Shown in pieces: positions 1 through 64,000 of a stretch of DNA of 64,000 bases (its first letter is position 1; each line of letters begins with the position of its first letter). The stretch comes from Promethearchaeota archaeon (GTDB lineage Archaea; Asgardarchaeota; Lokiarchaeia; Sigyniarchaeales; SOKP01). The translations under genes were made by a program, and so were the position numbers. The stretch covers positions 96,001 to 160,000 of the forward strand of contig JAGXNO010000001.1 of the NCBI GenBank assembly GCA_019894975.1, in the 5' to 3' direction. The notes under the pieces are model-generated. The model did not search any database and was not told the DNA's origin. It worked only from the letters and a program-made list of their open reading frames with translations.

Positions 1-365
1 ACTTTGGATTTATGTGTATTGGTTATTGCTATCCCCGTTAATAAATTATGGGTTTTTCCTATTAATTTTTTAAGAATTCTAAAAGCATCTTGTTCATCTA
101 GTGCTTTACCAATGATTTCACCATTTAGCTCTACAACCGTATCAGCAGCTATTATAATCCCCTCTTTTTTACTTCTTTGCATTACTTCTTTTGCGTTCAA
201 TCCTTTTGTCCGAGCTAATTCCATTACCAGTTGTATTGGGTCTTTAATTTCTTTTTTAAACTGTTCTTCATCAACATCAGTTTTTAGAACTTCAATTGGT
301 ATTCTGGCCTGCTTAAATAATTCCCTTCTATCAGGAGATTTTGATGCTAGTATAATACGCTCCAA
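1..365 (-). CDS. maf: Maf family nucleotide pyrophosphatase (runs off the window edge)
   Basis: Not in the ORF track. Manual translation from TTG at 365 gives MERIILASKSPDRRELF...IIAADTVVELNGEIIGKA...THNLLTGIAI, with Maf motifs ILASxSPxR and ADT...GK. SD AGGTGA lies upstream (372-377). Confidence 0.9.
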   Translation of the reverse strand, partial: MERIILASKSPDRRELFKQARIPIEVLKTDVDEEQFKKEIKDPIQLVMELARTKGLNAKEVMQRSKKEGIIIAADTVVELNGEIIGKALDEQDAFRILKKLIGKTHNLLTGIAITNTHKSK

Positions 366-510
366 ATTATATCACCTTTTTCGCTTAAAATTAACCTAAT
401 TAAAGTAAGAATATATTTCTTGTTAACGTTATTAGTAAATTTATTTACATATATTTTATTAGCCTTTAAGATCAATTATTGTTTAAAGAATAAACCCCGT
501 TTAAGTCATC

Positions 511-1614
511 ATGGATTACTATTACATCTGGTTTAGTGTAATCGTTTTTTTTTATATCCTTATCATTTATGGTTTTGCAATTTTTTCTAACAAAAATGAT
601 AATTTAAATAACTTAACTGCGTTTGTAACCTTATTCTTCGTATTTGTACATATTTTTATCTTTCTTGTTTTAATGAATCAAGAAGATAGGTTAAGATCTT
701 TTATGGTACCATTATGGTTATTAATTTTAAGCATACCACCCTTGATTATATGTATTTTAATTTTCTTCTCCTCTATTTTTGTTTACACATATGAAAAAAT
801 GGCCAAGAAAGATTTATCAAGTTTAGGAAAAGAATTAGAAAGAAAAAAAGAAACTTGGAGTAAAGCTAAGAAGGATACCCACAGAAAATTAAATCATGTA
901 CTAATTTTTCTAGGACTTGTTTTAGTTTGGTACGTAGGATTGTTTATTGCACACGATTATACAGGATCTTCCGTAGGAATGATTCCTGAAGAGAATAACA
1001 TGCTTCTACTATATTTTAGACTAATTACAGAACTGAATTCAATATTTGAAGTTCTTTTTTCATTAGGATGGTTTTACTATATTTTATTTTTCTTTTTTTA
1101 CATTTTTAATCTATTTATCTTAGCAAACGAATTTGCACGTAAGTCAAACTCCCTTTCGTTTCCTTTTACTTTTTTTACCAAGATATATCTTTCTGAGAAA
1201 GAGAGACAAAATTATGGTTCTTATTTATTCTTTGCGATTGGACAGATGTTTGCTGCTTTTGTCTGTCCACCTATGGTGTTCTTTACTATTTTAGGAATTG
1301 GTTCAATTAGTGATTTGATGACAAGCCAAGTGGGTATAAGGTTTGGAAAAACACACATTTCATGGAATAAAAATAAGACTTGGGAAGGCACAATAGCTGG
1401 CACTTTAGTCACTTTAGCAATCTGTTTCTTGTTTGTTGGTATTTATTGGTCATTAATTTTCACACTAGCGTTTTTAGTTTTCGATATATTCACTGAAAAA
1501 CCAATTAATCTCTCAGACAACTTATTAATACCCATTGGATGTAGTCTTATATATTTGCTTGTTAGATTCTTCTTTAATTTGGATTATTATACACTCATAA
1601 TATATTGGATTTAA
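511..1614 (+). CDS. Polyprenol/dolichol/diacylglycerol kinase-like membrane protein (CTP-dependent, cytidylyltransferase superfamily)
   Basis: Multi-TM protein with RKLNH, SDLMTSQVGIRFGK, KTWEG and SDNLLIP motifs. Confidence 0.8.
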   Translation: MDYYYIWFSVIVFFYILIIYGFAIFSNKNDNLNNLTAFVTLFFVFVHIFIFLVLMNQEDRLRSFMVPLWLLILSIPPLIICILIFFSSIFVYTYEKMAKKDLSSLGKELERKKETWSKAKKDTHRKLNHVLIFLGLVLVWYVGLFIAHDYTGSSVGMIPEENNMLLLYFRLITELNSIFEVLFSLGWFYYILFFFFYIFNLFILANEFARKSNSLSFPFTFFTKIYLSEKERQNYGSYLFFAIGQMFAAFVCPPMVFFTILGIGSISDLMTSQVGIRFGKTHISWNKNKTWEGTIAGTLVTLAICFLFVGIYWSLIFTLAFLVFDIFTEKPINLSDNLLIPIGCSLIYLLVRFFFNLDYYTLIIYWI

Positions 1615-1687
1615 AAAAACAAATAGTATAGAGATTTTAGAGAAGATCATAACATTTTAAGAATATTTAATATTACTAAACAAGAAA

Positions 1688-2719
1688 ATGTATTATCTGC
1701 CAACAACAATCATTTTTATTACCTATTCAATTTTAACGCTAATTTATTCTCTTAAGAATAGGCAGATCAAGAAGAAAAATCATATATTTATAAATGAGAT
1801 TTTACTTGCTGCATTATTTTTAGTAGCGGGGGTTTTATTTCCTTTTTTGTATCAGTCTCAATCTCCTGATTTAAGTCGAAACTCGCTAAATTATATGTGG
1901 TTATTTACATCAACCATTCTTATATTAGAATTGGGAATATGGGTCGTTATGCTAGGTTACAATGGAAGAATTTCAAAAAAAAATCCTGAAATTATGGCAG
2001 AAAGAGACTATAAAAAATTTTGTGAAGAATTTGATAAAAACTGGGTTGATGATTTGAGAAGTGAAGCTGGGAGAAAACTTTTACATCTATTTGCATGTTT
2101 CGTGATCTTCTTCTTCTGGACTCTAGGGCTTATCCTAGAAGATATTGGAATTCTACCCCAATGGGGTTTAGATAACTATAGTTTCTCATATTGGCTAACA
2201 ATTACTGTTGGTTTTGGATTTGTAATCATGGTTCAAATAGGAGATCTGGCACGACTGAATAAATTCTACTTACTTCCTAAATGGAGTAAACGATGGTATA
2301 AATCTATGCGCCAAGAAGAGCAATTTACATTTGTTGCTTCCACACCTTTGGTATTATCGTTTATACCATTTCTATTTGCGCCTTTTCCGATTTTTGGGGC
2401 TGTAGTCTTAATAACAACAGGAGCAGATGCAGTCGCTTGCATAATTGGGAAAAAATATGGAAAGTATAGTCTTAGAAAAAACTCAAATAAGACAATTGAA
2501 GGTTTTATTGCAGGTGGCGTTTCAACATTTCTAATTGTTATTATTATTTTGACTCTATATCATCCATGGATGCCAGTGAGCATATCAAAAATATTCATAA
2601 TGGCATCCGTTGCCACAATTTTATTCTTAATGGTTGATAGATTTGTCAGGAATATATCAGATAATATTTTGAATCCTTTAATGACAGGATTTGGTATCTG
2701 GATTATTCTATTTCTTTAA
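1688..2719 (+). CDS. Polyprenol/dolichol/diacylglycerol kinase-like membrane protein, tandem paralog
   Basis: RKLLH, ADAVACIIGKKYGK, KTIEG and SDNILNP motifs. Confidence 0.8.
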   Translation: MYYLPTTIIFITYSILTLIYSLKNRQIKKKNHIFINEILLAALFLVAGVLFPFLYQSQSPDLSRNSLNYMWLFTSTILILELGIWVVMLGYNGRISKKNPEIMAERDYKKFCEEFDKNWVDDLRSEAGRKLLHLFACFVIFFFWTLGLILEDIGILPQWGLDNYSFSYWLTITVGFGFVIMVQIGDLARLNKFYLLPKWSKRWYKSMRQEEQFTFVASTPLVLSFIPFLFAPFPIFGAVVLITTGADAVACIIGKKYGKYSLRKNSNKTIEGFIAGGVSTFLIVIIILTLYHPWMPVSISKIFIMASVATILFLMVDRFVRNISDNILNPLMTGFGIWIILFL

Positions 2720-2729
2720 AATAAAGGCT

Positions 2730-3020
2730 TTATCCACCAAAATAAATATAGATAAAAACAATTTGATCTCCATCTTTTAATCTTGTTTCTAAGAACTTAT
2801 CATGCTGGTAACTCCTTCCATTAATAATAATAGATAAAAACTTACTAAAGACTCCTTTATTTCCTTTTTCCCAGACTAATTCAGTAAATCTCTCACCATA
2901 CTTCTGCCCAAAAAACTCAATTAGCTCAGCTAAAGTAAGTTCTTTTTCAAAATCAAATATTTCGTTTATGGTTTTAGTTACTTCATTAAACGGTGGAGAA
3001 AATTCCAAGTGTAATTTCAT
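2730..3020 (-). CDS. MoaD/ThiS family ubiquitin-like sulfur carrier (SAMP-like)
   Basis: 96 aa beta-grasp pattern (IIINGR...LKDGDQI) with C-terminal GG. Confidence 0.85.
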   Translation of the reverse strand: MKLHLEFSPPFNEVTKTINEIFDFEKELTLAELIEFFGQKYGERFTELVWEKGNKGVFSKFLSIIINGRSYQHDKFLETRLKDGDQIVFIYIYFGG

Positions 3021-3136
3021 AGTCTAATTAAACCTAAGAGTTTAATTATGTTAATAATTTAAAATAAAGTTATTAATAAAAATTTGACGTTAATACAAAA
3101 TAAAAAAAAGAAAACTAAGTTAATTGTTGTATTTAA

Positions 3137-3307
3137 TCAATCATCGTCGCCGGCTTCTTTAACTGCCTTTTCGAACCCTTTCTTAACACTACCTTTCTTG
3201 ATTCCTTTTTTTACGCCTTTTCCTAAAGCTTCAGAACCTGTAACATTTTCCACAATTCCCCCAGCAGCTTTAGCGACGCCCTTCTTTAATTTCTTTAATG
3301 CACCCAT
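3137..3307 (-). CDS. Small Lys/Gly-rich basic protein (56 aa)
   Basis: Manual translation MGALKKLKKGVAKAAGGIVENVTGSEALGKGVKKGIKKGSVKKGFEKAVKEAGDDD*. SD-like GAGTGA upstream and a T-rich tract downstream. More plausible than the antisense ORF 3084-3329. Confidence 0.7.
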   Translation of the reverse strand: MGALKKLKKGVAKAAGGIVENVTGSEALGKGVKKGIKKGSVKKGFEKAVKEAGDDD

Positions 3308-3565
3308 AAATATCACTCTCTTTCATTAAATGTATTGTTTTAAATCTGTAGTATATTCTTACATTATCATAATGTAAATATGGGTTTAATAAATGTTGTG
3401 GGAGACTTGAAGTATATTTGAACTGAGATATTCTAGACTTTTAGAATTAAAAATTTATTTTACCCCATGGAATTTTATTAATTTTTTAACAATTATATTC
3501 TAATATTGTTATTACATATCAATATCAGTTTAACTAGTTAAAAAAATTGAGTAGATTTAATTAAA

Positions 3566-4567
3566 ATGGCTAAAGTTATTTTTATTTCCAAAAAAGATGT
3601 CAGAGATGCTTGGTTATCTGCCGTTGGTCAAGTTTTGTATCATGGAGATGATATAAAGACTGAATATGACAAAAAAGAGGATCCTCCTTCTAAGGACGCT
3701 ACGGTATTAATTGAAATTAAAGAACCGTTTAGCAATCCTATTAAGCGTAAAGATAAAATCATGAAGATTAGATCTAAATTCGGAATTTCCTATGAAGTAT
3801 ATGGTTGCATGGCTGATACCTACTTAATTGGTTCTATTCAGAGCGGTTATATTGAAGAAATTATGGAGGGTGTAAATGATCATTTATTACATGACTCCGG
3901 GGTAAGTTTTCCATATTCTTATCATGACAGAATATTTAATTATGCTCCGTATTCTCTTGAGGATTCTATACATATAAATTATGATTTAGAACCTGTTAAT
4001 ACTGATTTTGTAAAATCTCATGAAAAATTATTGAAAGCAGAGAAAATCAGCAGTACAACTGATTCTACTATTTGGAAGCTAAGTAATGGGATTGAATTTG
4101 ATTTAGACAAAACAATCTCAGAGCAAATTGCTGTTGATAAAGTTCCAATTGCTGCATTATTGTTCCCAAGAATCAACCAAATGGAGTATATAATCCAAAA
4201 ATTAAAAGAAACACCATATTCACGCAGAGCACAAGCAATAACTTGGCGTCCATTAGTTGATCCTTATCATGAGGATCCTCCATGTCTTCAGAGGATTTTC
4301 ATGCGAATTAAGGAAGGAAAATTGTTGATGCAAACAACATGGAGGAGTCGTGATCTCTTTCGAGCATGGGAGGCAAACGTAAACGGTATGATACGAATTC
4401 AAAAGAGCATTGCAGATAAATTAAATGTTGAAGTGGGACACTATTTAGATTTCAGCAATTCTCTTCATATCTATGGCAGTACTATTGCAGAAGTTAAGGA
4501 TATGTTCCAGCGCATGAAAGTCAGAGGGGAAGAATTTCCTGAAGAAATTGCTAATTTAATAGAATAA
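3566..4567 (+). CDS. thyA: Thymidylate synthase, archaeal type, with internal insertion
   Basis: YSYHDRI, PYSRRAQAITW, catalytic PPCLQ, WRSRD..AWEAN and SLHIY motifs. Confidence 0.88.
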   Translation: MAKVIFISKKDVRDAWLSAVGQVLYHGDDIKTEYDKKEDPPSKDATVLIEIKEPFSNPIKRKDKIMKIRSKFGISYEVYGCMADTYLIGSIQSGYIEEIMEGVNDHLLHDSGVSFPYSYHDRIFNYAPYSLEDSIHINYDLEPVNTDFVKSHEKLLKAEKISSTTDSTIWKLSNGIEFDLDKTISEQIAVDKVPIAALLFPRINQMEYIIQKLKETPYSRRAQAITWRPLVDPYHEDPPCLQRIFMRIKEGKLLMQTTWRSRDLFRAWEANVNGMIRIQKSIADKLNVEVGHYLDFSNSLHIYGSTIAEVKDMFQRMKVRGEEFPEEIANLIE

Positions 4568-4577
4568 ATCCAATTCA

Positions 4578-5333
4578 TTAGAAGATACGTGGAAAGATTT
4601 CTTTTGTATTCTCATAAAGTTGATTTTCTAATTTATCAATAGGAATATTTTTTAAATTAGATATAGTATCTAAGACATCCTTAATCATTGCAGGAGTTCC
4701 GTCTTTTCCTGAATATTTCACTGGTCCATCACTTTCAAGTAGGAGATGTTCTATATCAACTGTTAATACCGTTTTTTTTACTGCTGGTGAATAGCTAATT
4801 GCTGGGGTAATTGAGAAAAAATAACCTCTATCAATTCCTAAATTTAAAAATTCTTCTGGTCCTGAATACCAATGAACATTAACATTAGGTAAGTTAAAAG
4901 AGGGAAGCATATCAAATATTATTTTTTCGCCCCCTTTTGTATGTAGATTCACAGGTAACTCTAACTCCTGAGCAAGTGTTAACATTTGTTCAAAAATATT
5001 TGTTTGAAGTGGGTATAACTCTTTTTCCTTTACAAAATGATGATCTAAACCAATTTCACCAATTGCACAGATATTATTTCTATTAGCTCTTATTAATTTG
5101 ATAACAGATTCTAATTGATTTTCAATATCTTTATTCATCTTTACTTCTTCAGGATGAATTCCTAAGGCAGGATATATTTCATCGTATCGCTCTGATATTT
5201 CCAATATTCTTCCAATGCTTACAGCACTCATTCCAACTGCAATTATCTTTTCAACCCCTACGTTCTTAGCCTCTATAATGACTTGATCTAGAGCTAAGTA
5301 AAGATTTGCGTGGCAGTGAATATCAATTAGAAT
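4578..5333 (-). CDS. tatD: TatD family deoxyribonuclease (probable ATT start at 5333)
   Basis: GIHP, IGEIGLD, LH, HWYSG and ESDGP motifs. The N-terminal metal motif LIDIHCH lies in frame upstream of the ORF-track ATG at 5231. Confidence 0.9.
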   Translation of the reverse strand: MLIDIHCHANLYLALDQVIIEAKNVGVEKIIAVGMSAVSIGRILEISERYDEIYPALGIHPEEVKMNKDIENQLESVIKLIRANRNNICAIGEIGLDHHFVKEKELYPLQTNIFEQMLTLAQELELPVNLHTKGGEKIIFDMLPSFNLPNVNVHWYSGPEEFLNLGIDRGYFFSITPAISYSPAVKKTVLTVDIEHLLLESDGPVKYSGKDGTPAMIKDVLDTISNLKNIPIDKLENQLYENTKEIFPRIF

Positions 5334-5381
5334 TTTTTACACCTCTAATAAAATAATATAGGAATAAAGAAATATTATAGT

Positions 5382-5720
5382 TTACATGGAATTAATTTGT
5401 TCACGAATGAGAGCGATCTTCTTAACTAATTCAAACTTCTTTCTCCTATTATAATCAGATGAATCTAAATGATCTTGAAGAGTTATTAACTCCTTTAATA
5501 AGTATTTTTTTAAATCTTCTTTAGTGAAATGTCCAATATGCTCTGGGAGAGGTTCAATTTTGGCTGCTCTCTTTATTCTTAAGTCAGAAATTGCTTTCGC
5601 TAGTTGGGCTTGAAAGCCGCTAGCCTTACTTGGATCAATATCTCCCAATGTATCTAAAGAAGTTGTTAATCCATCAATGAAGGCTTCTAAATCTTCTACT
5701 TCAATTGTATCATCAGGCAT
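5382..5720 (-). CDS. Hypothetical alpha-helical protein
   Basis: 112 aa ORF filling an intergenic gap; no recognisable motif. Confidence 0.65.
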   Translation of the reverse strand: MPDDTIEVEDLEAFIDGLTTSLDTLGDIDPSKASGFQAQLAKAISDLRIKRAAKIEPLPEHIGHFTKEDLKKYLLKELITLQDHLDSSDYNRRKKFELVKKIALIREQINSM

Positions 5721-5837
5721 TGGAAAACTTGGAAAAATTAAATGTCTCTTTTTTTAAATTCTAGAAACAACTTAGATATTTATTATTGATTATTCTACTT
5801 TAACCTAAATGTAAATTACTAATCCTCAAGCTACGTT

Positions 5838-6458
5838 TTATCTTCTTTTTCTTAATTTTGGAATTAACATCGGAACAGAATTTTTATAATTTTCAAATTT
5901 TTTACCGAATTCTTTTAATAATTCCTTTTCCTCTTTCCACGATAAAAGATAAACTATTAACATTATTATAGGAGTTGCTAAGATAGAATATAAGGAGGAA
6001 AGTAGAATAGAGATTCCTATATGCGATAAAATTGCTCCGAAATATTGTGGATGTCTAATCCGAGAATAGATTCCATTACTAATAACTTCTTCAGGTCTGT
6101 GTGTTTCCGCTACCTTTAAGGTTGTTTCCTTTACCCCTACAATTCCAAACCAAGCACCAATAAATATAATTGGTATTGATATTATTAGATGCAATACTGA
6201 AATTGAAAAACTGAAAAACAATATGAAATCTAAGCTAGCAGAGATTTTGGGGATGGTAAACTTAGGTTGAGGTGAAATCCATATACCAAAAAGAAATAAA
6301 AAAAACCCCCATCCTGAAATTAATCCAAAAATAGTGGTTAATTTCTTTCCCTTCTGTTGTCCATATCGATCCTGGAGTTTTATGTGTTCTAATGACCAGA
6401 AATAGAAAGGTATAATTGAAATTAATCCAATAACACTTGTCAGGAACATGAAGTACAT
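5838..6458 (-). CDS. Isoprenylcysteine carboxyl methyltransferase / PEMT family membrane protein
   Basis: GIYSRIRHPQYFG and EEKELLKEFGKKFENYKNSVP motifs. Confidence 0.85.
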   Translation of the reverse strand: MYFMFLTSVIGLISIIPFYFWSLEHIKLQDRYGQQKGKKLTTIFGLISGWGFFLFLFGIWISPQPKFTIPKISASLDFILFFSFSISVLHLIISIPIIFIGAWFGIVGVKETTLKVAETHRPEEVISNGIYSRIRHPQYFGAILSHIGISILLSSLYSILATPIIMLIVYLLSWKEEKELLKEFGKKFENYKNSVPMLIPKLRKRR

Positions 6459-6588
6459 GTAAGATTTCCTCTTTGGAAAAAAAAGTTTTGTATATATAAG
6501 GATATTAACTTACGAATACCTATAATTATATTTAAAATCCCTTCATAACTAAATTTAGTGTAATTAAAACTAATAATAGGAGAAAATA

Positions 6589-8499
6589 ATGCATACTATT
6601 TCAGATACAGAACTCTCTCAATTATTGAGAAAATACCAAAAGAAGCAAGTAACTATCGATGACGCTATAAAAAAATTCATACAACCCGGAAATAGAATTT
6701 TTATTGATTCAGGCTGCTCGGAACCTATAGATCTAACTAAAAAGTTGATTGAGCTTGGACTAAAGCTTCCAGATGTAGAAATCTTACATTTTCTTAGCTT
6801 GAGTGATCTTGATTATTATAAAACTGTTGGGGGGATAGAAGATTTATTTAGACATAATGCTTTATTCATTGGAAAATCACTTCGTAAGTATATAAGAGAA
6901 GGTCAGGCAGACTACACACCAATACTACTTTCGGAAATCCCAAGGTTATTTAAATCGGGCAAGATGCATTTGGATACGGCTTTAATTCAAGTGAGTCCCC
7001 CTGATAAATATGGATACTGTAGTTTTGGTATAAATGTAGATATTGTAAAACCAATAGCCGAAGTAGCTAATTGTGTAATTGCTGAGATAAATCCAAAAAT
7101 GCCGCGGACCTGGGGAGATTCTTTTATTCACATGGATGAAATTGATGCCTTTGTTATTTCAAATCACGACTTAATTGAATACAGTTACGGAAAACCTGAT
7201 AAAACAGCAAATGATATTGCGAAATATGTAGCGTCTTTAATAGAAAACGAATCAACAATTCAAATGGGGATAGGAATAATCCCTAACGCTGTTACTGATG
7301 CACTCCATGAAAAAAAGGATTTGGGTGTTCATAGTGAAGTATTTTCGGATGGGATCGTCGATCTTGTTGAACAAGGTGTCATTACATGTAAGAAGAAAAC
7401 AATACATAAAGATAAGATTATATGTTCGTTTGTTATGGGCTCAAAGAGACTATATGATTTTGTAAACGATAATCCTATGGTGGAATTTCACCCAAGCGAT
7501 TATACCAATGATCCCTTTATTATCAGCCAGAACAAAAGGCAGGTTGCAATAAATGCTGCACTTTCAGTAGATCTAACAGGACAAGTGAATTCAGATTCTA
7601 TTGGATATAAATTTTATAGCGGAATTGGGGGACAGGTTGACTTTGTCCGAGGTGCTGCTCGTGCAAAGTATGGTAAACCAATAATGGTAATACCATCAAC
7701 AGCAACATTAAAAGATGGAACAGTTGTTTCTCGGATAGTACCATATCTTCAACCAGGATCGGGAGTAGTAATTACAAGAGGGGATGTACATTATGTTGTT
7801 TCCGAATGGGGTATCGCATATTTATATGGGAAATCTATACGTGAAAGAGTTCTTCAAATGATAAATATTGCGCATCCTGATTTCAGAGAAGAACTTCTAG
7901 AACAGGCAAAAAAATGGAATTATGTGTACTCAGATCAAAAATTACCTGTCTCTATTGATGGTAGAATTTCCATATATCCTCAAAAATATGAGATTATGAT
8001 AACTTTGAAAAATGAGAAAGTAATAAAAATCCGACCAGTGAAACCCACTGATGAGAGAATGATCCAAGAGTTACATTATTCTCTTGACGATAGGGATAGG
8101 TACCGGCGTTTTTTTACTCCTATGAAGGACTTTCGTCATAAGAAAATTGCCCCAATGGTGAATATTGATTATTCTACTGATATGATATTAGTTGCTGTCG
8201 ATAGTGAGAATGGAGAAGAAAAGATTATTGCGATGGGTGGTTTTTTTAAGACAGGTCAACCTTCTTTAGCAGAATTATTATTTGTAGTTCATAAAGATTG
8301 GCGAGGATTAGGATTAACAAGATTCTTATTACCGTTTCTTGTTCAAATTGGACGAGAACTTAATTATAAGAGTTTAGGGGGTTCAATGTTACTTGAAAAC
8401 AAGGCGATGATTCATGTTATTAACACTTCTGGATATGAAATAAAACTCAGAAGAATTGAGAGTGGTGTAACTGAATTTATTTTTGACATTTCAAAATGA
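6589..8499 (+). CDS. Acetyl-CoA hydrolase/CoA-transferase (4-hydroxybutyrate CoA-transferase-like) fused to C-terminal GNAT domain
   Basis: LIQVSPPD.GYCSFG, QMGIG.IPNA, LGVHSE, SGIGGQVDF and IAHPDFRE motifs. C-terminal IRPVKPTD...RFF...VHKDWRGLG is GNAT-like. Confidence 0.9.
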   Translation: MHTISDTELSQLLRKYQKKQVTIDDAIKKFIQPGNRIFIDSGCSEPIDLTKKLIELGLKLPDVEILHFLSLSDLDYYKTVGGIEDLFRHNALFIGKSLRKYIREGQADYTPILLSEIPRLFKSGKMHLDTALIQVSPPDKYGYCSFGINVDIVKPIAEVANCVIAEINPKMPRTWGDSFIHMDEIDAFVISNHDLIEYSYGKPDKTANDIAKYVASLIENESTIQMGIGIIPNAVTDALHEKKDLGVHSEVFSDGIVDLVEQGVITCKKKTIHKDKIICSFVMGSKRLYDFVNDNPMVEFHPSDYTNDPFIISQNKRQVAINAALSVDLTGQVNSDSIGYKFYSGIGGQVDFVRGAARAKYGKPIMVIPSTATLKDGTVVSRIVPYLQPGSGVVITRGDVHYVVSEWGIAYLYGKSIRERVLQMINIAHPDFREELLEQAKKWNYVYSDQKLPVSIDGRISIYPQKYEIMITLKNEKVIKIRPVKPTDERMIQELHYSLDDRDRYRRFFTPMKDFRHKKIAPMVNIDYSTDMILVAVDSENGEEKIIAMGGFFKTGQPSLAELLFVVHKDWRGLGLTRFLLPFLVQIGRELNYKSLGGSMLLENKAMIHVINTSGYEIKLRRIESGVTEFIFDISK

Positions 8500-8556
8500 T
8501 TCCTGTTATATTTTTACTATGAACAATTTATCTCGATAACATTGCGGTGAATTATA

Positions 8557-9417
8557 ATTCTTATCTCAGAATTCCATAACCTATATAATTCTCGCGGTCT
8601 TTCACCAGAGGTAGTTTCACAATTCCGAAGTATAATTTATGGCTATTATAAACAGCAAGGTAGAAATTTTCCCTTTAGAGAAAATATAACTCCTTATAAT
8701 GTTTTAGTGTCAGAAATCATGTTGCAACAAACTCAGACAGGAAGAGTTTCAGAAAAATTTCTTGCCTTCATTGATAAATTCCCAGATTTTCATGCCTTAT
8801 CAAAAGCTTCACTGGAAGAAGTTCTTAAAACATGGCAAGGTTTAGGTTATAATCGAAGAGCAGTAGCATTAAAAAAAATAGCTGAAAATGTAATTACTGA
8901 TTATAATGGTGTTCTACCAGATTCGATCGAAACATTAAAATCTTTTCCACAGATAGGCCATAATACAGCTTCTTCAATCGTTACATTCGCTTTTAATAGA
9001 CCTACTGTTTTTATTGAAACCAATATAAGAAGAGTATATATCTACTTCTTTTTTCCTGGTAAAATTAGTATAGTCGATAAAACGATCGTTCCAATTTTAG
9101 AGAAAACTATGGATAGCGAAAACCCTCGAAACTGGTATTATGCTTTAATGGATTATGGTGTGATGTTAAAAAAAACCTTTCCTGATTTAAACAAACGAAG
9201 TGCTCACTATCGGAAACAAGCACCCTTTAAAGGTTCTAATCGAGAAATAAGAGGTAAAATATTGAAAATTCTTATAAATAATAAGAATATGAAAAAAAGT
9301 GATCTTCTGAAAGAATTAAAAGATATTAGCCCTGAAAAGCTAACACAGATCCTTAATCGATTAGAGAAAGAGAGTTTCATTAAAAACGAGAGAGGTAACA
9401 TTCAGATTGTTAAGTAA
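8557..9417 (+). CDS. mutY: A/G-specific adenine glycosylase, Fe-S-cluster-less type (probable ATT start at 8557)
   Basis: YY..GRNFPFR...PYNVLVSEIMLQQTQ, WQGLGYNRRA, HhH-like FPQIGHNTA and ETNIRRV. The conserved N-terminal part lies upstream of the ORF-track GTG at 8707. Confidence 0.85.
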   Translation: MLISEFHNLYNSRGLSPEVVSQFRSIIYGYYKQQGRNFPFRENITPYNVLVSEIMLQQTQTGRVSEKFLAFIDKFPDFHALSKASLEEVLKTWQGLGYNRRAVALKKIAENVITDYNGVLPDSIETLKSFPQIGHNTASSIVTFAFNRPTVFIETNIRRVYIYFFFPGKISIVDKTIVPILEKTMDSENPRNWYYALMDYGVMLKKTFPDLNKRSAHYRKQAPFKGSNREIRGKILKILINNKNMKKSDLLKELKDISPEKLTQILNRLEKESFIKNERGNIQIVK

Positions 9418-9428
9418 AATACGAATTA

Positions 9429-10706
9429 TTATAAATTTCTAAGATATTTTGAAATCTTACTTGCCAATTTCTCTTGATTATCCCAGTTCCCAAATGCTTG
9501 ACCTTTAGCAATTAAATTCTGTATTTCTTTTTTATACATTTTATTCACTCTCATTCCGGGTTCTTTGGAAAACGGTGTTTGAGGTAAGGGTATAAAAGAA
9601 TGAGCATGAATTCTAGCACCTTTTTTCGACAAATTTTTCATCAATTCAATCGTAGATTTAATATCTTTAATATTTTCTCCTGGTAGTCCAAATATAAAAT
9701 CAACATTAATTTTGAGGTTATTTTTTAATGTTAAATCCACAGCCCTATAGATCTCATCCACGCTATGTCCTCTGTGACATAAGTCTAAGACTTTTTGACT
9801 CCCCGATTGCGCTCCCACTGTAATATTATCATTATCACCATATTTTAGTACTAAATTTAATGTATCTTGAGTAATGTGTTCAGGTCTTACTTCCGATGGA
9901 AAAGTCCCTACAAACATCCTTCCTTTTTCCCCAATTATTTCTCTAACATTAAACAGCATATCTTCAAATTTCTCTAAGTTTAATGATTTTCCATCTTCGG
10001 ATCCATAACTGAACGCATTAGGGGATATAAATCTTATGTCAGTAAGATCTCCATAATGATCTGTTAATATCTGTACATATTTACATATAGATTCAATACT
10101 TCTATGTCTCGGGGTCGTTCCTGAAATATAGGGTGTTTGACAAAAATAGCACACGTAAGGGCATCCCCTTGTTATTTCTATTGCCCCAAAACGAGTGTTT
10201 CTTATAGGAAAGGGTGGAAAGTCACTTAAATCGATTGGAGCTCGTCTTCCAGTATAAATATATTTACCATCTTCATTGTAATAAGCAATTCCTTTTACGT
10301 CACCAATTTCTTTATCAGCTACGACCTTATTCATTAGTTCTATTATGGTCTGCTCTCCTTCACCAACTACAACTATATCAATTCCCATTTTTAAAGTTCC
10401 TGACGGGTCTCCTGTCGGATGAGATCCTCCCGCAATAATCAGAGATCTTTCATGAAATTTCCGGTGTAGTGATTCAACTAATTCTGAAATCTCAAAGAGT
10501 TGAATAGTTGTAAAAGAAATAGCAATAATCACTTTGCTATAAGAATTAACCAACTCTTTGAGAGAATCAATAAGGTTATCCCTCGAAGTTAAGAAAAAAA
10601 TGTCTAAACTTTCAAAAACCTCTTCTACCTCAAGTGCTCCTGCGATTGAGTTCAAGCTATAAAAATTATCTCTATGATAATATACTACAAATGCGACTTT
10701 TTTCAA
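9429..10706 (-). CDS. B12-binding-domain radical SAM protein (MJ1487 / TIGR04013-like)
   Basis: IAGGSHPTG, VVVGEGE, EITRGCPYVCYFC (CxxxCxxC), FPSEVRPE and GAQSGS motifs. Confidence 0.85.
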   Translation of the reverse strand: MKKVAFVVYYHRDNFYSLNSIAGALEVEEVFESLDIFFLTSRDNLIDSLKELVNSYSKVIIAISFTTIQLFEISELVESLHRKFHERSLIIAGGSHPTGDPSGTLKMGIDIVVVGEGEQTIIELMNKVVADKEIGDVKGIAYYNEDGKYIYTGRRAPIDLSDFPPFPIRNTRFGAIEITRGCPYVCYFCQTPYISGTTPRHRSIESICKYVQILTDHYGDLTDIRFISPNAFSYGSEDGKSLNLEKFEDMLFNVREIIGEKGRMFVGTFPSEVRPEHITQDTLNLVLKYGDNDNITVGAQSGSQKVLDLCHRGHSVDEIYRAVDLTLKNNLKINVDFIFGLPGENIKDIKSTIELMKNLSKKGARIHAHSFIPLPQTPFSKEPGMRVNKMYKKEIQNLIAKGQAFGNWDNQEKLASKISKYLRNL

Positions 10707-10794
10707 GAAAAAACTACCTAAAATAATATACAGTCAATTTATTATTATCTTAAAATTATTGTTAAAATTAAAATACTGAGAAAGAGGGATAATA

Positions 10795-11262
10795 TTGTTA
10801 TTGAATGAATTTTTTGCCACAGACATATCTGAAGTTGGTATTGCATGGTTTGATTTTTATTCTATTGGTCATATCTGCTTTGGAATTAGTCTTTTTCTCT
10901 TCTTTTCTTTGTTTTATACTCTTCCAAAACGAAAATACAGTACGACGCCAATTTTCTCATTACTCTTTGTGTTTATCCTTACGATTGTAAGTTCGATATT
11001 ATGGGAAATCGTTGAAAACCTTGTATTTCTAGATTTAGGGTGGAAGTTTGAGGATCGTCTTGATAGTTGGCAAAATATGACTACGGATGTTTTATTATGC
11101 GGAATTGGGGGTTTAGGTACTTGGTTGTTTGCCTATATAACATTTGAAAAAGATAAAAACTCTTTTGCGTATTACACTTTTGGACTAATAAGTCTGGGGG
11201 TTTGGCTAGGCGTTTTCATAATACTTAGATACCTAACGTTTCAAAATTCTCCTATGATTTAA
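10795..11262 (+). CDS. Membrane protein with conserved H..WE..E..D pattern (DUF2585/VanZ-like)
   Basis: 4 TM segments; DFYSIGH, WEIVEN and DSWQNMTTD. Confidence 0.6.
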   Translation: MLLNEFFATDISEVGIAWFDFYSIGHICFGISLFLFFSLFYTLPKRKYSTTPIFSLLFVFILTIVSSILWEIVENLVFLDLGWKFEDRLDSWQNMTTDVLLCGIGGLGTWLFAYITFEKDKNSFAYYTFGLISLGVWLGVFIILRYLTFQNSPMI

Positions 11263-11323
11263 TTATAGCTTTTTATTCATTTTTTTTAAAGAGAGATTAA
11301 GGATTTTTAAGAAAGGGAATAAC

Positions 11324-11941
11324 TTAATTATTTAAAACTAAAAGTGTGTCTACAATTCGGTTTATATATTTGCTTTTCTGAATTTTGCAAATACGCGCTA
11401 CTTTCCTATAATTGAAAGATTCCGCCAATGTATCAAGATAAGAAAGATTATATAGAATTGAGACGTTGCCATCATTTCTCATGAAAAGCATATCTAATTT
11501 TTGTTGTATTTTATTGTTGTTACCTTTCTTCTTTTTCTTTACTCTCCTATTAATCTCAGTGAGAGCATTGTTGAAGTTAATATCCCTAATACTTGAGATA
11601 AGAGAATTTAACACTAAGGCATATAACACAACAGTATCGATATTTTTTGTATCTTTTAAATTATGGAATTTTAATTGTAAATCTTGGTAAATTTCATTAA
11701 TATTATTCTCATCTACTCCCTTAATTCTTTTGAAAAGGTTAAGGAATTGTAAGTATTCACCCTCGAGAAACAATTGAATATTAGAATTAAATAGATCTTT
11801 GAACTTTCTTATAATCTGCCCTGAATTGCTAATTTTTACTGAAACTTCAGGTGTTCTGCCGATAATTATATCAAAACCGTCTTTATAGAACTGTTGGTTT
11901 ATTAAATTGTTAGTTGCATCGTATAATTGTTCTAAAATCAT
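11324..11941 (-). CDS. Hypothetical protein
   Basis: 205 aa ORF; no recognised motif. Confidence 0.65.
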   Translation of the reverse strand: MILEQLYDATNNLINQQFYKDGFDIIIGRTPEVSVKISNSGQIIRKFKDLFNSNIQLFLEGEYLQFLNLFKRIKGVDENNINEIYQDLQLKFHNLKDTKNIDTVVLYALVLNSLISSIRDINFNNALTEINRRVKKKKKGNNNKIQQKLDMLFMRNDGNVSILYNLSYLDTLAESFNYRKVARICKIQKSKYINRIVDTLLVLNN

Positions 11942-12374
11942 TCCAATCCTATAAGACCGATAATTAAAATTTTATGTCTGCTTTTAATACATCTAATAAA
12001 AATTTGATGATTTAACTTCTTGTATTTTTATTAAATTCTTTTCTCCTAATATTATTAAGGCGGAATAATATAGGTATAATATATTAATTGCTCTCGATTT
12101 AACTATTCTTCCTAAATACTACTCATAACTACAAATTCTAATGGATAGAAGAGATTTCGAAGGAATATTTCAAGATAATGCTTAATTTACTCATTTGAAT
12201 GTTTATCGATATTTTTTTTTAAGATATCGTCTAACTTGTTCTATTAAACCTAAAAAAAGAAATAAAACCTTTTTATTACTTACTTACTTATTATAACTTG
12301 CAATTTTAATTAATTGAACTCTAATTAATGTTCTAAATAACTAATAAAGTTAAAAAAGAAGGTTGAAAATTAAA

Positions 12375-12809
12375 ATGGTTGACGAATCATTATTAAAGGA
12401 TTTAAAAGCAGCCCAGGATGCTGGGGCTTCTGGCGCTTCAGTTGACGATATGATGAAGGTTTTTGCTTTTATTAAGCAGGTCTCCACCGAAAATGAAGAT
12501 TTGAAGGAGGAGCTCGAGGATATGGACATTGCTATTCAGATGGTTATTACAGACGCAGATAAGAAGTTCTGGCTCTCAGTAAAGGAGGGAGACTTAGATT
12601 TCGGAGATGGAGAAGTAGAGAATCCTTCATTCACAATGTCCTCAAATCTGGAAGTTGGTGCCGGTATCTTAATGGGCGAAGTAGATGCTACTTCTGCTTA
12701 CATGGCAGGCGACATTACAGTAGAGGGTAATCTTCAGGATGCTATGGCATTTCAAGAGATTATCGAGCTTGCTCTCGAAGCTTACGAAGACCTTATTGAA
12801 GATCTGTAG
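12375..12809 (+). CDS. SCP2 sterol/lipid-binding domain protein
   Basis: GEVDATSAYMAGDITVEGNLQDAMAF matches the SCP2 signature. Very acidic. ATG at 12375 is preferred over TTG at 12363. Confidence 0.88.
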   Translation: MVDESLLKDLKAAQDAGASGASVDDMMKVFAFIKQVSTENEDLKEELEDMDIAIQMVITDADKKFWLSVKEGDLDFGDGEVENPSFTMSSNLEVGAGILMGEVDATSAYMAGDITVEGNLQDAMAFQEIIELALEAYEDLIEDL

Positions 12810-13012
12810 ATTTCAAGCAAAGAGAAAAAGCAACGTAGTAATTTTTTTCTTTTTTTTAAATATTCTTAAACTCTATTTTTTTAGTATAAAATCAAGCGAA
12901 TCTTAATTATTTGTGCTCAATATTACAAATGTTCTTAATTAATTTAAAGAGAAGATTCTTATTTTCTCATTAATTTTGCAAAACAAATTTAAGTAAAAAG
13001 TGAAAAAATTTC

Positions 13013-14308
13013 ATGAGTAATGATATATATATTATCGGCGTAGGAATGATTAGATTTGCTAAACTTCCAGGCAGGACTATGAAAAGTATGACTGGTGAAT
13101 CTGTTGAAAACGCTCTAAAGGATTGTGGATTAAGTAAAGGAGATTTAGATGCGGCTTGGTTTAGTAATTCTGGATGGGGTCAATCTGAATATCAACATTG
13201 TATTCGAGGTCAAGTAGCACTAAGTACACACGGTATTGATAAAATACCCATTACTAATGTAGAAAATGCTTGTGCCGGAGGGAGTTCTGCTTTCCATAAT
13301 GCTTGGATGTCAGTTAAATCTGGAGTATATGATGTTGCATTGGCAGTCGGAGCAGAAAAAATGTATTTCGATAAACCCCCGGTGGTAACTTCTGGAGGGA
13401 TAAAAGGAATGGGAGCAATGTCTGGATTTATCTCTGGAACTGATGTTGAGGATACACTTAAAATGATGGGCCAATTAAAAAAACAGATCGAAGAAGGAAA
13501 CAAACAAGCCCTTAAAGAAAAGGAAACGAATGAGAAAGAAGGCGGAGAGAAGCCTAAAAAGAAAGATCATTCAATCTTTATGGATTTTTATGCTATGGGG
13601 GCTCGTGCTCATATGAAGCAATATGGAACTACCCAGCGCCAAATTGCGGCGATTGCGGCAAAAAATCACAACAACTCAACAATGAATCCTTTAGCGCAGT
13701 ATACATTTCCTCAGACAATAGAACAGGTCATGAATGATTATGTGGTAGCTTATCCTTTAACCAGAGCTATGTGTGCTCCAACAGGAGATGGTTCAGCAGC
13801 TGCGATAGTTTGTTCTGAAAAATATTTAAATGATAATCCAAGCCTTAAAGATAGAGCAATATTAGTACGCGCTTCAGTTTTAAGGTCTGGCTCCCGACAA
13901 CCATTTAATGAAATCAAAGTAGCTTCTGATATAGCGTATAAACAAGCTGGTGTTGGTCCAGAAGATATTGATGTCTCAGAAGTTCATGACGCTACAGCAT
14001 ATGCAGAGCTTCATGTAACGGAAGGCTTAGGTTTCTGTCCCGTTGGTCAAGGTGGTCCGTTTGCAGAAAGTGGGGCTACACAAATCGATGGAAAAGTAGC
14101 TGTTAATCCTAGTGGGGGTTTATTAGCTCGTGGGCATCCTATAGGTGCTTCTGGTATAGCACAAATGTATGAGCTTATAACACAATTACGTGGAGAAGCT
14201 GGTGAAAGACAAGTTAAAGACGCTAAAATAGCTCTAGCTCATAATGGTGGAGGAAACTTAGGTCCTGGATCAGCAGCATTATGTATCCATATTTTTGGGA
14301 ATGCCTAA
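13013..14308 (+). CDS. Thiolase, SCP2/SCPx-like subfamily
   Basis: NVENACAGGSSA (catalytic Cys), KNH.N...NPLAQ, DGSAAAIV, EVHDAT and NPSGGLLARGHPIGASG motifs. Confidence 0.9.
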   Translation: MSNDIYIIGVGMIRFAKLPGRTMKSMTGESVENALKDCGLSKGDLDAAWFSNSGWGQSEYQHCIRGQVALSTHGIDKIPITNVENACAGGSSAFHNAWMSVKSGVYDVALAVGAEKMYFDKPPVVTSGGIKGMGAMSGFISGTDVEDTLKMMGQLKKQIEEGNKQALKEKETNEKEGGEKPKKKDHSIFMDFYAMGARAHMKQYGTTQRQIAAIAAKNHNNSTMNPLAQYTFPQTIEQVMNDYVVAYPLTRAMCAPTGDGSAAAIVCSEKYLNDNPSLKDRAILVRASVLRSGSRQPFNEIKVASDIAYKQAGVGPEDIDVSEVHDATAYAELHVTEGLGFCPVGQGGPFAESGATQIDGKVAVNPSGGLLARGHPIGASGIAQMYELITQLRGEAGERQVKDAKIALAHNGGGNLGPGSAALCIHIFGNA

Positions 14309-14408
14309 AATTTTTTTTAATTTCCTTATTTATTCTCAAATATTAAAACTATTCTCAAAATCAATAAGGATTTGAGTTAAATTAATTAAATAGAAATAGA
14401 GAGTAAAT

Positions 14409-14549
14409 TTACATAAAAGCCTTAGCTTGTTTCTTCAATTTAATCATTTCTAAATCTTTAAAGTATTGTGGATTCAATTGAAGAGTTTGTTTAAGTTCTT
14501 CTACCTTTCGCTTACTTCTTTCTGGTCTAAATATATTGAATAATGACAT
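14409..14549 (-). CDS. Small basic protein (46 aa)
   Basis: Manual translation MSLFNIFRPERSKRKVEELKQTLQLNPQYFKDLEMIKLKKQAKAFM*, divergent from the AbrB/PhoU regulator. Confidence 0.5.
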   Translation of the reverse strand: MSLFNIFRPERSKRKVEELKQTLQLNPQYFKDLEMIKLKKQAKAFM

Positions 14550-14659
14550 TTTACTTATCACATTTTTATGTTTCTTTGTTACTATTCATAAACAATAACA
14601 CCTATTTCAATGCACTCTATAATAAATTTAAGGTATCCTCTAGATCTTCTAGATTTCTT

Positions 14660-14677
14660 GTCTTAGAATTCTAAGAC
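14660..14677. promoter_or_regulatory. Perfect 18 bp palindrome, candidate operator
   Basis: GTCTTAGAATTCTAAGAC lies in the divergent intergenic region, among degenerate TCTAGA-like repeats (14639-14687). Confidence 0.5.
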
Positions 14678-14767
14678 TTCCAAGCTTTTCCGTGATGTTT
14701 AAATATATACATTTTTTTCATTAAACTTTTAGATAAAAAATTTAAGGAAATAAGATAATTATTAATT

Positions 14768-15658
14768 ATGGAGCTTTTATACAGAAAACTACAGAACTTA
14801 GGTGGATCTTTATATGTTAACTTACCTAAAGTATGGATCAATAAGTATGAATTGAAAGAAAAATCAACGGTAGCACTTGAAATTCGAAACGACGGTACAA
14901 TATTAATAAAACCCAAAATGGAGCAACAAGAGAAACTAATACAAGATGAAGTCATATTAGAAGCAGACGAATATGTTATTTGGGATCTGCTAAAGAAAAG
15001 TTTGGCAGGAGAAAGAAATATAACAATTATTTCAGAAAGAGAAATAAATAAAGGTTTAAGAAAACTCATAAGGAGATATGTTAACCGTCTACCGAATACA
15101 GAGATCATTGAAGAAACTGACCAAAAAATTGTTGTTCAAAATTTCGGATTTCAAGAAATCCCCACTAAAAAGTTAATCCAACGGTTGTTATATTTAGTAG
15201 CGAACATGTTTGAAGATCTAAAAAACAAATCATTCGAAGATTTAAATGAAAATTTTGAGCAATTAAGAAAATTTTACTTTATCTTAGTCATTCATATTAG
15301 AACTTATCTTCGAACAGGAATATATATTTCATCCAGTAGCGAGTTTACTCCTCTAGAGGCAATGGATTTTCGCATGTTCTGTGAAAAAATTGAAGAAATA
15401 GGCGAGATCTTGAAGGGACTTCGATTAAATGAGAATGTATTAGATTTTTATAATGAAATACAGCAATACTTTAATGAAATGATGGATGCTTTTTTGAAAA
15501 AAAAAGATAAGTTAGCGTTTATCGTGTGGGTAAAAAAGGATCTTCTCTTCAACAAAGCAAATGAAATTTTAAGCGATTTAAATTATGAAGACAAGGAAAT
15601 AATTAAAAAAATCATGCGTATCGCACAAGATATAAAAGATATGGCAGCCTTGATCTGA
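14768..15658 (+). CDS. AbrB/MazE-domain + PhoU-like regulator
   Basis: N-terminal RKLQNLGGSLYVNLPKVW...GTILIKP, followed by a helical PhoU-like region. Confidence 0.8.
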   Translation: MELLYRKLQNLGGSLYVNLPKVWINKYELKEKSTVALEIRNDGTILIKPKMEQQEKLIQDEVILEADEYVIWDLLKKSLAGERNITIISEREINKGLRKLIRRYVNRLPNTEIIEETDQKIVVQNFGFQEIPTKKLIQRLLYLVANMFEDLKNKSFEDLNENFEQLRKFYFILVIHIRTYLRTGIYISSSSEFTPLEAMDFRMFCEKIEEIGEILKGLRLNENVLDFYNEIQQYFNEMMDAFLKKKDKLAFIVWVKKDLLFNKANEILSDLNYEDKEIIKKIMRIAQDIKDMAALI

Positions 15659-15669
15659 ATCCATTAATT

Positions 15670-16448
15670 CTAATTTAGATTTAGAGGATATTTTCGATAT
15701 TTCTCAATAGCCGCTCGTAATGCCAAAATATTTTCCCATGGTGCACTAAGAACGTTATGACTTGGACCGAGGAAATATCCCCCTCCCCGCGCTGCAGCCC
15801 TAATACATCTTTTTACTTCTTCCTCAACATCCTTAGCAGTTCCAAAGTTGAGTATATTTGATCAAACAACGCTTCATGTAAACCAATAGGTATTGTAGCC
15901 ATTGGATATAAATACTTAGATAGCTTTCCCACAAAATTTTCCCAAACCTGAGGAGAATAATTAAGTTTATTATTAATATGGTCAAAAGGTTTACCGAATT
16001 TATCCCAATATTCATGAACAATTTCTGGTGTCCTGAAATATCCATCTTGATACCACAAATACATCAATCCCGTTCCAACTTGAGGGGTAGGTCTGAATAT
16101 TCTTCCATCGCTAGTTAAAATAATGCTCTCAGGGTATTCAAGAGGAGCTTTTGTATAATTTAATTTAAATGCCTTAATACCCCAGGGATCTATGTTATGA
16201 ATGTCTGAATTCCAGAAAGATAATTCGGTTATACTTTTTGTAATTCCCAAACTTACATTGAACTTCATTTTTAGGACATCAGTTTCTATCCCTGCTCTAA
16301 TTTTCTTATATTCCTCTGAATTCTTAAAATATTGATTTGAGATCCCCGTAACTTCAAATCCTAGATAATGAATAGGGATCTTATCAGGTTCTTCAAGTTC
16401 TAAGGTTCTAATAACCCTTTCTCGTTTTGATAGTACCATACTAAACAT
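15670..16448 (-). pseudogene. Uroporphyrinogen decarboxylase / MtaA-CmuA family gene with internal deletion and frameshift
   Basis: N-terminus SKRERVIRTLELEEPDKIP. The family C-terminus (NFGTAKDVEEEVKRCIRAAARGGGYFLGPSHNV...WENILAL) is in another frame from about 15860 to the stop at 15670; the central part appears to be missing. Confidence 0.8.
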
Positions 16449-16568
16449 TTGTTTTAAGCATTTAAATAAATTTTTAATATGTGGATGCTCTCTCTTAAGC
16501 TAAGAATGGATGATATATATTGAATATAGCAAATTTATATATATGCAGATTTGTTAGTTTAACTTATT

Positions 16569-17354
16569 ATGATCACATGGATTCTACTACTAATTTTAAG
16601 CATCTGGATTTTAGCTAATCGATTCTCACAAAATGGGAAGGTTGCTGGTTATCCTCTTGGAATGCCACGAGGAACTGTTAGAGCGTTAATTACTATCATG
16701 ATCGTTGCTTTTCCTTTTGGTTAGTTAATGCGTGGGAAAGAAATACCTGGATTAATAATAAATGCAATTTTTATTGTAGTAGCTTTTTATTTTGAAGCAA
16801 GAAGAAGTGAAAAAGAAAAACTCAAGCAAATAATTGACGAGCTAAAAGGTTCCGAACTAAATATTGAAGGAAAAATAAAAGAGAAAAAACCTTTATACTT
16901 GCCACAGTATACAGTAAGAGTCTCGTTAGTGTTTATACTGGTAGCTATAATAGTAATAAATTGGTTAGGTCCTGATGTTCCTTTTCAACAATCTAATACA
17001 TTAGCAGATTTACTTTTAATTATCAGCTTCTTTATAATTGGTGCTTTTTTTCGAGCTATAGCAAAAACTAGAGAGAAGAAAAAAATCAGAGAACAAATCT
17101 CAGATATTGATGCGTCACTTTCTGATGCTCAAATTATAGAAAAATTAATGTTGAGAGAGCAAAGTTGGTTCAAACGCAAAGGAAAGAACATTCTCTCAAT
17201 TTTAGTGCTAATAGCAGTTGTTGTAGCGCTTTATTGTTATACTTTTGAGATTGATTATACTCTATTTACCCTTACAACTCTTGATAATTATCGTTTAACC
17301 CTAGTTGGATTATTACTGATCTTTACTAATACCTATTATGGCTTTCGAGATTAA
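16569..17354 (+). pseudogene. Membrane protein with a single in-frame TAG (16722-16724)
   Basis: ATG 16569 MITWILLL...YPLGMPRGTVRALITIMIVAFPFG*LMRGKE is in frame with ORF 16728. The PL.(M/L)P..TVR motif recurs downstream as PLYLPQYTVR. Confidence 0.7.
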
Positions 17355-17406
17355 AAAATAATAAAAAAATTTATCATTTTTTTTTAGTTTTCTTTTTACT
17401 TTACAG

Positions 17407-18405
17407 TTATAAATGAAATTCTGTTCCAGTAACTCCAATCGTATGAGATGGATGACGAGCCATTATTTTATTAAAGTTAAAGCCAGTACAATGCATTCCA
17501 CTGACAATGGTTGGATTTAATTTTTCGATATAGCTTACTTTTTCCTCAATGACTTTCTCTGAATTCCATTCTTCATGAAATCCACCAATCACAGCATATA
17601 TTTTGTCTATCCCCGTAATTTTCTGAGCATGTTTTATAGTATTTACCACACCACAATGACCACATCCAGTAATAATTACTAAACCTTCATCTTTTACATT
17701 TATATATACTGAAGTTTCATCTCTAAAGGTATGCTCTATAAAATCCTTTCTACTTTTCATTATGTAGACTCCTGGTGTTGATTCTTTCTTGTCAGTTAAT
17801 TCAATTTCCCCACTTGTGATGATTCCGTCATACAACTTAACAGGTTCATTAGTTTCAATAAGCCTAACTCCATATTCATTAGTTAGATTAGTAACCATAG
17901 GTTTACTTAGTAAAGGTAATTTTGTGCTCATTGCAAATTGATCTTTTTCTTCTTTCAATGCCGTTGCCAATTTAGCAGCAGGGACTTTTTCTCCTGATTT
18001 CTTTACGGCTATAAAAAACTGTTCATAACAGAGGGGATTTAAATAAAACTCGCAACCTTCTTTCAACAATGGAACTACTTTTAATAAACTTCCCCAATGA
18101 TCAAAATGTCCATGTGACAAGATCATATTTTCAACATCATTCAAATTAATATCAAACTGTTTACAATTCTCTGTAATGGTTTCAGCCAACCCTCCCATAT
18201 CAAATAATATATTTTGGGTCTTCTCTCCATCATTGACTTTAATTAAAACAGATAATCCATGCTCTCCTTTAGCTCTTTTTGCTTTTGCTCCAGGATATTT
18301 TACCTTCCCTATTAAATTCATTTTGGGTAAAATAGTAAGACTTACTTCATTTGTAGTCAAAACCTTAACCATGATTTTTCCAGATTCAATACTTCCAATA
18401 TCCAT
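17407..18405 (-). CDS. MBL-fold metallo-hydrolase (COG1237-like)
   Basis: EHGLSVLI, LFDMG, SHGHFDHWG, ITGCGHCG, IGGFH and MHCTG motifs. Confidence 0.88.
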   Translation of the reverse strand: MDIGSIESGKIMVKVLTTNEVSLTILPKMNLIGKVKYPGAKAKRAKGEHGLSVLIKVNDGEKTQNILFDMGGLAETITENCKQFDINLNDVENMILSHGHFDHWGSLLKVVPLLKEGCEFYLNPLCYEQFFIAVKKSGEKVPAAKLATALKEEKDQFAMSTKLPLLSKPMVTNLTNEYGVRLIETNEPVKLYDGIITSGEIELTDKKESTPGVYIMKSRKDFIEHTFRDETSVYINVKDEGLVIITGCGHCGVVNTIKHAQKITGIDKIYAVIGGFHEEWNSEKVIEEKVSYIEKLNPTIVSGMHCTGFNFNKIMARHPSHTIGVTGTEFHL

Positions 18406-18561
18406 TAAATTTTCCCTCTTTAAAATAAAGATTTGATATATTCCTTATATTAATTATTCATAATAGTACATAGGTTAAAATTATTAATAGATTTATTAAT
18501 AATGATAACAAATTTCATAGTAAATAAATATATGATATTACACTTAATTTAGGGATATATT

Positions 18562-19200
18562 ATGGAAGATGAATTAGAAGAATTAAAGGAACTTTCAATA
18601 GTAAAGATAAAAGTAGCCTATAACCGATCTATAGATGCAGAAGCGACCCACATGGTACTTTGGGAAAAATTCGAAAAGAATAGAAGGAATAAACTAATAT
18701 TTACTTTAATTTTAGGCATAATTGCTGCAAGCTCGTTAATTTTTACAGTATCAACCGCTACTACTACAGAATTTAGAATCTATATTGTTTTTGCAGACAT
18801 TTTTGCTTTGTTATTATTGTTAATAGTAATTTGGGATACTATTCAAGGATTCACGGGAAACTATGGGAACCATGGACGCATAGTAAATGAAGCGCTACAA
18901 TTACGTGAGCAAAGTATAAGTTTTTTACAATATAAGTTAGATAACTTGGATAAACAAGGATATATAGATGAGTTAAAATCCCTTGAAATCAATGACACCA
19001 TTCTGAAAGAAAAAAGTGGTAAATATACAGGAAAACTTTCAAGTGCTGTAAAAAGTGCTATTAATCAAAACCTCGAGAATCTCAAAATTCAGGGAATTAA
19101 AAATTATTTTATAACTCAAGAAGAGATTGATTCCGCAACAGAAAAACTACAAAAATATACTGCTCTTCGCACCTGTGAAGCATGGATTAAATTTGAGTAA
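18562..19200 (+). CDS. Two-TM protein, SLATT-domain-like
   Basis: Helix with conserved-type His (EATH), two adjacent TM helices, then H...A..LR helix. Confidence 0.5.
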   Translation: MEDELEELKELSIVKIKVAYNRSIDAEATHMVLWEKFEKNRRNKLIFTLILGIIAASSLIFTVSTATTTEFRIYIVFADIFALLLLLIVIWDTIQGFTGNYGNHGRIVNEALQLREQSISFLQYKLDNLDKQGYIDELKSLEINDTILKEKSGKYTGKLSSAVKSAINQNLENLKIQGIKNYFITQEEIDSATEKLQKYTALRTCEAWIKFE

Positions 19201-19230
19201 ACTATCCTTTATTTTCAAGAATGATGAATT

Positions 19231-19365
19231 ATGTTGAGAAAATGTAATACTTGTGGAATGCTTAGAGCTCAGAAGGATTTGGTTTTGTTTAATGACGGGA
19301 ATTACATGTGTTTTTCATGTTGGAATAAATACCTTAGAGAAAAAAGAAAAAAATCTAATAAGTAA
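19231..19365 (+). CDS. Small zinc-finger protein (44 aa)
   Basis: Manual translation MLRKCNTCGMLRAQKDLVLFNDGNYMCFSCWNKYLREKRKKSNK*, with two CxxC pairs. Confidence 0.65.
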   Translation: MLRKCNTCGMLRAQKDLVLFNDGNYMCFSCWNKYLREKRKKSNK

Positions 19366-19366
19366 A

Positions 19367-19579
19367 TCAGTATGAACAAAGGTATGTGTATTTCCCAAGA
19401 TCAAACCTTCGAATTTTAAGTTCGTCTTCTGAACCATCTCTAGGAATAAGGGGCATCTTTATTACAATTTTAGAGTTTTCTAAATAAATATTATTGTAAA
19501 ACATATTCTTACATTTGTCCCAATCAATAAATAGCTTGGTTATTATCTCTTCTTTTTCTTCTGGTGGGATTAATGACAT
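19367..19579 (-). CDS. Hypothetical protein
   Basis: 70 aa ORF with ATG, convergent on the zinc-finger gene. Confidence 0.5.
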   Translation of the reverse strand: MSLIPPEEKEEIITKLFIDWDKCKNMFYNNIYLENSKIVIKMPLIPRDGSEDELKIRRFDLGKYTYLCSY

Positions 19580-19869
19580 ATTTTTACATCAATACTATAT
19601 CTAATTCTATTGAAACCTAAAATGAATGAAACCCTTAATTATAAAAATTGATTACTCGCCTTAAATTACTCGGAATTCTCCAATAGAGAATTGTTATTTA
19701 TTGTCGTAAACCTTGATATCAGTTATTGCATAAGAAAAGAACTATAAAAATCTTCGTGTTAAAATGAAAATTATATGACCTTGGTTTAGATTTCAATGTA
19801 AAAGATATATACTAAACAAATATATTCACAATTAACTCGAATAATATAACCATAATAACTAAAATAATA

Positions 19870-20340
19870 ATGTCAATCTCAAGAGATAATAATATTAAAT
19901 CTTTTATAGAGAAGGAAGTAAAGAATAGTACTAAAAAAGTCAAAGGAAAGAAAATAGCAATAGCTGAAATCATTGATAATGCTCTAATCTCTTTACCAGT
20001 AAAATCTATATATGATATGAACGAAAAAATTAAGGGATGTTACTTTTTTATAGTAAAAAATCATGCAAAGCAGCCAAAGCTTCGATATTTTCTGACTATC
20101 TCACTGGCAAATAATAGTTCTGATTTATTGGTTCAGCTTGCAAAAGAATTTGCTCGTAAAAATGAATTACAGTTGATTCAATACTCGATTTATCCAAAAA
20201 CAGTAAGAACTCAATTATTATCAATGAAAGAAATTAAAATTATCGAAGATTATAATGATTCTATTGAAGTTCTCAAAAGGTTCCGGAAGGAATTTCGAGA
20301 AAAACTAATGGTTTTAAAGAACCTAGTAGAAAATAAATAA
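19870..20340 (+). CDS. Hypothetical protein
   Basis: 156 aa ORF upstream of pyk. Confidence 0.65.
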   Translation: MSISRDNNIKSFIEKEVKNSTKKVKGKKIAIAEIIDNALISLPVKSIYDMNEKIKGCYFFIVKNHAKQPKLRYFLTISLANNSSDLLVQLAKEFARKNELQLIQYSIYPKTVRTQLLSMKEIKIIEDYNDSIEVLKRFRKEFREKLMVLKNLVENK

Positions 20341-20449
20341 TTTTAAGTAAAACCACAATAATAATTTTATAATCTAAAGTGTTTTAAATTAATTTTATAT
20401 CATAAAATAGTAATTGAACGATTTATTAAAATCAAGGAAATATACCAAT

Positions 20450-21904
20450 ATGACGCTTCGAGAAAATACAGTTAAAATTGTTAGTACAATTGGACCAGCT
20501 TCCAGCTCTAAACAAGTGCTTAAAAATTTAATTGATGCGGGAGTAGATATCTTCCGATTAAATTTCTCACATGGAAAACATGAGGAAAAGAGAGAATTAG
20601 TTAAAAAAATTAGAGGGATAAGCAAATATACTGGAATTTTAGCGGATATTCAGGGCCCAAAAATAAGAGTTGGGGAGTTTAAAGATGATAATACCTATAA
20701 TTTAAACATTGGACAAGAAGTAAAAGTCTTTGAGAAGGAGATTAAAGGAGACCAAGAGCAATTTTCAGTTCCACTAGAAGGTTTTCTGAAATCTATGAGA
20801 GTAGGAGATGTCTTTTTTGTTAATGATGGAATTATCAAAATTGAAGTAAAAAATAAAGCAGTAGATCACATTATTGGCGAAGTGTTAGCAGGGGGGATGA
20901 TAAGCAACCGAAAAGGAGTAAATATACCTAGAGGTGAATTACAGCAAAGAGTTCCTACAGAAAAAGATGTGAAAGATTTAGAACTTATTGCTGAATTAGA
21001 TCCTGAGTATGTGGCAATATCCTTTGTATCAGATGGTAGTGATGTTCTCCATGTGAAAAAAATTCTTGAAAATTATGGTAATAACAACATAAAACTTATT
21101 TCAAAAATTGAAAGGCCTATAGCCCTAGATAATTTCGATGCGATATTGGAAGTAAGTGATGGAATAATGGTAGCTCGAGGGGATTTAGGAGTAGAAATAG
21201 CCCCTGATAGGGTTCCCTTAGTACAAAAAGATATGATTTACAAATGTAATAAGGAAGGAAAACCAGTTATCGTAGCAACTCAAATGCTCGAATCTATGAT
21301 TAATGCACCTATCCCCACTCGTGCAGAAGCAAATGATGTATTCAATGCAGTTTTTGATGGGAGTGATGCAGTGATGCTCTCTGGAGAAACTGCTGTAGGT
21401 AAATACCCCATTAATGCTGTACAATACATGAACCAAATCGCTAAAACAGCCACAGAGAATATGCCACTAAGAGTTCCAGATGAGTTTGACTCTGATAGAT
21501 TGACACATACACAAACATTGGGACATGCAATTTATGCTTTAGCCGCAGAAATGCAGGAATTAAACTTTAGAGGAAAAATCTTGGTAATCACTCGAAAAGG
21601 GTATGGAGCAAGGATGATCGCAAAATATCGCCCTCCATTACCAATTGTAGCCATTACACCGTTAGCTAGAACCGCGCGTGAGTTAAGTCTTGTATGGGGA
21701 GTGCAACCGGTGCATATCGAAAACATCGGTTTTTTTGATATGGATGCCGAAGAAATTATTGAGCAATCCGTGAAACATGTTGTCGAAATTAAATTACTGG
21801 ATGAGAATGAACATGTAATTATTCTACTAGTATCGAGAAAATTTGAAAGAAGAGGTAATTTAGTTGGCCTGTACTATGTAGGCGAAATTTTAGAACAGGC
21901 GTAG
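20450..21904 (+). CDS. pyk: Pyruvate kinase
   Basis: KIVSTIGPAS, RLNFSHG, DIQGPKIR, SKIE, IMVARGDLG, ATQMLESM and VMLSGETA motifs. Confidence 0.97.
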   Translation: MTLRENTVKIVSTIGPASSSKQVLKNLIDAGVDIFRLNFSHGKHEEKRELVKKIRGISKYTGILADIQGPKIRVGEFKDDNTYNLNIGQEVKVFEKEIKGDQEQFSVPLEGFLKSMRVGDVFFVNDGIIKIEVKNKAVDHIIGEVLAGGMISNRKGVNIPRGELQQRVPTEKDVKDLELIAELDPEYVAISFVSDGSDVLHVKKILENYGNNNIKLISKIERPIALDNFDAILEVSDGIMVARGDLGVEIAPDRVPLVQKDMIYKCNKEGKPVIVATQMLESMINAPIPTRAEANDVFNAVFDGSDAVMLSGETAVGKYPINAVQYMNQIAKTATENMPLRVPDEFDSDRLTHTQTLGHAIYALAAEMQELNFRGKILVITRKGYGARMIAKYRPPLPIVAITPLARTARELSLVWGVQPVHIENIGFFDMDAEEIIEQSVKHVVEIKLLDENEHVIILLVSRKFERRGNLVGLYYVGEILEQA

Positions 21905-22576
21905 AGCATTTACGATTTTTTGAATGTCGAGTTTGCGTGGATCGCCATAAAGCTCCATATAAAAAGGTTTTTTGAGACTCACACCCATAAGAGTGTTTCC
22001 AGTATCATGCTTAAAAACGCCATAATAATCCGATAAAGGAACCTTTCTTAGGGAGTTCTCAAGCGCTTGAACTAAAATTCCTAATTCTTTCTTAGTAAAC
22101 TGAAAAGGGTTAAAATTTATAAGTGCTTCAAACTCTTTGGGAAAAATATCCTTTCCAGAATCGTCTTTATAACTCTGCCAACCCCCAAGGGCAGCTCCCG
22201 ATTGTCCGTAGTAGAAAGTTGCTGGAAACTGCCTTCCGTCAGGCGTTCTCACAAACATCCATACATCAAATAGGCTTTCAATTCCCCCATATTGAATGGT
22301 AGGAATAAGCTTTTTGAGTGTACTTCCTAATAGAATCTCATACTTCTGCTCGTCAAAGTCAAAGTAGGGGTATACCTCCTTTATCTTCTCAAGATCACGA
22401 TTGAAACTTAGCGTGCAAAACCTACTACTGTCAATACTCTTCACGTAGGAAAGATTTGAGTCCAGACCTTTAAAAATAAACCCGAATCCGTTATACCCAA
22501 CTGCTCCTTTAGCAAGGTTATCGACACCTTTGGTAGCTTTTGACACTAGTTCTAAGAGCATATTACATTTAATCAT
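21890..22576 (-). CDS. Hypothetical protein
   Basis: 228 aa ORF with a short convergent overlap with pyk. Confidence 0.65.
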   Translation of the reverse strand: MIKCNMLLELVSKATKGVDNLAKGAVGYNGFGFIFKGLDSNLSYVKSIDSSRFCTLSFNRDLEKIKEVYPYFDFDEQKYEILLGSTLKKLIPTIQYGGIESLFDVWMFVRTPDGRQFPATFYYGQSGAALGGWQSYKDDSGKDIFPKEFEALINFNPFQFTKKELGILVQALENSLRKVPLSDYYGVFKHDTGNTLMGVSLKKPFYMELYGDPRKLDIQKIVNALRLF

Positions 22577-22765
22577 TATTAAAATTAATAGTACTTACAT
22601 TTTTAAAACCCAGTGAAAAATAAAAGGAAGTGATAATATAACCAATTATTATCCAACTAATAAGATTTTTGCCTAAAATATTTTATAGACAATTCTATGT
22701 AAAATAAATATAAAATAAATTTATTTATAATATTTAAATCCAAATTAATGGAATGTTGAAAAAAA

Positions 22766-23170
22766 ATGAGTGAAGAATGGAAACATGCATCATGGGTATC
22801 ATTTCTAGGGATGATAGCTTGGATGGTAGGAATTTTAAGTGGTGTTATCTCTATAATAGTGGGAATTGTAAGAGCAGCTTTATTTTTCTTTACGTGGGGA
22901 AGTCCTATCTGGTTAATTATAAGCGGAGTTATGGCAATTGTGATATCTTTCTTTGTTATCCTACCCATGTTCTCGATTAAATGTCAAAAAAAAGATTGGG
23001 ATTCTCTACTTGATTGGGTATTACCTATTGGAAATATACGATTCCCATGGATGCTTTTATGGGGAATAATCCTTGAAATTTTCACGTGGTGGGGAGGAAT
23101 ATGTGTAATAATTCCTGCACTAGTTTTACTCTTTGCCGGTCCGAAAGAGTATGAGTGGAAAATAGAATAG
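22766..23170 (+). CDS. Hypothetical membrane protein
   Basis: Hydrophobic 134 aa protein followed by a T-rich terminator. Confidence 0.7.
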   Translation: MSEEWKHASWVSFLGMIAWMVGILSGVISIIVGIVRAALFFFTWGSPIWLIISGVMAIVISFFVILPMFSIKCQKKDWDSLLDWVLPIGNIRFPWMLLWGIILEIFTWWGGICVIIPALVLLFAGPKEYEWKIE

Positions 23171-23334
23171 GTTTAAATTTAAAATTCATTTTTTTATTTT
23201 TTATTTCGGTTTTAGTTCAGTTATACATCATTTTATATGTAAATAAAAAACCTTGAGTCTTTAGGTGTATTTAAACAATGCTATTTTTTTGTTCTAGGAT
23301 ATTTTACTAAAAGCAATTTATATTAGACATAAAA

Positions 23335-23739
23335 ATGTATGATACTCTTAAGATTCACAATAAGGAAATTTACACAGGAATGAAAGTTGGTGGCTCTCAT
23401 TCTTGGAATTATAATAATGGAAAATGGTTTGAAACCAAAATAACTCCTGATAAATGGACCCTTTCATTTGATAGCTTAAAAACAAGAACTACACCTGCAC
23501 CTAGAAAAACAGGAGCTACAAGAAAGACAAAATTTCATTGGTATATCATTGCTGATCAAATAGCTACAAAAATTAATGAAAACTCTTATATGACCTCAAT
23601 GAAAGGAATTAAGTATAAAATTGGGCATAAGCGTCCAGATTGGCGTACCTTTAGTTATAACTACCCAAATCAAATTACATATAGAGAGCATATAATTCAA
23701 ATTTTGGAGGATACACTGAAAGAACTCAAGAAAGATTAG
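23335..23739 (+). CDS. Uncharacterised basic beta-rich protein
   Basis: YTGMKVGGSHSWNY..W.E.K..PD.W...HWYIIADQ...KYKIGHKR looks like a conserved domain, but I cannot name the family. Confidence 0.7.
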   Translation: MYDTLKIHNKEIYTGMKVGGSHSWNYNNGKWFETKITPDKWTLSFDSLKTRTTPAPRKTGATRKTKFHWYIIADQIATKINENSYMTSMKGIKYKIGHKRPDWRTFSYNYPNQITYREHIIQILEDTLKELKKD

Positions 23740-23757
23740 GTTTCACAGATAAATAAT

Positions 23758-23955
23758 CTAATAATAAGAAAAATCCTCTATCTCATCATATGGTTGGTAT
23801 TTTATTTTGAAGATGTAGCATTTACAACAATAGAATTCGATATAATCACTTTCCCAAATACTTGTTAAATCTTCCTTTTCATTTGGGTTAATATTTTTAA
23901 TGAAACTTTCAAAATCCAATATTTTACCGCACTTAAAACACTCTCTTTCTCTCAA
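23758..23955 (-). CDS. Small zinc-finger protein
   Basis: CFKCG...IW....IEFYCCKCY; same pattern as 39144-39368. Confidence 0.65.
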   Translation of the reverse strand: MRERECFKCGKILDFESFIKNINPNEKEDLTSIWESDYIEFYCCKCYIFKIKYQPYDEIEDFSYY

Positions 23956-23994
23956 ATTAATCAGCCTTTACCATTAAAAAAAAAAAGATTAATT

Positions 23995-24510
23995 TTAAAA
24001 TTTTTCATAATGAACTATTTTTTCTAGGGGTTTCCGTTCCGTTACTTCGTCTTTAGATTTTACAGGATAGCCCAATGGCGTTATTCCCATAACCTTATAC
24101 TCATCTGGGATATTTAATACTTCCTTTACTTTTGGTTCATTAAACCATCCAATCCAACAAGTTGCTAAACCTTCAGCTGTAGCGGCTAGTATCAAATGTT
24201 CAAAGCATATTCCAAAATCTACACCATAATATTTTTCACCATTTGAGTTCATTCCAGATCCTTTTTCAAGGATAATCCCAATGATAAACATCGGTGCTTC
24301 AGCAAACTTTTGTTGCTGTCCTACTGCTTTCCAAACTGCTTTAACATTTTCTGGTTCTTGAACTACAACATAGTGTACACCCTGCATATTAGCCCAAGTT
24401 GGTGCTAAACGTGCTGCATTTAAAATCCTGTCAATATTTTCTTTCTCGGGCATATCTGACTTATAAACCCGAAAACTTCTTCTCGTTTTTACTACTTCAT
24501 AAAAATCCAT
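23995..24510 (-). CDS. Nitroreductase family protein
   Basis: RRSFRVY, ARLAPTWANMQ, GLATCWIG and PLGYP motifs. Confidence 0.9.
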   Translation of the reverse strand: MDFYEVVKTRRSFRVYKSDMPEKENIDRILNAARLAPTWANMQGVHYVVVQEPENVKAVWKAVGQQQKFAEAPMFIIGIILEKGSGMNSNGEKYYGVDFGICFEHLILAATAEGLATCWIGWFNEPKVKEVLNIPDEYKVMGITPLGYPVKSKDEVTERKPLEKIVHYEKF

Positions 24511-24593
24511 GATAAAACCACTAAATATTGTTTAAAATACTTGGTAAATGTAATTGATTAAAAAATTTTAACTTTATTATTCTATTCCATTAA

Positions 24594-25379
24594 TTAATCG
24601 TCAATCATCCTTTTATGGCCTTTTGGGCATTCACCATAAGTACAATCATAAAAACCGTCATCATACTCCTCCTTTGCATTATAATGCTCCCAACAATAGA
24701 GTTTATCACATTCAGGACAGTATGCATCCACCCCTTCAGGTGAATGGTATTTTTTCATAAAATTATGAACACCTATAAGGTCATCATCCTCTAAAATCTT
24801 GTACAACACATTTGACAGTTCAACTCTTAAGGAAGTTTCAAGGGTAATACCTCTGAACACTAATGATTCTTTTTCATCTAATCTTCCAAATCCAATTTTA
24901 AATTTAACAGCGATTTTGCTACACACAGAACAAGGAAGATGATATTCTAAATCAGAGACTTTAAGGATTATTTCAGTAGGTTTTACAAAATCTTCTTTTG
25001 GTAATAACTCATTTAAATTAATCCAAAAGGCATCCCAACATTCTTTGAAAGCTATCTCAATTTTTTCAATAAGCATTGATGATTTTCGACTCTGAAAAAT
25101 GTTAAGTTGACTTATTATTAGAGATAAACGATTCCTAGCCGCATATAAGAAGCTTTTGGAATCATCAATATTTTTCAAATTAGATTCTTCTTCTGTGATT
25201 GTTGTTAGCACTTCCCAAGCAGAAACAGTATTAGAGAAAAATTCTTTGACATCTGAGGTCCAAATGTTTCTGGTTGATTCATCCAAATCTTTGAGGAATT
25301 TTAAGTAATTTACTATATCCTCTGTAATATCTTCGAGTTCTTGGACATAATCACGAAGATCCCATATTTTTTCTAACAT
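24594..25379 (-). CDS. Hypothetical protein: helical N-domain plus Cys/His metal-binding C-domain
   Basis: CSVC...YCPECDKLYCWEH...DDGFYDCTYGECPKGHKRMIDD. Confidence 0.7.
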   Translation of the reverse strand: MLEKIWDLRDYVQELEDITEDIVNYLKFLKDLDESTRNIWTSDVKEFFSNTVSAWEVLTTITEEESNLKNIDDSKSFLYAARNRLSLIISQLNIFQSRKSSMLIEKIEIAFKECWDAFWINLNELLPKEDFVKPTEIILKVSDLEYHLPCSVCSKIAVKFKIGFGRLDEKESLVFRGITLETSLRVELSNVLYKILEDDDLIGVHNFMKKYHSPEGVDAYCPECDKLYCWEHYNAKEEYDDGFYDCTYGECPKGHKRMIDD

Positions 25380-25512
25380 ATTGTTATTTTCACTCCTCAG
25401 TTCGCAAATTTTTTTAACCCAACTTATAAATTTCGTTAGGATCTAATAAATTTGATTCTTTTTTCAGGGTGGAATCATTATTATTAAATCCAATCTTAAA
25501 TATTATGATTTT

Positions 25513-26505
25513 ATGTCTGAAGTAATAATTCTGTCTCAAGATGATGTTAAATTATGTTTGCCTATGAATAAGGCAATTCAGGCAGTTCAAGAGGCATACA
25601 TCGCTTTTGCTAAAGGACGGGTTAAAATGCCTCCTGTAATGCACTTAGATGTATCTCAATATAATGGGGAAATAGATATTAAATCTGGATATATTGAAGA
25701 TTTCGGACTCATTGGTACCAAAATCGCAAGCGGTTTCTACGATAACCACAAACTTGGGCTACCCCCAGGAATTGCCATTATCATCCTAATGGATCTCAAG
25801 ACAAGTATGCCTCTTGCCATTATGGATGGAACTTATGTTACAGCATACAGAACAGGAGCTGCTGGAGCTGTTGCTGCGAATGTACTAGCTAAAAAAGATT
25901 CTGAAATAATTGGAGTTATTGGCGCTGGGACACAAGCAAGAATGCAAATAATAGCGTTAAATGAGATTTTTACATTAAAAGAAGTTAAAGTATGGGACAT
26001 TAATGACACAGCAAAAAGGTTATACTCAAAAGAAATGTCAGAACAATTGAATATTACAGTTGAATCTGTAGATAGTGTAAAAGATGCTGTTGTTGAATCA
26101 GATATAGTTGTAACGGTTACTCCCTCTAAAAAAGCACTGGTTATGAAAGATTGGATTAAAAATGGAACACACATAAATGCAATAGGTGCTGATGGTCCAG
26201 GTAAACAAGAGTTAGATCCAATGATAATCAAAGTGGCAGACAAAGTCGTTGTTGATAGCCTTGAACAATGTAAGATAATTGGGGAAATTCAACATGCCCT
26301 TAAAAATGGTTTAATAAAAGAAAAAGATATCCATGCGGAAATTGGGCAAATTCTGATTGGGGATAAGAAGGGAAGGGAATCTGACCATGAAATAACACTT
26401 TTTGATTCTACAGGTCTAGCAGCTCAAGATATTGCTGCTGCTAATATAGTGTACAAACAAGCAAAAGAAAAGGGAATGGGAAAACTTATTTCCCTATTAG
26501 ATTAA
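25513..26505 (+). CDS. Ornithine cyclodeaminase / mu-crystallin family (archaeal alanine dehydrogenase-like)
   Basis: TAYRTGAAGA, IGAGTQA, HINAIGAD.PGKQELD and FDSTGLAAQD motifs. Confidence 0.9.
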   Translation: MSEVIILSQDDVKLCLPMNKAIQAVQEAYIAFAKGRVKMPPVMHLDVSQYNGEIDIKSGYIEDFGLIGTKIASGFYDNHKLGLPPGIAIIILMDLKTSMPLAIMDGTYVTAYRTGAAGAVAANVLAKKDSEIIGVIGAGTQARMQIIALNEIFTLKEVKVWDINDTAKRLYSKEMSEQLNITVESVDSVKDAVVESDIVVTVTPSKKALVMKDWIKNGTHINAIGADGPGKQELDPMIIKVADKVVVDSLEQCKIIGEIQHALKNGLIKEKDIHAEIGQILIGDKKGRESDHEITLFDSTGLAAQDIAAANIVYKQAKEKGMGKLISLLD

Positions 26506-26512
26506 AATTTAA

Positions 26513-27496
26513 ATGAGTTTCACAAGAATAAAAATGAGTGACTTACATTTAGATGCAATAAGAGAAGCATATCAAAAGATTAAGGAATTTGTGAGAAAGA
26601 CCCCTCTCATTCATTCAGCTTATCTTAGTGAATTATGTGGAAATAATGTTTATTTGAAATTGGAAAATTTACAACTCACTAATGCGTTTAAAATCCGTGG
26701 AGCTTTAAACCGAATGCTAAAACTAAGTACAGAAGAAAAAACTTACGGAATTATTACAGCTTCCTCGGGTAATCATGCACAAGGAATTGCGTTAGCAGCA
26801 AAACATTTGAAGATACCTGCTAAAATTGTAATCCCTAAGAATATTTCAGAAGCCAAATTAAATAAAATTAAACAATACAATGTTGAAATTATTCAAGAGG
26901 GAGATTTTGATGAAATAGAGTCAAAAGCTAGAGCATTATCTACACAAGAGGGATTAACATATATCAGCCCTTATAATGACCTTAACATTATTGAAGGACA
27001 AGGAACAATTGCCCTTGAAATCTATGAGGAACTTGAAAATGTAGATGTAATTATTGTTCCTATTGGGGGTGGTGGTTTAATCTCGGGGATCGCATTTACT
27101 GCCAAAGCATTAAATCCGGATATTAAAATTATTGGAGTTCAAACTAAAGGAGCTTCTACAATGTATAATTCTTGGAAAGCTGGTAAAATCATAGAAGTCG
27201 AAGAATTTAATACTATCGCAGAAGGATTATTAGGGGGACTTGAAGCTGGTGCTATCACTTTTGAAATAATTCAAACCAACGTGGATGAAATTGTATTGAT
27301 TGATGAGGAAAGTGTTGAAAAAGCTATTCGACTCTTGTGGGAACTAGAAGGTCAAATCGTTGAAGGCGCAGGAGCTACAGTTGTCGCCTTTCTGCTTGAG
27401 AACACACAAGAATTTAAGAATAAAAATGTAGTAGCTGTGATTAGTGGTGGAAATATCAAAGAATCGTTATTTAAAGAAATTTTAGCTAAAGGCTGA
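26513..27496 (+). CDS. PLP-dependent threonine/serine dehydratase (catalytic domain only)
   Basis: KLENLQ..AFKIRG, ASSGNHAQG, PIGGGGLISG and ISGGN motifs; no ACT domain. Confidence 0.9.
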   Translation: MSFTRIKMSDLHLDAIREAYQKIKEFVRKTPLIHSAYLSELCGNNVYLKLENLQLTNAFKIRGALNRMLKLSTEEKTYGIITASSGNHAQGIALAAKHLKIPAKIVIPKNISEAKLNKIKQYNVEIIQEGDFDEIESKARALSTQEGLTYISPYNDLNIIEGQGTIALEIYEELENVDVIIVPIGGGGLISGIAFTAKALNPDIKIIGVQTKGASTMYNSWKAGKIIEVEEFNTIAEGLLGGLEAGAITFEIIQTNVDEIVLIDEESVEKAIRLLWELEGQIVEGAGATVVAFLLENTQEFKNKNVVAVISGGNIKESLFKEILAKG

Positions 27497-27534
27497 CTTT
27501 TAGAAGAATTAAAAAAAAAGTGGAGAGTTTAATC

Positions 27535-28038
27535 CTATTCAATATATTTTACTATTTCCTCTAAGGATTTTCGAGGTCTTGGCTCAGGTATCTCTCCCTT
27601 AGGGTATCCTAATGGAAGAACGGTTAACAAATCATCACTTTCCTTAAGATTTAATAATTTTTTTACATTTTCTCTATTTATTCTCCCAATCCAACATGTT
27701 CCAATACCATATGACCACGCAGCTAAAGCTAATTGTAAGGATACAAAACAAGTATCATGAAGATACCAGTTTGGTGATAGGTCCTTATCCCCAACAATTG
27801 CTATTAATAGAGGTGCTCCCGAAGCAAAGGGACCAGTAGTGCATTCTTTTGCTATCTTTTTAATTAGCTCCTTATTTTTAATTACATAAAAGGTCCAAGG
27901 TTGTCTATTTCTAGCACTCATACACATCCTTGTTGTTTCAAGAATTTTAGTTAATATTTCATCCTCAATTGGTTTGGATTCATAACTTCTTATGCTTCTT
28001 CTTTCTTTTAATAATTTAGTTTGGTCACTTTCAGCCAT
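27535..28038 (-). CDS. Nitroreductase family protein
   Basis: RRSIRSY, SARNRQPW, GIGTCWIG and PLGYP motifs. Confidence 0.9.
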   Translation of the reverse strand: MAESDQTKLLKERRSIRSYESKPIEDEILTKILETTRMCMSARNRQPWTFYVIKNKELIKKIAKECTTGPFASGAPLLIAIVGDKDLSPNWYLHDTCFVSLQLALAAWSYGIGTCWIGRINRENVKKLLNLKESDDLLTVLPLGYPKGEIPEPRPRKSLEEIVKYIE

Positions 28039-28098
28039 ATTAAAAAATTCCGTTGATTTTAATTGAAATTAATTATCTTAAATAATATAAGATTTATT

Positions 28099-28671
28099 TT
28101 AATCATTATCAACTTCTTTCGATATAATTCTCTCTCCCAATTGGTAATAATTGAAATCTCCCCCTGTCACCCAGATGAGGGGATGAATCCTTCTCCAATC
28201 GAGTTTATCATTTGCTAAGTATTGAGGATCTACATATGACTTTATAACCTTACCAATGATCCCTTCATTGGGATCATAATCAAGAATTTCAGTTACTTTA
28301 CATTCTATATTTACAGGACATTCACTAATCATAGGTGCTGTTTGCAATTCACCATAAAAAGTGTTAAAAAGTGATGATTTATCAAAATCTCGACCAGATT
28401 TACTTCCACAAATATCGGTTTTGGACAGGAGGTCTTCAGTTGGTATGTTAACACTAAATGTCATATTTTCATGAATTCCAAGATTCGAATAACGCTTTTT
28501 ATACATGCTCAAGAAAATATATTTTCCGAAATCAAAAGGACATATATAACCAATCACAAGAAAATTTGGTTTATTCTTTACTTGCACACCTACTAAAACT
28601 ACGGGTAAAGGACTCAGTAGATTTCCTTCAACCTTTGTTTTTTTTAAACTATTATCATTCATCCCTATCAA
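28099..28671 (-). CDS. Flavin reductase / flavoredoxin family
   Basis: PLPVVLVG, FSVNIP, CGSKSGR..DK and APMISECPVNIEC motifs. Confidence 0.88.
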   Translation of the reverse strand: MIGMNDNSLKKTKVEGNLLSPLPVVLVGVQVKNKPNFLVIGYICPFDFGKYIFLSMYKKRYSNLGIHENMTFSVNIPTEDLLSKTDICGSKSGRDFDKSSLFNTFYGELQTAPMISECPVNIECKVTEILDYDPNEGIIGKVIKSYVDPQYLANDKLDWRRIHPLIWVTGGDFNYYQLGERIISKEVDND

Positions 28672-28734
28672 TTTAAACTGAGAAGTAATTAATAAATAAC
28701 GAAGTAAGTAAAAATAAAAAGGTAATGGAAAGTT

Positions 28735-28887
28735 TTAGGATGTGTTTTGCTTAATTGATTCCTCAGATAAAATCTTTACCTGATCTGAATATTCTTCTTC
28801 AGTTTCATCTAGAGGGATTTTATGAAGATGGCCATGATAGATTATGATCCTAAACTTTTTTTCTTTGATGAGCGCCTTTTTTGGCAT
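28735..28887 (-). CDS. Small hypothetical protein (50 aa)
   Basis: Manual translation MPKKALIKEKKFRIIIYHGHLHKIPLDETEEEYSDQVKILSEESIKQNTS*, co-oriented with its neighbours. Confidence 0.45.
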   Translation of the reverse strand: MPKKALIKEKKFRIIIYHGHLHKIPLDETEEEYSDQVKILSEESIKQNTS

Positions 28888-28937
28888 ATGACATTAAATT
28901 ATTCGGAATTTTAAAAATAGGAATAGTCACGCAATTT

Positions 28938-30101
28938 TCAAATTAGTTTTGTTTTTATTCGTTTTATTGCTTCCTTTAATGTTTCTAATTTCTGCGAAAT
29001 TGAGAATCTTACATAGTTAGATCCTGGATTTTTGTCATTATTTTCACTATAAAAACTAGATCCCGGAACAACAGCAACACCCTCATCCTTCACTAGGAAT
29101 TCAGAAAATTTTAAATCATCCATGCCAAATTGAGAAATATTGGCAAACATATAATATGCCCCCTCTGGTTTAAAAACCTTCATCCCTAAATCAGAAAGTT
29201 CTTTGTGAAAATAATCTCTATTTATTTGGTATCTATTCTTGAGATCATCAAAATATGAAGTATCTAACTTAAACGCATTTAAAGCTGCTAGCTGTAATAA
29301 AGAAGGGGCACAAACGGTAAGATAATCATGTACTTTTCTGACTCCATCCATTAACTTTTTACATGCTGCTACATAACCAATTCTCCATCCTGTAACAGAA
29401 AAAGTTTTACTAAAACCGCTTATAGTAATGGTTAAATCCTGCATCGAATCAAAACTACCAATGCTCTGATGGTTAAGACCATTAAAAATGATATATTCAT
29501 AGATTTCATCAGTTATAGCAATAATCCTATGATCGACACATAAATCAGAGATAAGATTTAAATCGTCTTTTGTGAAAACTTTACCTGTAGGATTATGAGG
29601 TGTATTTATTAGAATCGCCTTAGTCTTCTCATTTATACTATCTTTTAATTGTTCCTCATCAATGTCATATGTATTTTCGGTTAAAGATACAAACTTAGGT
29701 TTACCTTGAGCTAGATATGTTATGGGTACATAATTTTCATACCAAGGTTCGAAAATTAAGATTTCATCTCCAGGATTCGTTAATGCAAGAATCGTTGAGG
29801 CGATTGCTTCACTTGCACCACAAGTAATTGTTATTTCGTCATAAGGATTAACTCTTATCTTGTTATATTGCTCTAATTTTAGTGCGATTTGTTTCCTTAA
29901 ATCTACTCGACCATGCGTTACTGAATATTGATGTTCTTCTTCCTCTATTCCTTTTTTTATCCCCTCTATCAGCTTCAAGGGGGGAGAAAAATCGGGCATT
30001 CCCTGAGATAGATTAATCGCATTATTTTCAATGGCTTTTCTTGTCATTTCTCTTATTACAGATTCTTGAAAAAACTCTAATCTATTTGATAAAAAATTCA
30101 T
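28938..30101 (-). CDS. PLP-dependent aminotransferase class I/II
   Basis: INLSQGMPDF, NTPHNPTGK, DEIYE and SGFSKTFSVTGWRIG motifs. Confidence 0.93.
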   Translation of the reverse strand: MNFLSNRLEFFQESVIREMTRKAIENNAINLSQGMPDFSPPLKLIEGIKKGIEEEEHQYSVTHGRVDLRKQIALKLEQYNKIRVNPYDEITITCGASEAIASTILALTNPGDEILIFEPWYENYVPITYLAQGKPKFVSLTENTYDIDEEQLKDSINEKTKAILINTPHNPTGKVFTKDDLNLISDLCVDHRIIAITDEIYEYIIFNGLNHQSIGSFDSMQDLTITISGFSKTFSVTGWRIGYVAACKKLMDGVRKVHDYLTVCAPSLLQLAALNAFKLDTSYFDDLKNRYQINRDYFHKELSDLGMKVFKPEGAYYMFANISQFGMDDLKFSEFLVKDEGVAVVPGSSFYSENNDKNPGSNYVRFSISQKLETLKEAIKRIKTKLI

Positions 30102-30273
30102 TAGTATTAGTTCACCTAATTATGAAAATTGAAATTCAAACTATTAACTCATATCAATTTATAAGTTAAGAATTATGAGATACTTAATATATATTATAAC
30201 TTGTAGATAATTTTTCCTTCATACTTCTCATCTTTAAAATTAAGAAAGAAAAAAAATGATTACTATATTTTCA

Positions 30274-40131: not shown

Positions 40132-40770
40132 ATGGTGGTTAAAATGACTGATTATGAAGAATCCTCTATTAAAGATTTGACAGTAGAAATGATAAAGGAA
40201 TTAAGTTTCCAAGAAATTATGGACTTGTTTAAATCCTTAACATCAGCAGATTTTGAAGAAATGGATGGTGAATATGATAGTGCTATGGTTGGATTTATTT
40301 CAGAAAAAAGTGAAAAAGGTTCCAATTGGTGGCTTTATGATACGGAAAGAGGATATTGGATGGGTAAGGCATTTACCCCTTCAAAAAAATTGGAACTAAA
40401 AGGACAAGGATATAATCGCTGGAAGATCGACGGTAAGGAAGAACATCATATGAGATTCCTCACTGATATAAATGAGTCATTAATAGATGAAAAACCTACT
40501 TTTCGACTAAAGTATGCTTCTTTTAAGAATGATGGTGGCATCGTGGATATGACTGATGAAGTCAGAAGGATTCGTAAAGGTTTATATCTCTGTGCTGGTA
40601 TGGCGGGTGATGAAAAACTTCCTCCTGATTTTTTTTGCCTTTGTGGTCCTGTGAATGAATATCAACATCATTCAGAATGGATTTATGGTGATGAAGTTGA
40701 TAAGTTTTCAAAAAAAAGAGCATCCTATAAGAATTATCCTTTTCCTGAAGATCTACAACAAAATGAATAG
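40132..40770 (+). CDS. Hypothetical protein (GXWXG-like beta-barrel candidate)
   Basis: LF..L....EMDGEY...WMGKAF...GYN...DEVRRI..GLYL pattern. Confidence 0.6.
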   Translation: MVVKMTDYEESSIKDLTVEMIKELSFQEIMDLFKSLTSADFEEMDGEYDSAMVGFISEKSEKGSNWWLYDTERGYWMGKAFTPSKKLELKGQGYNRWKIDGKEEHHMRFLTDINESLIDEKPTFRLKYASFKNDGGIVDMTDEVRRIRKGLYLCAGMAGDEKLPPDFFCLCGPVNEYQHHSEWIYGDEVDKFSKKRASYKNYPFPEDLQQNE

Positions 40771-40791
40771 CTCCTTCTTAGTCTTTCAAAC

Positions 40792-41439
40792 TTAATTTAT
40801 TATTATCAGTCCAGCAAGAGTACCTTTGGGAATATCCTTTGCTTCAGCATTACTTCCGATAGGGTAAATATCCCATCCTGATTGGGCAACCATTTTATAT
40901 ACATCTATCCCGACAGCTTCCATTGAAGGACGTGCTCTTAGAGAAAACCTGCATCTTTTACCTTCTAGCGCTAAACAATTTTCCTCTAAACTACAATATA
41001 CGTGCCGGCATGAACCCGCCGCAAATCCAAATGATAGATAATATCCATCATAGAATGCTGCTGATTCTATTTCATTGACGACCTTATATACTTTCTGATA
41101 AGCAGCAATTCTCTCTTTTATTGTAGCCTTATCTCTCACAATAACCTCAGAAGGAAAGTCAATTGCAAAGAAGATTGCCCATTTGTAATTTTCTAGATGA
41201 GATCTTAACTCAGCAGGTTTTAACGTATTTGGTGGACAATGAGCGCAAACTCCGTACCCAAAACATCTCGGAACCTGACATTTTAATGTCACACGCTCAT
41301 CTACAGGGATTTCTTCTACTGTTATAACTCTTGCATTGGTAGCTCCTAGCTCAATAGCTCTTTCTCTGTATTTTTCAATATTATTTTTAAGAGTCGTCTC
41401 ACTTATGCCAAGGGTGATTTTTTTGATTTGTTTATTCAT
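40792..41439 (-). CDS. DUF2284 family predicted metal-binding protein
   Basis: KC..P.C..YG....CPP, AGSC...C...C...C and RPSMEAVGIDV motifs. Confidence 0.85.
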   Translation of the reverse strand: MNKQIKKITLGISETTLKNNIEKYRERAIELGATNARVITVEEIPVDERVTLKCQVPRCFGYGVCAHCPPNTLKPAELRSHLENYKWAIFFAIDFPSEVIVRDKATIKERIAAYQKVYKVVNEIESAAFYDGYYLSFGFAAGSCRHVYCSLEENCLALEGKRCRFSLRARPSMEAVGIDVYKMVAQSGWDIYPIGSNAEAKDIPKGTLAGLIIIN

Positions 41440-41580
41440 ACATCTATCTTATTCAGAAGAAAATTTAAAAATATATAAAATAAAATCATAAGTCAATTCA
41501 ATCAAATAATTTAATTTTATTCTAATATTTATATTATCAATTAGTATTTCAAATAGTATTAAGAATAGTCGGTGGAGTTA

Positions 41581-42810
41581 ATGAGTAAAGATGGACATAT
41601 CAATTTTGAAGATCTTCATTTTCAATATGGAGAGAGTATGACATCAGGTAGTCTTTTTATGTTTACTGATGAAGAAAATGAATTTCGTCAAGAAATTAGA
41701 GAATATGCCAAAAATGAGATTGATCCTTATGTTGCTCAAATTGATCGAGAGCATAATGTAGAATTGACAGTAAAACTTGTACGCAAATTAGGAAAGAAAT
41801 ATTTTCCTTTGGCGTTTCCAAAAGAAATTGGAGGATTTGGAAAAGGAGCTGTATATAGAATGATTTTCGGGGAAGAACTATCCGCAGTACATTACCCGAC
41901 TGGTGTTATATATGGATGCAGCTGTAATCTTTTTGGAGTACCTATTATTCATTTTGGGACAAGTGAGCAACATGAAAAATTTCTAAAACCTATAATGGAT
42001 GGTTCTGCTCTGGGAGCTTTAGGTATTACAGAGCCAACTGCAGGAAGTGATGCAGTTGGGGGGATACGTACAACTGCAGTAAAAAAAAGCGATCATTATG
42101 TAATCAATGGGGAGAAGAGATTTATTACAAATGGGAGTATAGCAAATTATATTCTACTTTACTGTATTACAAATCCGAACGTTCATCCTAGAGAAGGTAT
42201 TAGTGCTATTGTTTTTCCAACCGATACCCCCGGATTTGAGGTAGTGAAAGATTTCGAATTGATGGGTCGCAGAGGTTGTGTGAATTCTCATTTAAAATTC
42301 CATAATTGTGAAGTTCCTGTGGAAAACTTAATTGGGAATGAAAATGAAGGCGTTAAAGTCATGTTATATGGGCTTGATGCTGAGCGTGTGTTTGTTGGGA
42401 GTCAGTATTTAGGAATTTCTCGTTCGGCTTTTGAAATTGCTGCTAGATACTCATCATTACGTGTACAATTTAAAAAAGAACTTAGAAGATTTGAAGGAAT
42501 CAGTTTTAAAATAGCAGAGATGTATATGAACATCGAAGCAGGGAGATTAATGCTATTAAGGGCAGGGAGAATGATTGACGAAAAATTACCGGCTACCAAG
42601 GAAGCAGCAGCAGCAAAATGTCTTGTTAGTGATAATGCCGTGAAAATTGTCAGCGATGCACTCCAAGTTGTTGGAGGAATAGGATACACTAAAGAGTTCC
42701 CCCTTGAAAGATATTATAGAGACGTAAGAATCGCTCAAATTGGGGGTGGAACCGCAGAAATTCTAAGATATCTTGTACAACGAGAAATTTATAATAAACT
42801 TGAATTCTAA
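41581..42810 (+). CDS. Acyl-CoA dehydrogenase
   Basis: GITEPTAGSD, INGEKRFITNG, RVQF, QVVGGIGY and ERYYRD..I..I.GGT.E motifs. Confidence 0.93.
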   Translation: MSKDGHINFEDLHFQYGESMTSGSLFMFTDEENEFRQEIREYAKNEIDPYVAQIDREHNVELTVKLVRKLGKKYFPLAFPKEIGGFGKGAVYRMIFGEELSAVHYPTGVIYGCSCNLFGVPIIHFGTSEQHEKFLKPIMDGSALGALGITEPTAGSDAVGGIRTTAVKKSDHYVINGEKRFITNGSIANYILLYCITNPNVHPREGISAIVFPTDTPGFEVVKDFELMGRRGCVNSHLKFHNCEVPVENLIGNENEGVKVMLYGLDAERVFVGSQYLGISRSAFEIAARYSSLRVQFKKELRRFEGISFKIAEMYMNIEAGRLMLLRAGRMIDEKLPATKEAAAAKCLVSDNAVKIVSDALQVVGGIGYTKEFPLERYYRDVRIAQIGGGTAEILRYLVQREIYNKLEF

Positions 42811-42823
42811 AATACCAGGAATT

Positions 42824-43309
42824 TTACTTCTTAAAAATCATAGTCTCCGGAATCTTAACCGTTATAACCTCTCCTTGAGCACATAATTGTTCAGCTGCAA
42901 ATAATTTCACTTCTGTTGTCACTTTTCGGCCTTTAATCTCTTTTACTTTCCCAATTAAAACTAATTCCTGATCAATTGGTGTTGGTTTTAGATAATCTAC
43001 ATGAAGTGATGCAGTAACATATCTTAATTCTGGTTCTGTTCCTATTTTACGTCCCTCGGCTTTATAAGCTGCAGCTGCAGCTGTTCCAGTGCCGTGACAA
43101 TCAATCAAAGAAGCTATTAATCCCCCATATACAAAACCAGGAAATGCCGTTTGATGTGCTTTAGGTATATATGTAGCAATACTTGATTCTTCCTCCTCAT
43201 TCCAATAGCTTTTTAATTTCATACCAAAATTATTTAATCTCCCACACCCATAACAATGACTCATCTGGTCTGAATAAAAATCTTGAATAGCTTTTTTCTC
43301 ATTCATCAT
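42824..43309 (-). CDS. PaaI / hotdog-fold thioesterase
   Basis: CYGCG..N..G, GFVYGGLIASLIDCH and TASLHVDYLKPTP motifs. Confidence 0.88.
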   Translation of the reverse strand: MMNEKKAIQDFYSDQMSHCYGCGRLNNFGMKLKSYWNEEEESSIATYIPKAHQTAFPGFVYGGLIASLIDCHGTGTAAAAAYKAEGRKIGTEPELRYVTASLHVDYLKPTPIDQELVLIGKVKEIKGRKVTTEVKLFAAEQLCAQGEVITVKIPETMIFKK

Positions 43310-43516
43310 ACTTTTACCTTAACATTTGAAAAAATAAGTTTTCTCTGCTAAATTCTGTAATTATGCCTTTTATTATTATTTTTGCAAATCTTTCCCATAA
43401 AGAAATATTAGCTAATCCAATAGATCTATTTATTTACTCAAGAACCTTATTTTATTTTACGATTCAAATCCAAATTATATATATTATTACTTAATTTAAT
43501 TTAAGGGAAATATCTC

Positions 43517-43741
43517 ATGAAAAAAAAGAATATAGCTTTTATTTTGTTTGCAATCGCGGCATCTAATCTTCTTTCAATCCCAATCAGCCTAATGGTGTTC
43601 CCACCTCTTTGGGAACGTATGGAGATGCCTCTTATTGCAAGACGAATCAGTATCACTATTTCACTTGTAGTGGGACTCATTGCATCCATTGGTCTCTTCA
43701 TTGCTGGATTAATCGTTTATATAAAATTCAGAAAAGAATAA
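43517..43741 (+). CDS. Small two-TM membrane protein
   Basis: 74 aa with two hydrophobic helices. Confidence 0.6.
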   Translation: MKKKNIAFILFAIAASNLLSIPISLMVFPPLWERMEMPLIARRISITISLVVGLIASIGLFIAGLIVYIKFRKE

Positions 43742-43986
43742 ATCATACTAATTTTTTATTTGCTCTTTATAAATTCAATAATTCAGGAAACACAAGTGAT
43801 ACATTTTAAAATATAAATTTAGGAAAATTTTTCATTATAATTTTAAATCCATGCAAAACACAAAAAAATGAATAAAAACTATGCTTAGAAATAAGGTTCC
43901 CTTATTTAATTAAGAATAACCTATTTTTCCACCAATTTTAATTCTATTAGCCGAACTAATAAATACCAAACTTAGCATAGATCATC

Positions 43987-44109
43987 ATGAAAGAACATAA
44001 ATTAATGAACTTTGTTAAACGAAACAGAAAAAATATTATTGGAGCTGTAAGTTTGCTTACTGTTTTTATCTTATTCGTGTGGATTGGTAGTGTCGGATTC
44101 TACTGGTAA
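43987..44109 (+). CDS. Single-TM peptide (40 aa)
   Basis: Manual translation MKEHKLMNFVKRNRKNIIGAVSLLTVFILFVWIGSVGFYW*. Confidence 0.5.
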   Translation: MKEHKLMNFVKRNRKNIIGAVSLLTVFILFVWIGSVGFYW

Positions 44110-44112
44110 TTT

Positions 44113-44195
44113 GTTAAAAATTTTAACTAGCTCCAGTTTTAGATTTTCTGGATAACTCTAAAATTGCCTGCTGAAAGCCCGGCAGGAATTTTTTT
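44113..44195 (+). terminator. Three consecutive inverted repeats ending in a GC-rich hairpin plus T-tract
   Basis: GTTAAAA-A-TTTTAAC (44113-27); CAGTTTTAGA...TCTAAAATTG (44134-66); CCTGCTG-AAAGCC-CGGCAGG (44167-86); then AATTTTTTT. Confidence 0.45.
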
Positions 44196-44368
44196 ATATT
44201 TTCTGCATTGAGAATTTTCTTACGATTGTTAAAAAAATTGAAATTGTGTTTGAATTTATAATAAAACTCAATATATTTAATAAACAATTTTTTGTTAATA
44301 CCTCATATAATACGAGTATACCCTCTTTTTCTCTTATTTTTCAAAATTGTTTTTTATTCAGTTTTATT

Positions 44369-44515
44369 CTAAACTGTTTCTATACCGATCAATTGTTTCT
44401 CTAATTCCTCTCTCTCTCCTTCATAGTCATAGGCATTATACCAATCCCATATTTTTAGAGCAAAATCTACAAACGCGTTTCCTTGAGCAGTAAGGATATT
44501 TTTCTCTTCATACAT
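44369..44515 (-). pseudogene. C-terminal fragment resembling a DJ-1/PfpI family protein
   Basis: MYEEKNILTAQGNAFVDFALKIWDW... resembles the DJ-1 C-terminal NIITA.G....FA motif; no N-terminal part is present. Confidence 0.5.
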
Positions 44516-44640
44516 TTCTGTATAAAACAAAAATGTTAAATATAAGCTGTTGATTAAAGTTGATTAATTATTTTTATTTAATAAAAATACAGAAATCTAA
44601 ATTTAAAAAAAACAAATTAAAAGAATTAAATGTGAAAAAA

Positions 44641-47445
44641 ATGAAAAAAATTCGAATTTCGATTATTGTTCTCACTCTTTTAACTCTTTCAATGCTTTCT
44701 TATATTTCAACAGAAGTACTTGGTCAAACTCAAGATAATACCCAAATAACAACAAACCAAGCAGACCAGAAATTTCCGGCAATCTATGGTGATCGCATCG
44801 TATGGATGGACCGTAGGAACGGCAACTGGGATATCTATATGTACGATCTTTCAACGGGTACTGAAACCCAGATAACAACAAACCCATCAAGCCATGAGTA
44901 TCCGAAAATCCATGGTGATCGCATCGTATGGGAGGACTCGAGGAACGGCAACTGGGATATCTATATGTACGATCTTTCAACGGATACTGAAACCCAGATA
45001 ACAACAGATCCCGAAAGACAATGGTTTCCGGCAATCTATGGTGATCGCATCGTATGGGAGGACGGTAGGAATGGCAACTCGGATATCTATATGTACGATC
45101 TTTCAATGATTACTGAAACCCAGATAACAACAAACCTATCAAACCAATGGTCTCCGGCAATCTATGGTGATCGCATCGTATGGGGGGACCAAAGGAACGG
45201 CGACTATGATATCTATATGTACGATCTTTCAACGGGTACTGAAACCCAGATAACAACAGACACATTAAGCCAGGAGTCTCCGGCAATCTATGGTGATCGC
45301 ATCGTATGGGAGGACGGTAGGAACGACAACTGGGATATCTATATGTACGATCTTTCAACGGATACTGAAACCCAGATAACAACAGATCCCGCAATCCAGG
45401 CGGGACCGGCAATCTATGGTGATCGCATCGTATGGCATGATAATAGGAACGGCAACACGGATATCTATATGTACGATCTTTCAACGGATACTGAAACCCA
45501 GATAACAACACACCTATATTCCCAATGGTCTCCGGCAATCTATGGTGATCGCATCGTATGGTGGGACTATAGGAACGGCAACTGGGATATCTATATGCAC
45601 AAACTTCCTGAACTTGTTCAATTTATATATGGTACCAATTCTGGTCCGGTAGATCTAGATCCACATAATGCGTGGGATATTTCTTCATTTGATGTTATTG
45701 AGCAAGTTGTCGAAACGTTATATGCCTACGATTTACTCGATCCTGAACTTGCCCCCATCCCGAGATTAGCATCGGATTTTGGCACATGGTCAATAGATGG
45801 GTTAAGTTACACAGTTCCACTTAAAATGGGTGTCACATTTCATGATGGAACCCCGTTCGATGCTACAGCCGTTAAATGGAATTTTGATAGATTGGCATAT
45901 TTTATGAATTTAGAAAATCCAACTCATATATCCACATTGTATCTTTGGCATGATGGAACACCGATAATTAACGAGGTAGAGATCGTTGACGAATATACCG
46001 TAAAATTTGTGTTAAATAAACCATTTGCGCCATTTGAATCTTTATTATGTTTTAGTGGATCAGGAATTATGTCACCTACATCAACATCTCCAGAGAATTA
46101 TATTGATACGGCAACTGGAGATTTAGTTGGGACGGGTCCTTTTGTATATGATAATTATGAGGTAGGTGTTGAAGTCACCATGCACGCATATGAAAATTGC
46201 TGGGCGGGTGCTCCATATATTGACGAATTAACATTTTCAATTATTCCAGATATAAATGTGAGAAATCTGGCATTATTAGATGGAACTATTGACTTTTTAA
46301 AAACTCCTGACGATTCATTCTTCCAAACATTTAGAGATGATCCAGATATCACCCTTGTAGATGCTGGGCAAGACGCAACAATTCGATTTCTTGGGATGAA
46401 CAACAGGCTTATAAATGTTTCATTTCGAGAAGCGATTTCTTATGCCATTAATTATACATATATGATTGATGAGCTCTTAGGAGGAGAGGCTGTTAGATTG
46501 AAATCTCCAATTCCATTAGGTATAACGAACGCCAACTGGTCATTTAATGTTCCCATCCTAAATCTCACACGAGCAAGACAAGTCATGCAATCCATGGGAT
46601 TCGGCGTAGGGTTCGACGTGGATAAGGATGCTGAATGGACAACCCAAGCGACATTATCTCCTTTTAGGTCAATTAACTATACATATAATTGGGGTAATAA
46701 ATTCCGAGAAGATATGCTGCTATTATTACAAGATAATCTCGGAAAAATTGGAATCAAAGTGATAGATGCTGGTATGACATCGCGTGAGTATTTTGATAGG
46801 CTCCTTGATATACCACCATATAGTAGAAACCATTTAGAGCTTTTTTGGGTAGGTTGGGTTCCAGATTATAACGATCCGAGCAATATTATAAATTCAATGT
46901 TCTCCAAGAATTCTGTAAGTAATTTCGCGCAAGTAGATGATGATTTAGTACAGCAATGGATGGAAGAAGCCTTAATTACTATAAATCCAGCGGAAAGAAA
47001 AGTTTTATATGATAAGATTCAACAACGACTGATTGAAGTAGTCTTTCCATACGCTTGGGGTTATGTAAGAAGAAATTATGATGCGCACAGTAGCAAGTTC
47101 ACTGGTTTTCAATCAAATCCAATGGATAAAGTGTGGTTCTATACTGTTTCCAGCCAATCTCCAGACGTTAACGGTTATATACAAAACCTACCCGATGAGT
47201 TTTTTGTAAATAATGCTGAGCAACGTAAGAACGCATTATCGGAAAAATTCAATGACGTATTCGAACATATAAATAATGGTGAGTATGAAGAAGCGATAGA
47301 CAAATTAAAGCATGATATTCGTCCAAAATGTGATGGAAGTCTCGGTGGCAATCCTCGGAACGATTGGATAACCGATCCAGAAACACAGCAAGAGTTATGC
47401 GCGATGATTGATGCATTAATCGCATTTTTGGAAACATTGATTTGA
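44641..47445 (+). CDS. Secreted beta-propeller (7 repeats) fused to family-5 ABC solute-binding domain and a helical C-terminal domain
   Basis: Signal peptide MKKIRISIIVLTLL, 7 repeats of QITT...PAIYGDRIVW.D.RNGN.DIYMYDL, and SBP_bac_5 motifs (LDPH, VTFHDGTPFDATAVKWNFDR, GTGPF, GWVPDYNDP). Confidence 0.88.
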   Translation: MKKIRISIIVLTLLTLSMLSYISTEVLGQTQDNTQITTNQADQKFPAIYGDRIVWMDRRNGNWDIYMYDLSTGTETQITTNPSSHEYPKIHGDRIVWEDSRNGNWDIYMYDLSTDTETQITTDPERQWFPAIYGDRIVWEDGRNGNSDIYMYDLSMITETQITTNLSNQWSPAIYGDRIVWGDQRNGDYDIYMYDLSTGTETQITTDTLSQESPAIYGDRIVWEDGRNDNWDIYMYDLSTDTETQITTDPAIQAGPAIYGDRIVWHDNRNGNTDIYMYDLSTDTETQITTHLYSQWSPAIYGDRIVWWDYRNGNWDIYMHKLPELVQFIYGTNSGPVDLDPHNAWDISSFDVIEQVVETLYAYDLLDPELAPIPRLASDFGTWSIDGLSYTVPLKMGVTFHDGTPFDATAVKWNFDRLAYFMNLENPTHISTLYLWHDGTPIINEVEIVDEYTVKFVLNKPFAPFESLLCFSGSGIMSPTSTSPENYIDTATGDLVGTGPFVYDNYEVGVEVTMHAYENCWAGAPYIDELTFSIIPDINVRNLALLDGTIDFLKTPDDSFFQTFRDDPDITLVDAGQDATIRFLGMNNRLINVSFREAISYAINYTYMIDELLGGEAVRLKSPIPLGITNANWSFNVPILNLTRARQVMQSMGFGVGFDVDKDAEWTTQATLSPFRSINYTYNWGNKFREDMLLLLQDNLGKIGIKVIDAGMTSREYFDRLLDIPPYSRNHLELFWVGWVPDYNDPSNIINSMFSKNSVSNFAQVDDDLVQQWMEEALITINPAERKVLYDKIQQRLIEVVFPYAWGYVRRNYDAHSSKFTGFQSNPMDKVWFYTVSSQSPDVNGYIQNLPDEFFVNNAEQRKNALSEKFNDVFEHINNGEYEEAIDKLKHDIRPKCDGSLGGNPRNDWITDPETQQELCAMIDALIAFLETLI
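44740..45597 (+). repeat. Seven tandem 126 bp coding repeats (beta-propeller blades)
   Basis: ACTGAAACCCAGATAACAACA recurs at 44860, 44986, 45112, 45238, 45364 and 45490 (period 126); a degenerate first copy starts at 44740. Confidence 0.97.
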
Positions 47446-47754
47446 TAGATGAATAAGTGTCGTTACCTATAAAATAACCCAAATTTTTTTTTTTCTTTTT
47501 GGATTCTTTTCCTTTAAAAGACTTTTTAGTTTTTTTCCTAATATTACTATTTCAGGTATAAAAATCCTTAAATTCCCAGAATTGATTAAAGAAGAAAAAA
47601 GAATCATTGATCCAATCGTAGCACCTACATCAAGTTTGAAAATTCAAGTATTAGATGTTGATTTTATCAGGGATGATTGCTAAACCTCCTGAACTAACAA
47701 CCGGTGATTTCTTTTAATATGTAATATAGACTATTTCGTGATCTTCTCCACTAT

Positions 47755-47916
47755 TCAAGCCAGAACAAGCAAGAACGGTTTCAAAATCTCAACTCTCACA
47801 ACACTATCGTCGCTTTTCTCGATCAATGAAATTAATGAATCTGAAAAAGTTGCTTGATCAAGAATTCCGCTTTGAAAATGCTCTAAAAGAACCTTCGGAT
47901 TTTTTTCTCCTTCCAC
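47755..47916 (-). pseudogene. Short ORF resembling a truncated helical N-terminus of a larger (HEAT/LRR-type) protein
   Basis: GTG start MEGEKNPKVLLEHFQSGILDQATFSDSLISLIEKSDDSVVRVEILK..*; the resemblance is judged from memory only. Confidence 0.35.
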
Positions 47917-48120
47917 ACTAAATCAATACGCTTTTTTCATATTTAAATTTACCCAAATCAATGATTTTCTAATTTATCGAATAAGACTTTGAATATATCT
48001 CTTATTACTCGCAATTTCTCACCAACTAAAATACCCACTTTCTGATTATATTTAATAAAAAAATTTCGCGTTATTCCGATTTCACCACACCTTCCCCCCA
48101 TTTTCCCTTATTCTATAAAA

Positions 48121-48220
48121 ACATAACCTTTAAATACTTGAGTTAATATTTATTTATTAAATTGTGTCAAGAAAGAATTGACAACAAACAATTCATTGTC
48201 AAGAAATAAAATTTGACCAA
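48121..48220 (+). promoter_or_regulatory. Promoter and leader of the grpE-dnaK-dnaJ-tfb operon with twin inverted repeats
   Basis: TATA-like TTTAAATA at 48129-36; TGTCAA-N7-TTGACA at 48165-83; GTCAA-N10-TTGAC at 48198-48217. Confidence 0.6.
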
Positions 48221-48249
48221 CCAAAAATAGTATTTTAAAAGCATAAAAA

Positions 48250-49017
48250 ATGATGAATATGTCAAGAAAAGGTAAGGGAGATGGAAGATCTATGATGTTT
48301 GATGATATTTTTGACAGCTTTCTTGGAGATCGCGGTTCTCAAACTCGTAAGAGCTCATCAGATAACATTTCAATATCAAAAAGAGAATATGAAATGCTCA
48401 AAGCTAAAGGAGAGAAGTTTGAGGCTTTAGTAGAAGAACATAAGAAAGTGAAAACATGGAATGATCAATTGATGAAAGAAATGGATGATTTGAAAGACGA
48501 TGCTCGAAATTTTAAGGAGTTAGAGGAAGAAAAGGAGAAATTCCTACATTCACTTTTACAGGTAAGGGCAGATTTCGAGAATTATAAAAAACGTCAAGAG
48601 CGTGAAAATTCCAATTACAAGCAATATGTTTTAGAAGGTGTTTTAGCAAAGCTAATCTGCCATTACGATGATCTCGTACGGGCGTTAAATCTGTTAAAGA
48701 TGCTTGAGGGTGCTGAAGGTATAACAAAGGGATTTGAATTAATACTTAAAAATTTTGAGAAGATCATGGAAGATGAAGGAATTCGATCCATGGAATCAGA
48801 AGGTCAGAAATTTGATCCCTATAAGCATGAGGCAATGATGGTTGAGGAGGGGCGAGATGATCTCCCTGAAAATACAATTATAGAAGTATTAGATAGAGGA
48901 TATTTTTTAAAGAGTAAAGTTTTAAGACCTGCGAAGGTCAAAATTTCAAAAAAATCAAAATTACCAACTTTAAATGAAAAAATAGAAAGCAATCAAGATT
49001 ACAAAATTAAAATTTAA
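48250..49017 (+). CDS. grpE: Nucleotide exchange factor GrpE
   Basis: RADFENYKKR, FDPYKHEA and GYFL...VLRPAKV motifs. Confidence 0.95.
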   Translation: MMNMSRKGKGDGRSMMFDDIFDSFLGDRGSQTRKSSSDNISISKREYEMLKAKGEKFEALVEEHKKVKTWNDQLMKEMDDLKDDARNFKELEEEKEKFLHSLLQVRADFENYKKRQERENSNYKQYVLEGVLAKLICHYDDLVRALNLLKMLEGAEGITKGFELILKNFEKIMEDEGIRSMESEGQKFDPYKHEAMMVEEGRDDLPENTIIEVLDRGYFLKSKVLRPAKVKISKKSKLPTLNEKIESNQDYKIKI

Positions 49018-49036
49018 AAAAAAGGAGTGATATAAT

Positions 49037-50923
49037 ATGGGAAAAATAATAGGAATTGACTTAGGGACTTCAAACTCAGCAGCAGCGGTATTGGTGGGAG
49101 GGAAACCTACCATAATTCCGAGTGCTGAAGGTTTAACCCTAGGAGGAAAAGCGTTTCCATCTGTAGTTGCATTTACTAAGGATGGTCAAAGACTTGTTGG
49201 AGAGCCTGCAAGAAGGCAAGCAGTTTCAAATCCAGATCGCACAATAACAGCAATAAAGCGTAAAATGGGAACAAGTTATACTGTGAAATTAGATGGTAAA
49301 GATTATACACCTCAGGAGATTTCAGCAATGATTCTTAGAAAAATCAAAGAAGATGCGAGTGCCTATTTGGGTGAAGAGGTTACTGATGTGATAATCACGG
49401 TTCCAGCATATTTTAACGATAATCAAAGGCAAGCTACTAAAGATGCGGGAAGGATTGCGGGATTGAACGTAAAACGTTTGATTAACGAACCTACAGCTGC
49501 AGCAGTAGCCTATGGATTAGACAAGAAAAATGCGAGCTTAAAAATTGCTGTACTGGATTTAGGTGGAGGGACTTTTGACGTCACAATTATGGAGATGGAT
49601 AATCAAGTATTTGAAGTGATCTCAACTTCAGGTGATACACAATTAGGTGGTACCGATATGGATAAGTTATTAGTGGATTTCTTGGTGGCTGAGTTTCAGA
49701 AAAACGAAGGTGTTGATCTAAGATCTGATTCAATGGCACTACAGAGAGTTCGGGAAGCCGTTGAAAAAGCTAAAATTGAATTGTCAAATTCAGTGACAAC
49801 GGAGATTAATCTACCATATATAACTGCTACAAACGATGGACCAAAACATCTTAACATGAAGCTAACAAGAGCTAAACTAGAGCAATTAATTGATCCGGTA
49901 ATAAAGAGATTGGATTCACCAATCTTAAAGGCTTTGAGAGATGCAGGGATCGCAAGAGGAGAAATTGATAAAATTATTTTAGTAGGGGGACCAACTAGGA
50001 TGCCAATAATCCTGAAAAAATTCGAAGATTTATTAGGGAAAACTCCAGAGCGTAGCATTGATCCAATGGAATGTGTTGCGATGGGTGCTTCAGTCCAAGG
50101 TGGAGTGTTGACTGGTGAAGTGGAAGATTTACTATTACTTGATGTGACTCCATTATCATTAGGAGTTGAAACGTTAGGTTCAGTTTTTACTAAATTAATT
50201 GAGAGAAACTCTACGATTCCAACACACAAAACTCAGATATTTTCAACGGCTGCTGATAACCAACCCGCTGTAGAAATTCATGTATTACAAGGTGAAAGAC
50301 CTCGAGCAGGAGATAACATTACATTGGGTAAATTTCATTTGACAGGGATTCCACCTGCACCCAGAGGTATGCCACAGATAGAAGTGTCATTTGATATCGA
50401 TCAAAATGGAATTTTAAATGTGTCAGCTAAGGATAAAGGAACTGGTAAAAGTCAATCAATAACAATTACAGCCTCGACCAAGATGTCTGACGATGATATT
50501 GAGCAAAAAATTCGAGAAGCTGAAAGAAATGCTGAAGAAGATAGGAAGTTTGGAGAGCTTATTGAAGCAAAAAATCAAGGTGAAGCATTAATTTATCAAA
50601 CTGAAAAACTATTGAATGAGAATGAAGCTGTTATTGGAGACTTAAAATCGATGATTTTAGGTAAGATCTCTGAATTAAGGAGTGCTATGGAAACGGAAGA
50701 TGTAGGAAGAATGAAAAGTTCAAGTGAAGCCTTACAGAATTCATTACACGAAGTTTCAGCGAGAATTTATGGAAAACAGCAAGGAGCAACTCAAGGTGCC
50801 TACCAAGGAGCACCTCCTGGGGGTATGGGTGATATGCCTGGTCGATCACAGGATGAGATTGAAGAGGATCAATTCAGAAGAGCAACTGGTCAAGATGAAG
50901 TAGTAGATGCTGAGTATGAATAA
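49037..50923 (+). CDS. dnaK: Chaperone DnaK (Hsp70), lacking the Gram-negative N-terminal insert
   Basis: [38 protein letters not shown] and C-terminal VVDAEYE. Confidence 0.99.
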
Positions 50924-50929
50924 GTCTAA

Positions 50930-50952
50930 TTTTTTTTTTATTTATTTTTTTT
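50930..50952 (+). terminator. Oligo-T tract after dnaK (possible partial terminator)
   Basis: T10-A-TTT-A-T8 immediately after the dnaK stop. Confidence 0.45.
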
Positions 50953-51001
50953 ATTAATTTAGTAAAATTTTTACAAATAATATTAAAAAAGGGGTTAAAA
51001 G

Positions 51002-52030
51002 ATGGCTAAGGATTACTATAAAACATTAGGTATAACAAAGAATGCTTCAAAAGAAGAAATTAAAAGGGCTTTTCGGAAAATGGCGCGAAAATATCATCCA
51101 GACGTTAATCCCGATGAATCTAAATCAGGGGAGAAATTTAAAGAGATTAATGAAGCCTATAGTCTTCTGAGCGATGATAAAAAACGAGAGATGTATGACA
51201 AGTTTGGTGTCGTAGAAGGAGATCCTTCATCTTATCAACAAGGAAGTAGAAACACTGGAGGATTTGGTAGCAATGGAGGTGGAAGGGGTTACCGAAGCCC
51301 AGATGGAACAACTTACTATTATTCTACGTCAGGTTCACCTGGAGGTTTTGATTTTAACGATATTTTTGGAAATGCTAGGAATTCGAGAGGAGATACTGGC
51401 GGATCTGACTTTTTTAACGATTTGGGAGATATTTTTGATGTATTTAATCGAAAAGGAGGAGGCAGTTCAAGAGCAAGATCATCATCTCATAATAATTTCC
51501 CCCGAGACGGAGATGATTTAAGATATGATCTGGAAATTGATTTCATGGAAGCATTTCATGGGGGAAAGAAAAAAGTTCAATATAAAGATCCTGCATCTGG
51601 ACAAGTTCAAAATTTAAGTATAAAAATTCCGAGAGGAGTTATAGATGATCAAAAATTACGTCTGAAAGGAAAAGGAATGCCGGGAGAAAATGGAGGAAGT
51701 TCTGGAGATCTTTATATAGCTATACATATTAAAAAACATCCTAATTTTGAAAGAAAAAATGATGATATTCACATTCTACAAGAAGTTCCCTTTACTATTG
51801 CCGCGCTTGGTGGTAAAATTCAAGTTCAAGGGATTGAAAAAGCTTTGAATGTATCTATTCCTCCGGGAACTAATGATTCATCATTATTAAGATTAAAAAA
51901 TCAAGGATTTTATAAAATTAATTCAGAACATAGAGGTAATTTATTAGTTAAAATTAAAATAAAGGTTCCCAAAGAAATAAACGGGAACCAGAAAGAGTTA
52001 TTAGTAAAATTACAAGAGGTAGGTTTGTAA
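51002..52030 (+). CDS. dnaJ: DnaJ class B co-chaperone (no zinc-finger region)
   Basis: J domain with HPD, G/F-rich region with DIF motifs, C-terminal domain; no CxxCxGxG repeats. Confidence 0.93.
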
Positions 52031-52063
52031 AAAAAATGAACGTTAAGGAGGTAAAATTATAGT

Positions 52064-52945
52064 ATGATTGCAAATATAAGTAAACAGTCGAATTTATGCC
52101 CAGAATGTGGAGGTTCAATCATCCTCATTGAGGAAAAGGGAGAAACTGTATGTGGGCAATGTGGGTTAATTATTAATGAGCGATCAATAGATTATTCTCG
52201 TAGTGGAAAACGAGCTTATACAAATCATGAGAAAAATAACCGAGAACAAACAGGTACTCCAATATCTATTATGTTGCCTGATATGGGATTAAGTACTGTA
52301 ATTGATAAGCAGAAAATTAACAATCCTGATTTAAAAAGAGCTGCCAAGTGGAATACAAGAATTACTTGGCAATCCCGTAATCTATTAATTGCGTCTACTG
52401 AATTAAAAAGAATAAGTAGTAATCTAAATTTACCCAATCATGTTAAAGAAGAAGCTATGCGCTTTTATAAAGAAGCCTTTAAGAGAAAATTACTTCGAGG
52501 AAGATCTATTAATGCGATGGTTGCTGCGTGTTTATATATAGCAACGAGACAAAAAGATATACCTAGAACACTTCAAGAAATATTGGAAGAATCCTCAGTT
52601 TCCGCCAAAGATGTAAGACGAAGTATAAGTATTATGGCACGAGAAATGAACCTAAAAACTCAATCAACCGATCCAGTAGCATTAGTTCCACGATATATAT
52701 CAGATTTAGAATTGGATTCAGATATTGAGGCTTTAACAAAAAAAATCTTAACAACCTACATTACCAATTTTTCAATAAGCGGGAAAGACCCAAAAGGTCT
52801 ATGTGCAGGAGCAATCTATTTAGCAAGTAGGATTAAAGACTTGGAACTCACGCAACAGCAAATAGTAAATATGGTAGGAGTGACTGAGGTTACACTGCGT
52901 TCAAGATATAAAGAATTGAAGAATAAGTTAAAAATTAAGGTTTAA
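52064..52945 (+). CDS. tfb: Transcription initiation factor IIB (TFB) paralog
   Basis: Zn ribbon CPECG...CGQCG, LRGRSI..MVAACLY, GKDPKGLCAGAIY and VGVTEVTLRSRYKEL. Confidence 0.95.
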   Translation: MIANISKQSNLCPECGGSIILIEEKGETVCGQCGLIINERSIDYSRSGKRAYTNHEKNNREQTGTPISIMLPDMGLSTVIDKQKINNPDLKRAAKWNTRITWQSRNLLIASTELKRISSNLNLPNHVKEEAMRFYKEAFKRKLLRGRSINAMVAACLYIATRQKDIPRTLQEILEESSVSAKDVRRSISIMAREMNLKTQSTDPVALVPRYISDLELDSDIEALTKKILTTYITNFSISGKDPKGLCAGAIYLASRIKDLELTQQQIVNMVGVTEVTLRSRYKELKNKLKIKV

Positions 52946-53058
52946 AAGAATCTACGCTTTTTTTATGTTTTATTTATCTTCTTTATTTATAGTAAAAAAT
53001 ATATCTTAGTATCATTGTTTTATTTATTTTAAGATAATTTACAATTCAATTGATATTT

Positions 53059-54039
53059 ATGGTATTTTATAAAGAAATTGGTTTAACTAATACACAAGAG
53101 ATGTTTAAAGTTGCCTTGGATAGAAAGTTTGCTATTCCGGGATATAATTACAGTAATTTAGAACAATTACAGGCAATTATTATAGGTTGTGGAGAAACTA
53201 ATTCACCAGTAATTCTTCAAAATAGTCCCGCAGCAGGAGAATATGCAAATCGAGCAATGGTTAGATATTTAGCAGAAGGAGCAGTTGCAATGGCAAAGGA
53301 GCTAGATTATAATATTCCAATTGCATTACATTTGGATCATGGGAATTCCTTTGAATTAGCTAAAATATGTATAGATAATGGTTTTTCAAGTGTAATGTTC
53401 GATGGCAGCCATTTAACATATGAAGAAAACATTAATATAACTAAACAAATTGTAACCTACGCTCATGAAAGGGAAGTAAGTGTTGAAGCAGAATTGGGGG
53501 TTATTGCTGGTGTTGAGGACCATGTAAAAGCAGAAAAAAACCTTTATACTGATCCAGAACAAGTAGAAGATTTTGTAAACCAGACAGGATGTGATTCATT
53601 GGCAATTGCAATAGGCACATCTCATGGTGCTCATAAATTTAAAGTAGAGAAAGAGGAGGATATTCCAGAATTACGATTTGATATTCTTCAAGAAGTGAGG
53701 AAGCGGTTAGGAAGGTTTCCAATTGTTTTACACGGTGCATCTTGCATACCCCAGAAATATGCTAAGATAATAAACGAGTATGGGGGATCATTAACTAAAG
53801 TATTTGGGATTCCAGAAGCTCAATTGAAAAAAGCAACTCAATATGGAATATGTAAAATCAATATTGCTACAGATAGCAGAATGGTTTTTACGGCAATGAT
53901 AAGAAAATATTTAGCTGAGAATCCCGATCAAATTGGTCCGAGAAAATACCTCGGTTTAGCTCGTCAAGAATTTGTAGATATGATTAAACTAAGGAACAAA
54001 GAAGTCCTCGGGTCAGCAGATCAAGCAAAATATATTTAA
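53059..54039 (+). CDS. fba: Fructose-bisphosphate aldolase class II
   Basis: ALHLDHG, SSVMFDGS, VEAELG, AIGTSHGAHK, VLHGAS and KINIATD motifs. Confidence 0.93.
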   Translation: MVFYKEIGLTNTQEMFKVALDRKFAIPGYNYSNLEQLQAIIIGCGETNSPVILQNSPAAGEYANRAMVRYLAEGAVAMAKELDYNIPIALHLDHGNSFELAKICIDNGFSSVMFDGSHLTYEENINITKQIVTYAHEREVSVEAELGVIAGVEDHVKAEKNLYTDPEQVEDFVNQTGCDSLAIAIGTSHGAHKFKVEKEEDIPELRFDILQEVRKRLGRFPIVLHGASCIPQKYAKIINEYGGSLTKVFGIPEAQLKKATQYGICKINIATDSRMVFTAMIRKYLAENPDQIGPRKYLGLARQEFVDMIKLRNKEVLGSADQAKYI

Positions 54040-54093
54040 CTTATTTATTAATAGAAATCTTAAAAAAAAAGAAAGAAGTGTTATTAATTCTGT

Positions 54094-54846
54094 TTAAACC
54101 TTACTGAATTTTTTATGGATTAAAATCCCTGCGACTACGATTATAATACTAATAATTGAAATGAACAAAAGATCCTTTAAAATATTAAGACTTGTTAAAG
54201 GGTCTCCATTAAATATTGACGTTAGAGCATCTGTAACATAATAGCTAGGTAGGAAGGATGCAATAATTTCTGTAGTGGGAGTTATTGCTATAAAAGTCCC
54301 GAAAAACATCTGGGGGAGTATGAAAATAAATGATATTCCCGTCGCAGCACCAGGGCTTTTTGCTATAGTGGCAGTTATGAGACCTAAACCAACAGAGCAT
54401 AATGAAAGGAAGAAAATTAGGGTAAACGCAAATAAGATTCCTAAGACACCAGTTTCGGGCCTAAATCCTAAGACGAATGATAAAACCATAACTATTATAA
54501 CTTGTAAAACAGAAATTAGCGAATTCGATATTAGGTGACTCCCCATAAATTCACTTGAGGATGTAGGTGTTGTATTTATTCTCTCTAATAATCCTTGTTC
54601 CCTATCAACACTAAAAGACTGAGCTACGGTCATTATTATAAAGATACAAGCATATGTATATAATCCTGGAACCATAACATTAAATTGACTTTCTCCAGGT
54701 ATTTCACTTGGCATGGAACTGAAGGATAGCCCAAACACTAAGGTCAGCACAGCAGGGAAAAGAATCATCATAAATAAATTAGCTGGTTCCCTAATCAACC
54801 TTTTTAACTCCATTTTAATAAGAGCAAATATTCTTTGACTATTCAT
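54094..54846 (-). CDS. ABC-2 type exporter permease
   Basis: 6 TM segments; DREQGLLERINTTP. Confidence 0.88.
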   Translation of the reverse strand: MNSQRIFALIKMELKRLIREPANLFMMILFPAVLTLVFGLSFSSMPSEIPGESQFNVMVPGLYTYACIFIIMTVAQSFSVDREQGLLERINTTPTSSSEFMGSHLISNSLISVLQVIIVMVLSFVLGFRPETGVLGILFAFTLIFFLSLCSVGLGLITATIAKSPGAATGISFIFILPQMFFGTFIAITPTTEIIASFLPSYYVTDALTSIFNGDPLTSLNILKDLLFISIISIIIVVAGILIHKKFSKV

Positions 54847-55632
54847 CTATATACCCTCCAAAATTCTTCTACCTGTTATTTTCAGAAATACTTCCTCTAG
54901 GTTTTGTGCATCATGTTTTTCCATCAATGTTTTAGGTGGACCTAAAGCTAATAATTCTCCGTAATCGATAATTGCCACATTATCGCTAAGTGCCTCTGCT
55001 TCTTCTATATAATGAGTAGTGAGGATCACCGTTTTGTTTTGTTCCTTAAGAGAGCCGATGAAACTCCAAGTAGCTCGACGGGCTCTAGGATCCATTCCAA
55101 CTGTAGGTTCATCTAAAAAAGCTATCCTTGGATTACTTATTAGAGCAATTAATAGATTTACTTGACGAAGCATTCCTCCACTATATCCTTTAGCCTTTCT
55201 TTTACTCGTTTCTGTAAAATTTAGTGCCTCTAATAGGCTTTTTGTTCGCTCTTTTAGCTCTTTCTTATTCATTGCATACAAATTTCCAAATAACTCGATG
55301 TTTTCTCTCCCCGTAAGAAATTTATAAATTGCAGCATGCTGAGGACACACACCAATTAACTCTTTTACCTTCTTAAGATCTTTTTTTATATCATACCCTC
55401 CAACTAGAGCAGTTCCACTTGTCGGACTTAATAAACCACTTAAAATCTTGATGGTGGTTGTTTTACCCGCTCCGTTGGGACCTAAAAGGCCGAAAATCTC
55501 ACCTTCTTTTACTTCAAAACTTAAATTGTTAACAGCAGTGACATCTTCAAACTTCTTTGTAAGATTTCTAACCGTAATAGCATTAACATCATTAGGATCA
55601 AAAACATCCTCTGGGTAGTTTGATATTGACAT
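54847..55632 (-). CDS. ABC-2 type exporter ATP-binding protein
   Basis: GPNGAGKTT, YSGGM, LDEPT and TTHYIEEAE motifs. Confidence 0.93.
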   Translation of the reverse strand: MSISNYPEDVFDPNDVNAITVRNLTKKFEDVTAVNNLSFEVKEGEIFGLLGPNGAGKTTTIKILSGLLSPTSGTALVGGYDIKKDLKKVKELIGVCPQHAAIYKFLTGRENIELFGNLYAMNKKELKERTKSLLEALNFTETSKRKAKGYSGGMLRQVNLLIALISNPRIAFLDEPTVGMDPRARRATWSFIGSLKEQNKTVILTTHYIEEAEALSDNVAIIDYGELLALGPPKTLMEKHDAQNLEEVFLKITGRRILEGI

Positions 55633-55842
55633 TTTTTTTTAACCTCTTATATTTTATTTCTCATTTTTTAAATTATTGAGAATTAATCTCTGAATAAGGG
55701 TTATCTTAAATGACTTATAATTTTGATGGAGTGCATTAGGGTGAAAAAAAGGGAAGAAAAAACCGGAAAGTGGGCGTTTTATCACCTAGATGGGTGATGA
55801 ATGACACCTTCCAAAACAGACGAATTGGGAAAATAGGCTTCG

Positions 55843-55870
55843 AAATGCTATAAGATAACTTTTAGCATTT
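55843..55870. promoter_or_regulatory. 12 bp inverted repeat (operator or terminator) between the Lrp/AsnC gene and the ABC operon
   Basis: AAATGCTATAAG-ATAA-CTTTTAGCATTT (one mismatch). A second IR, ATCACC-N6-GGTGAT, lies at 55781-55798. Confidence 0.45.
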
Positions 55871-55936
55871 TTTATGTATAAATCAATTTTTAGAAATTAG
55901 TGCCCATTTTTATCCTTAATAGGTAAAAAATTACCT

Positions 55937-56911
55937 TTAATCCTCTTTTATTTCTCTTACTTTTTCTTCTAAGTATGTATCCCGCCAAGATGGAAACATT
56001 AAACCATTTACCAATACGGTAACATTAACCGATTCAAAATTCATAGACATTAATGAAGCTTCCAAATTTTGAAGTTCTTTCATTGAGCTAGCCCAAACAC
56101 ACACAAGCATTAGATTCGGGAGATTACTTAAATTCCAAGAAAATAATACTGATTGACTGTGTTTCTTGCGAATTTCTTCTAATAATTGTGATTTATCGAC
56201 TTTAATACTTGTTTTCACTTTTAATATTACAATGGATATAATAACTGCCGATTTATCTGGATACCAATCTATAGAAAACTCAACAAGGTATTCTTTAATC
56301 ATTTTATCTAAATGTCGTCTTACAGTTTTAGTAGAAGCCCCAACTTCATCTGCTATATCAGATATTGGTTTTCGTGAATTATCCTTTAAGGCATTAACTA
56401 TTAAAAAATCTAATTTAGGAAGTTTTAGGTTACCTCTCTCTTCTGAATTATCTGTTTTAGATATTTGAGTTGTGTCTGAGGGAAAAGGTCCATTAGGAGA
56501 AGGAGCAAGACTAACTAAACCAACTTCAAGATCATTTATTCCGCCCTTTTCCCTTATAAAGGAAACTAATGGATCTAACTCATTATGATTCCTAAGGAGA
56601 GCGTGTATATAAAAAAGATGATCACTGGCTTGAGTGACATTAAAGATAGATTCATGTTTTCCGAGCTCTTGGAGTAATCCTGCCTTATTTTCTATTTGTG
56701 AATTCCCAAACATGATAATATGAACAGGATTAGAAAAAATAAGGAAACTCAGTTTTGTATTAAAATTTTGTATTATACGTAAATCCACCATTGACTTTAT
56801 ACGCTTATGTATGGAATTGACACTCATTTTGAACAATTCCGCCAGATCGTGATATGGAATTCGAGAATTTTGTACCAGCATCATACATATCCCGAAATCA
56901 ATTTCATCCAT
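55937..56911 (-). CDS. Lrp/AsnC family regulator with duplicated HTH+RAM domains
   Basis: MDEIDFGI..ML.QNSRIPY..LA and LDFLIVNALKDNSRKPISDIA; start ATG at 56911. Confidence 0.88.
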   Translation of the reverse strand: MDEIDFGICMMLVQNSRIPYHDLAELFKMSVNSIHKRIKSMVDLRIIQNFNTKLSFLIFSNPVHIIMFGNSQIENKAGLLQELGKHESIFNVTQASDHLFYIHALLRNHNELDPLVSFIREKGGINDLEVGLVSLAPSPNGPFPSDTTQISKTDNSEERGNLKLPKLDFLIVNALKDNSRKPISDIADEVGASTKTVRRHLDKMIKEYLVEFSIDWYPDKSAVIISIVILKVKTSIKVDKSQLLEEIRKKHSQSVLFSWNLSNLPNLMLVCVWASSMKELQNLEASLMSMNFESVNVTVLVNGLMFPSWRDTYLEEKVREIKED

Positions 56912-56963
56912 ACTAATATAGTTGGTACTAGTTATGTTATCAATTTTTCTATTTATGCTATTT

Positions 56964-57233
56964 TTATCCTTTTTGAATAAGAATTCCGGTGCCACCCCGA
57001 GGATAATTGAATTCTATTGCACCAGCATCACAAACTTGAAAACAAGCCCCACATTCTAAACATTTAGATTGATAATCATCCACTAAATAAACTTTTCCTT
57101 CATTTTTGCGCCATAGATTCATAATACATATTATTAAACAGCGGTCACAGTTATTGCATTTTTCCTTATCAAGTGAGATAAAGTTTCCTGTTCCAGAAAT
57201 CCGTTTACTCAAACCTTCAAGCTCAATTTTCAT
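56964..57233 (-). CDS. 2[4Fe-4S] ferredoxin, FixX-like
   Basis: CNNCDRCLIIC, CLECGACFQVC and YPRGGTG; overlaps the upstream gene's stop. Confidence 0.88.
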   Translation of the reverse strand: MKIELEGLSKRISGTGNFISLDKEKCNNCDRCLIICIMNLWRKNEGKVYLVDDYQSKCLECGACFQVCDAGAIEFNYPRGGTGILIQKG

Positions 57234-58639
57234 CTATCTCGATCACCTCTTCTTTTCTTTTTTTGAGGAAGCATATCTAAAAGTTTCGGTAGAACTGTCA
57301 TAATTTTCTTTGGATCCATAATTTTATCTAAATCATCTTCAAAAATCTTAGCAACAAGAGGAAAAACATTTTTCATAATAAAAGGTGTTGCTTTTGGCAT
57401 ATATGATTTCACTTGGCTTACTATTTGTCTGACCCGCTTAGCATGGGGTTGGGACCAATCAAATATCCCTCCAAGAAGTTCCATAATCATTGGTACAAAC
57501 CAAGACATTGTTTCTTTAGGATTAAATGGTAAAGCTTTCCAAATATTCCACAACTCACTTCCTGCTTCAAATTCCTCTCCTATACTTGTTTTCTTCCATC
57601 CTTCATCAAATTTTTTTAAAAACTCCTTAGAATAGTCTCCACTTGAAAAGGCTTCAGCTGCGACTTCTGCTGCAATCTTACCAGTAACCATAGCAGGATA
57701 AATACCTTCTGCTTCAAGAGGGCATGGAAAACCTCCTGCGTCACCTATCAATATAATACCATCAGTATGAGTATTATAAGGGTAATCTAACCAAGGAAGT
57801 AAATGGGCTTGAATCTCACGTGGTTTAGCCTCAAGTATTTTTAACAATCTTTGGTAATATTTTAAATTTATAACTTTATTTAAGTAGTACAATGGATTTT
57901 TATCCCACCAATTCATCCAATTTCCAAGTCCCTGATGGAAACCGTCATTAAAAAAGACTTGGTATGATGCTGGAAAATTTGCTCCCCACCAAACTGCTAA
58001 TGTTTCATCCCCCATAATATCATCAATTTTCTCTGGAGGTGCTTGAAAATCGTATTGAAGTGTAAGTGTTACTTGCTTTTGGGTCCATTTTGATCTTAAT
58101 CCTGATTTCTGAGCAACAGTCGAAACAACACCATCTGCACCGATAATTATAGGTGCTTTATACTTCTCACCTTTATCATCAATAACTCCAGATACCTTTC
58201 CATCTTCTTTCAATAGATCTACTATTAATGTAGAAGTTTTTAGTTTTGCTCCTGCATCAGTAGCACACTTCGCAATCCATGGGTCAAACTCACTACGATA
58301 CACATTCATCGTAATCCAACTTTTTGCTGGCTCATATGAGACAGATTCAGTTGGACGAGCCATAATATAACCCGCAACGATGTCCTCCTTGTTTACAAAA
58401 TAGTTTCGAGCAGCTGTTCCCGCTCTCATAGAAGGACATTTTTCTGGTGTTAAATCTTTCATCATTTCAGGAAAATCCCTGAACATTCGTGGTCCTAATC
58501 CACAACCTGAAGAATTCTTATCACCTGGTTTTCTACCACGCTCAAAAAATATGGTGTTTAATCCGTTTTCTGCTGCGACTTTTGCAGCAACAGAACCTCC
58601 CGGTCCCCCACCTACGATTATAATATCATAAGTATTCAT
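57230..58639 (-). CDS. FAD-dependent oxidoreductase, FixC / geranylgeranyl reductase family
   Basis: YDIIIVGGGPGG, FERG..PGDKN, R.EFDPW.A, IGADG and IGDAGG...EGIYPA motifs. Confidence 0.85.
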   Translation of the reverse strand: MNTYDIIIVGGGPGGSVAAKVAAENGLNTIFFERGRKPGDKNSSGCGLGPRMFRDFPEMMKDLTPEKCPSMRAGTAARNYFVNKEDIVAGYIMARPTESVSYEPAKSWITMNVYRSEFDPWIAKCATDAGAKLKTSTLIVDLLKEDGKVSGVIDDKGEKYKAPIIIGADGVVSTVAQKSGLRSKWTQKQVTLTLQYDFQAPPEKIDDIMGDETLAVWWGANFPASYQVFFNDGFHQGLGNWMNWWDKNPLYYLNKVINLKYYQRLLKILEAKPREIQAHLLPWLDYPYNTHTDGIILIGDAGGFPCPLEAEGIYPAMVTGKIAAEVAAEAFSSGDYSKEFLKKFDEGWKKTSIGEEFEAGSELWNIWKALPFNPKETMSWFVPMIMELLGGIFDWSQPHAKRVRQIVSQVKSYMPKATPFIMKNVFPLVAKIFEDDLDKIMDPKKIMTVLPKLLDMLPQKKKRRGDRDR

Positions 58640-58787
58640 TTGAATTTCAATTTTTAATTTTCTTTGTGGAAAATATAATTGTTTACTAGTGTCTTTCAAT
58701 TATATATAATTTAGTTTTTTTATGAAAATATCTTAATAGATGGAAATATTTTACCAAGCAAATGATTTTAATTAGAGAGAGTTACTC

Positions 58788-60242
58788 ATGAGTGAAGAAC
58801 ATATTTACCAAGAACTAGTTAAAATATGTGGATCGAAATTTGTATCATATCATCCAGAATTATTAGAGAGTTATTCGACAGATTTAAGTTTTATTGAAGG
58901 ATTCATCCCAAAATATGTGGTATGGTTAAAAAAAACGAAGCAAATCGAAAATATCTTAAAATTGGCTAACAATTCTGGATTCTCAGTTATTCCCATAAGC
59001 TCAAGTTCACCCCAACGTTATCATGGAGATACTATTCCCCTAACGGAAAACTCTATTATTGTTGATCTATCTCGAATGAATAAAATCCTAGATATTGATA
59101 GAGAAAATCGAGTAGTTATGGTGGAACCTGGGGTTACGTTTGGTCAATTGATACCAAACCTCCAAAAAAGAAATTTAAAGCTTCTACTCCCTCTTTACCC
59201 TCGAGACGGTAAATCTGTTTTGACAACCGCACTTGAAAGAGTACCAACTATAATCCCTCGATATCAGTGGGATAGTTCTGATCCTTTACTATGTACTGAA
59301 GTTATTTTTGGGACAGGGGACCTATTTAGAACTGGTACTGCTGCAGGTCCAGGTACAATTAAGCAACAAAAAAAATCAGGTCAAGCACAATTAAATCCCA
59401 TGGGCCCAACTCAATTTAGCCCTTTTAGATTAATACAAGGAGCTCAAGGTAGTCTGGGAATTGTGACCTGGGTTACTCTTAAATTAGAATTAATGCCTAC
59501 AGTTCAAAAGGTTTTCCATTTCCAATCTGAAAATATTCAAGATTTATTGAAACTTCAACAGAAGTTATTGAAATATCGATTAGGTAATGAAATGTTTATT
59601 TTAAATAACGTAAATTTAGCTTGTTTGGTTAAACTAGCACCTGAGGATATTGGTAAGTTAAGGAATTCATTAGCTAAGTGGAATTTAATATCAGTCTTAG
59701 CAGGTCGTGGTAAGTTAGCGAATGATAAAATAACATACCAAGAAGGAGATTTGAATGATATATTGAGGGATTTAAAACTTAATCATTTAAAAAAACAAGC
59801 TGTTGTGGGTGAAAATGAAATACTTGATGCGTTAAACAATTCAACTTCTTATCCCTGGAGAAATAGATTAAAGGGAAGCTTTCAAGATATTTTCTTCATT
59901 ACTAATTTTGAAGGGATACCGGAATTTATTACCATAGCAGAAAATGAGATTTCTGAAGATCTTGGAATCTATATTCAAGCTATTAATCAGGGGACCTCTT
60001 ACCACTGCGAGTTTGATATATATTATGACCCTAAAGAAGAGGAAAATGTAAATAAAAAATTTATGGAATTAAGTATTAAACTTATGGACAATGGTGCTTT
60101 CTTTAACAGGCCATATGGTCTATGGGCAAAGGAAGTCTTTAAAAGGCATTTAGATTCAACTCAAATGGCTTTAAAAAAAGTAAAAAAGATTTTTGATCCT
60201 AATAATGTTTTAAATCCTGGAGTTTTATGTTTTGATGATTGA
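58788..60242 (+). CDS. FAD-binding oxidoreductase (GlcD/VAO-type fold)
   Basis: DLSRMNKILDID...VEPGVTF, GAQGSLGIVT and KKIFDPNNVLNPG motifs. Confidence 0.88.
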   Translation: MSEEHIYQELVKICGSKFVSYHPELLESYSTDLSFIEGFIPKYVVWLKKTKQIENILKLANNSGFSVIPISSSSPQRYHGDTIPLTENSIIVDLSRMNKILDIDRENRVVMVEPGVTFGQLIPNLQKRNLKLLLPLYPRDGKSVLTTALERVPTIIPRYQWDSSDPLLCTEVIFGTGDLFRTGTAAGPGTIKQQKKSGQAQLNPMGPTQFSPFRLIQGAQGSLGIVTWVTLKLELMPTVQKVFHFQSENIQDLLKLQQKLLKYRLGNEMFILNNVNLACLVKLAPEDIGKLRNSLAKWNLISVLAGRGKLANDKITYQEGDLNDILRDLKLNHLKKQAVVGENEILDALNNSTSYPWRNRLKGSFQDIFFITNFEGIPEFITIAENEISEDLGIYIQAINQGTSYHCEFDIYYDPKEEENVNKKFMELSIKLMDNGAFFNRPYGLWAKEVFKRHLDSTQMALKKVKKIFDPNNVLNPGVLCFDD

Positions 60243-60372
60243 CCTGAAGAAGGGATTCAAAATTAAATGTTAAGGATTTAAAAGATTTTCATTTTCATAA
60301 ATGTTAAATATTCATTCTTTTATTATAGAGGAGTCTTAATATTGCAATTTTAAGTAATAAAGGCTTTTAATT

Positions 60373-61245
60373 ATGGATCCTACGATTTTTTTAATAGAAG
60401 ATGATGATGTGCTTGTCCAGAATTTAAAAATGTTCATGGAAATGCATAATTTTCAACTAATTTCAGCTTCCAATGGGAAAGAAGGATTAAAACTCCTTTC
60501 AAATCTTAAATAAAACCCAGATGTTATAATTAGTGACATACTAATGCCAGAAATGGATGGATATGACTTCTATATGAAGGTTGCAGAAAATTCAGAATGG
60601 TCAAGAATACCCTTTTTCTTTTTATCAGGAAAAGCTGAACCTGATGATGTAAGGTTTGGTGAAATACTTGGAGCAGATGATTACATCACTAAACCATTTA
60701 AATCTAAAGAATTATTGAAACGAATTAAAAAAACTATAAAAGAGCATAGTAAAATAAGTAAAGATTCCAAGGTCTTAGAAGAGGAATTAAAAGAAATCCT
60801 AAAATTTGAAGAACCATCTCTAAAAAAATATCGGAGAGCCGAATTCTTCTACATATACTATATGGTTTGGAATAATGAATCTGAACCAATACTGAAAGAA
60901 TATTTCCCTAGAAACGAAATTCCTTCACTTAATCTCAAAGATCTCACTTCTCAATTATATTCTACCTTAATTAAAATGTATAAATTCGAAGAACTGTCAG
61001 AATCAAGCCAATTTACTCTGAGAGTAGTAAAAGATTTAGTTGATGCTTATGCGTTAATAGATAAATTGGATACTAAATCCCAAAATGAGGAAGGAACATT
61101 CATGCTTTGTGCAATTACTCCCAATTCGCATTATTTACAATCCCAAATGATAAGAGCTGTGCTAAGTAAAATCGCATCTAAAATAAAGGCGCACAAGGAA
61201 TGGAATATAAAAGATTATTGGGAGTTATTATTAGATATAGAGTAA
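60373..61245 (+). pseudogene. Response regulator (receiver + C-terminal alpha/beta domain) with in-frame TAA at 60511-60513
   Basis: MDPTIFLIEDD...ASNGKEGL..LSNLK*NPDVIISDILMPEMDG...GADDYITKPF is in one frame throughout. Confidence 0.8.
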
Positions 61246-61411
61246 GGTATCAATGATATTTACCGTATCTTCTTTTAAATTAAGAATTATTTAAAAAATG
61301 TCCTTGAAATTAGTAATAGATATTATTTTATTCAATTAATAATTACTTTATTTCATTAGGATTAAATGAGTCTTAAAAAGATATTTAATTTTAAGAATTA
61401 CTAGGGGAATT

Positions 61412-62725
61412 TTGATCTCATTGAATGAACAAGAATATCAAGAAATGATAAAACGTTGCCTTCGATGTTCAATTTGTAAATGGATTCCACAACTACAAAT
61501 TAAAAGCCAAAAATATGCAACAATTTGTCCTTCTATAGATTTATTCAACTATCACGCATATAGTGGAGGAGGACGCATTATTATAGCCCTTGCCTTAGAA
61601 ATGGGAAGATTAAAGCCTTCTGAAGAAATTCGTGATATAGTATATAAATGTACTGAATGCGGGGGTTGTGCTGTATCATGTAAGTTTTTAAACACTTTAG
61701 AACCACTTGAAATTATAAGTACACTCAGAGAAAAGTTAGTTTCTTTGGGCTACGGACCAATGCCAAAACAACAACAATATATTGAAGCTATAAAAAATAA
61801 TCATAATCCATACAATGAACCTCATGAAAATAGATTAGAGTGGCTCCCAAAGGATATTAAGATGGATCCTAAGGCCAAAACACTATATTTTGTAGGATGT
61901 ACCTCTTCTTACAGGAGAAAGGAAATAGCAATTGCAACTGCTCGTGTTTTAAATGCTGCTAATTATCCATTTAGAATTCTGGATGGTAATGAATTTTGTT
62001 GCGGCAGCCCTGTTCTAAGAACTGGAGATAAAGATTCCTTTGTACAACAGTTACATAAAAATATGGATATTATTGAGAAGGAAGGAATTGAGAATGTCGT
62101 TTTTAGTTGTGCAGGGTGTTATAATACTTTTAAAGTAGATTATCCATTAGAAAGAGAATATTCATTCAATATACTTCACACTACTGAAGTGTTTAATGAG
62201 TTAATCGCAAACTCAGCATTACAATTAAATAACCAAATTTCAGGAACTGTGACCTATCACGATCCTTGTCATCTAGGACGTAATTCAGAACAATATGAGG
62301 AATGGGATGGGGATGTGCTAGAATTAATGCCTTTAGTATCTATTAATATGCCCGAGAAGCCTAAAAGATGTGGAACAAGCGGAATTTATGATGCGCCAAG
62401 AGAAGTACTAAGGAAAATACAGGGACTAAATTTTGTTGAAATGGAAAGGAATAAAGAATTTTCATATTGTTGCGGTGCTGGGGGGGGAGTAAAATCAGCT
62501 TTTCCGGAATTTGCAGTTAAAACTGCAAAAACTCGAATTGAAGAGGCCGAAGATACTGGAGCAGATATAATTTCCTCAGCATGCCCTTTCTGTTCAACAA
62601 ATTTAAAAGATGGAATTGATGAAAGTGGTTCAAATCTTAGATTTTATGATATAAGTGAAATATTATTAATGGCCCTAGATTCACCACCTAAGTCTGTTAA
62701 AGAATCATCCACGGAGGTTTCATAA
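61412..62725 (+). CDS. Fe-S oxidoreductase, GlcF/HdrD-like (4Fe-4S + two CCG domains)
   Basis: CLRCSIC, CTECGGCAVSC, CCGSP, YHDPCHLGR, CCGAGGG and ACPFC motifs. Confidence 0.9.
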   Translation: MISLNEQEYQEMIKRCLRCSICKWIPQLQIKSQKYATICPSIDLFNYHAYSGGGRIIIALALEMGRLKPSEEIRDIVYKCTECGGCAVSCKFLNTLEPLEIISTLREKLVSLGYGPMPKQQQYIEAIKNNHNPYNEPHENRLEWLPKDIKMDPKAKTLYFVGCTSSYRRKEIAIATARVLNAANYPFRILDGNEFCCGSPVLRTGDKDSFVQQLHKNMDIIEKEGIENVVFSCAGCYNTFKVDYPLEREYSFNILHTTEVFNELIANSALQLNNQISGTVTYHDPCHLGRNSEQYEEWDGDVLELMPLVSINMPEKPKRCGTSGIYDAPREVLRKIQGLNFVEMERNKEFSYCCGAGGGVKSAFPEFAVKTAKTRIEEAEDTGADIISSACPFCSTNLKDGIDESGSNLRFYDISEILLMALDSPPKSVKESSTEVS

Positions 62726-64000
62726 ATGACACTGGAGAAGGAGATTCTTAAAGAATTTGAAGTAGTAGTGGGTGAAGAAAATGTTGATGATGGTGATGTT
62801 ATAACAAATGTGTATGCCTATAATTGGTGTATGGAAATTTTTAATTATATGGACGATAAAGAACCGATCCCGTTTTCTCCTACACCGAAAGCAGTTATTT
62901 TACCATCTTCAACCGAGGAAGTCCAAGATATAGTTAAATTATGTAATAAATATGGTATTTTATTCAAAGCACAATCTACAGGTTTAGGCCCCTGGAATCA
63001 ACCAACATCAGATAACTCTATTATTATAGATCTTCGTAGAATGAATAAAATTGTTAAAATAGATGAGAAAAACCTCTATGCTGTAATTGAACCGTATGTG
63101 AGTGGAGCCCAACTTCAAGTTGAAATAATGAAATTTGGTCTTAATTGTCATATGCCCGGGGCTGGTCCAATGGTCTCTCCATTAGCTAGCGCTACGAGTA
63201 TGAACGGTCCAGGATTTACATCCCCTTCTACAGGACATAGTGCAAGAAATGTGTTAGCTGTAGAATGGGTTTTACCCGATGGGGAAATTATGAAACTTGG
63301 GTCTTATGGACTAAAAAATAACCCTGATTGGTATCATGGGGACGGTCCTGGCCCGTCATTAAGAGGTATCATGCGAGGTTGGGCTGGTACAAAATCAGGA
63401 CTTGGTGTTTTCACGAAGGTTGCGGTAAAACTCTTTCCCTATCCCTGCAAAACAGATTATAATGTTAAAGGAAATTCTCCGAACTATGATTTTGAAATTC
63501 CAGATTTTATGAAATTGTATGTTATGGATTGTGGAAATTTCAAGAAATTGAAATCTACAATGTTAAAGGTCGAAGAACAAGAAATCTCATTCATGTGCAG
63601 TTTTTTGTCTGGATTTGCAGTGATGGCTATATTTTCCAATTCTATTGAAAGTTTAATGGATAAGATTGCTATTGGAAGGATGAAAGCTCCATTAGTAATA
63701 ATAATAGCCGCTCGTTCAAAACGAGAATTTGAATATAAACAAAAAGTAATGGATTATTTATTAACAAAACTAAAATTAAAGAATATAATTGGAAAGATCT
63801 ATAACCCTGATCCAATATTTTATGCTGAAGCACTTCGATCAAACTTGGGATTACACGGATTTATAGCGACTGGAGGATTTCAATCTTCTAAGGGAGTCGC
63901 AGACACAGCAGCAGTATGTCTTCGAAGTACAAAATCAAACATATCTTTAAAAAAGGATTATGCTAAGAAAGGGGTAATTGCGAACGATTTTGGTGAAGGT
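62726..64000 (+). CDS. FAD-binding oxidoreductase (GlcD/VAO-type), runs off the window edge
   Basis: Not in the ORF track. ATG directly follows the previous TAA: MTLEKEILKEF...PKAVILPSSTEEVQ...DLRRMNKIVKID...EPYV...RNVLAVEWVLPDGE...GPGPSLRG. Confidence 0.88.
   Translation, partial: MTLEKEILKEFEVVVGEENVDDGDVITNVYAYNWCMEIFNYMDDKEPIPFSPTPKAVILPSSTEEVQDIVKLCNKYGILFKAQSTGLGPWNQPTSDNSIIIDLRRMNKIVKIDEKNLYAVIEPYVSGAQLQVEIMKFGLNCHMPGAGPMVSPLASATSMNGPGFTSPSTGHSARNVLAVEWVLPDGEIMKLGSYGLKNNPDWYHGDGPGPSLRGIMRGWAGTKSGLGVFTKVAVKLFPYPCKTDYNVKGNSPNYDFEIPDFMKLYVMDCGNFKKLKSTMLKVEEQEISFMCSFLSGFAVMAIFSNSIESLMDKIAIGRMKAPLVIIIAARSKREFEYKQKVMDYLLTKLKLKNIIGKIYNPDPIFYAEALRSNLGLHGFIATGGFQSSKGVADTAAVCLRSTKSNISLKKDYAKKGVIANDFGEG

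What the first reader, a model, noticed from the sequence alone, without database searches (positions are those of the whole stretch)
4578..5345. tatD appears to initiate at an AUU codon
The metal-binding N-terminus reads GAGGTG-TAAAAA-ATT CTA ATT GAT ATT CAC TGC CAC, i.e. (M)LIDIHCH, which matches the canonical TatD start M-L-I-D-x-H-x-H. An in-frame TAA lies two codons upstream, and there is no ATG/GTG/TTG until residue 35. A TatD that keeps its two N-terminal His ligands must therefore start at ATT 5333 or an adjacent near-cognate codon. The SD sits at a normal distance.
Basis: partly seen in the sequence, partly recalled or inferred. Interest (0 to 1): 0.75.

Follow-up and report, generated by a model that had tools for sequence, protein, structure and literature searches.

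The report
TatD gene starting at ATT codon
In this Loki-type Asgard archaeon an intact TatD-family hydrolase gene very probably begins translation at an ATT codon 6-7 bases behind a ribosome-binding site. The same ATG-to-ATT/ATA swap has happened several times independently in this gene among its relatives.

Summary
On the minus strand the frame reads GAG GTG TAA AAA ATT CTA ATT GAT ATT CAC TGC CAC. ATT is at 5333-5331, the in-frame TAA at 5339-5337, and the first ATG/GTG/TTG is at 5231 (residue 35).

- In 48 same-genus orthologs this codon is ATG in 36 and GTG in 2. The 8 closest species form a 100%-bootstrap clade with ATT (7) or ATC (1).
I reject it. Stops, a 1-base spacer insertion or loss of the GTG rule it out in G000 and at least five other intact metagenome sequences.
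- The TAA+ATT arrangement stands unchanged in contigs from four studies.
- Two TAA-bearing lineages diverged under purifying selection (13 non-synonymous vs 17 synonymous changes, p=2e-5).
- Genome-wide, ATT/ATA/ATC peak at the same spacing behind AGGT as ATG does (odds ratio 3.1, p=4e-5).

This scan had already reported ATT/ATA/ATC starts on other pieces of this genome. NCBI's protein record already models the 251-aa product, while other public gene calls give a truncated 217 aa. No direct protein or ribosome evidence exists.

The parts
5340..5345 (-). Shine-Dalgarno site GAGGTG, a 6-base complement of the 16S rRNA 3' end
   Evidence: Sequence. A same-genus 16S 3' end reads ...GGATCACCTCC(A). 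The AGGT core sits at this position in nearly all orthologs. The base before AGGTG varies (G, A, C or T) while AGGTG is kept in most ATT lineages.
5340..5342 (-). In-frame GTG inside the ribosome-binding site. It is the rival start codon and is not usable here.
   Evidence: It is followed directly by TAA in G000. It is open in 7 sister species. It is disabled by stops, by a 1-nt longer spacer, or absent in L059, L063, L071, L074, L065, L068/L060 and L075.
5337..5339 (-). In-frame TAA two codons before ATT, lying in the spacer between ribosome-binding site and start
   Evidence: Unchanged in contigs of runs X1, X4, X5 and X6. The nearest relatives have TAT here (L033, L035).
5331..5333 (-). ATT, the most likely start codon (AUU)
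   Evidence: It aligns exactly with the ATG or GTG of 38 of 48 same-genus orthologs. It lies 7 nt after the GGT of the ribosome-binding site, within the genome's 6-9 nt peak. NCBI's 251-aa protein model begins here with M.
5310..5318 (-). Codons CAC TGC CAC, the HxH metal-ligand motif (residues 6-8)
   Evidence: Both His are invariant in 65 of 65 aligned orthologs. The motif aligns to LVDCHCH of human TATDN3, PDB 2y1h.
4578..5333 (-). TatD-family hydrolase coding sequence, 251 codons plus stop TAA 4580-4578
   Evidence: Pfam PF01026, E 2e-54, profile positions 1-252 of 253. No internal stop. Under purifying selection.
5229..5231 (-). ATG of residue 35, the start of the truncated 217-aa public gene model. 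It is an internal Met.
   Evidence: The 217-aa product is held from Logan/ENA gene calls. This column is I or L in 4 of 65 orthologs. Codons 2-34 have dN/dS 0.02-0.09.

Best explanation
The tatD-family gene is intact and functional, and its translation starts at AUU (ATT 5333-5331).

Mechanism:
- The GAGGUG site pairs with the CACCUC near the 3' end of 16S rRNA. This places the codon 6-7 nt downstream in the P site. (Inferred.)
- Initiator tRNA then pairs with AUU with a third-position mismatch, giving a product that starts (M)LIDIHCH. (Inferred from established knowledge of SD-led initiation.)
- The in-frame TAA at 5339-5337 lies in the untranslated spacer and is harmless. (Inferred.)

Shown here: the sequence itself, its presence in independent assemblies, the conserved position of the ribosome-binding site, the recurrence of ATT/ATA/ATC at this codon, purifying selection, and genome-wide enrichment of these codons at start-codon spacing.
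For: 1. No canonical start exists between the TAA and residue 35, while the full TatD profile begins at residue 3.
2. ATT aligns with the ATG/GTG of 38 of 48 same-genus orthologs, and the AGGT core lies at the same distance.
3. The 8 closest species form a clade with 100% bootstrap and share ATT/ATC. Their pairwise dS of 0.3-1.4 shows the state is old.
4. TAA and ATT are unchanged in contigs from four studies, one of them a strain with 3 nearby SNPs.
5. L001 and L059 both carry gtg TAA aaa ATT. They differ by 13 non-synonymous and 17 synonymous changes, against 594 and 156 sites (binomial p=1.8e-5, dN/dS 0.19). Selection therefore continued after the TAA arose.
6. Other intact orthologs with ATT/ATA have no usable in-frame canonical start: L071 (gtg att TAA ATT), L074 (spacer 1 nt longer, in-frame TGA), L065 (TGA ATA), L068/L060 (GAGGTT, no start after the upstream TAA) and L075 (GAGGTA). 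Their dN/dS is 0.08-0.22.
7. Genome-wide, ATT+ATA+ATC behind [AG]AGGT number 32 at 6-9 nt against 38 at 13 control offsets. For the other 55 codons the counts are 80 against 299. Odds ratio 3.1, p=3.6e-5. Several candidates open directly onto N-terminal P-loop or Rossmann motifs.
8. The 16S 3' end in the genus is GAUCACCUCC.
Against: - There is no protein, ribosome-profiling or transcript-start evidence.
- In every species-level genome with ATT, an in-frame GTG lies 3 codons upstream. GTG initiation in those species is therefore not excluded.
- AUU initiation has not been demonstrated experimentally in any archaeon, to my knowledge. The review PMC7531240 names only AUG, GUG and UUG as archaeal start codons.
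- aIF1 is reported to discriminate against non-canonical starts (PMC6237735).
- The exact codon cannot be told from sequence alone. ATT 5333 is favoured, but CTA 5330 and ATT 5327 remain possible.
Confidence: 0.85

Rival explanations
1. The clade moved its start to the GTG three codons upstream, giving M-x-x-I-L-I-D. ATT would then be an ordinary internal Ile codon, and G000 would carry a TAT-to-TAA nonsense mutation at codon 2. The gene would be dead or dying.
For: All 8 clade members, and all ATT-bearing species genomes, have an in-frame GTG at -3. It is open in 7 of the 8. The nearest relatives have TAT where G000 has TAA. The two other losses of ATG (ACG in L021, ATA in L050) also have an in-frame TTG 2 codons upstream.
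Against: - The GTG is part of the conserved AGGTG ribosome-binding block. The AG before it is kept while the preceding base and the following 6 nt vary.
- No ribosome-binding site lies upstream of the GTG.
- The GTG is disabled or absent in at least 6 intact sequences from several lineages.
- Two TAA-bearing lineages diverged under purifying selection (p=1.8e-5).
- dN/dS on the G000 branch is 0.05-0.14, no higher than its sisters.
- In-frame stops in these two spacer codons occur in about 5 of about 40 ATG-type orthologs, as expected for untranslated sequence.
Confidence: 0.05
2. The real product is the 217-aa protein from ATG 5231. It is a shortened TatD without the N-terminal beta-strand and the HxH motif.
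For: This is the first canonical start. It is also the model held from Logan/ENA gene calls.
Against: - Codons 2-34 are under strong purifying selection (dN/dS 0.02-0.09).
- His6 and His8 are invariant in 65 of 65 orthologs.
- Residue 35 is I or L in 4 of 65 orthologs.
- The Pfam profile and solved TatD structures align from residue 2-3.
Confidence: 0.03
3. The ATT or the TAA is a sequencing or assembly error, or a variant private to one sample.
For: The TAA sits in a run of six A's and differs from the relatives' TAT by one base.
Against: Contigs of four runs from four studies are identical at 5331-5342. Their word depths are 30, 10, 4.8 and 3.7. L059 and L063 are separate metagenome contigs with the same reading. 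Two of the four runs may be the source of this assembly, so they are not independent.
Confidence: 0.01
4. Initiation is at a neighbouring non-canonical codon, CTA 5330 or ATT 5327, rather than ATT 5333.
For: Archaeal pre-initiation complexes are described as scanning locally around the position set by the ribosome-binding site (PMC6237735). ATT 5327 would still keep D-I-H-C-H.
Against: ATT 5333 occupies the exact position of ATG/GTG in the orthologs. It lies at 7 nt. ATT 5327 lies at 13 nt, outside the genome's 6-9 nt peak.
Confidence: 0.05

Closest known systems
Bacterial AUU-initiated genes behind a Shine-Dalgarno site (E. coli infC and pcnB, from established knowledge; Enterococcus faecalis ebpA ATT start, PMC4447247 as listed)
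   Same: A near-cognate AUU sits at normal spacing behind a ribosome-binding site and no canonical start is available. Gene finders choose a downstream ATG and truncate the protein. The ebpA abstract describes exactly this.
   Different: The host is an Asgard archaeon whose initiation machinery is of the eukaryotic type (aIF1, aIF1A, aIF2). No autoregulatory logic is evident for a TatD hydrolase. The same codon changed from ATG to ATT/ATA several times independently in one gene family. The change is usually accompanied by AGGTT becoming AGGTG in the ribosome-binding site.
Archaeal start-codon usage as described so far: AUG, GUG and UUG (review PMC7531240). In Haloferax ribosome profiling about 30% of putative alternative start sites were near-cognate but were set aside (PMC7261190).
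   Same: SD-led initiation with local start-codon selection. Near-cognate initiation has been hinted at in archaea.
   Different: Here the near-cognate codon is the only possible start of a conserved, selected, full-length enzyme. The evidence is comparative, not ribosome profiling.
TatD-family metal-dependent hydrolases/nucleases (PF01026; solved relatives 2y1h TATDN3, 2gzx, 6l25 YcfH, 1zzm YjjV, 1j6o)
   Same: Full-length match with the HxH motif 6-8 residues from the N-terminus.
   Different: The score is below the NCBIfam TIGR00010 cut-off (177 against 206 bits), so no finer subfamily can be assigned. No activity has been tested.

Membership tests
TatD_DNase (PF01026) metal-dependent hydrolase | Profile match above the curated cut-off over the full domain length | tested here: met
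   185 bits against a cut-off of 27. Residues 3-247 match profile positions 1-252 of 253.
TatD_DNase (PF01026) metal-dependent hydrolase | N-terminal HxH metal-ligand motif | tested here: met
   H6-C-H8 is present. Both His are invariant in 65 of 65 orthologs. The motif aligns to HCH of PDB 2y1h.
TatD_DNase (PF01026) metal-dependent hydrolase | Nuclease or hydrolase activity | not testable with these tools
   Needs a biochemical assay.
YchF/TatD family DNA exonuclease (TIGR00010) | Score at or above the curated cut-off | tested here: not met
   177.2 bits against a cut-off of 206. It is filed only at the Pfam family level.
Genes initiated at AUU behind a Shine-Dalgarno site | No in-frame ATG/GTG/TTG between the upstream stop and the conserved N-terminus | tested here: met
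   TAA lies two codons upstream and the first canonical start is at residue 35.
Genes initiated at AUU behind a Shine-Dalgarno site | Ribosome-binding site complementary to the 16S 3' end at the spacing used by canonical starts of the same genome | tested here: met
   GAGGTG pairs with CACCUC of the genus 16S. The spacing is 7 nt and the genome's ATG peak is 6-9 nt.
Genes initiated at AUU behind a Shine-Dalgarno site | The codon and the open frame are kept under selection across species | tested here: met
   ATT/ATC in 8 species plus further metagenome contigs. dN/dS is 0.05-0.2. TAA-bearing pair p=1.8e-5.
Genes initiated at AUU behind a Shine-Dalgarno site | Direct evidence of initiation (N-terminal peptide, toeprint or initiation ribosome profiling) | not testable with these tools
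   No run on record as RNA holds the stretch, and no proteomics is available.
Pseudogene | Relaxed selection or further disruptions | tested here: not met
   There are no internal stops or frameshifts. Terminal-branch dN/dS is 0.05-0.14, like the sister species.

The most novel reading that the evidence does not exclude
Start-codon selection is relaxed across this Promethearchaeota (Loki-type) lineage. ATT, ATA and ATC behind a good ribosome-binding site would be routine start codons for several per cent of genes, and ATG and ATT would interchange freely in evolution. tatD then shows at least five independent swaps, often with the ribosome-binding site extended from AGGTT to AGGTG as compensation. 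[quoted passage not shown]
Probability: 0.55. Interest if true: 0.75.

Novelty: new variant of a known kind. Interest (0 to 1): 0.6.

Why it matters
- Annotation: gene finders limited to ATG/GTG/TTG cut the metal-binding N-terminus off this enzyme. A 217-aa model is in public collections beside NCBI's 251-aa model. The same problem would affect other genes of these Asgard genomes.
- Biology: the textbook archaeal start codons are AUG, GUG and UUG. A lineage close to the eukaryotic stem that routinely uses AUU/AUA/AUC would bear on how start-codon stringency (aIF1/eIF1) evolved.
- Test material: tatD offers a natural series of leader variants for toeprinting or reporter tests. The series has ATG, GTG, ATT, ATC, ATA and ACG at one codon, with the upstream GTG either usable or disabled.

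Tried and rejected
I made no ancestral sequences and used pairwise Nei-Gojobori distances and three-point branch estimates instead.
- The 16S rRNA gene was not found in G000, G005 or G002. I used the 3' end from same-genus G022.
- No holder on record as RNA was listed for the stretch, so nothing can be said about transcript starts or expression.
- All four runs laid were Logan contigs, not raw reads, so minority variants at 5331-5339 cannot be excluded.
- Read-through from the upstream 112-aa ORF (same frame) would need two stops to be bypassed. I rejected it.
- A start-stop (GTG TAA) followed by re-initiation was considered. It is unnecessary, and it is sterically at odds with the GTG being inside the paired ribosome-binding site.
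- Literature searches found no paper describing ATT/ATA/ATC starts in Asgard archaea. The library is incomplete, so this is not proof that none exists.
- My first genome-wide count used 6-mer sites and gave numbers too small to use. I replaced it with the [AG]AGGT anchor.

Full report
**What is there.** On the minus strand the window reads GAG GTG TAA AAA ATT CTA ATT GAT ATT CAC TGC CAC. GAGGTG lies at 5345-5340, the in-frame TAA at 5339-5337 and ATT at 5333-5331. The frame then runs open for 251 codons to TAA 4580-4578. The first in-frame ATG/GTG/TTG is ATG 5231, residue 35. The product is a full-length TatD-family hydrolase. Pfam PF01026 matches at E 2e-54, with profile position 1 at residue 3. 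The product aligns from residue 2 with solved TatD proteins, LIDIHCH against LVDCHCH of 2y1h. It falls below the TIGR00010 cut-off, so I file it only at family level. The neighbours are a convergent thymidylate-synthase-like gene (3566-4567, +), an unassigned 112-aa ORF upstream (5720-5382, -) and a PEMT/ICMT-like membrane methyltransferase. The relatives are deposited as Promethearchaeota, including the isolates Loki_b31 and Loki_b32. The genome has 31.6% G+C.

**Orthologs.** The gene was found in 48 of 54 genomes of the genus, G000 included. I read the aligned start position in each.

| Codon at this position | Genomes |
|---|---|
| ATG | 36 |
| GTG | 2 |
| ATT | 7 |
| ATC | 1 |
| ATA | 1 |
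| ACG | 1 |

- The 7 ATT and 1 ATC sequences are the 8 closest relatives, G000 included. They form a clade with 100% bootstrap whose sister pair has ATG.
- Nearly all orthologs have an AGGT core at the same distance from this codon.
- A wider scan of species genomes gave 40 ATG, 15 ATT, 6 GTG and 1 each of ATC, ATA and ACG.
- A pattern scan of metagenome contigs for ATH at this codon gave 19 contigs.
- On a joint tree the ATH forms sit in at least five separate places. I did not inspect the supports of that tree.

In G000 the GTG inside GAGGTG is in frame. In the 7 sister species the two codons between GTG and ATT are sense codons (TAT AAA, CTA AAT, GTA AAT, TTA AAC, GAA CCA, GAA CCT). The clade could therefore have moved its start to GTG, and G000 could carry a nonsense mutation at codon 2. 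I reject this for five reasons.
- The AGGTG block behaves as a ribosome-binding site. Across independent ATT lineages the base before it is G, A, C or T and the six bases after it vary freely, but AGGTG is kept. No other such site lies upstream of the GTG.
- Stops in these two spacer codons occur in about 5 of about 40 ATG-type orthologs. That is what untranslated sequence would give.
- Several intact metagenome orthologs have ATT/ATA but no usable canonical start:
  - L059 and L063 read gtg TAA aaa ATT.
  - L071 reads gtg att TAA ATT.
  - L074 has a spacer one base longer, which puts the GTG out of frame and a TGA in frame.
  - L065 reads TGA ATA.
  - L068/L060 have GAGGTT, with no start after the upstream TAA.
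  - L075 has GAGGTA.
- These sequences evolve with dN/dS 0.08-0.22 against their nearest relatives.
- L001 and L059 both carry the TAA. They differ by 13 non-synonymous and 17 synonymous changes over 594 and 156 sites. Neutral evolution would be expected to give about 24 and 6. The binomial p is 1.8e-5, so selection on the protein continued after the TAA was in place.

**Not an artefact, not decaying, not truncated.**
- Contigs of four runs from four studies cover 5331-5342 without any difference. The samples include permafrost, subsurface and soil, and two of the runs may be the source of the assembly. One run (X5) is a variant strain with three SNPs nearby. Only contigs were available, so rare variants cannot be excluded.
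- Three-point estimates give the G000 terminal branch dN/dS 0.05-0.14. Its sisters give 0.07-0.22.
- Codons 2-34 are the part a start at Met35 would drop. Their dN/dS is 0.02-0.09 in pairs with G000.
- His6 and His8 are invariant in 65 of 65 sequences, and residue 35 is I or L in four.

**Genome-wide test of my own.** I anchored on [AG]AGGT in G000. I counted triplets at each spacing that open an ORF of at least 100 codons, have a stop upstream before any canonical start, and have no canonical start in the next 20 codons.
- ATG peaks at 6-9 nt after GGT. tatD lies at 7 nt.
- ATT+ATA+ATC give 32 at 6-9 nt against 38 at 13 control offsets.
- The other 55 codons give 80 against 299 and show no peak.
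- The odds ratio is 3.1, with Fisher p=3.6e-5.
- Several candidates open straight onto N-terminal P-loop or Rossmann motifs with a stop 0-8 codons upstream.

This agrees with earlier notes of this scan on other pieces of the same genome. I treated those notes as leads. I partly checked one of them: the aIF1 (SUI1) gene of G000 has in-frame TGA TAA just before its zinc knuckle and no canonical start until far into the domain.

**Mechanism.** The 16S 3' end in the genus reads GAUCACCUCC, so GAGGUG can form six pairs with it. I infer that this pairing places AUU 5333-5331 in the P site, where Met-tRNAi accepts it with a third-position mismatch. In most ATT lineages the site reads AGGTG or AGGTGAT. 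Most ATG lineages have AGGTT. This fits compensation of a weak start by a stronger ribosome-binding site, but it is an association and not a test. Why tatD in particular toggles so often is open. Two possibilities are low expression of a nuclease being tolerated or favoured, and near-neutral drift under lenient start selection.

**Comparison with what is known.** AUU starts behind a ribosome-binding site are established in bacteria (infC and pcnB from my own knowledge; ebpA in PMC4447247). For archaea, the review PMC7531240 names AUG, GUG and UUG, and notes that SD sites are not prevalent in the cultured Lokiarchaeon. aIF1 is said to discriminate against non-canonical codons (PMC6237735). Haloferax ribosome profiling saw near-cognate candidate sites but set them aside (PMC7261190). 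I found no paper on ATH starts in Asgard archaea. For this very gene, NCBI's protein record already holds the 251-aa product beginning MLIDIHCH, while Logan/ENA gene calls hold the 217-aa truncation. The call itself is therefore not new. The comparative evidence and the recurrence are.

**Limits.** There is no direct evidence of the N-terminus or of the transcript start. In species where the GTG is open, GTG initiation cannot be excluded. The Nei-Gojobori counts ignore the base-composition bias of this AT-rich genome. The number of independent ATG-to-ATH events depends on a single-gene tree.

Noticed in passing
L021 (G014) and L050 (G054), start region of the tatD ortholog: There are two further independent losses of ATG at the same codon: ACG in G014 and ATA in G054. 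Both have an in-frame TTG two codons upstream, only 1 nt after GAGGT. It is open which codon is used there.
   Followed up: partly
L142:1393-1500 (G000:C104, about 8786-8893), outside the window: The aIF1/SUI1 gene of this genome has in-frame TGA TAA, then GAG AGT ATT AAA GAC..., leading into its zinc knuckle (CPLC...CICD). No ATG/GTG/TTG follows until far into the domain.
   Followed up: partly
window 4581-5333 (-): Public collections hold two models of this gene. One is a 217-aa product from ATG 5231 (Logan, ENA). The other is a 251-aa product beginning M-L-I-D (NCBI), so NCBI's annotation already uses the ATT.
   Followed up: yes
G000 genome-wide (one search list), e.g. C109:+109248, C120:-38977, C126:-1441, C142:+275, C107:-15284: Other ORFs open with ATT or ATA 8-9 nt (6-9 nt across the whole list) behind AGGT(G). 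They have a stop 1-7 codons upstream and an N-terminal P-loop or Rossmann motif immediately downstream. These are candidates for the same kind of start.
   Followed up: partly
window 5382-5720 (-): The upstream 112-aa ORF has no Pfam match. It lies in the same reading frame as tatD, 48 nt (16 codons) upstream of the ATT (42 nt, 14 open codons, before the TAA at 5339-5337).
   Followed up: partly
window 3566-4567 (+): A 333-aa thymidylate-synthase-like gene (PF00303, partial match, 4e-14) converges on tatD. Only 10 nt separate the two stop codons.
   Followed up: no
L035-L141 record titles: Genomes of one GTDB genus are deposited under several different Asgard phylum names: Promethearchaeota, Hodarchaeota, Hermodarchaeota and Odinarchaeota. 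Some depositor labels are probably wrong.
   Followed up: no

What the first reader, a model, noticed from the sequence alone, without database searches (positions are those of the whole stretch)
8546..8710. mutY also lacks a canonical start: GGTGA + 6 nt + AUU
The conserved MutY N-terminus (YY..GRNFPFR..PYNVLVSE) sits in a 50-codon extension with no ATG/GTG/TTG, bounded by an in-frame TGA that is itself part of the SD GGTGA (8546-50). ATT at 8557 has the same SD+6 geometry as maf (GGTGA-TATAAT-TTG) and dnaK (GAGTGA-TATAAT-ATG).
Basis: partly seen in the sequence, partly recalled or inferred. Interest (0 to 1): 0.72.

Follow-up and report, generated by a model that had tools for sequence, protein, structure and literature searches.

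The report
ATT start codon, Asgard MutYX glycosylase
An intact DNA-repair gene (a MutY-like adenine glycosylase) of an Asgard archaeon almost certainly begins translation at ATT instead of ATG, six bases behind a ribosome-binding site. Its relatives mostly do the same, so standard gene finders cut off 54 residues, including a catalytic one.

Summary

- **Open frame:** it runs 8551-9417 and has no ATG, GTG or TTG before GTG 8707. It is bounded by the TGA inside GGTGA (8546-8550).
- **Not an error:** contigs from three independent studies give the identical sequence.
- **Orthologs:** the nearest GTDB species has GGTGA+6+ATG at exactly the 8557 codon. The nearest metagenome relative (86% identical) has GGTGA+6+ATT.
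- **Across the genus:** of 92 genus-level loci, this homologous start codon is ATT in 26, ATA in 5, ATC in 1, ATG in 11 and TTG in 3. The tree needs about 12 switches. GGTG lies 5-8 nt upstream in 30 of 32 ATH starts.
- **Selection:** the 49 codons upstream of any canonical start have dN/dS 0.03-0.23 between ATH-started pairs, like the rest of the gene.
- **Structure:** these codons fold as confident helices of the catalytic domain.
- **Protein:** it is a clusterless MutYX-type adenine glycosylase (PDB 8UUC), not a classical MutY.
- **Public gene call:** 232 aa, starting at ATG 8719, without the catalytic Glu.
- **Genome-wide:** about 60 genes, aIF1 among them, show the same SD+ATH pattern.

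This scan had already noted ATH starts on other Asgard DNA and on tatD in this window. There is no protein or RNA evidence.

The parts
8506..8516 (+). A/T-rich TTATATTTTTA, a possible archaeal TATA box about 30 nt upstream of the SD (inference only)
   Evidence: Read from the sequence. No transcription-start data exist. The sigma-70 scan does not apply to archaea.
8546..8550 (+). Shine-Dalgarno GGTGA; its TGA (8548-8550) is the in-frame stop that bounds the open frame
   Evidence: The 16S 3' end of this genome is ...GGATCACCTCCT. G enrichment upstream of ATG genes runs from -14 to -8 with A at -7, which is the GGTGA+6 geometry.
8557..8559 (+). ATT, the most likely start codon
   Evidence: The homologous codon is ATG in G059, G061 and G062, TTG in G012, and ATT/ATA/ATC in 32 of 92 genus-level loci. 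Spacer 6 is the mode for SD+ATH genome-wide.
8551..8556 (+). ATT ATA, two further near-cognate codons in frame (spacers 0 and 3); possible minor starts
   Evidence: G002 has ATG at the 8554 position. L065 has TTT at the 8551 position. Spacers this short are rare among ATG genes.
8557..9417 (+). Full coding sequence, 286 aa plus stop: clusterless MutYX-type adenine DNA glycosylase
   Evidence: PDB 8uuc_A matches at E 1.3e-54. The AF2 model has pLDDT 91 and Foldseek TM 0.76/0.79 to 8uuc_A. The protein has no Cys.
8557..8706 (+). 50 N-terminal codons with no canonical start: helices 3-13 and 17-34, the RNFPFR loop, and the start of helix 46-55
   Evidence: pLDDT is 90-97. 12 columns are invariant. 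dN/dS is 0.23 against L065 and 0.27 against G059.
8713..8715 (+). GAA = Glu53, the catalytic Glu (MutYX Glu33, GsMutY Glu43)
   Evidence: Alignment to 8uuc_A and 1kg6; residue roles from PMC12631127. The public call that starts at 8719 lacks it.
8707..8721 (+). GTG 8707 and ATG 8719, the first canonical codons and the rejected alternative starts
   Evidence: No SD-like G-rich motif lies upstream of them. The public gene call P0004 (232 aa) starts at ATG 8719.

Best explanation
The gene is intact and is translated from ATT 8557. Pairing of GGUGA (8546-8550) with the 3' end of 16S rRNA places the small subunit so that the codon 6 nt downstream sits in the P site. The ordinary initiator Met-tRNA (anticodon CAU) then pairs with AUU despite a third-position mismatch. 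The product is a 286-aa MutYX-type clusterless adenine glycosylase that begins (M)LISEFH. Shown here: the sequence is real; the N-terminal 50 codons are conserved, constrained and structural; orthologs start at this very codon with ATG, TTG, ATT, ATA or ATC; and SD+ATH starts are a habit of this genome. Inferred: the initiation event itself, Met as first residue, and the expression level. ATT has probably become nearly interchangeable with ATG in this AT-rich lineage when a strong SD is present. Alternatively, or in addition, it may hold expression of a potentially harmful glycosylase low.
For: (1) Contigs from three studies are identical over 8300-8862 or 8437-8631, at depths 30, 10.8, 7.2 and 3.4. 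(2) The sister species G059 (ML support 100/99) has GGTGA+6+ATG at the homologous codon. L065, 86% identical, has the same SD with ATT. (3) Among 92 genus-level loci the homologous start codon is ATT in 26, ATA in 5, ATC in 1, ATG in 11 and TTG in 3. The tree needs 12 switches, at least 6 of them forced by well-supported branches. Several loci have a stop directly, or one codon, upstream of the ATH codon. (4) GGTG ends 5-8 nt upstream in 30/32 ATH starts against 3/14 canonical starts at that position (Fisher p 2e-6, not corrected for phylogeny). (5) The N-terminal 49 codons have dN/dS 0.03-0.23 in pairs where both genes start with ATH. Pooled over six non-overlapping pairs the value is 0.22 (p 2e-26). 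For G000-L065 it is 0.23, against 0.18 for the rest of the gene. (6) The N-terminus is part of the fold: TIGR01084 matches from residue 24, E. coli MutY residues 4-35 align, and AF2 pLDDT is 90-97. (7) Genome-wide, an SD 5-mer at spacer 5-7 precedes 62/1783 ATH codons against 83/11179 other codons in pre-canonical stretches (OR 4.8, p 8e-18, 60 genes). Reversed and complemented motif controls are not significant. All 10 such genes tested have Pfam domains that begin upstream of their first canonical start. (8) aIF1 itself has no canonical start before its SUI1 domain. (9) The initiator tRNA is a normal CAU type.
Against: There is no proteomic, ribosome-profiling or RNA evidence. In E. coli, AUU, AUA and AUC initiate at only 1-2% of AUG (10.1101/063800), and S. 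solfataricus aIF1 rejects AUU in vitro (PMC4705826). The motif GGTGA-N6-ATT alone occurs at chance frequency in the window. ATA 8554 and ATT 8551 lie in frame just upstream and could contribute. The genome is a MAG with 8.55% estimated contamination. Loci from MAGs and from metagenome contigs partly overlap (84 distinct among 92), and related sequences are not independent.
Confidence: 0.88

Rival explanations
1. Translation starts at the neighbouring ATA 8554 (or ATT 8551) rather than ATT 8557, adding one or two residues.
For: G002 has ATG at the 8554 position, 3 nt behind GGTGA. All three codons are near-cognates in frame.
Against: G059, G061, G062 and G012 and 32 ATH loci place the start at the 8557 position. 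L065 has TTT at the 8551 position. In many loci a stop lies directly, or one codon, upstream of the 8557-equivalent codon. Spacers 0 and 3 are rare among ATG genes (2 and 3 cases, against 19 at spacer 6), and SD+ATH starts peak sharply at spacer 6.
Confidence: 0.05
2. The gene lost its start codon recently and is silent or decaying (a start-loss pseudogene).
For: No canonical start exists. Near-cognate initiation is weak in model organisms (10.1101/063800).
Against: L065 shares ATT with the same SD after about 14% protein divergence, with N-terminal dN/dS 0.23. The 286-codon frame is open in a 31% GC genome. 32 relatives are in the same state with intact frames and a conserved SD. About 60 other genes of this genome, essential ones among them (aIF1, TFB, V-ATPase D), share the pattern.
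Confidence: 0.04
3. The product starts at GTG 8707 or ATG 8719, as in the public 232-aa gene call, and the upstream open stretch is untranslated.
For: These are the first canonical codons, and the gene caller chose ATG 8719.
Against: No SD-like motif lies upstream of either codon. The product would lack helices 3-13 and 17-34 and the invariant R36-F38-P39-F40-R41 loop. From 8719 it would also lack the catalytic Glu53. The upstream 49 codons are under purifying selection.
Confidence: 0.02
4. The finding is an assembly or sequencing error, or it reflects recoding: read-through of TGA 8548 from TTG 8542, or a frameshift from GTG 8547.
For: TTG 8542 and GTG 8547 exist nearby. The genome encodes tRNA-Sec.
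Against: Contigs from three studies are identical, with no indels. Neither TTG 8542 nor a shifted frame is conserved in G059, L065 or the others. TGA is a normal stop here, ending 341 of 2417 long ORFs. Relatives have TAA or TAG at that place.
Confidence: 0.01

Closest known systems
E. coli infC (IF3) and pcnB: AUU start codons behind a Shine-Dalgarno site
   Same: A near-cognate AUU placed at functional distance behind an SD, presumably read by the normal initiator tRNA. The fidelity factor's own gene uses such a start (infC in E. coli; aIF1 in this genome). Sources: 10.1101/063800 and PMC4705826.
   Different: The domain is Archaea, with aIF1/aIF1A/aIF2 instead of IF3. In E. coli only two genes are confirmed. 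Here about 60 genes of one genome show the pattern, and ATT is the commonest start of this ortholog across a genus. Regulation has not been tested.
Eggerthella sp. MutYX (PDB 8UUC), clusterless adenine DNA glycosylase (PMC12631127)
   Same: HhH-GPD catalytic domain without the four Cys ligands. The catalytic Glu is kept (Glu33 = E53). Glu replaces the catalytic Asp (Glu134 = E154). The C-terminal X domain carries the OG-recognition Gln201/Arg209 equivalents (Q221, R229). Sequence E 1.3e-54; TM 0.76/0.79.
   Different: The host is archaeal (Asgard). Tyr132 of MutYX is Phe152 here, and the Ala116 position is Asn136, so neither known Tyr position is occupied. The N-terminus carries an extra helix (residues 3-13). 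Activity has not been tested.
NCBI translation table 11 alternative initiators (ATT, ATC, ATA, CTG); established knowledge
   Same: ATT, ATA and ATC are listed as rare prokaryotic initiators.
   Different: Gene finders in practice ignored them here: the public call is the 232-aa truncation.
Near-cognate putative initiation sites in Haloferax volcanii ribosome profiling (PMC7261190)
   Same: An archaeon in which about 30% of putative alternative initiation sites lay at near-cognate codons.
   Different: Those sites were set aside as possible false positives and concern alternative sites, not the sole start of conserved genes.

Membership tests
SD-directed non-canonical (AUU) initiation | No ATG/GTG/TTG in frame between the upstream stop and the conserved N-terminal domain | tested here: met
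   Open frame 8551-9417; the first canonical codon is at 8707.
SD-directed non-canonical (AUU) initiation | A motif complementary to the organism's own 16S 3' end, at the spacing its ATG genes use | tested here: met
   16S 3' end ...GGATCACCTCCT. Modal geometry is G at -8 and A at -7. GGTGA+6+ATT.
SD-directed non-canonical (AUU) initiation | The same codon position is a canonical start in orthologs | tested here: met
   ATG in G059, G061, G062 and others (11 loci); TTG in G012.
SD-directed non-canonical (AUU) initiation | The stretch between the near-cognate codon and the first canonical codon is translated (purifying selection, structural role) | tested here: met
   dN/dS 0.03-0.23 in ATH-ATH pairs; pLDDT 90-97; 12 invariant columns.
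SD-directed non-canonical (AUU) initiation | Direct detection of initiation (N-terminal peptide, initiation-site profiling, toeprint) | not testable with these tools
   No RNA run was listed and no proteomics is available.
MutYX (clusterless MutY subgroup) | HhH-GPD catalytic domain with the catalytic Glu | tested here: met
   PF00730 2.9e-14; E53 aligns to MutYX Glu33 and E. coli Glu37.
MutYX (clusterless MutY subgroup) | Absence of the four Cys ligands of the [4Fe-4S] cluster | tested here: met
   The 286-aa protein contains no Cys at all.
MutYX (clusterless MutY subgroup) | C-terminal X domain instead of the NUDIX-like domain, with the OG-recognition Gln and Arg | tested here: met
   Foldseek aligns 270 columns to the 274 residues of 8uuc_A. 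Q221 and R229 align to Gln201 and Arg209 and are nearly invariant and invariant.
MutYX (clusterless MutY subgroup) | Adenine excision opposite 8-oxoguanine | not testable with these tools
   A biochemical assay is needed.
Classical MutY (TIGR01084 equivalog) | Score above the curated cut-off; FeS cluster; NUDIX-like C-terminal domain | tested here: not met
   148 bits against a cut-off of 286.5; no Cys; the C-terminal part gives only weak winged-helix Pfam hits.

The most novel reading that the evidence does not exclude
Start-codon selection is relaxed across this Asgard genus. AUU, AUA and AUC behind a strong GGUG Shine-Dalgarno serve as regular start codons for at least 1.5% of genes. They swap freely with AUG over evolutionary time, with SD strength compensating. 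The proofreading factor aIF1 is itself made from an AUU start, which would give an IF3/eIF1-like feedback on initiation fidelity in the prokaryotes closest to eukaryotes.
Probability: 0.35. Interest if true: 0.8.

Novelty: new variant of a known kind. Interest (0 to 1): 0.58.

Why it matters
**Annotation.** The public protein for this gene is a 232-aa fragment without its catalytic glutamate, and several relatives are truncated in the same way. Surveys of DNA repair in Asgard archaea would misjudge this enzyme. The same applies to about 60 genes per genome, including aIF1, TFB and a V-ATPase subunit.

**Biology.** This ortholog set gives a clean natural experiment. One start position has toggled about a dozen times among ATG, TTG, ATT, ATA and ATC, and a strong SD accompanies the near-cognate states. 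This makes testable whether initiation fidelity is relaxed in the archaeal lineage nearest to eukaryotes. In model archaea aIF1 rejects AUU, and eukaryotes are the most stringent of all.

**Protein family.** The finding also extends the recently described MutYX clusterless glycosylase family to Asgard archaea.

Tried and rejected
- **RNA evidence:** no RNA holder was listed for the stretch.
- **Raw reads:** only Logan contigs could be laid, so read-level variants were not seen.
- The DNA behind the truncated public proteins P0024, P0032 and P0087 could not be fetched. A metagenome scan was used in its place.
- **Motif alone:** GGTGA-N6-ATT in the window is at chance level, so it is not used as evidence.
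- **Promoter scan:** the sigma-70 promoter scan does not apply to an archaeon.
- **G011-G057 pair:** this ATT-ATT pair is uninformative for the N-terminus. It has 5 differences and dS 0.036, against 0.47 in the rest of the gene, which points to a recent exchange of the 5' part.
- **Dedicated initiator tRNA for AUH:** ARAGORN found few tRNAs and no tRNA-Met in this MAG. The initiator was then found by its 5' half and has a CAU anticodon and two introns. Pattern hits with AAT, TAT or GAT in an initiator-like anticodon stem in the genus are not tRNAs.
- **Anchor error:** a first anchor regex mis-placed some loci. This was corrected.
- **Literature:** searches found no paper on ATH starts in Asgard archaea.

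Full report
**1. The observation**

The window reads ...cattgc-GGTGA(8546-8550)-ATT(8551)-ATA(8554)-ATT(8557)-CTT-ATC-TCA-GAA-TTC-CAT.... TGA 8548-8550 is in frame, and the frame stays open to the stop at 9415-9417. The first ATG, GTG or TTG in frame are GTG 8707 and ATG 8719. The 50 codons 8557-8706 belong to the enzyme. TIGR01084 (mutY) matches from residue 24 of the open frame, and E. coli MutY residues 4-35 align to them.

Maf starts at TTG 365 on the minus strand and DnaK at ATG 49037, each behind GTGA+TATAAT. The bare motif GGTGA-N6-ATT is at chance frequency in the window (3 found, 3.4 expected). It proves nothing by itself.

**2. The organism and its ribosome-binding site**

The window is G000:C87:96001-160000, from a 3.9-Mb MAG of 31.6% GC. 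Public names of the closest proteins are 'A/G-specific adenine glycosylase' from Promethearchaeota, Lokiarchaeota and Hodarchaeota MAGs. The genome has aIF1, TFB, a V-type ATPase subunit D and Gtr1/RagA-type GTPases. This agrees with the scan's note that it is a Loki-type Asgard archaeon.

The 16S rRNA ends ...GGATCACCTCCT, so the full SD is AGGAGGTGATCC. Upstream of genes whose first start is ATG, G is enriched from -14 to -8 and A stands at -7. That is the GGTGA+6 geometry seen here. All three stop codons are in normal use.

**3. Not a sequencing error**

Logan contigs of four runs from three studies were laid on 8300-8900. Three cover 8300-8834 or further without a single difference, at depths 30, 10.8 and 7.2. 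One of these three is from a different, permafrost study. A fourth run, from a third study, covers 8437-8631 with one difference, C>A at 8593. No indels were seen. These are contigs, not reads.

**4. Orthologs**

47 of 54 genomes of the genus hold the ortholog. In an ML tree the window's gene is sister to that of G059, with support 100/99. G059 reads attatGGTGA-ATAATA-ATG-CTT-ATC-TCA-GAA-TTC-CAT. That is an ATG at exactly the 8557 position, behind the same SD and spacer.

The closest relative found in metagenomes is L065 (86% identical, a different sample). It reads cattgcGGTGA-TTTATA-ATT-CTT-ATC-TCA-GAA. It shares the ATT.

The 92 genus-level loci (84 distinct 5' DNAs) divide as follows:

| State at the homologous start position | Loci |
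|---|---|
| ATT, no canonical start in the open frame upstream | 26 |
| ATA, no canonical start in the open frame upstream | 5 |
| ATC, no canonical start in the open frame upstream | 1 |
| ATG at that position | 11 |
| TTG at that position | 3 |
| Longer form, starting at ATG/GTG about 7 codons upstream | 45 |
| Unclear (G021) | 1 |

- In several loci a stop lies directly, or one codon, upstream of the ATT/ATA (TAA-ATT, TAA-ATA, TAG-ATA, TAA-CAA-ATT). No other start is possible there.
- The tree needs 12 changes between ATH and canonical states. At least 6 are forced by well-supported branches.
- GGTG ends 5-8 nt upstream in 30 of 32 ATH starts, against 3 of 14 canonical starts at that position (Fisher p 2e-6, not corrected for relatedness). 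This suggests that a strong SD compensates for a weak codon.

**5. The N-terminal extension is translated**

For the 49 codons between the start and the first canonical codon, dN/dS is 0.27 against G059 (ATG) and 0.23 against L065 (ATT). The rest of the gene gives 0.16-0.18. In other pairs in which both genes start with ATT or ATA the value is 0.03-0.19, at dS up to about 1. Pooled over six non-overlapping pairs it is 0.22 (p 2e-26).

An AlphaFold2 model built on 28 orthologs has mean pLDDT 91. Residues 1-50 score 90-97 and form helices 3-13 and 17-34, the invariant R36-x-F38-P39-F40-R41 loop, and the start of helix 46-55. That helix carries the catalytic Glu53.

A product from GTG 8707 would lack all of this. 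A product from ATG 8719 would lack Glu53 as well. No SD-like motif lies upstream of either codon. The public gene call for this very gene is the 232-aa fragment that begins MLQQTQ. At least three relatives (P0024, P0032, P0087) are called in the same truncated way.

**6. What the protein is**

The best solved relative is 8uuc_A, the Eggerthella 'MutYX' clusterless adenine glycosylase. The sequence match is E 1.3e-54 and the Foldseek TM-scores are 0.76/0.79 over 270 of its 274 residues. The protein has no cysteine.

It keeps the catalytic Glu (E53). It has Glu (E154) in place of the catalytic Asp, as described for actinobacterial MutYX. It also keeps the equivalents of the 8-oxoG-recognition residues Gln201 and Arg209 (Q221, R229) (PMC12631127). 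Tyr132 of MutYX is Phe152 here, and the Ala116 position is Asn136.

It falls well below the TIGR01084 cut-off (148 against 286.5 bits). 'mutY' is therefore right in kind but imprecise.

**7. A habit of this genome**

I took codon positions at least 10 codons upstream of the first canonical start, in ORFs of 120 codons or more. A 5-mer of the SD consensus at spacer 5-7 precedes 62 of 1783 ATT/ATA/ATC codons, against 83 of 11179 other codons (OR 4.8, p 8e-18). This involves 60 genes. Reversed and complemented motifs give OR 1.6 and 1.3, not significant. At spacer 6 exactly, ATH accounts for 38 cases and all 61 other codons for 18.

Ten such genes were scanned with Pfam. In all ten the domain begins at residue 1-21, upstream of the first canonical start. 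They are V-ATPase D, Fer4+ETF, ThiF, an ABC ATPase, the TFB zinc ribbon, two Gtr1/RagA GTPases, 3HCDH, a GPN-loop GTPase and a HAD hydrolase.

The aIF1 (SUI1) gene has a 108-codon open frame whose only canonical start is at codon 88. An ATT is its third codon.

The initiator tRNA of G000 has a normal CAU anticodon, with two introns. I found no initiator-like tRNA with another anticodon in the genus.

**8. Mechanism**

- Shown: the anatomy, the conservation, the selection and the genome-wide pattern.
- Inferred: SD/anti-SD pairing sets AUU 8557 in the P site. Met-tRNAi(CAU) accepts it with a third-base mismatch. The protein begins with Met.

Why ATT? Two readings are open.

- In a 31% GC genome, G-to-T or G-to-A changes at the third base are favoured. 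They are tolerated if fidelity is relaxed and the SD is strong.
- Alternatively, the weak codon keeps a glycosylase scarce.

Both readings are untested. In E. coli these codons give 1-2% of AUG (10.1101/063800). Sulfolobus aIF1 rejects AUU in vitro (PMC4705826). If use here is efficient, this lineage differs from the model archaea.

**9. Comparison and novelty**

The closest known cases are the AUU starts of E. coli infC and pcnB. Table 11 lists ATT, ATC and ATA as rare initiators (established knowledge). Haloferax ribosome profiling saw near-cognate candidate sites but set them aside (PMC7261190). I found no paper that describes ATH starts in Asgard archaea.

The scan itself has noted the phenomenon repeatedly on other Asgard genomes, and on tatD in this window. 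I re-tested it on this genome rather than relying on those notes.

**10. Verdict**

The start is ATT 8557 with confidence of about 0.88. ATA 8554 or ATT 8551 may be minor alternatives. Direct protein or ribosome evidence is missing.

Noticed in passing
G000:C104:8894-9109 (locus L047, open frame local 1420-1743): The aIF1 (SUI1) gene, which encodes the start-codon proofreading factor, has no ATG/GTG/TTG before codon 88 of its 108-codon open frame. ATT is its third codon, upstream of the CPxC zinc motif. It too must start at a near-cognate codon.
   Followed up: partly
whole genome G000 (list; loci L055-L064): About 60 genes show SD+ATT/ATA/ATC starts with 10 or more codons before any canonical start. 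10 of 10 tested have Pfam domains that begin in that extension (V-ATPase D, TFB zinc ribbon, ThiF, ABC ATPase, two Gtr1/RagA GTPases, a GPN GTPase, 3HCDH, HAD, Fer4-ETF). A few CTG and ACG candidates also appear.
   Followed up: partly
92 orthologous loci: At one homologous start position, near-cognate starts nearly always have GGTG 5-8 nt upstream (30/32). ATG/TTG starts mostly do not (3/14). SD strength seems to compensate for codon weakness. The test is not corrected for phylogeny.
   Followed up: partly
window 8557-9417; proteins P0004, P0024, P0032, P0087, P0023, P0050, P0055: Public gene calls of this gene and several relatives are N-terminally truncated (231-232, 265 or 268 aa instead of about 286). 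The 231-232-aa forms lack the catalytic Glu.
   Followed up: yes
window 8962-8964 (N136) and 9010-9012 (F152): The Asgard MutYX-type proteins have invariant Asn and Phe at the two positions where GsMutY (Tyr126) or Eggerthella MutYX (Tyr132) place the Tyr that supports the catalytic Glu. Their active-site arrangement may differ again.
   Followed up: no
G000:C104, minus strand, about 140 nt: The initiator tRNA-Met (CAU) gene appears to carry two introns, one after the anticodon and one before the T arm. ARAGORN missed it. It lies on the same contig as aIF1 and the 16S 3' end.
   Followed up: partly
window 8593: Strain variant C>A (Arg15 to Ser) in a contig of a sediment metagenome from a third study, at depth 3.4.
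   Followed up: no
L010 (G011) against L044 (G057): The 5' region and N-terminal 49 codons are almost identical (dS 0.036), while the rest of the gene has dS 0.47. This looks like a recent recombination that replaced the 5' part, including the ATT start.
   Followed up: no
L043 (G058), 5' end of the ortholog: An extra A in the run TTTAAAAATT puts the GTG start used by its sister (G006) out of frame. The gene may start at an internal TTG or elsewhere.
   Followed up: no
L038 (G064): An independent case at the other (long-form) start position: GGTGA+6+ATT-TCA-AAA-ATT-AGT, where relatives have ATG/GTG-TCT-AAA-ATT-AGT.
   Followed up: partly
G000:C44:65491-65583 (minus): A tRNA-Sec (TCA) gene is present, in line with the scan's notes on selenoproteins in this genome.
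   Followed up: no

Follow-up and report, generated by a model that had tools for sequence, protein, structure and literature searches.

The window analysed here, a stretch of 64,000 nucleotides from an Asgard archaeon, contains a gene that joins a seven-bladed beta-propeller to a family-5 solute-binding protein. The units coding for the propeller share an almost invariant DNA scaffold in which the differences are concentrated in ten slot codons per unit. With a probability of about 0.6, we consider that the product is an exported fusion of an imported propeller with a solute-binding protein, that its blades were homogenised by duplication together with conversion or recombination, and that the variable face binds a ligand. 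Fungal immune receptors and other repeat propellers already display this pattern, of which the gene is a good new example, not a new type of system. The parts of the gene are the following:

44632-47445, forward strand: fusion gene, predicted exported propeller and family-5 solute-binding protein (open reading frame list)
44632-44739, forward strand: predicted signal peptide and short linker (MKKMKKIRISIIVLTLLTLSMLSYISTEVLGQ...; translation, GC3 and comparison with the allele of contig L034)
44740-45621, forward strand: seven units of 126 bp, TIGR04275/TolB-like beta-propeller (TRF, NCBIfam, AF2 and Foldseek)
45589-47199, forward strand: family-5 solute-binding domain (PF00496, E 7e-67; GC3 0.29)
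47140-47442, forward strand: C-terminal tail of about 100 residues, devoid of transmembrane segment

The reading frame is open from TTG 44560 and the NCBI call starts at ATG 44641. The codon GTG 44632 was retained as the start since L034, an independent JGI contig bearing a partial allele (a fragment of 34 codons), keeps this GTG, displays AGG where the window has ATG, and begins to resemble the window just upstream of GTG 44632. Counted from this codon, the protein has 937 residues. The N-terminus is predicted to be a Sec-type signal peptide, so that the protein would be exported; the signal peptide and linker are AT-rich and host-like (GC3 0.12). The Pfam SBP_bac_5 core of this OppA/NikA-type clamshell, at 45754-46917, scores 226.6 bits (cut-off 32.4 bits) and covers positions 2-366 of the 368 of the PF00496 profile. 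The Pfam search of the C-terminal tail gave no match at E<0.05; its assignment to FIMAH was rejected, as it showed neither a Pfam match nor a BLASTP similarity to a FIMAH-annotated protein. The antisense open reading frames 44672-45106 and 45110-45538 were rejected as genes, because the repeat keeps these frames open. In a promoter and terminator scan the sites did not exceed the level of shuffled sequence.

TRF describes the array as a period of 126 bp with 6.5 copies and also detects a higher-order period of 378 bp. Each unit comprises 42 codons, and unit 7 departs from the repeat after column 34. An earlier reading of the sequence alone (hereafter the sequence-only reading) had described conserved scaffold blocks separated by variable slots. 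Its three blocks, of 30, 25 and 21 nt, are each found exactly six times with a spacing of 126 bp, and the slot residues that it listed (a 7-codon loop, the variables of the motif W-x-D-x-R and the residue before DIY) agree exactly with the translation. In unit 1 the slots are located as follows:

44755-44775, forward strand: slot 1, columns 6-12 (column table, model strand map, family entropy)
44806-44829, forward strand: slot 2, columns 23, 25 and 30 (column table, family entropy, model)

Slot 1 recurs every 126 bp up to a final copy at 45511-45531 and corresponds, in the model strand map, to the D-A loop and the first residues of strand A. Slot 2 recurs with the same period; columns 23 and 25 are the variables of W-x-D-x-R, where strand B ends and the B-C loop starts, and column 30 is the final residue of this loop, preceding DIY. 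Many of the slot codons specify Trp, Tyr, Ser or Gln. The loop of seven codons is variable overall, as had been claimed, except at column 10, which is semi-conserved and not hypervariable because Gln is present in 6 of the 7 units and in most members of the family.

The pairwise difference per site is 0.48 in the ten slot codons versus 0.04 elsewhere. Among units 1-6, 26 of the 30 slot bases are variable versus 11 of the 96 scaffold bases (Fisher p 2e-14), and a permutation of the invariant run lengths gives p < 5e-5. The slots were chosen after inspection of the data; they are confirmed independently by the family-wide entropy profile, which was computed over 1,441 units of other proteins and peaks at the slot columns. 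The near-absence of synonymous drift noticed earlier is borne out by a scaffold pS of 0.045-0.05, with three synonymous scaffold changes in the whole array, every one from GC to AT. The slot pN is 0.49, which is about 11 times the scaffold pS. Inside the slots, pN/pS is about 1 with both values saturated, the seven units being too few independent sequences for a site model. Where two units share a residue, its codon differs in 38.5% of cases for the slots versus 3.3% for the scaffold. As the synonymous sites of the slots have diverged too, mosaic ancestry or conversion is indicated as much as selection. Slot states are common, patch by patch, to non-adjacent units, and slot identity reaches 0.62 at lag 3 versus 0.45-0.51 at the other lags (p 0.0095); this signal and the 378-bp period support a history of 3-unit blocks. 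The four-gamete test on the array had three informative biallelic sites, too few to count for or against recombination.

The sequence-only reading had compared the motif to Methanosarcinales-type propeller repeats, and the array is identified as the Methanosarcina-type TIGR04275 (beta_prop_Msarc; PF26549 Tricorn_N in newer Pfam), with seven stretches totalling 492.9 bits (E 7.4e-152; cut-off 85 bits, model of 40 positions). The search of the genome gives individual units 67-88 bits. Across 120 relatives, the number of units per protein has its maxima at 7, 14 and 21. At the protein level, the combination of fixed scaffold and variable slots is a property of the whole family, held by purifying selection in most members. 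What is special to the array of the window is solely its homogenisation at the DNA level: six other arrays display a scaffold pS of 0.10 to 0.59 with a slot pN of 0.34-0.54, so that the window is the extreme of the seven arrays measured. Only a minority of TIGR04275 arrays are homogenised in their DNA; one of them, P0050, comes from another metagenome and shows the same pattern. Our literature search found no paper naming the TIGR04275 family.

The AF2 model of the propeller (pLDDT 95.2, pTM 0.92) contains 28 strands (7 x 4) in seven closed blades, and TolB is its best structural match in Foldseek (E 6e-17). The N-terminal TQI(T) strand sits outside the seven A-B-C sets and is read, in the model, as the probable fourth strand of blade 7. 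It had been expected that the variable positions would lie on one face; the strand topology of the model places all 10 slots either in the D-A and B-C loops or at the strand ends next to them. The slot residues are predicted to ring the channel entrance of this face, where they would form a putative variable binding surface.

Between the window and L034, the scaffold differs at 0 of 72 nt, the slots at 13 of 30 bases and the signal region at 3 of 94 nt. Unit 1 of L034 bears the states QWS, Y and Y that are seen in units 4 and 7 of the window, and the gene context in L034 differs from that of the window. Clustering of the protein collection at 90% groups solely the three versions of the fusion gene, and no closer allele above 76% identity was detected among the shorter proteins and N-terminal fragments; the collection has no entry for the L034 fragment.

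The sequence-only reading had proposed concerted evolution with diversifying selection, as in the repeats of HET-E. The likeness to HET-E-type repeats stands, as the scaffold is homogenised even at synonymous sites and the differences at fixed positions are saturated. In its main points the proposal is supported. The anatomy, the fold as a prediction, the location of the slots on one face, the foreign composition, the insertion and the slot-only differences between the two alleles are shown; gene conversion, selection for diversity and a ligand-binding role are what we infer. The most likely route would start with the recent duplication of a 3-unit block as the first homogenising step. Short-tract gene conversion, or unequal recombination among the blades, would then make the framework uniform, and about ten codons per blade would evade homogenisation or be kept different by selection. 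Any conversion tracts would be required to be very short (the invariant runs are of 20-30 nt) in order to spare the slots. The most likely ligand of the variable surface would be a macromolecule, whether peptide, protein or glycan, captured beside the solute-binding domain. Selection and conversion cannot be separated with seven units and one allele fragment of 34 codons.

A plain recent amplification from one blade or a 3-blade block, with loops drifting unconstrained and neither ongoing conversion nor diversifying selection, is rather unlikely. Most propeller lineages are known to include recent amplifications that show few synonymous changes or none (PMC9218822), the lag-3 signal is that of a block duplication, and in the old arrays P0118 and P0105 the slot pN is close to pS, as neutral loops should give. 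However, neutral loops cannot outpace the synonymous sites of their own units about tenfold (0.49 versus 0.045), the synonymous sites of the slots have diverged as well, and the two alleles differ at 13 of 30 slot bases against 3 of 166 others.

A bolder version of conversion among the blades would see the array as a diversification device independent of reverse transcriptase, whose blades swap loop cassettes and 3-blade blocks within the gene at a high rate, the 7-unit form co-existing with two 4-unit forms. We regard this as quite unlikely; if true, one population would possess many binding faces, and there would be surface-receptor variation in an Asgard archaeon with the gene also moving between Asgard genomes. 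The 4-unit forms come from two ENA MEGAHIT contigs, L008 and L009, which are 100% identical to the window across 8.1 kb, each minus 378 bp, so that the unit number across the three assemblies is 7, 4 and 4. The deletion junctions are exact repeats of the array, the first in L009 and the second in L008:

44949-45013, forward strand: longest exact repeat in the array, 65 nt (second copy 45327-45391)
45144-45183, forward strand: exact repeat of 40 nt (second copy 45522-45561)

The 4-unit forms are probably an assembly collapse. The three assemblies may share a single source population, and their unit sequences would hence not be independent replicates. That the pattern of the window is itself partly non-biological, short reads having produced a wrong number or order of units or a consensus-like scaffold, is improbable. 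The two contigs did lose 378 bp at different junctions, and the genome is a metagenome-assembled genome of 175 contigs (8.6% estimated contamination, 95% complete). Nevertheless, all the units of both 4-unit assemblies are base-identical to those of the window and jointly cover everything except about 140 nt; seven units are the family norm, four being found solely in the two collapsed versions; the seven blades close into a confident propeller model; and the independent L034 has the same scaffold DNA with other slots, the pattern seen again in P0050.

The sequence-only reading had suggested a search for a donor or reverse-transcriptase locus, and this search came back empty: the genome yielded no RVT_1 match, no second copy of the unit DNA and, by profile search, no other TIGR04275 gene. 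A diversity-generating retroelement or another hypermutating enzyme writing the slot codons is therefore highly improbable: divergence does extend to the synonymous sites of the slot patches, as a local mutator would give, but neither reverse transcriptase nor template copy was found in this 95%-complete genome, the differences between the window and L034 show no preference for adenine, each of the two alleles contributing all four bases, and every one of the seven units has its variable sites in three patches, where a single variable region at the C-terminus would be expected.

Returning to our preferred reading, of an imported and homogenised propeller, the higher GC of the array relative to its flanks holds (0.453 versus 0.26-0.38), and the GC3 of the propeller is 0.497 against 0.233 +/- 0.035 for the genome. 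No TIGR04275 match above the cut-off was detected in the 150 other genomes of the order (1 of 151 in total), and a comparable propeller was not found in the 134 other genomes of the family, save one match at 32%. The homologues in relatives match solely the solute-binding part (residues 344-880). At the locus, one segment was delimited:

43310-48249, no strand assigned: 4.9-kb segment between the 4HBT thioesterase gene and grpE (tblastn synteny, intergenic blastn)

It contains the fusion gene, AT-rich spacers and a membrane-like open reading frame of 74 codons (43517-43741). In the closest relative, L043, synteny is retained (tblastn identities of 93% for ACAD, 81% for the thioesterase, 78% for GrpE and 90% for DnaK) and the thioesterase gene and grpE are 283 bp apart; the 4.9-kb segment is thus missing there. 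GC3, the absence of the repeat from relatives of the order and family and the absence of the gene at this syntenic locus together support the suggested import of the propeller, and the fusion gene is a recent insertion at the locus. GC-biased conversion, as an alternative to import, could in principle also account for the high GC3. The donor search yielded no nameable lineage: the best full-length identities (64-69%), dominated by the consensus scaffold, are spread over Planctomycetota, Poribacteria, Methanosarcina and metagenome contigs. Weak AT-rich direct repeats of 25 nt, 84% identical, flank the gene at 44267-44291 and 48042-48066; they were not accepted as a target duplication.

The known members of TIGR04275 are exported surface proteins of Methanosarcina and of many uncultured archaea and bacteria. 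The propeller of the window shares with them the repeat of 40-42 residues, a near-consensus scaffold (PAIYGDRIVWxDxRNGNxDIYMYDLSTxxETQITT), a blade number in multiples of seven, identical variable columns and the predicted export. It differs in its partner, a family-5 solute-binding domain otherwise seen in P0105 only, where the usual partners are PKD, PGF-CTERM, beta-helix and similar modules, and in its host, an Asgard archaeon with relatives devoid of the repeat. The Tol-Pal protein TolB has the same PD40-type repeats, but the propeller of the window differs from it by the seven-blade model, the archaeal host and the lack of anything matching the TolB N-terminal domain; with the TolB equivalog TIGR02800 the score is 106 bits, for a cut-off of 343 bits.

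Like the WD40 domains of the fungal HET-E, HET-D and NWD proteins, the array combines near-identical repeat DNA with a few hypervariable codons per repeat on the interaction face of a propeller; in the fungi, the reshuffling of repeats was proposed as the source of diversity (Paoletti, Saupe & Clave 2007, PMC1805685). In contrast to these proteins, the window codes for a propeller of the TolB/PD40-like superfamily with about ten slots per blade instead of four, in a single-copy, putatively secreted protein without NACHT/STAND or NTPase domain; there is no RIP, and selection is conjectural here. The gene being single-copy in the genome, there are no paralogous loci for repeat exchange, and hence no repeat pool like that of the fungal system. 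The high blade identity and the few synonymous changes are shared with the highly repetitive prokaryotic propellers (Pereira & Lupas 2022, PMC9218822), the main text of which contains neither "TolB" nor "PD40"; relative to these propellers, the slots of the window are saturated in divergence and an allele comparison is possible. In highly repetitive WD40 repeats, the predicted interaction hotspot sites also remain diverse amid conserved repeats (Hu et al. 2017, PMC5587647).

Work on the design of a frozen scaffold with a variable face has concentrated on fungal immune receptors and cytoplasmic WD40 proteins. Here the design is found in exported TolB-like propellers, a large family that is essentially unstudied, and in an Asgard archaeon, a host of barely known surface biology; it would have arrived by gene transfer to be joined onto a native solute-binding protein. 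Within its fragment of 34 codons, the allele pair directly shows change confined to the loop codons when slots and scaffold are compared. A ligand identified for the binding face would point to the targets that these archaea capture or recognise extracellularly, and the regular scaffold might be a natural template for engineered binders. As a practical warning, short-read assemblers give this gene four or seven blades.

The solute-binding domain belongs to a paralog family of the lineage itself (up to 55% identical), and the host lineage fuses such paralogs freely to other extracellular modules. Promethearchaeum syntrophicum has an abundant glycosylated extracellular solute-binding protein (PMC11284389), with which the protein of the window shares the SBP_bac_5 domain, the predicted export and an Asgard host. 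The domain and the export are also those of OppA, DppA and NikA, but here a whole propeller separates the signal peptide from the binding domain. All the equivalog models of ligand classes (NikA, DppA, OppA, GsiB) were far below their cut-offs, the best scores being those of NikA (127 versus 393 bits) and GsiB (121 versus 594 bits). In contrast to the importers of OppA, DppA and NikA, no ABC permease or ATPase gene is located within 10 kb, and a transporter may be encoded at a distance. The neighbours over these 10 kb code for SDRs, an AMP-binding enzyme, an acyl-CoA dehydrogenase, a thioesterase, GrpE-DnaK-DnaJ, TFB and an aldolase.

A single open frame spans window positions 44560-47445 (+) in the ORF list and encodes a predicted exported propeller fused to a family-5 solute-binding protein. 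Its start differs between public gene calls (TTG 44560 in ENA, ATG 44641 in NCBI). The comparison with L034, a metagenome contig carrying a partial allele, favours GTG 44632 as the likely start (predicted product of 937 aa), because the similarity begins just upstream of this codon and L034 has AGG in place of ATG 44641. The parts of the fusion protein are the following:

N-terminal, + strand: signal peptide
44740-45621, + strand: seven 42-residue repeats
after the repeats, + strand: family-5 solute-binding domain (Pfam SBP_bac_5, E 7e-67)
C-terminal, + strand: tail of about 100 residues without family match

The repeats belong to NCBIfam TIGR04275 ('Methanosarcina' beta-propeller repeat; 7 stretches, 492.9 bits), in agreement with the Methanosarcinales-type likeness noted in the sequence-only reading. 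On the minus strand, two ORFs (44672-45106 and 45110-45538, about 143 codons each) were rejected as genes, their frames being open solely through the repeat periodicity.

Each 126-bp unit comprises ten variable codon columns (slots) and a scaffold formed by the remaining columns of the 42-codon unit. The homogenised scaffold and hypervariable slots described from the sequence were recovered in every detail, with six exact occurrences of each of the three scaffold blocks. Among units 1-6, 26 of the 30 slot bases vary versus 11 of the 96 scaffold bases (p 2e-14), and the mean pairwise difference per site is 0.48 in slots versus 0.04 in the scaffold. By Nei-Gojobori counting, the slot pN is 0.49 and the scaffold pS 0.045-0.05. 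Synonymous drift is almost absent, as had been claimed: the whole scaffold contains three synonymous changes (CAA in unit 1, AAT in unit 3 and GAT in unit 6), all GC->AT relative to the majority codon, which is the direction expected in a host of 31.6% GC. The commonest slot residues are S, Q, W, E, N and Y, tryptophan occupying 8 of the 70 positions.

Concerted evolution with diversifying selection, comparable to HET-E, had been proposed for this array; the homogenised scaffold and the diverged slots stand, whereas gene conversion and selection are processes that we infer. Positive selection acting on point mutations alone fits poorly, since the synonymous sites of the slot patches have diverged as well: where two units have the same residue, its codon differs in 38.5% of cases in slots versus 3.3% in the scaffold (the pairs being non-independent). 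Hence the slots resemble older DNA, or DNA of separate derivation, in a young scaffold. Plain recent amplification followed by loop drift does not fit, because drift cannot make loops diverge ten times as fast as synonymous sites within these units. Diversification of the slots by a retroelement is unlikely: the suggested search of the genome for a donor or reverse transcriptase locus, or for further array copies, found neither a reverse transcriptase nor a template copy of the unit DNA, and the allele differences are not adenine-specific.

The array displays a higher-order period of three units, reported by TRF as 378 bp. Slot identity is 0.62 at lag 3 and 0.45-0.51 at the other lags (p 0.0095), and three sites follow a strict 1-4-7 / 2-5 / 3-6 unit pattern. 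Other slot states are common to units in patches: GAT CCC in units 3 and 6, CAA TGG T.T in units 3, 4 and 7, and GAG..GGT in units 3 and 5. Under gene conversion with selection, a block duplication of units would have come first, followed by short-tract exchange between blades, the diversity of the binding face being retained by selection. This process has been described for the fungal het-d/het-e repeats (PMC1805685). A history of this kind also agrees with the recently amplified propellers studied by Pereira and Lupas (PMC9218822) and with the diversity at hotspot sites noted in highly repetitive WD40 proteins of prokaryotes (PMC5587647). There is a modest chance that the array is an active variation system.

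The fold was predicted by AlphaFold2 from an alignment of residues 52-356 with 67 seven-blade homologues. The model displays seven four-strand blades (pLDDT 95.2, pTM 0.92), where strands A, B, C and D correspond to unit columns 10-16, 19-24, 31-36 and 41-2, respectively. We read the N-terminal TQIT strand as the predicted fourth strand of blade 7, in the usual 'velcro' closure, a reading that would account for the array length of 6.8 units. Slot columns 6-12 form the D-A loop and the start of strand A, column 23 is the end of strand B, and columns 25 and 30 are the first and last residues of the B-C loop. The D-A and B-C connections of a four-strand meander share one face. Thus, judged from strand topology, all ten slots would ring one propeller face around the channel entrance, as had been expected. 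By our own count, about 19 of the 42 columns are near this face, and the chance of finding all ten slots there is about 6e-5. Among solved folds, TolB is nearest (E 6e-17), and the seven-blade propellers of S9 peptidases and oligogalacturonate lyases give TM values of 0.75-0.79.

A scan of metagenome contigs with a 30-nt scaffold block detected one contig, L034 (JGI Ga0114925_10060438), which ends inside unit 1. Its differences from the window amount to 3 of 94 bases in the signal-peptide region, 0 of 72 in the unit-1 scaffold and 13 of 30 in the slots. The unit-1 slots are NPADQWS / Q,Y / Y in L034 and NQADQKF / M,R / W in the window, the new states matching window units 4 and 7. The two loci have unrelated sequence upstream of the allele, and the best match of the L034 neighbour gene in the window's genome is 66% identical and located on another contig. 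These data therefore indicate a near-identical gene in another context in a related archaeon. Apart from this context, the comparison, which covers one unit of one allele, suggests that the difference lies in the slots only.

The protein collection contains one 934-aa NCBI version of the fusion gene product and two 835-aa ENA versions. The ENA contigs (L008 and L009, two assemblies of the same DNA with MEGAHIT-style 'k141' names) match the window at 100% identity over 8.1 kb, but three units (378 bp) are missing from each, at different positions. One deletion junction is in the longest exact repeat of the array, 65 nt shared by units 2 and 5, and the other in a 40-nt stretch common to units 4 and 7. 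The two versions jointly confirm all units except about 140 nt. Because four units are found only in these two versions among 123 family proteins, and because seven blades close the fold, we consider the four-unit forms to be probably assembler shortcuts rather than real variants.

Unit counts in the TIGR04275 family cluster at 7 (30 proteins), 14 (48 proteins) and 21. Across about 116 other proteins (1,441 units), the highest-entropy columns are 7, 9, 11, 12, 23, 25 and 30 (3.5-4.0 bits) and the scaffold residues are conserved across phyla. At the protein level, the conserved scaffold and variable slots of the fusion gene are thus nothing special in the family; it is the DNA that is special.

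Divergence within the fusion-gene array and within the arrays of six other TIGR04275-family proteins (scaffold pS; slot pN)
Fusion gene: 0.045; 0.49
P0050: 0.10; 0.41
P0076: 0.30; 0.49
P0064: 0.345; 0.34
P0107: 0.425; 0.42
P0105: 0.58; 0.54
P0118: 0.59; 0.49

This spread of pS values indicates that, in most arrays, purifying selection maintains the scaffold in DNA that is old and diverged; on these counts, the homogenised arrays among the seven are those of the fusion gene and P0050. The internal scaffold identity of the fusion gene (0.92) is the highest of 120 proteins (median 0.67), a ranking biased by the choice of the set by similarity to the fusion protein. P0050 (L033:1001-4558, JGI Ga0236244_1000047), with blades nearly as homogenised, is a PKD and disaggregatase-repeat protein. 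P0105 (L042:501-4175, JGI Ga0115863_1065569) is an unrelated metagenomic protein combining SBP_bac_5 and seven TIGR04275 blades in another order; given this order and its old, diverged blade DNA, the pairing arose more than once. No papers naming TIGR04275 or its Pfam counterpart were found. We rate the frozen-scaffold, variable-slot propeller as a kind already known, of which the fusion gene is a sound further example.

The array has a GC3 of 0.497, compared with 0.29 for the remainder of the fusion gene and 0.12 for the signal region. The genome value is 0.233 +/- 0.035 (858-nt windows of long ORFs), and 0.08% of these windows, or 0.6% of 42-codon windows at the scale of a single unit, reach that of the array. 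TIGR04275 is above cut-off in one of 151 sampled genomes of the order, and a search of 134 other genomes of the family did not detect the propeller. The matches of relatives are confined to residues 344-880 (identity <=55%), with numerous paralogs in each genome; in three large ones scanned, the solute-binding domain is fused to NosD/beta-helix, PKD, Peripla_BP_6 or TIR modules. The closest relative (ACAD 93% and DnaK 90% identical) has 283 bp between the thioesterase gene and grpE, versus 4.9 kb enclosing the fusion gene in the window, and this whole segment is missing at the syntenic site. No integrase or transposase was found in the 4.9-kb segment, and no donor lineage of the propeller can be named. 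The synteny gap and the composition indicate that the whole gene is a recent arrival at the locus and that its propeller is of a composition foreign to the lineage; the import considered in the sequence-only reading is supported by GC3, the absence from relatives' genomes and the empty syntenic site. AT-rich spacers (24-30% GC) flank the gene at 43310-44631 (1.3 kb) and 47446-48249 (0.8 kb), the left one carrying a 74-codon membrane-like ORF without family match (43517-43741).

No transporter genes are present within 10 kb of the fusion gene, and no equivalog match assigns a ligand to the solute-binding domain. Chemoreception or peptide uptake has been proposed for an abundant, glycosylated extracellular solute-binding protein of Promethearchaeum syntrophicum (PMC11284389); by analogy, a putative role in capture or sensing at the cell surface is plausible. 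SBP_bac_5 paralogs are numerous in each genome of the genus relatives (G002, G006, G007, G023 and others; loci L011-L019, L035 and L036), and several of them lie within open frames of 1300-2400 aa. The two paralogs scanned have PKD, beta-helix, glucodextranase-B or Peripla_BP_6 modules as fusion partners, and the domain seems to be a general component from which large surface proteins of the genus are built. An 1831-aa protein of the same genome (G000:C128, L037:4132-9624) combines SBP_bac_5, NosD/beta-helix, Peripla_BP_6 and TIR_2, and its architecture resembles that of an extracellular sensor, with a TIR domain, in an Asgard archaeon.
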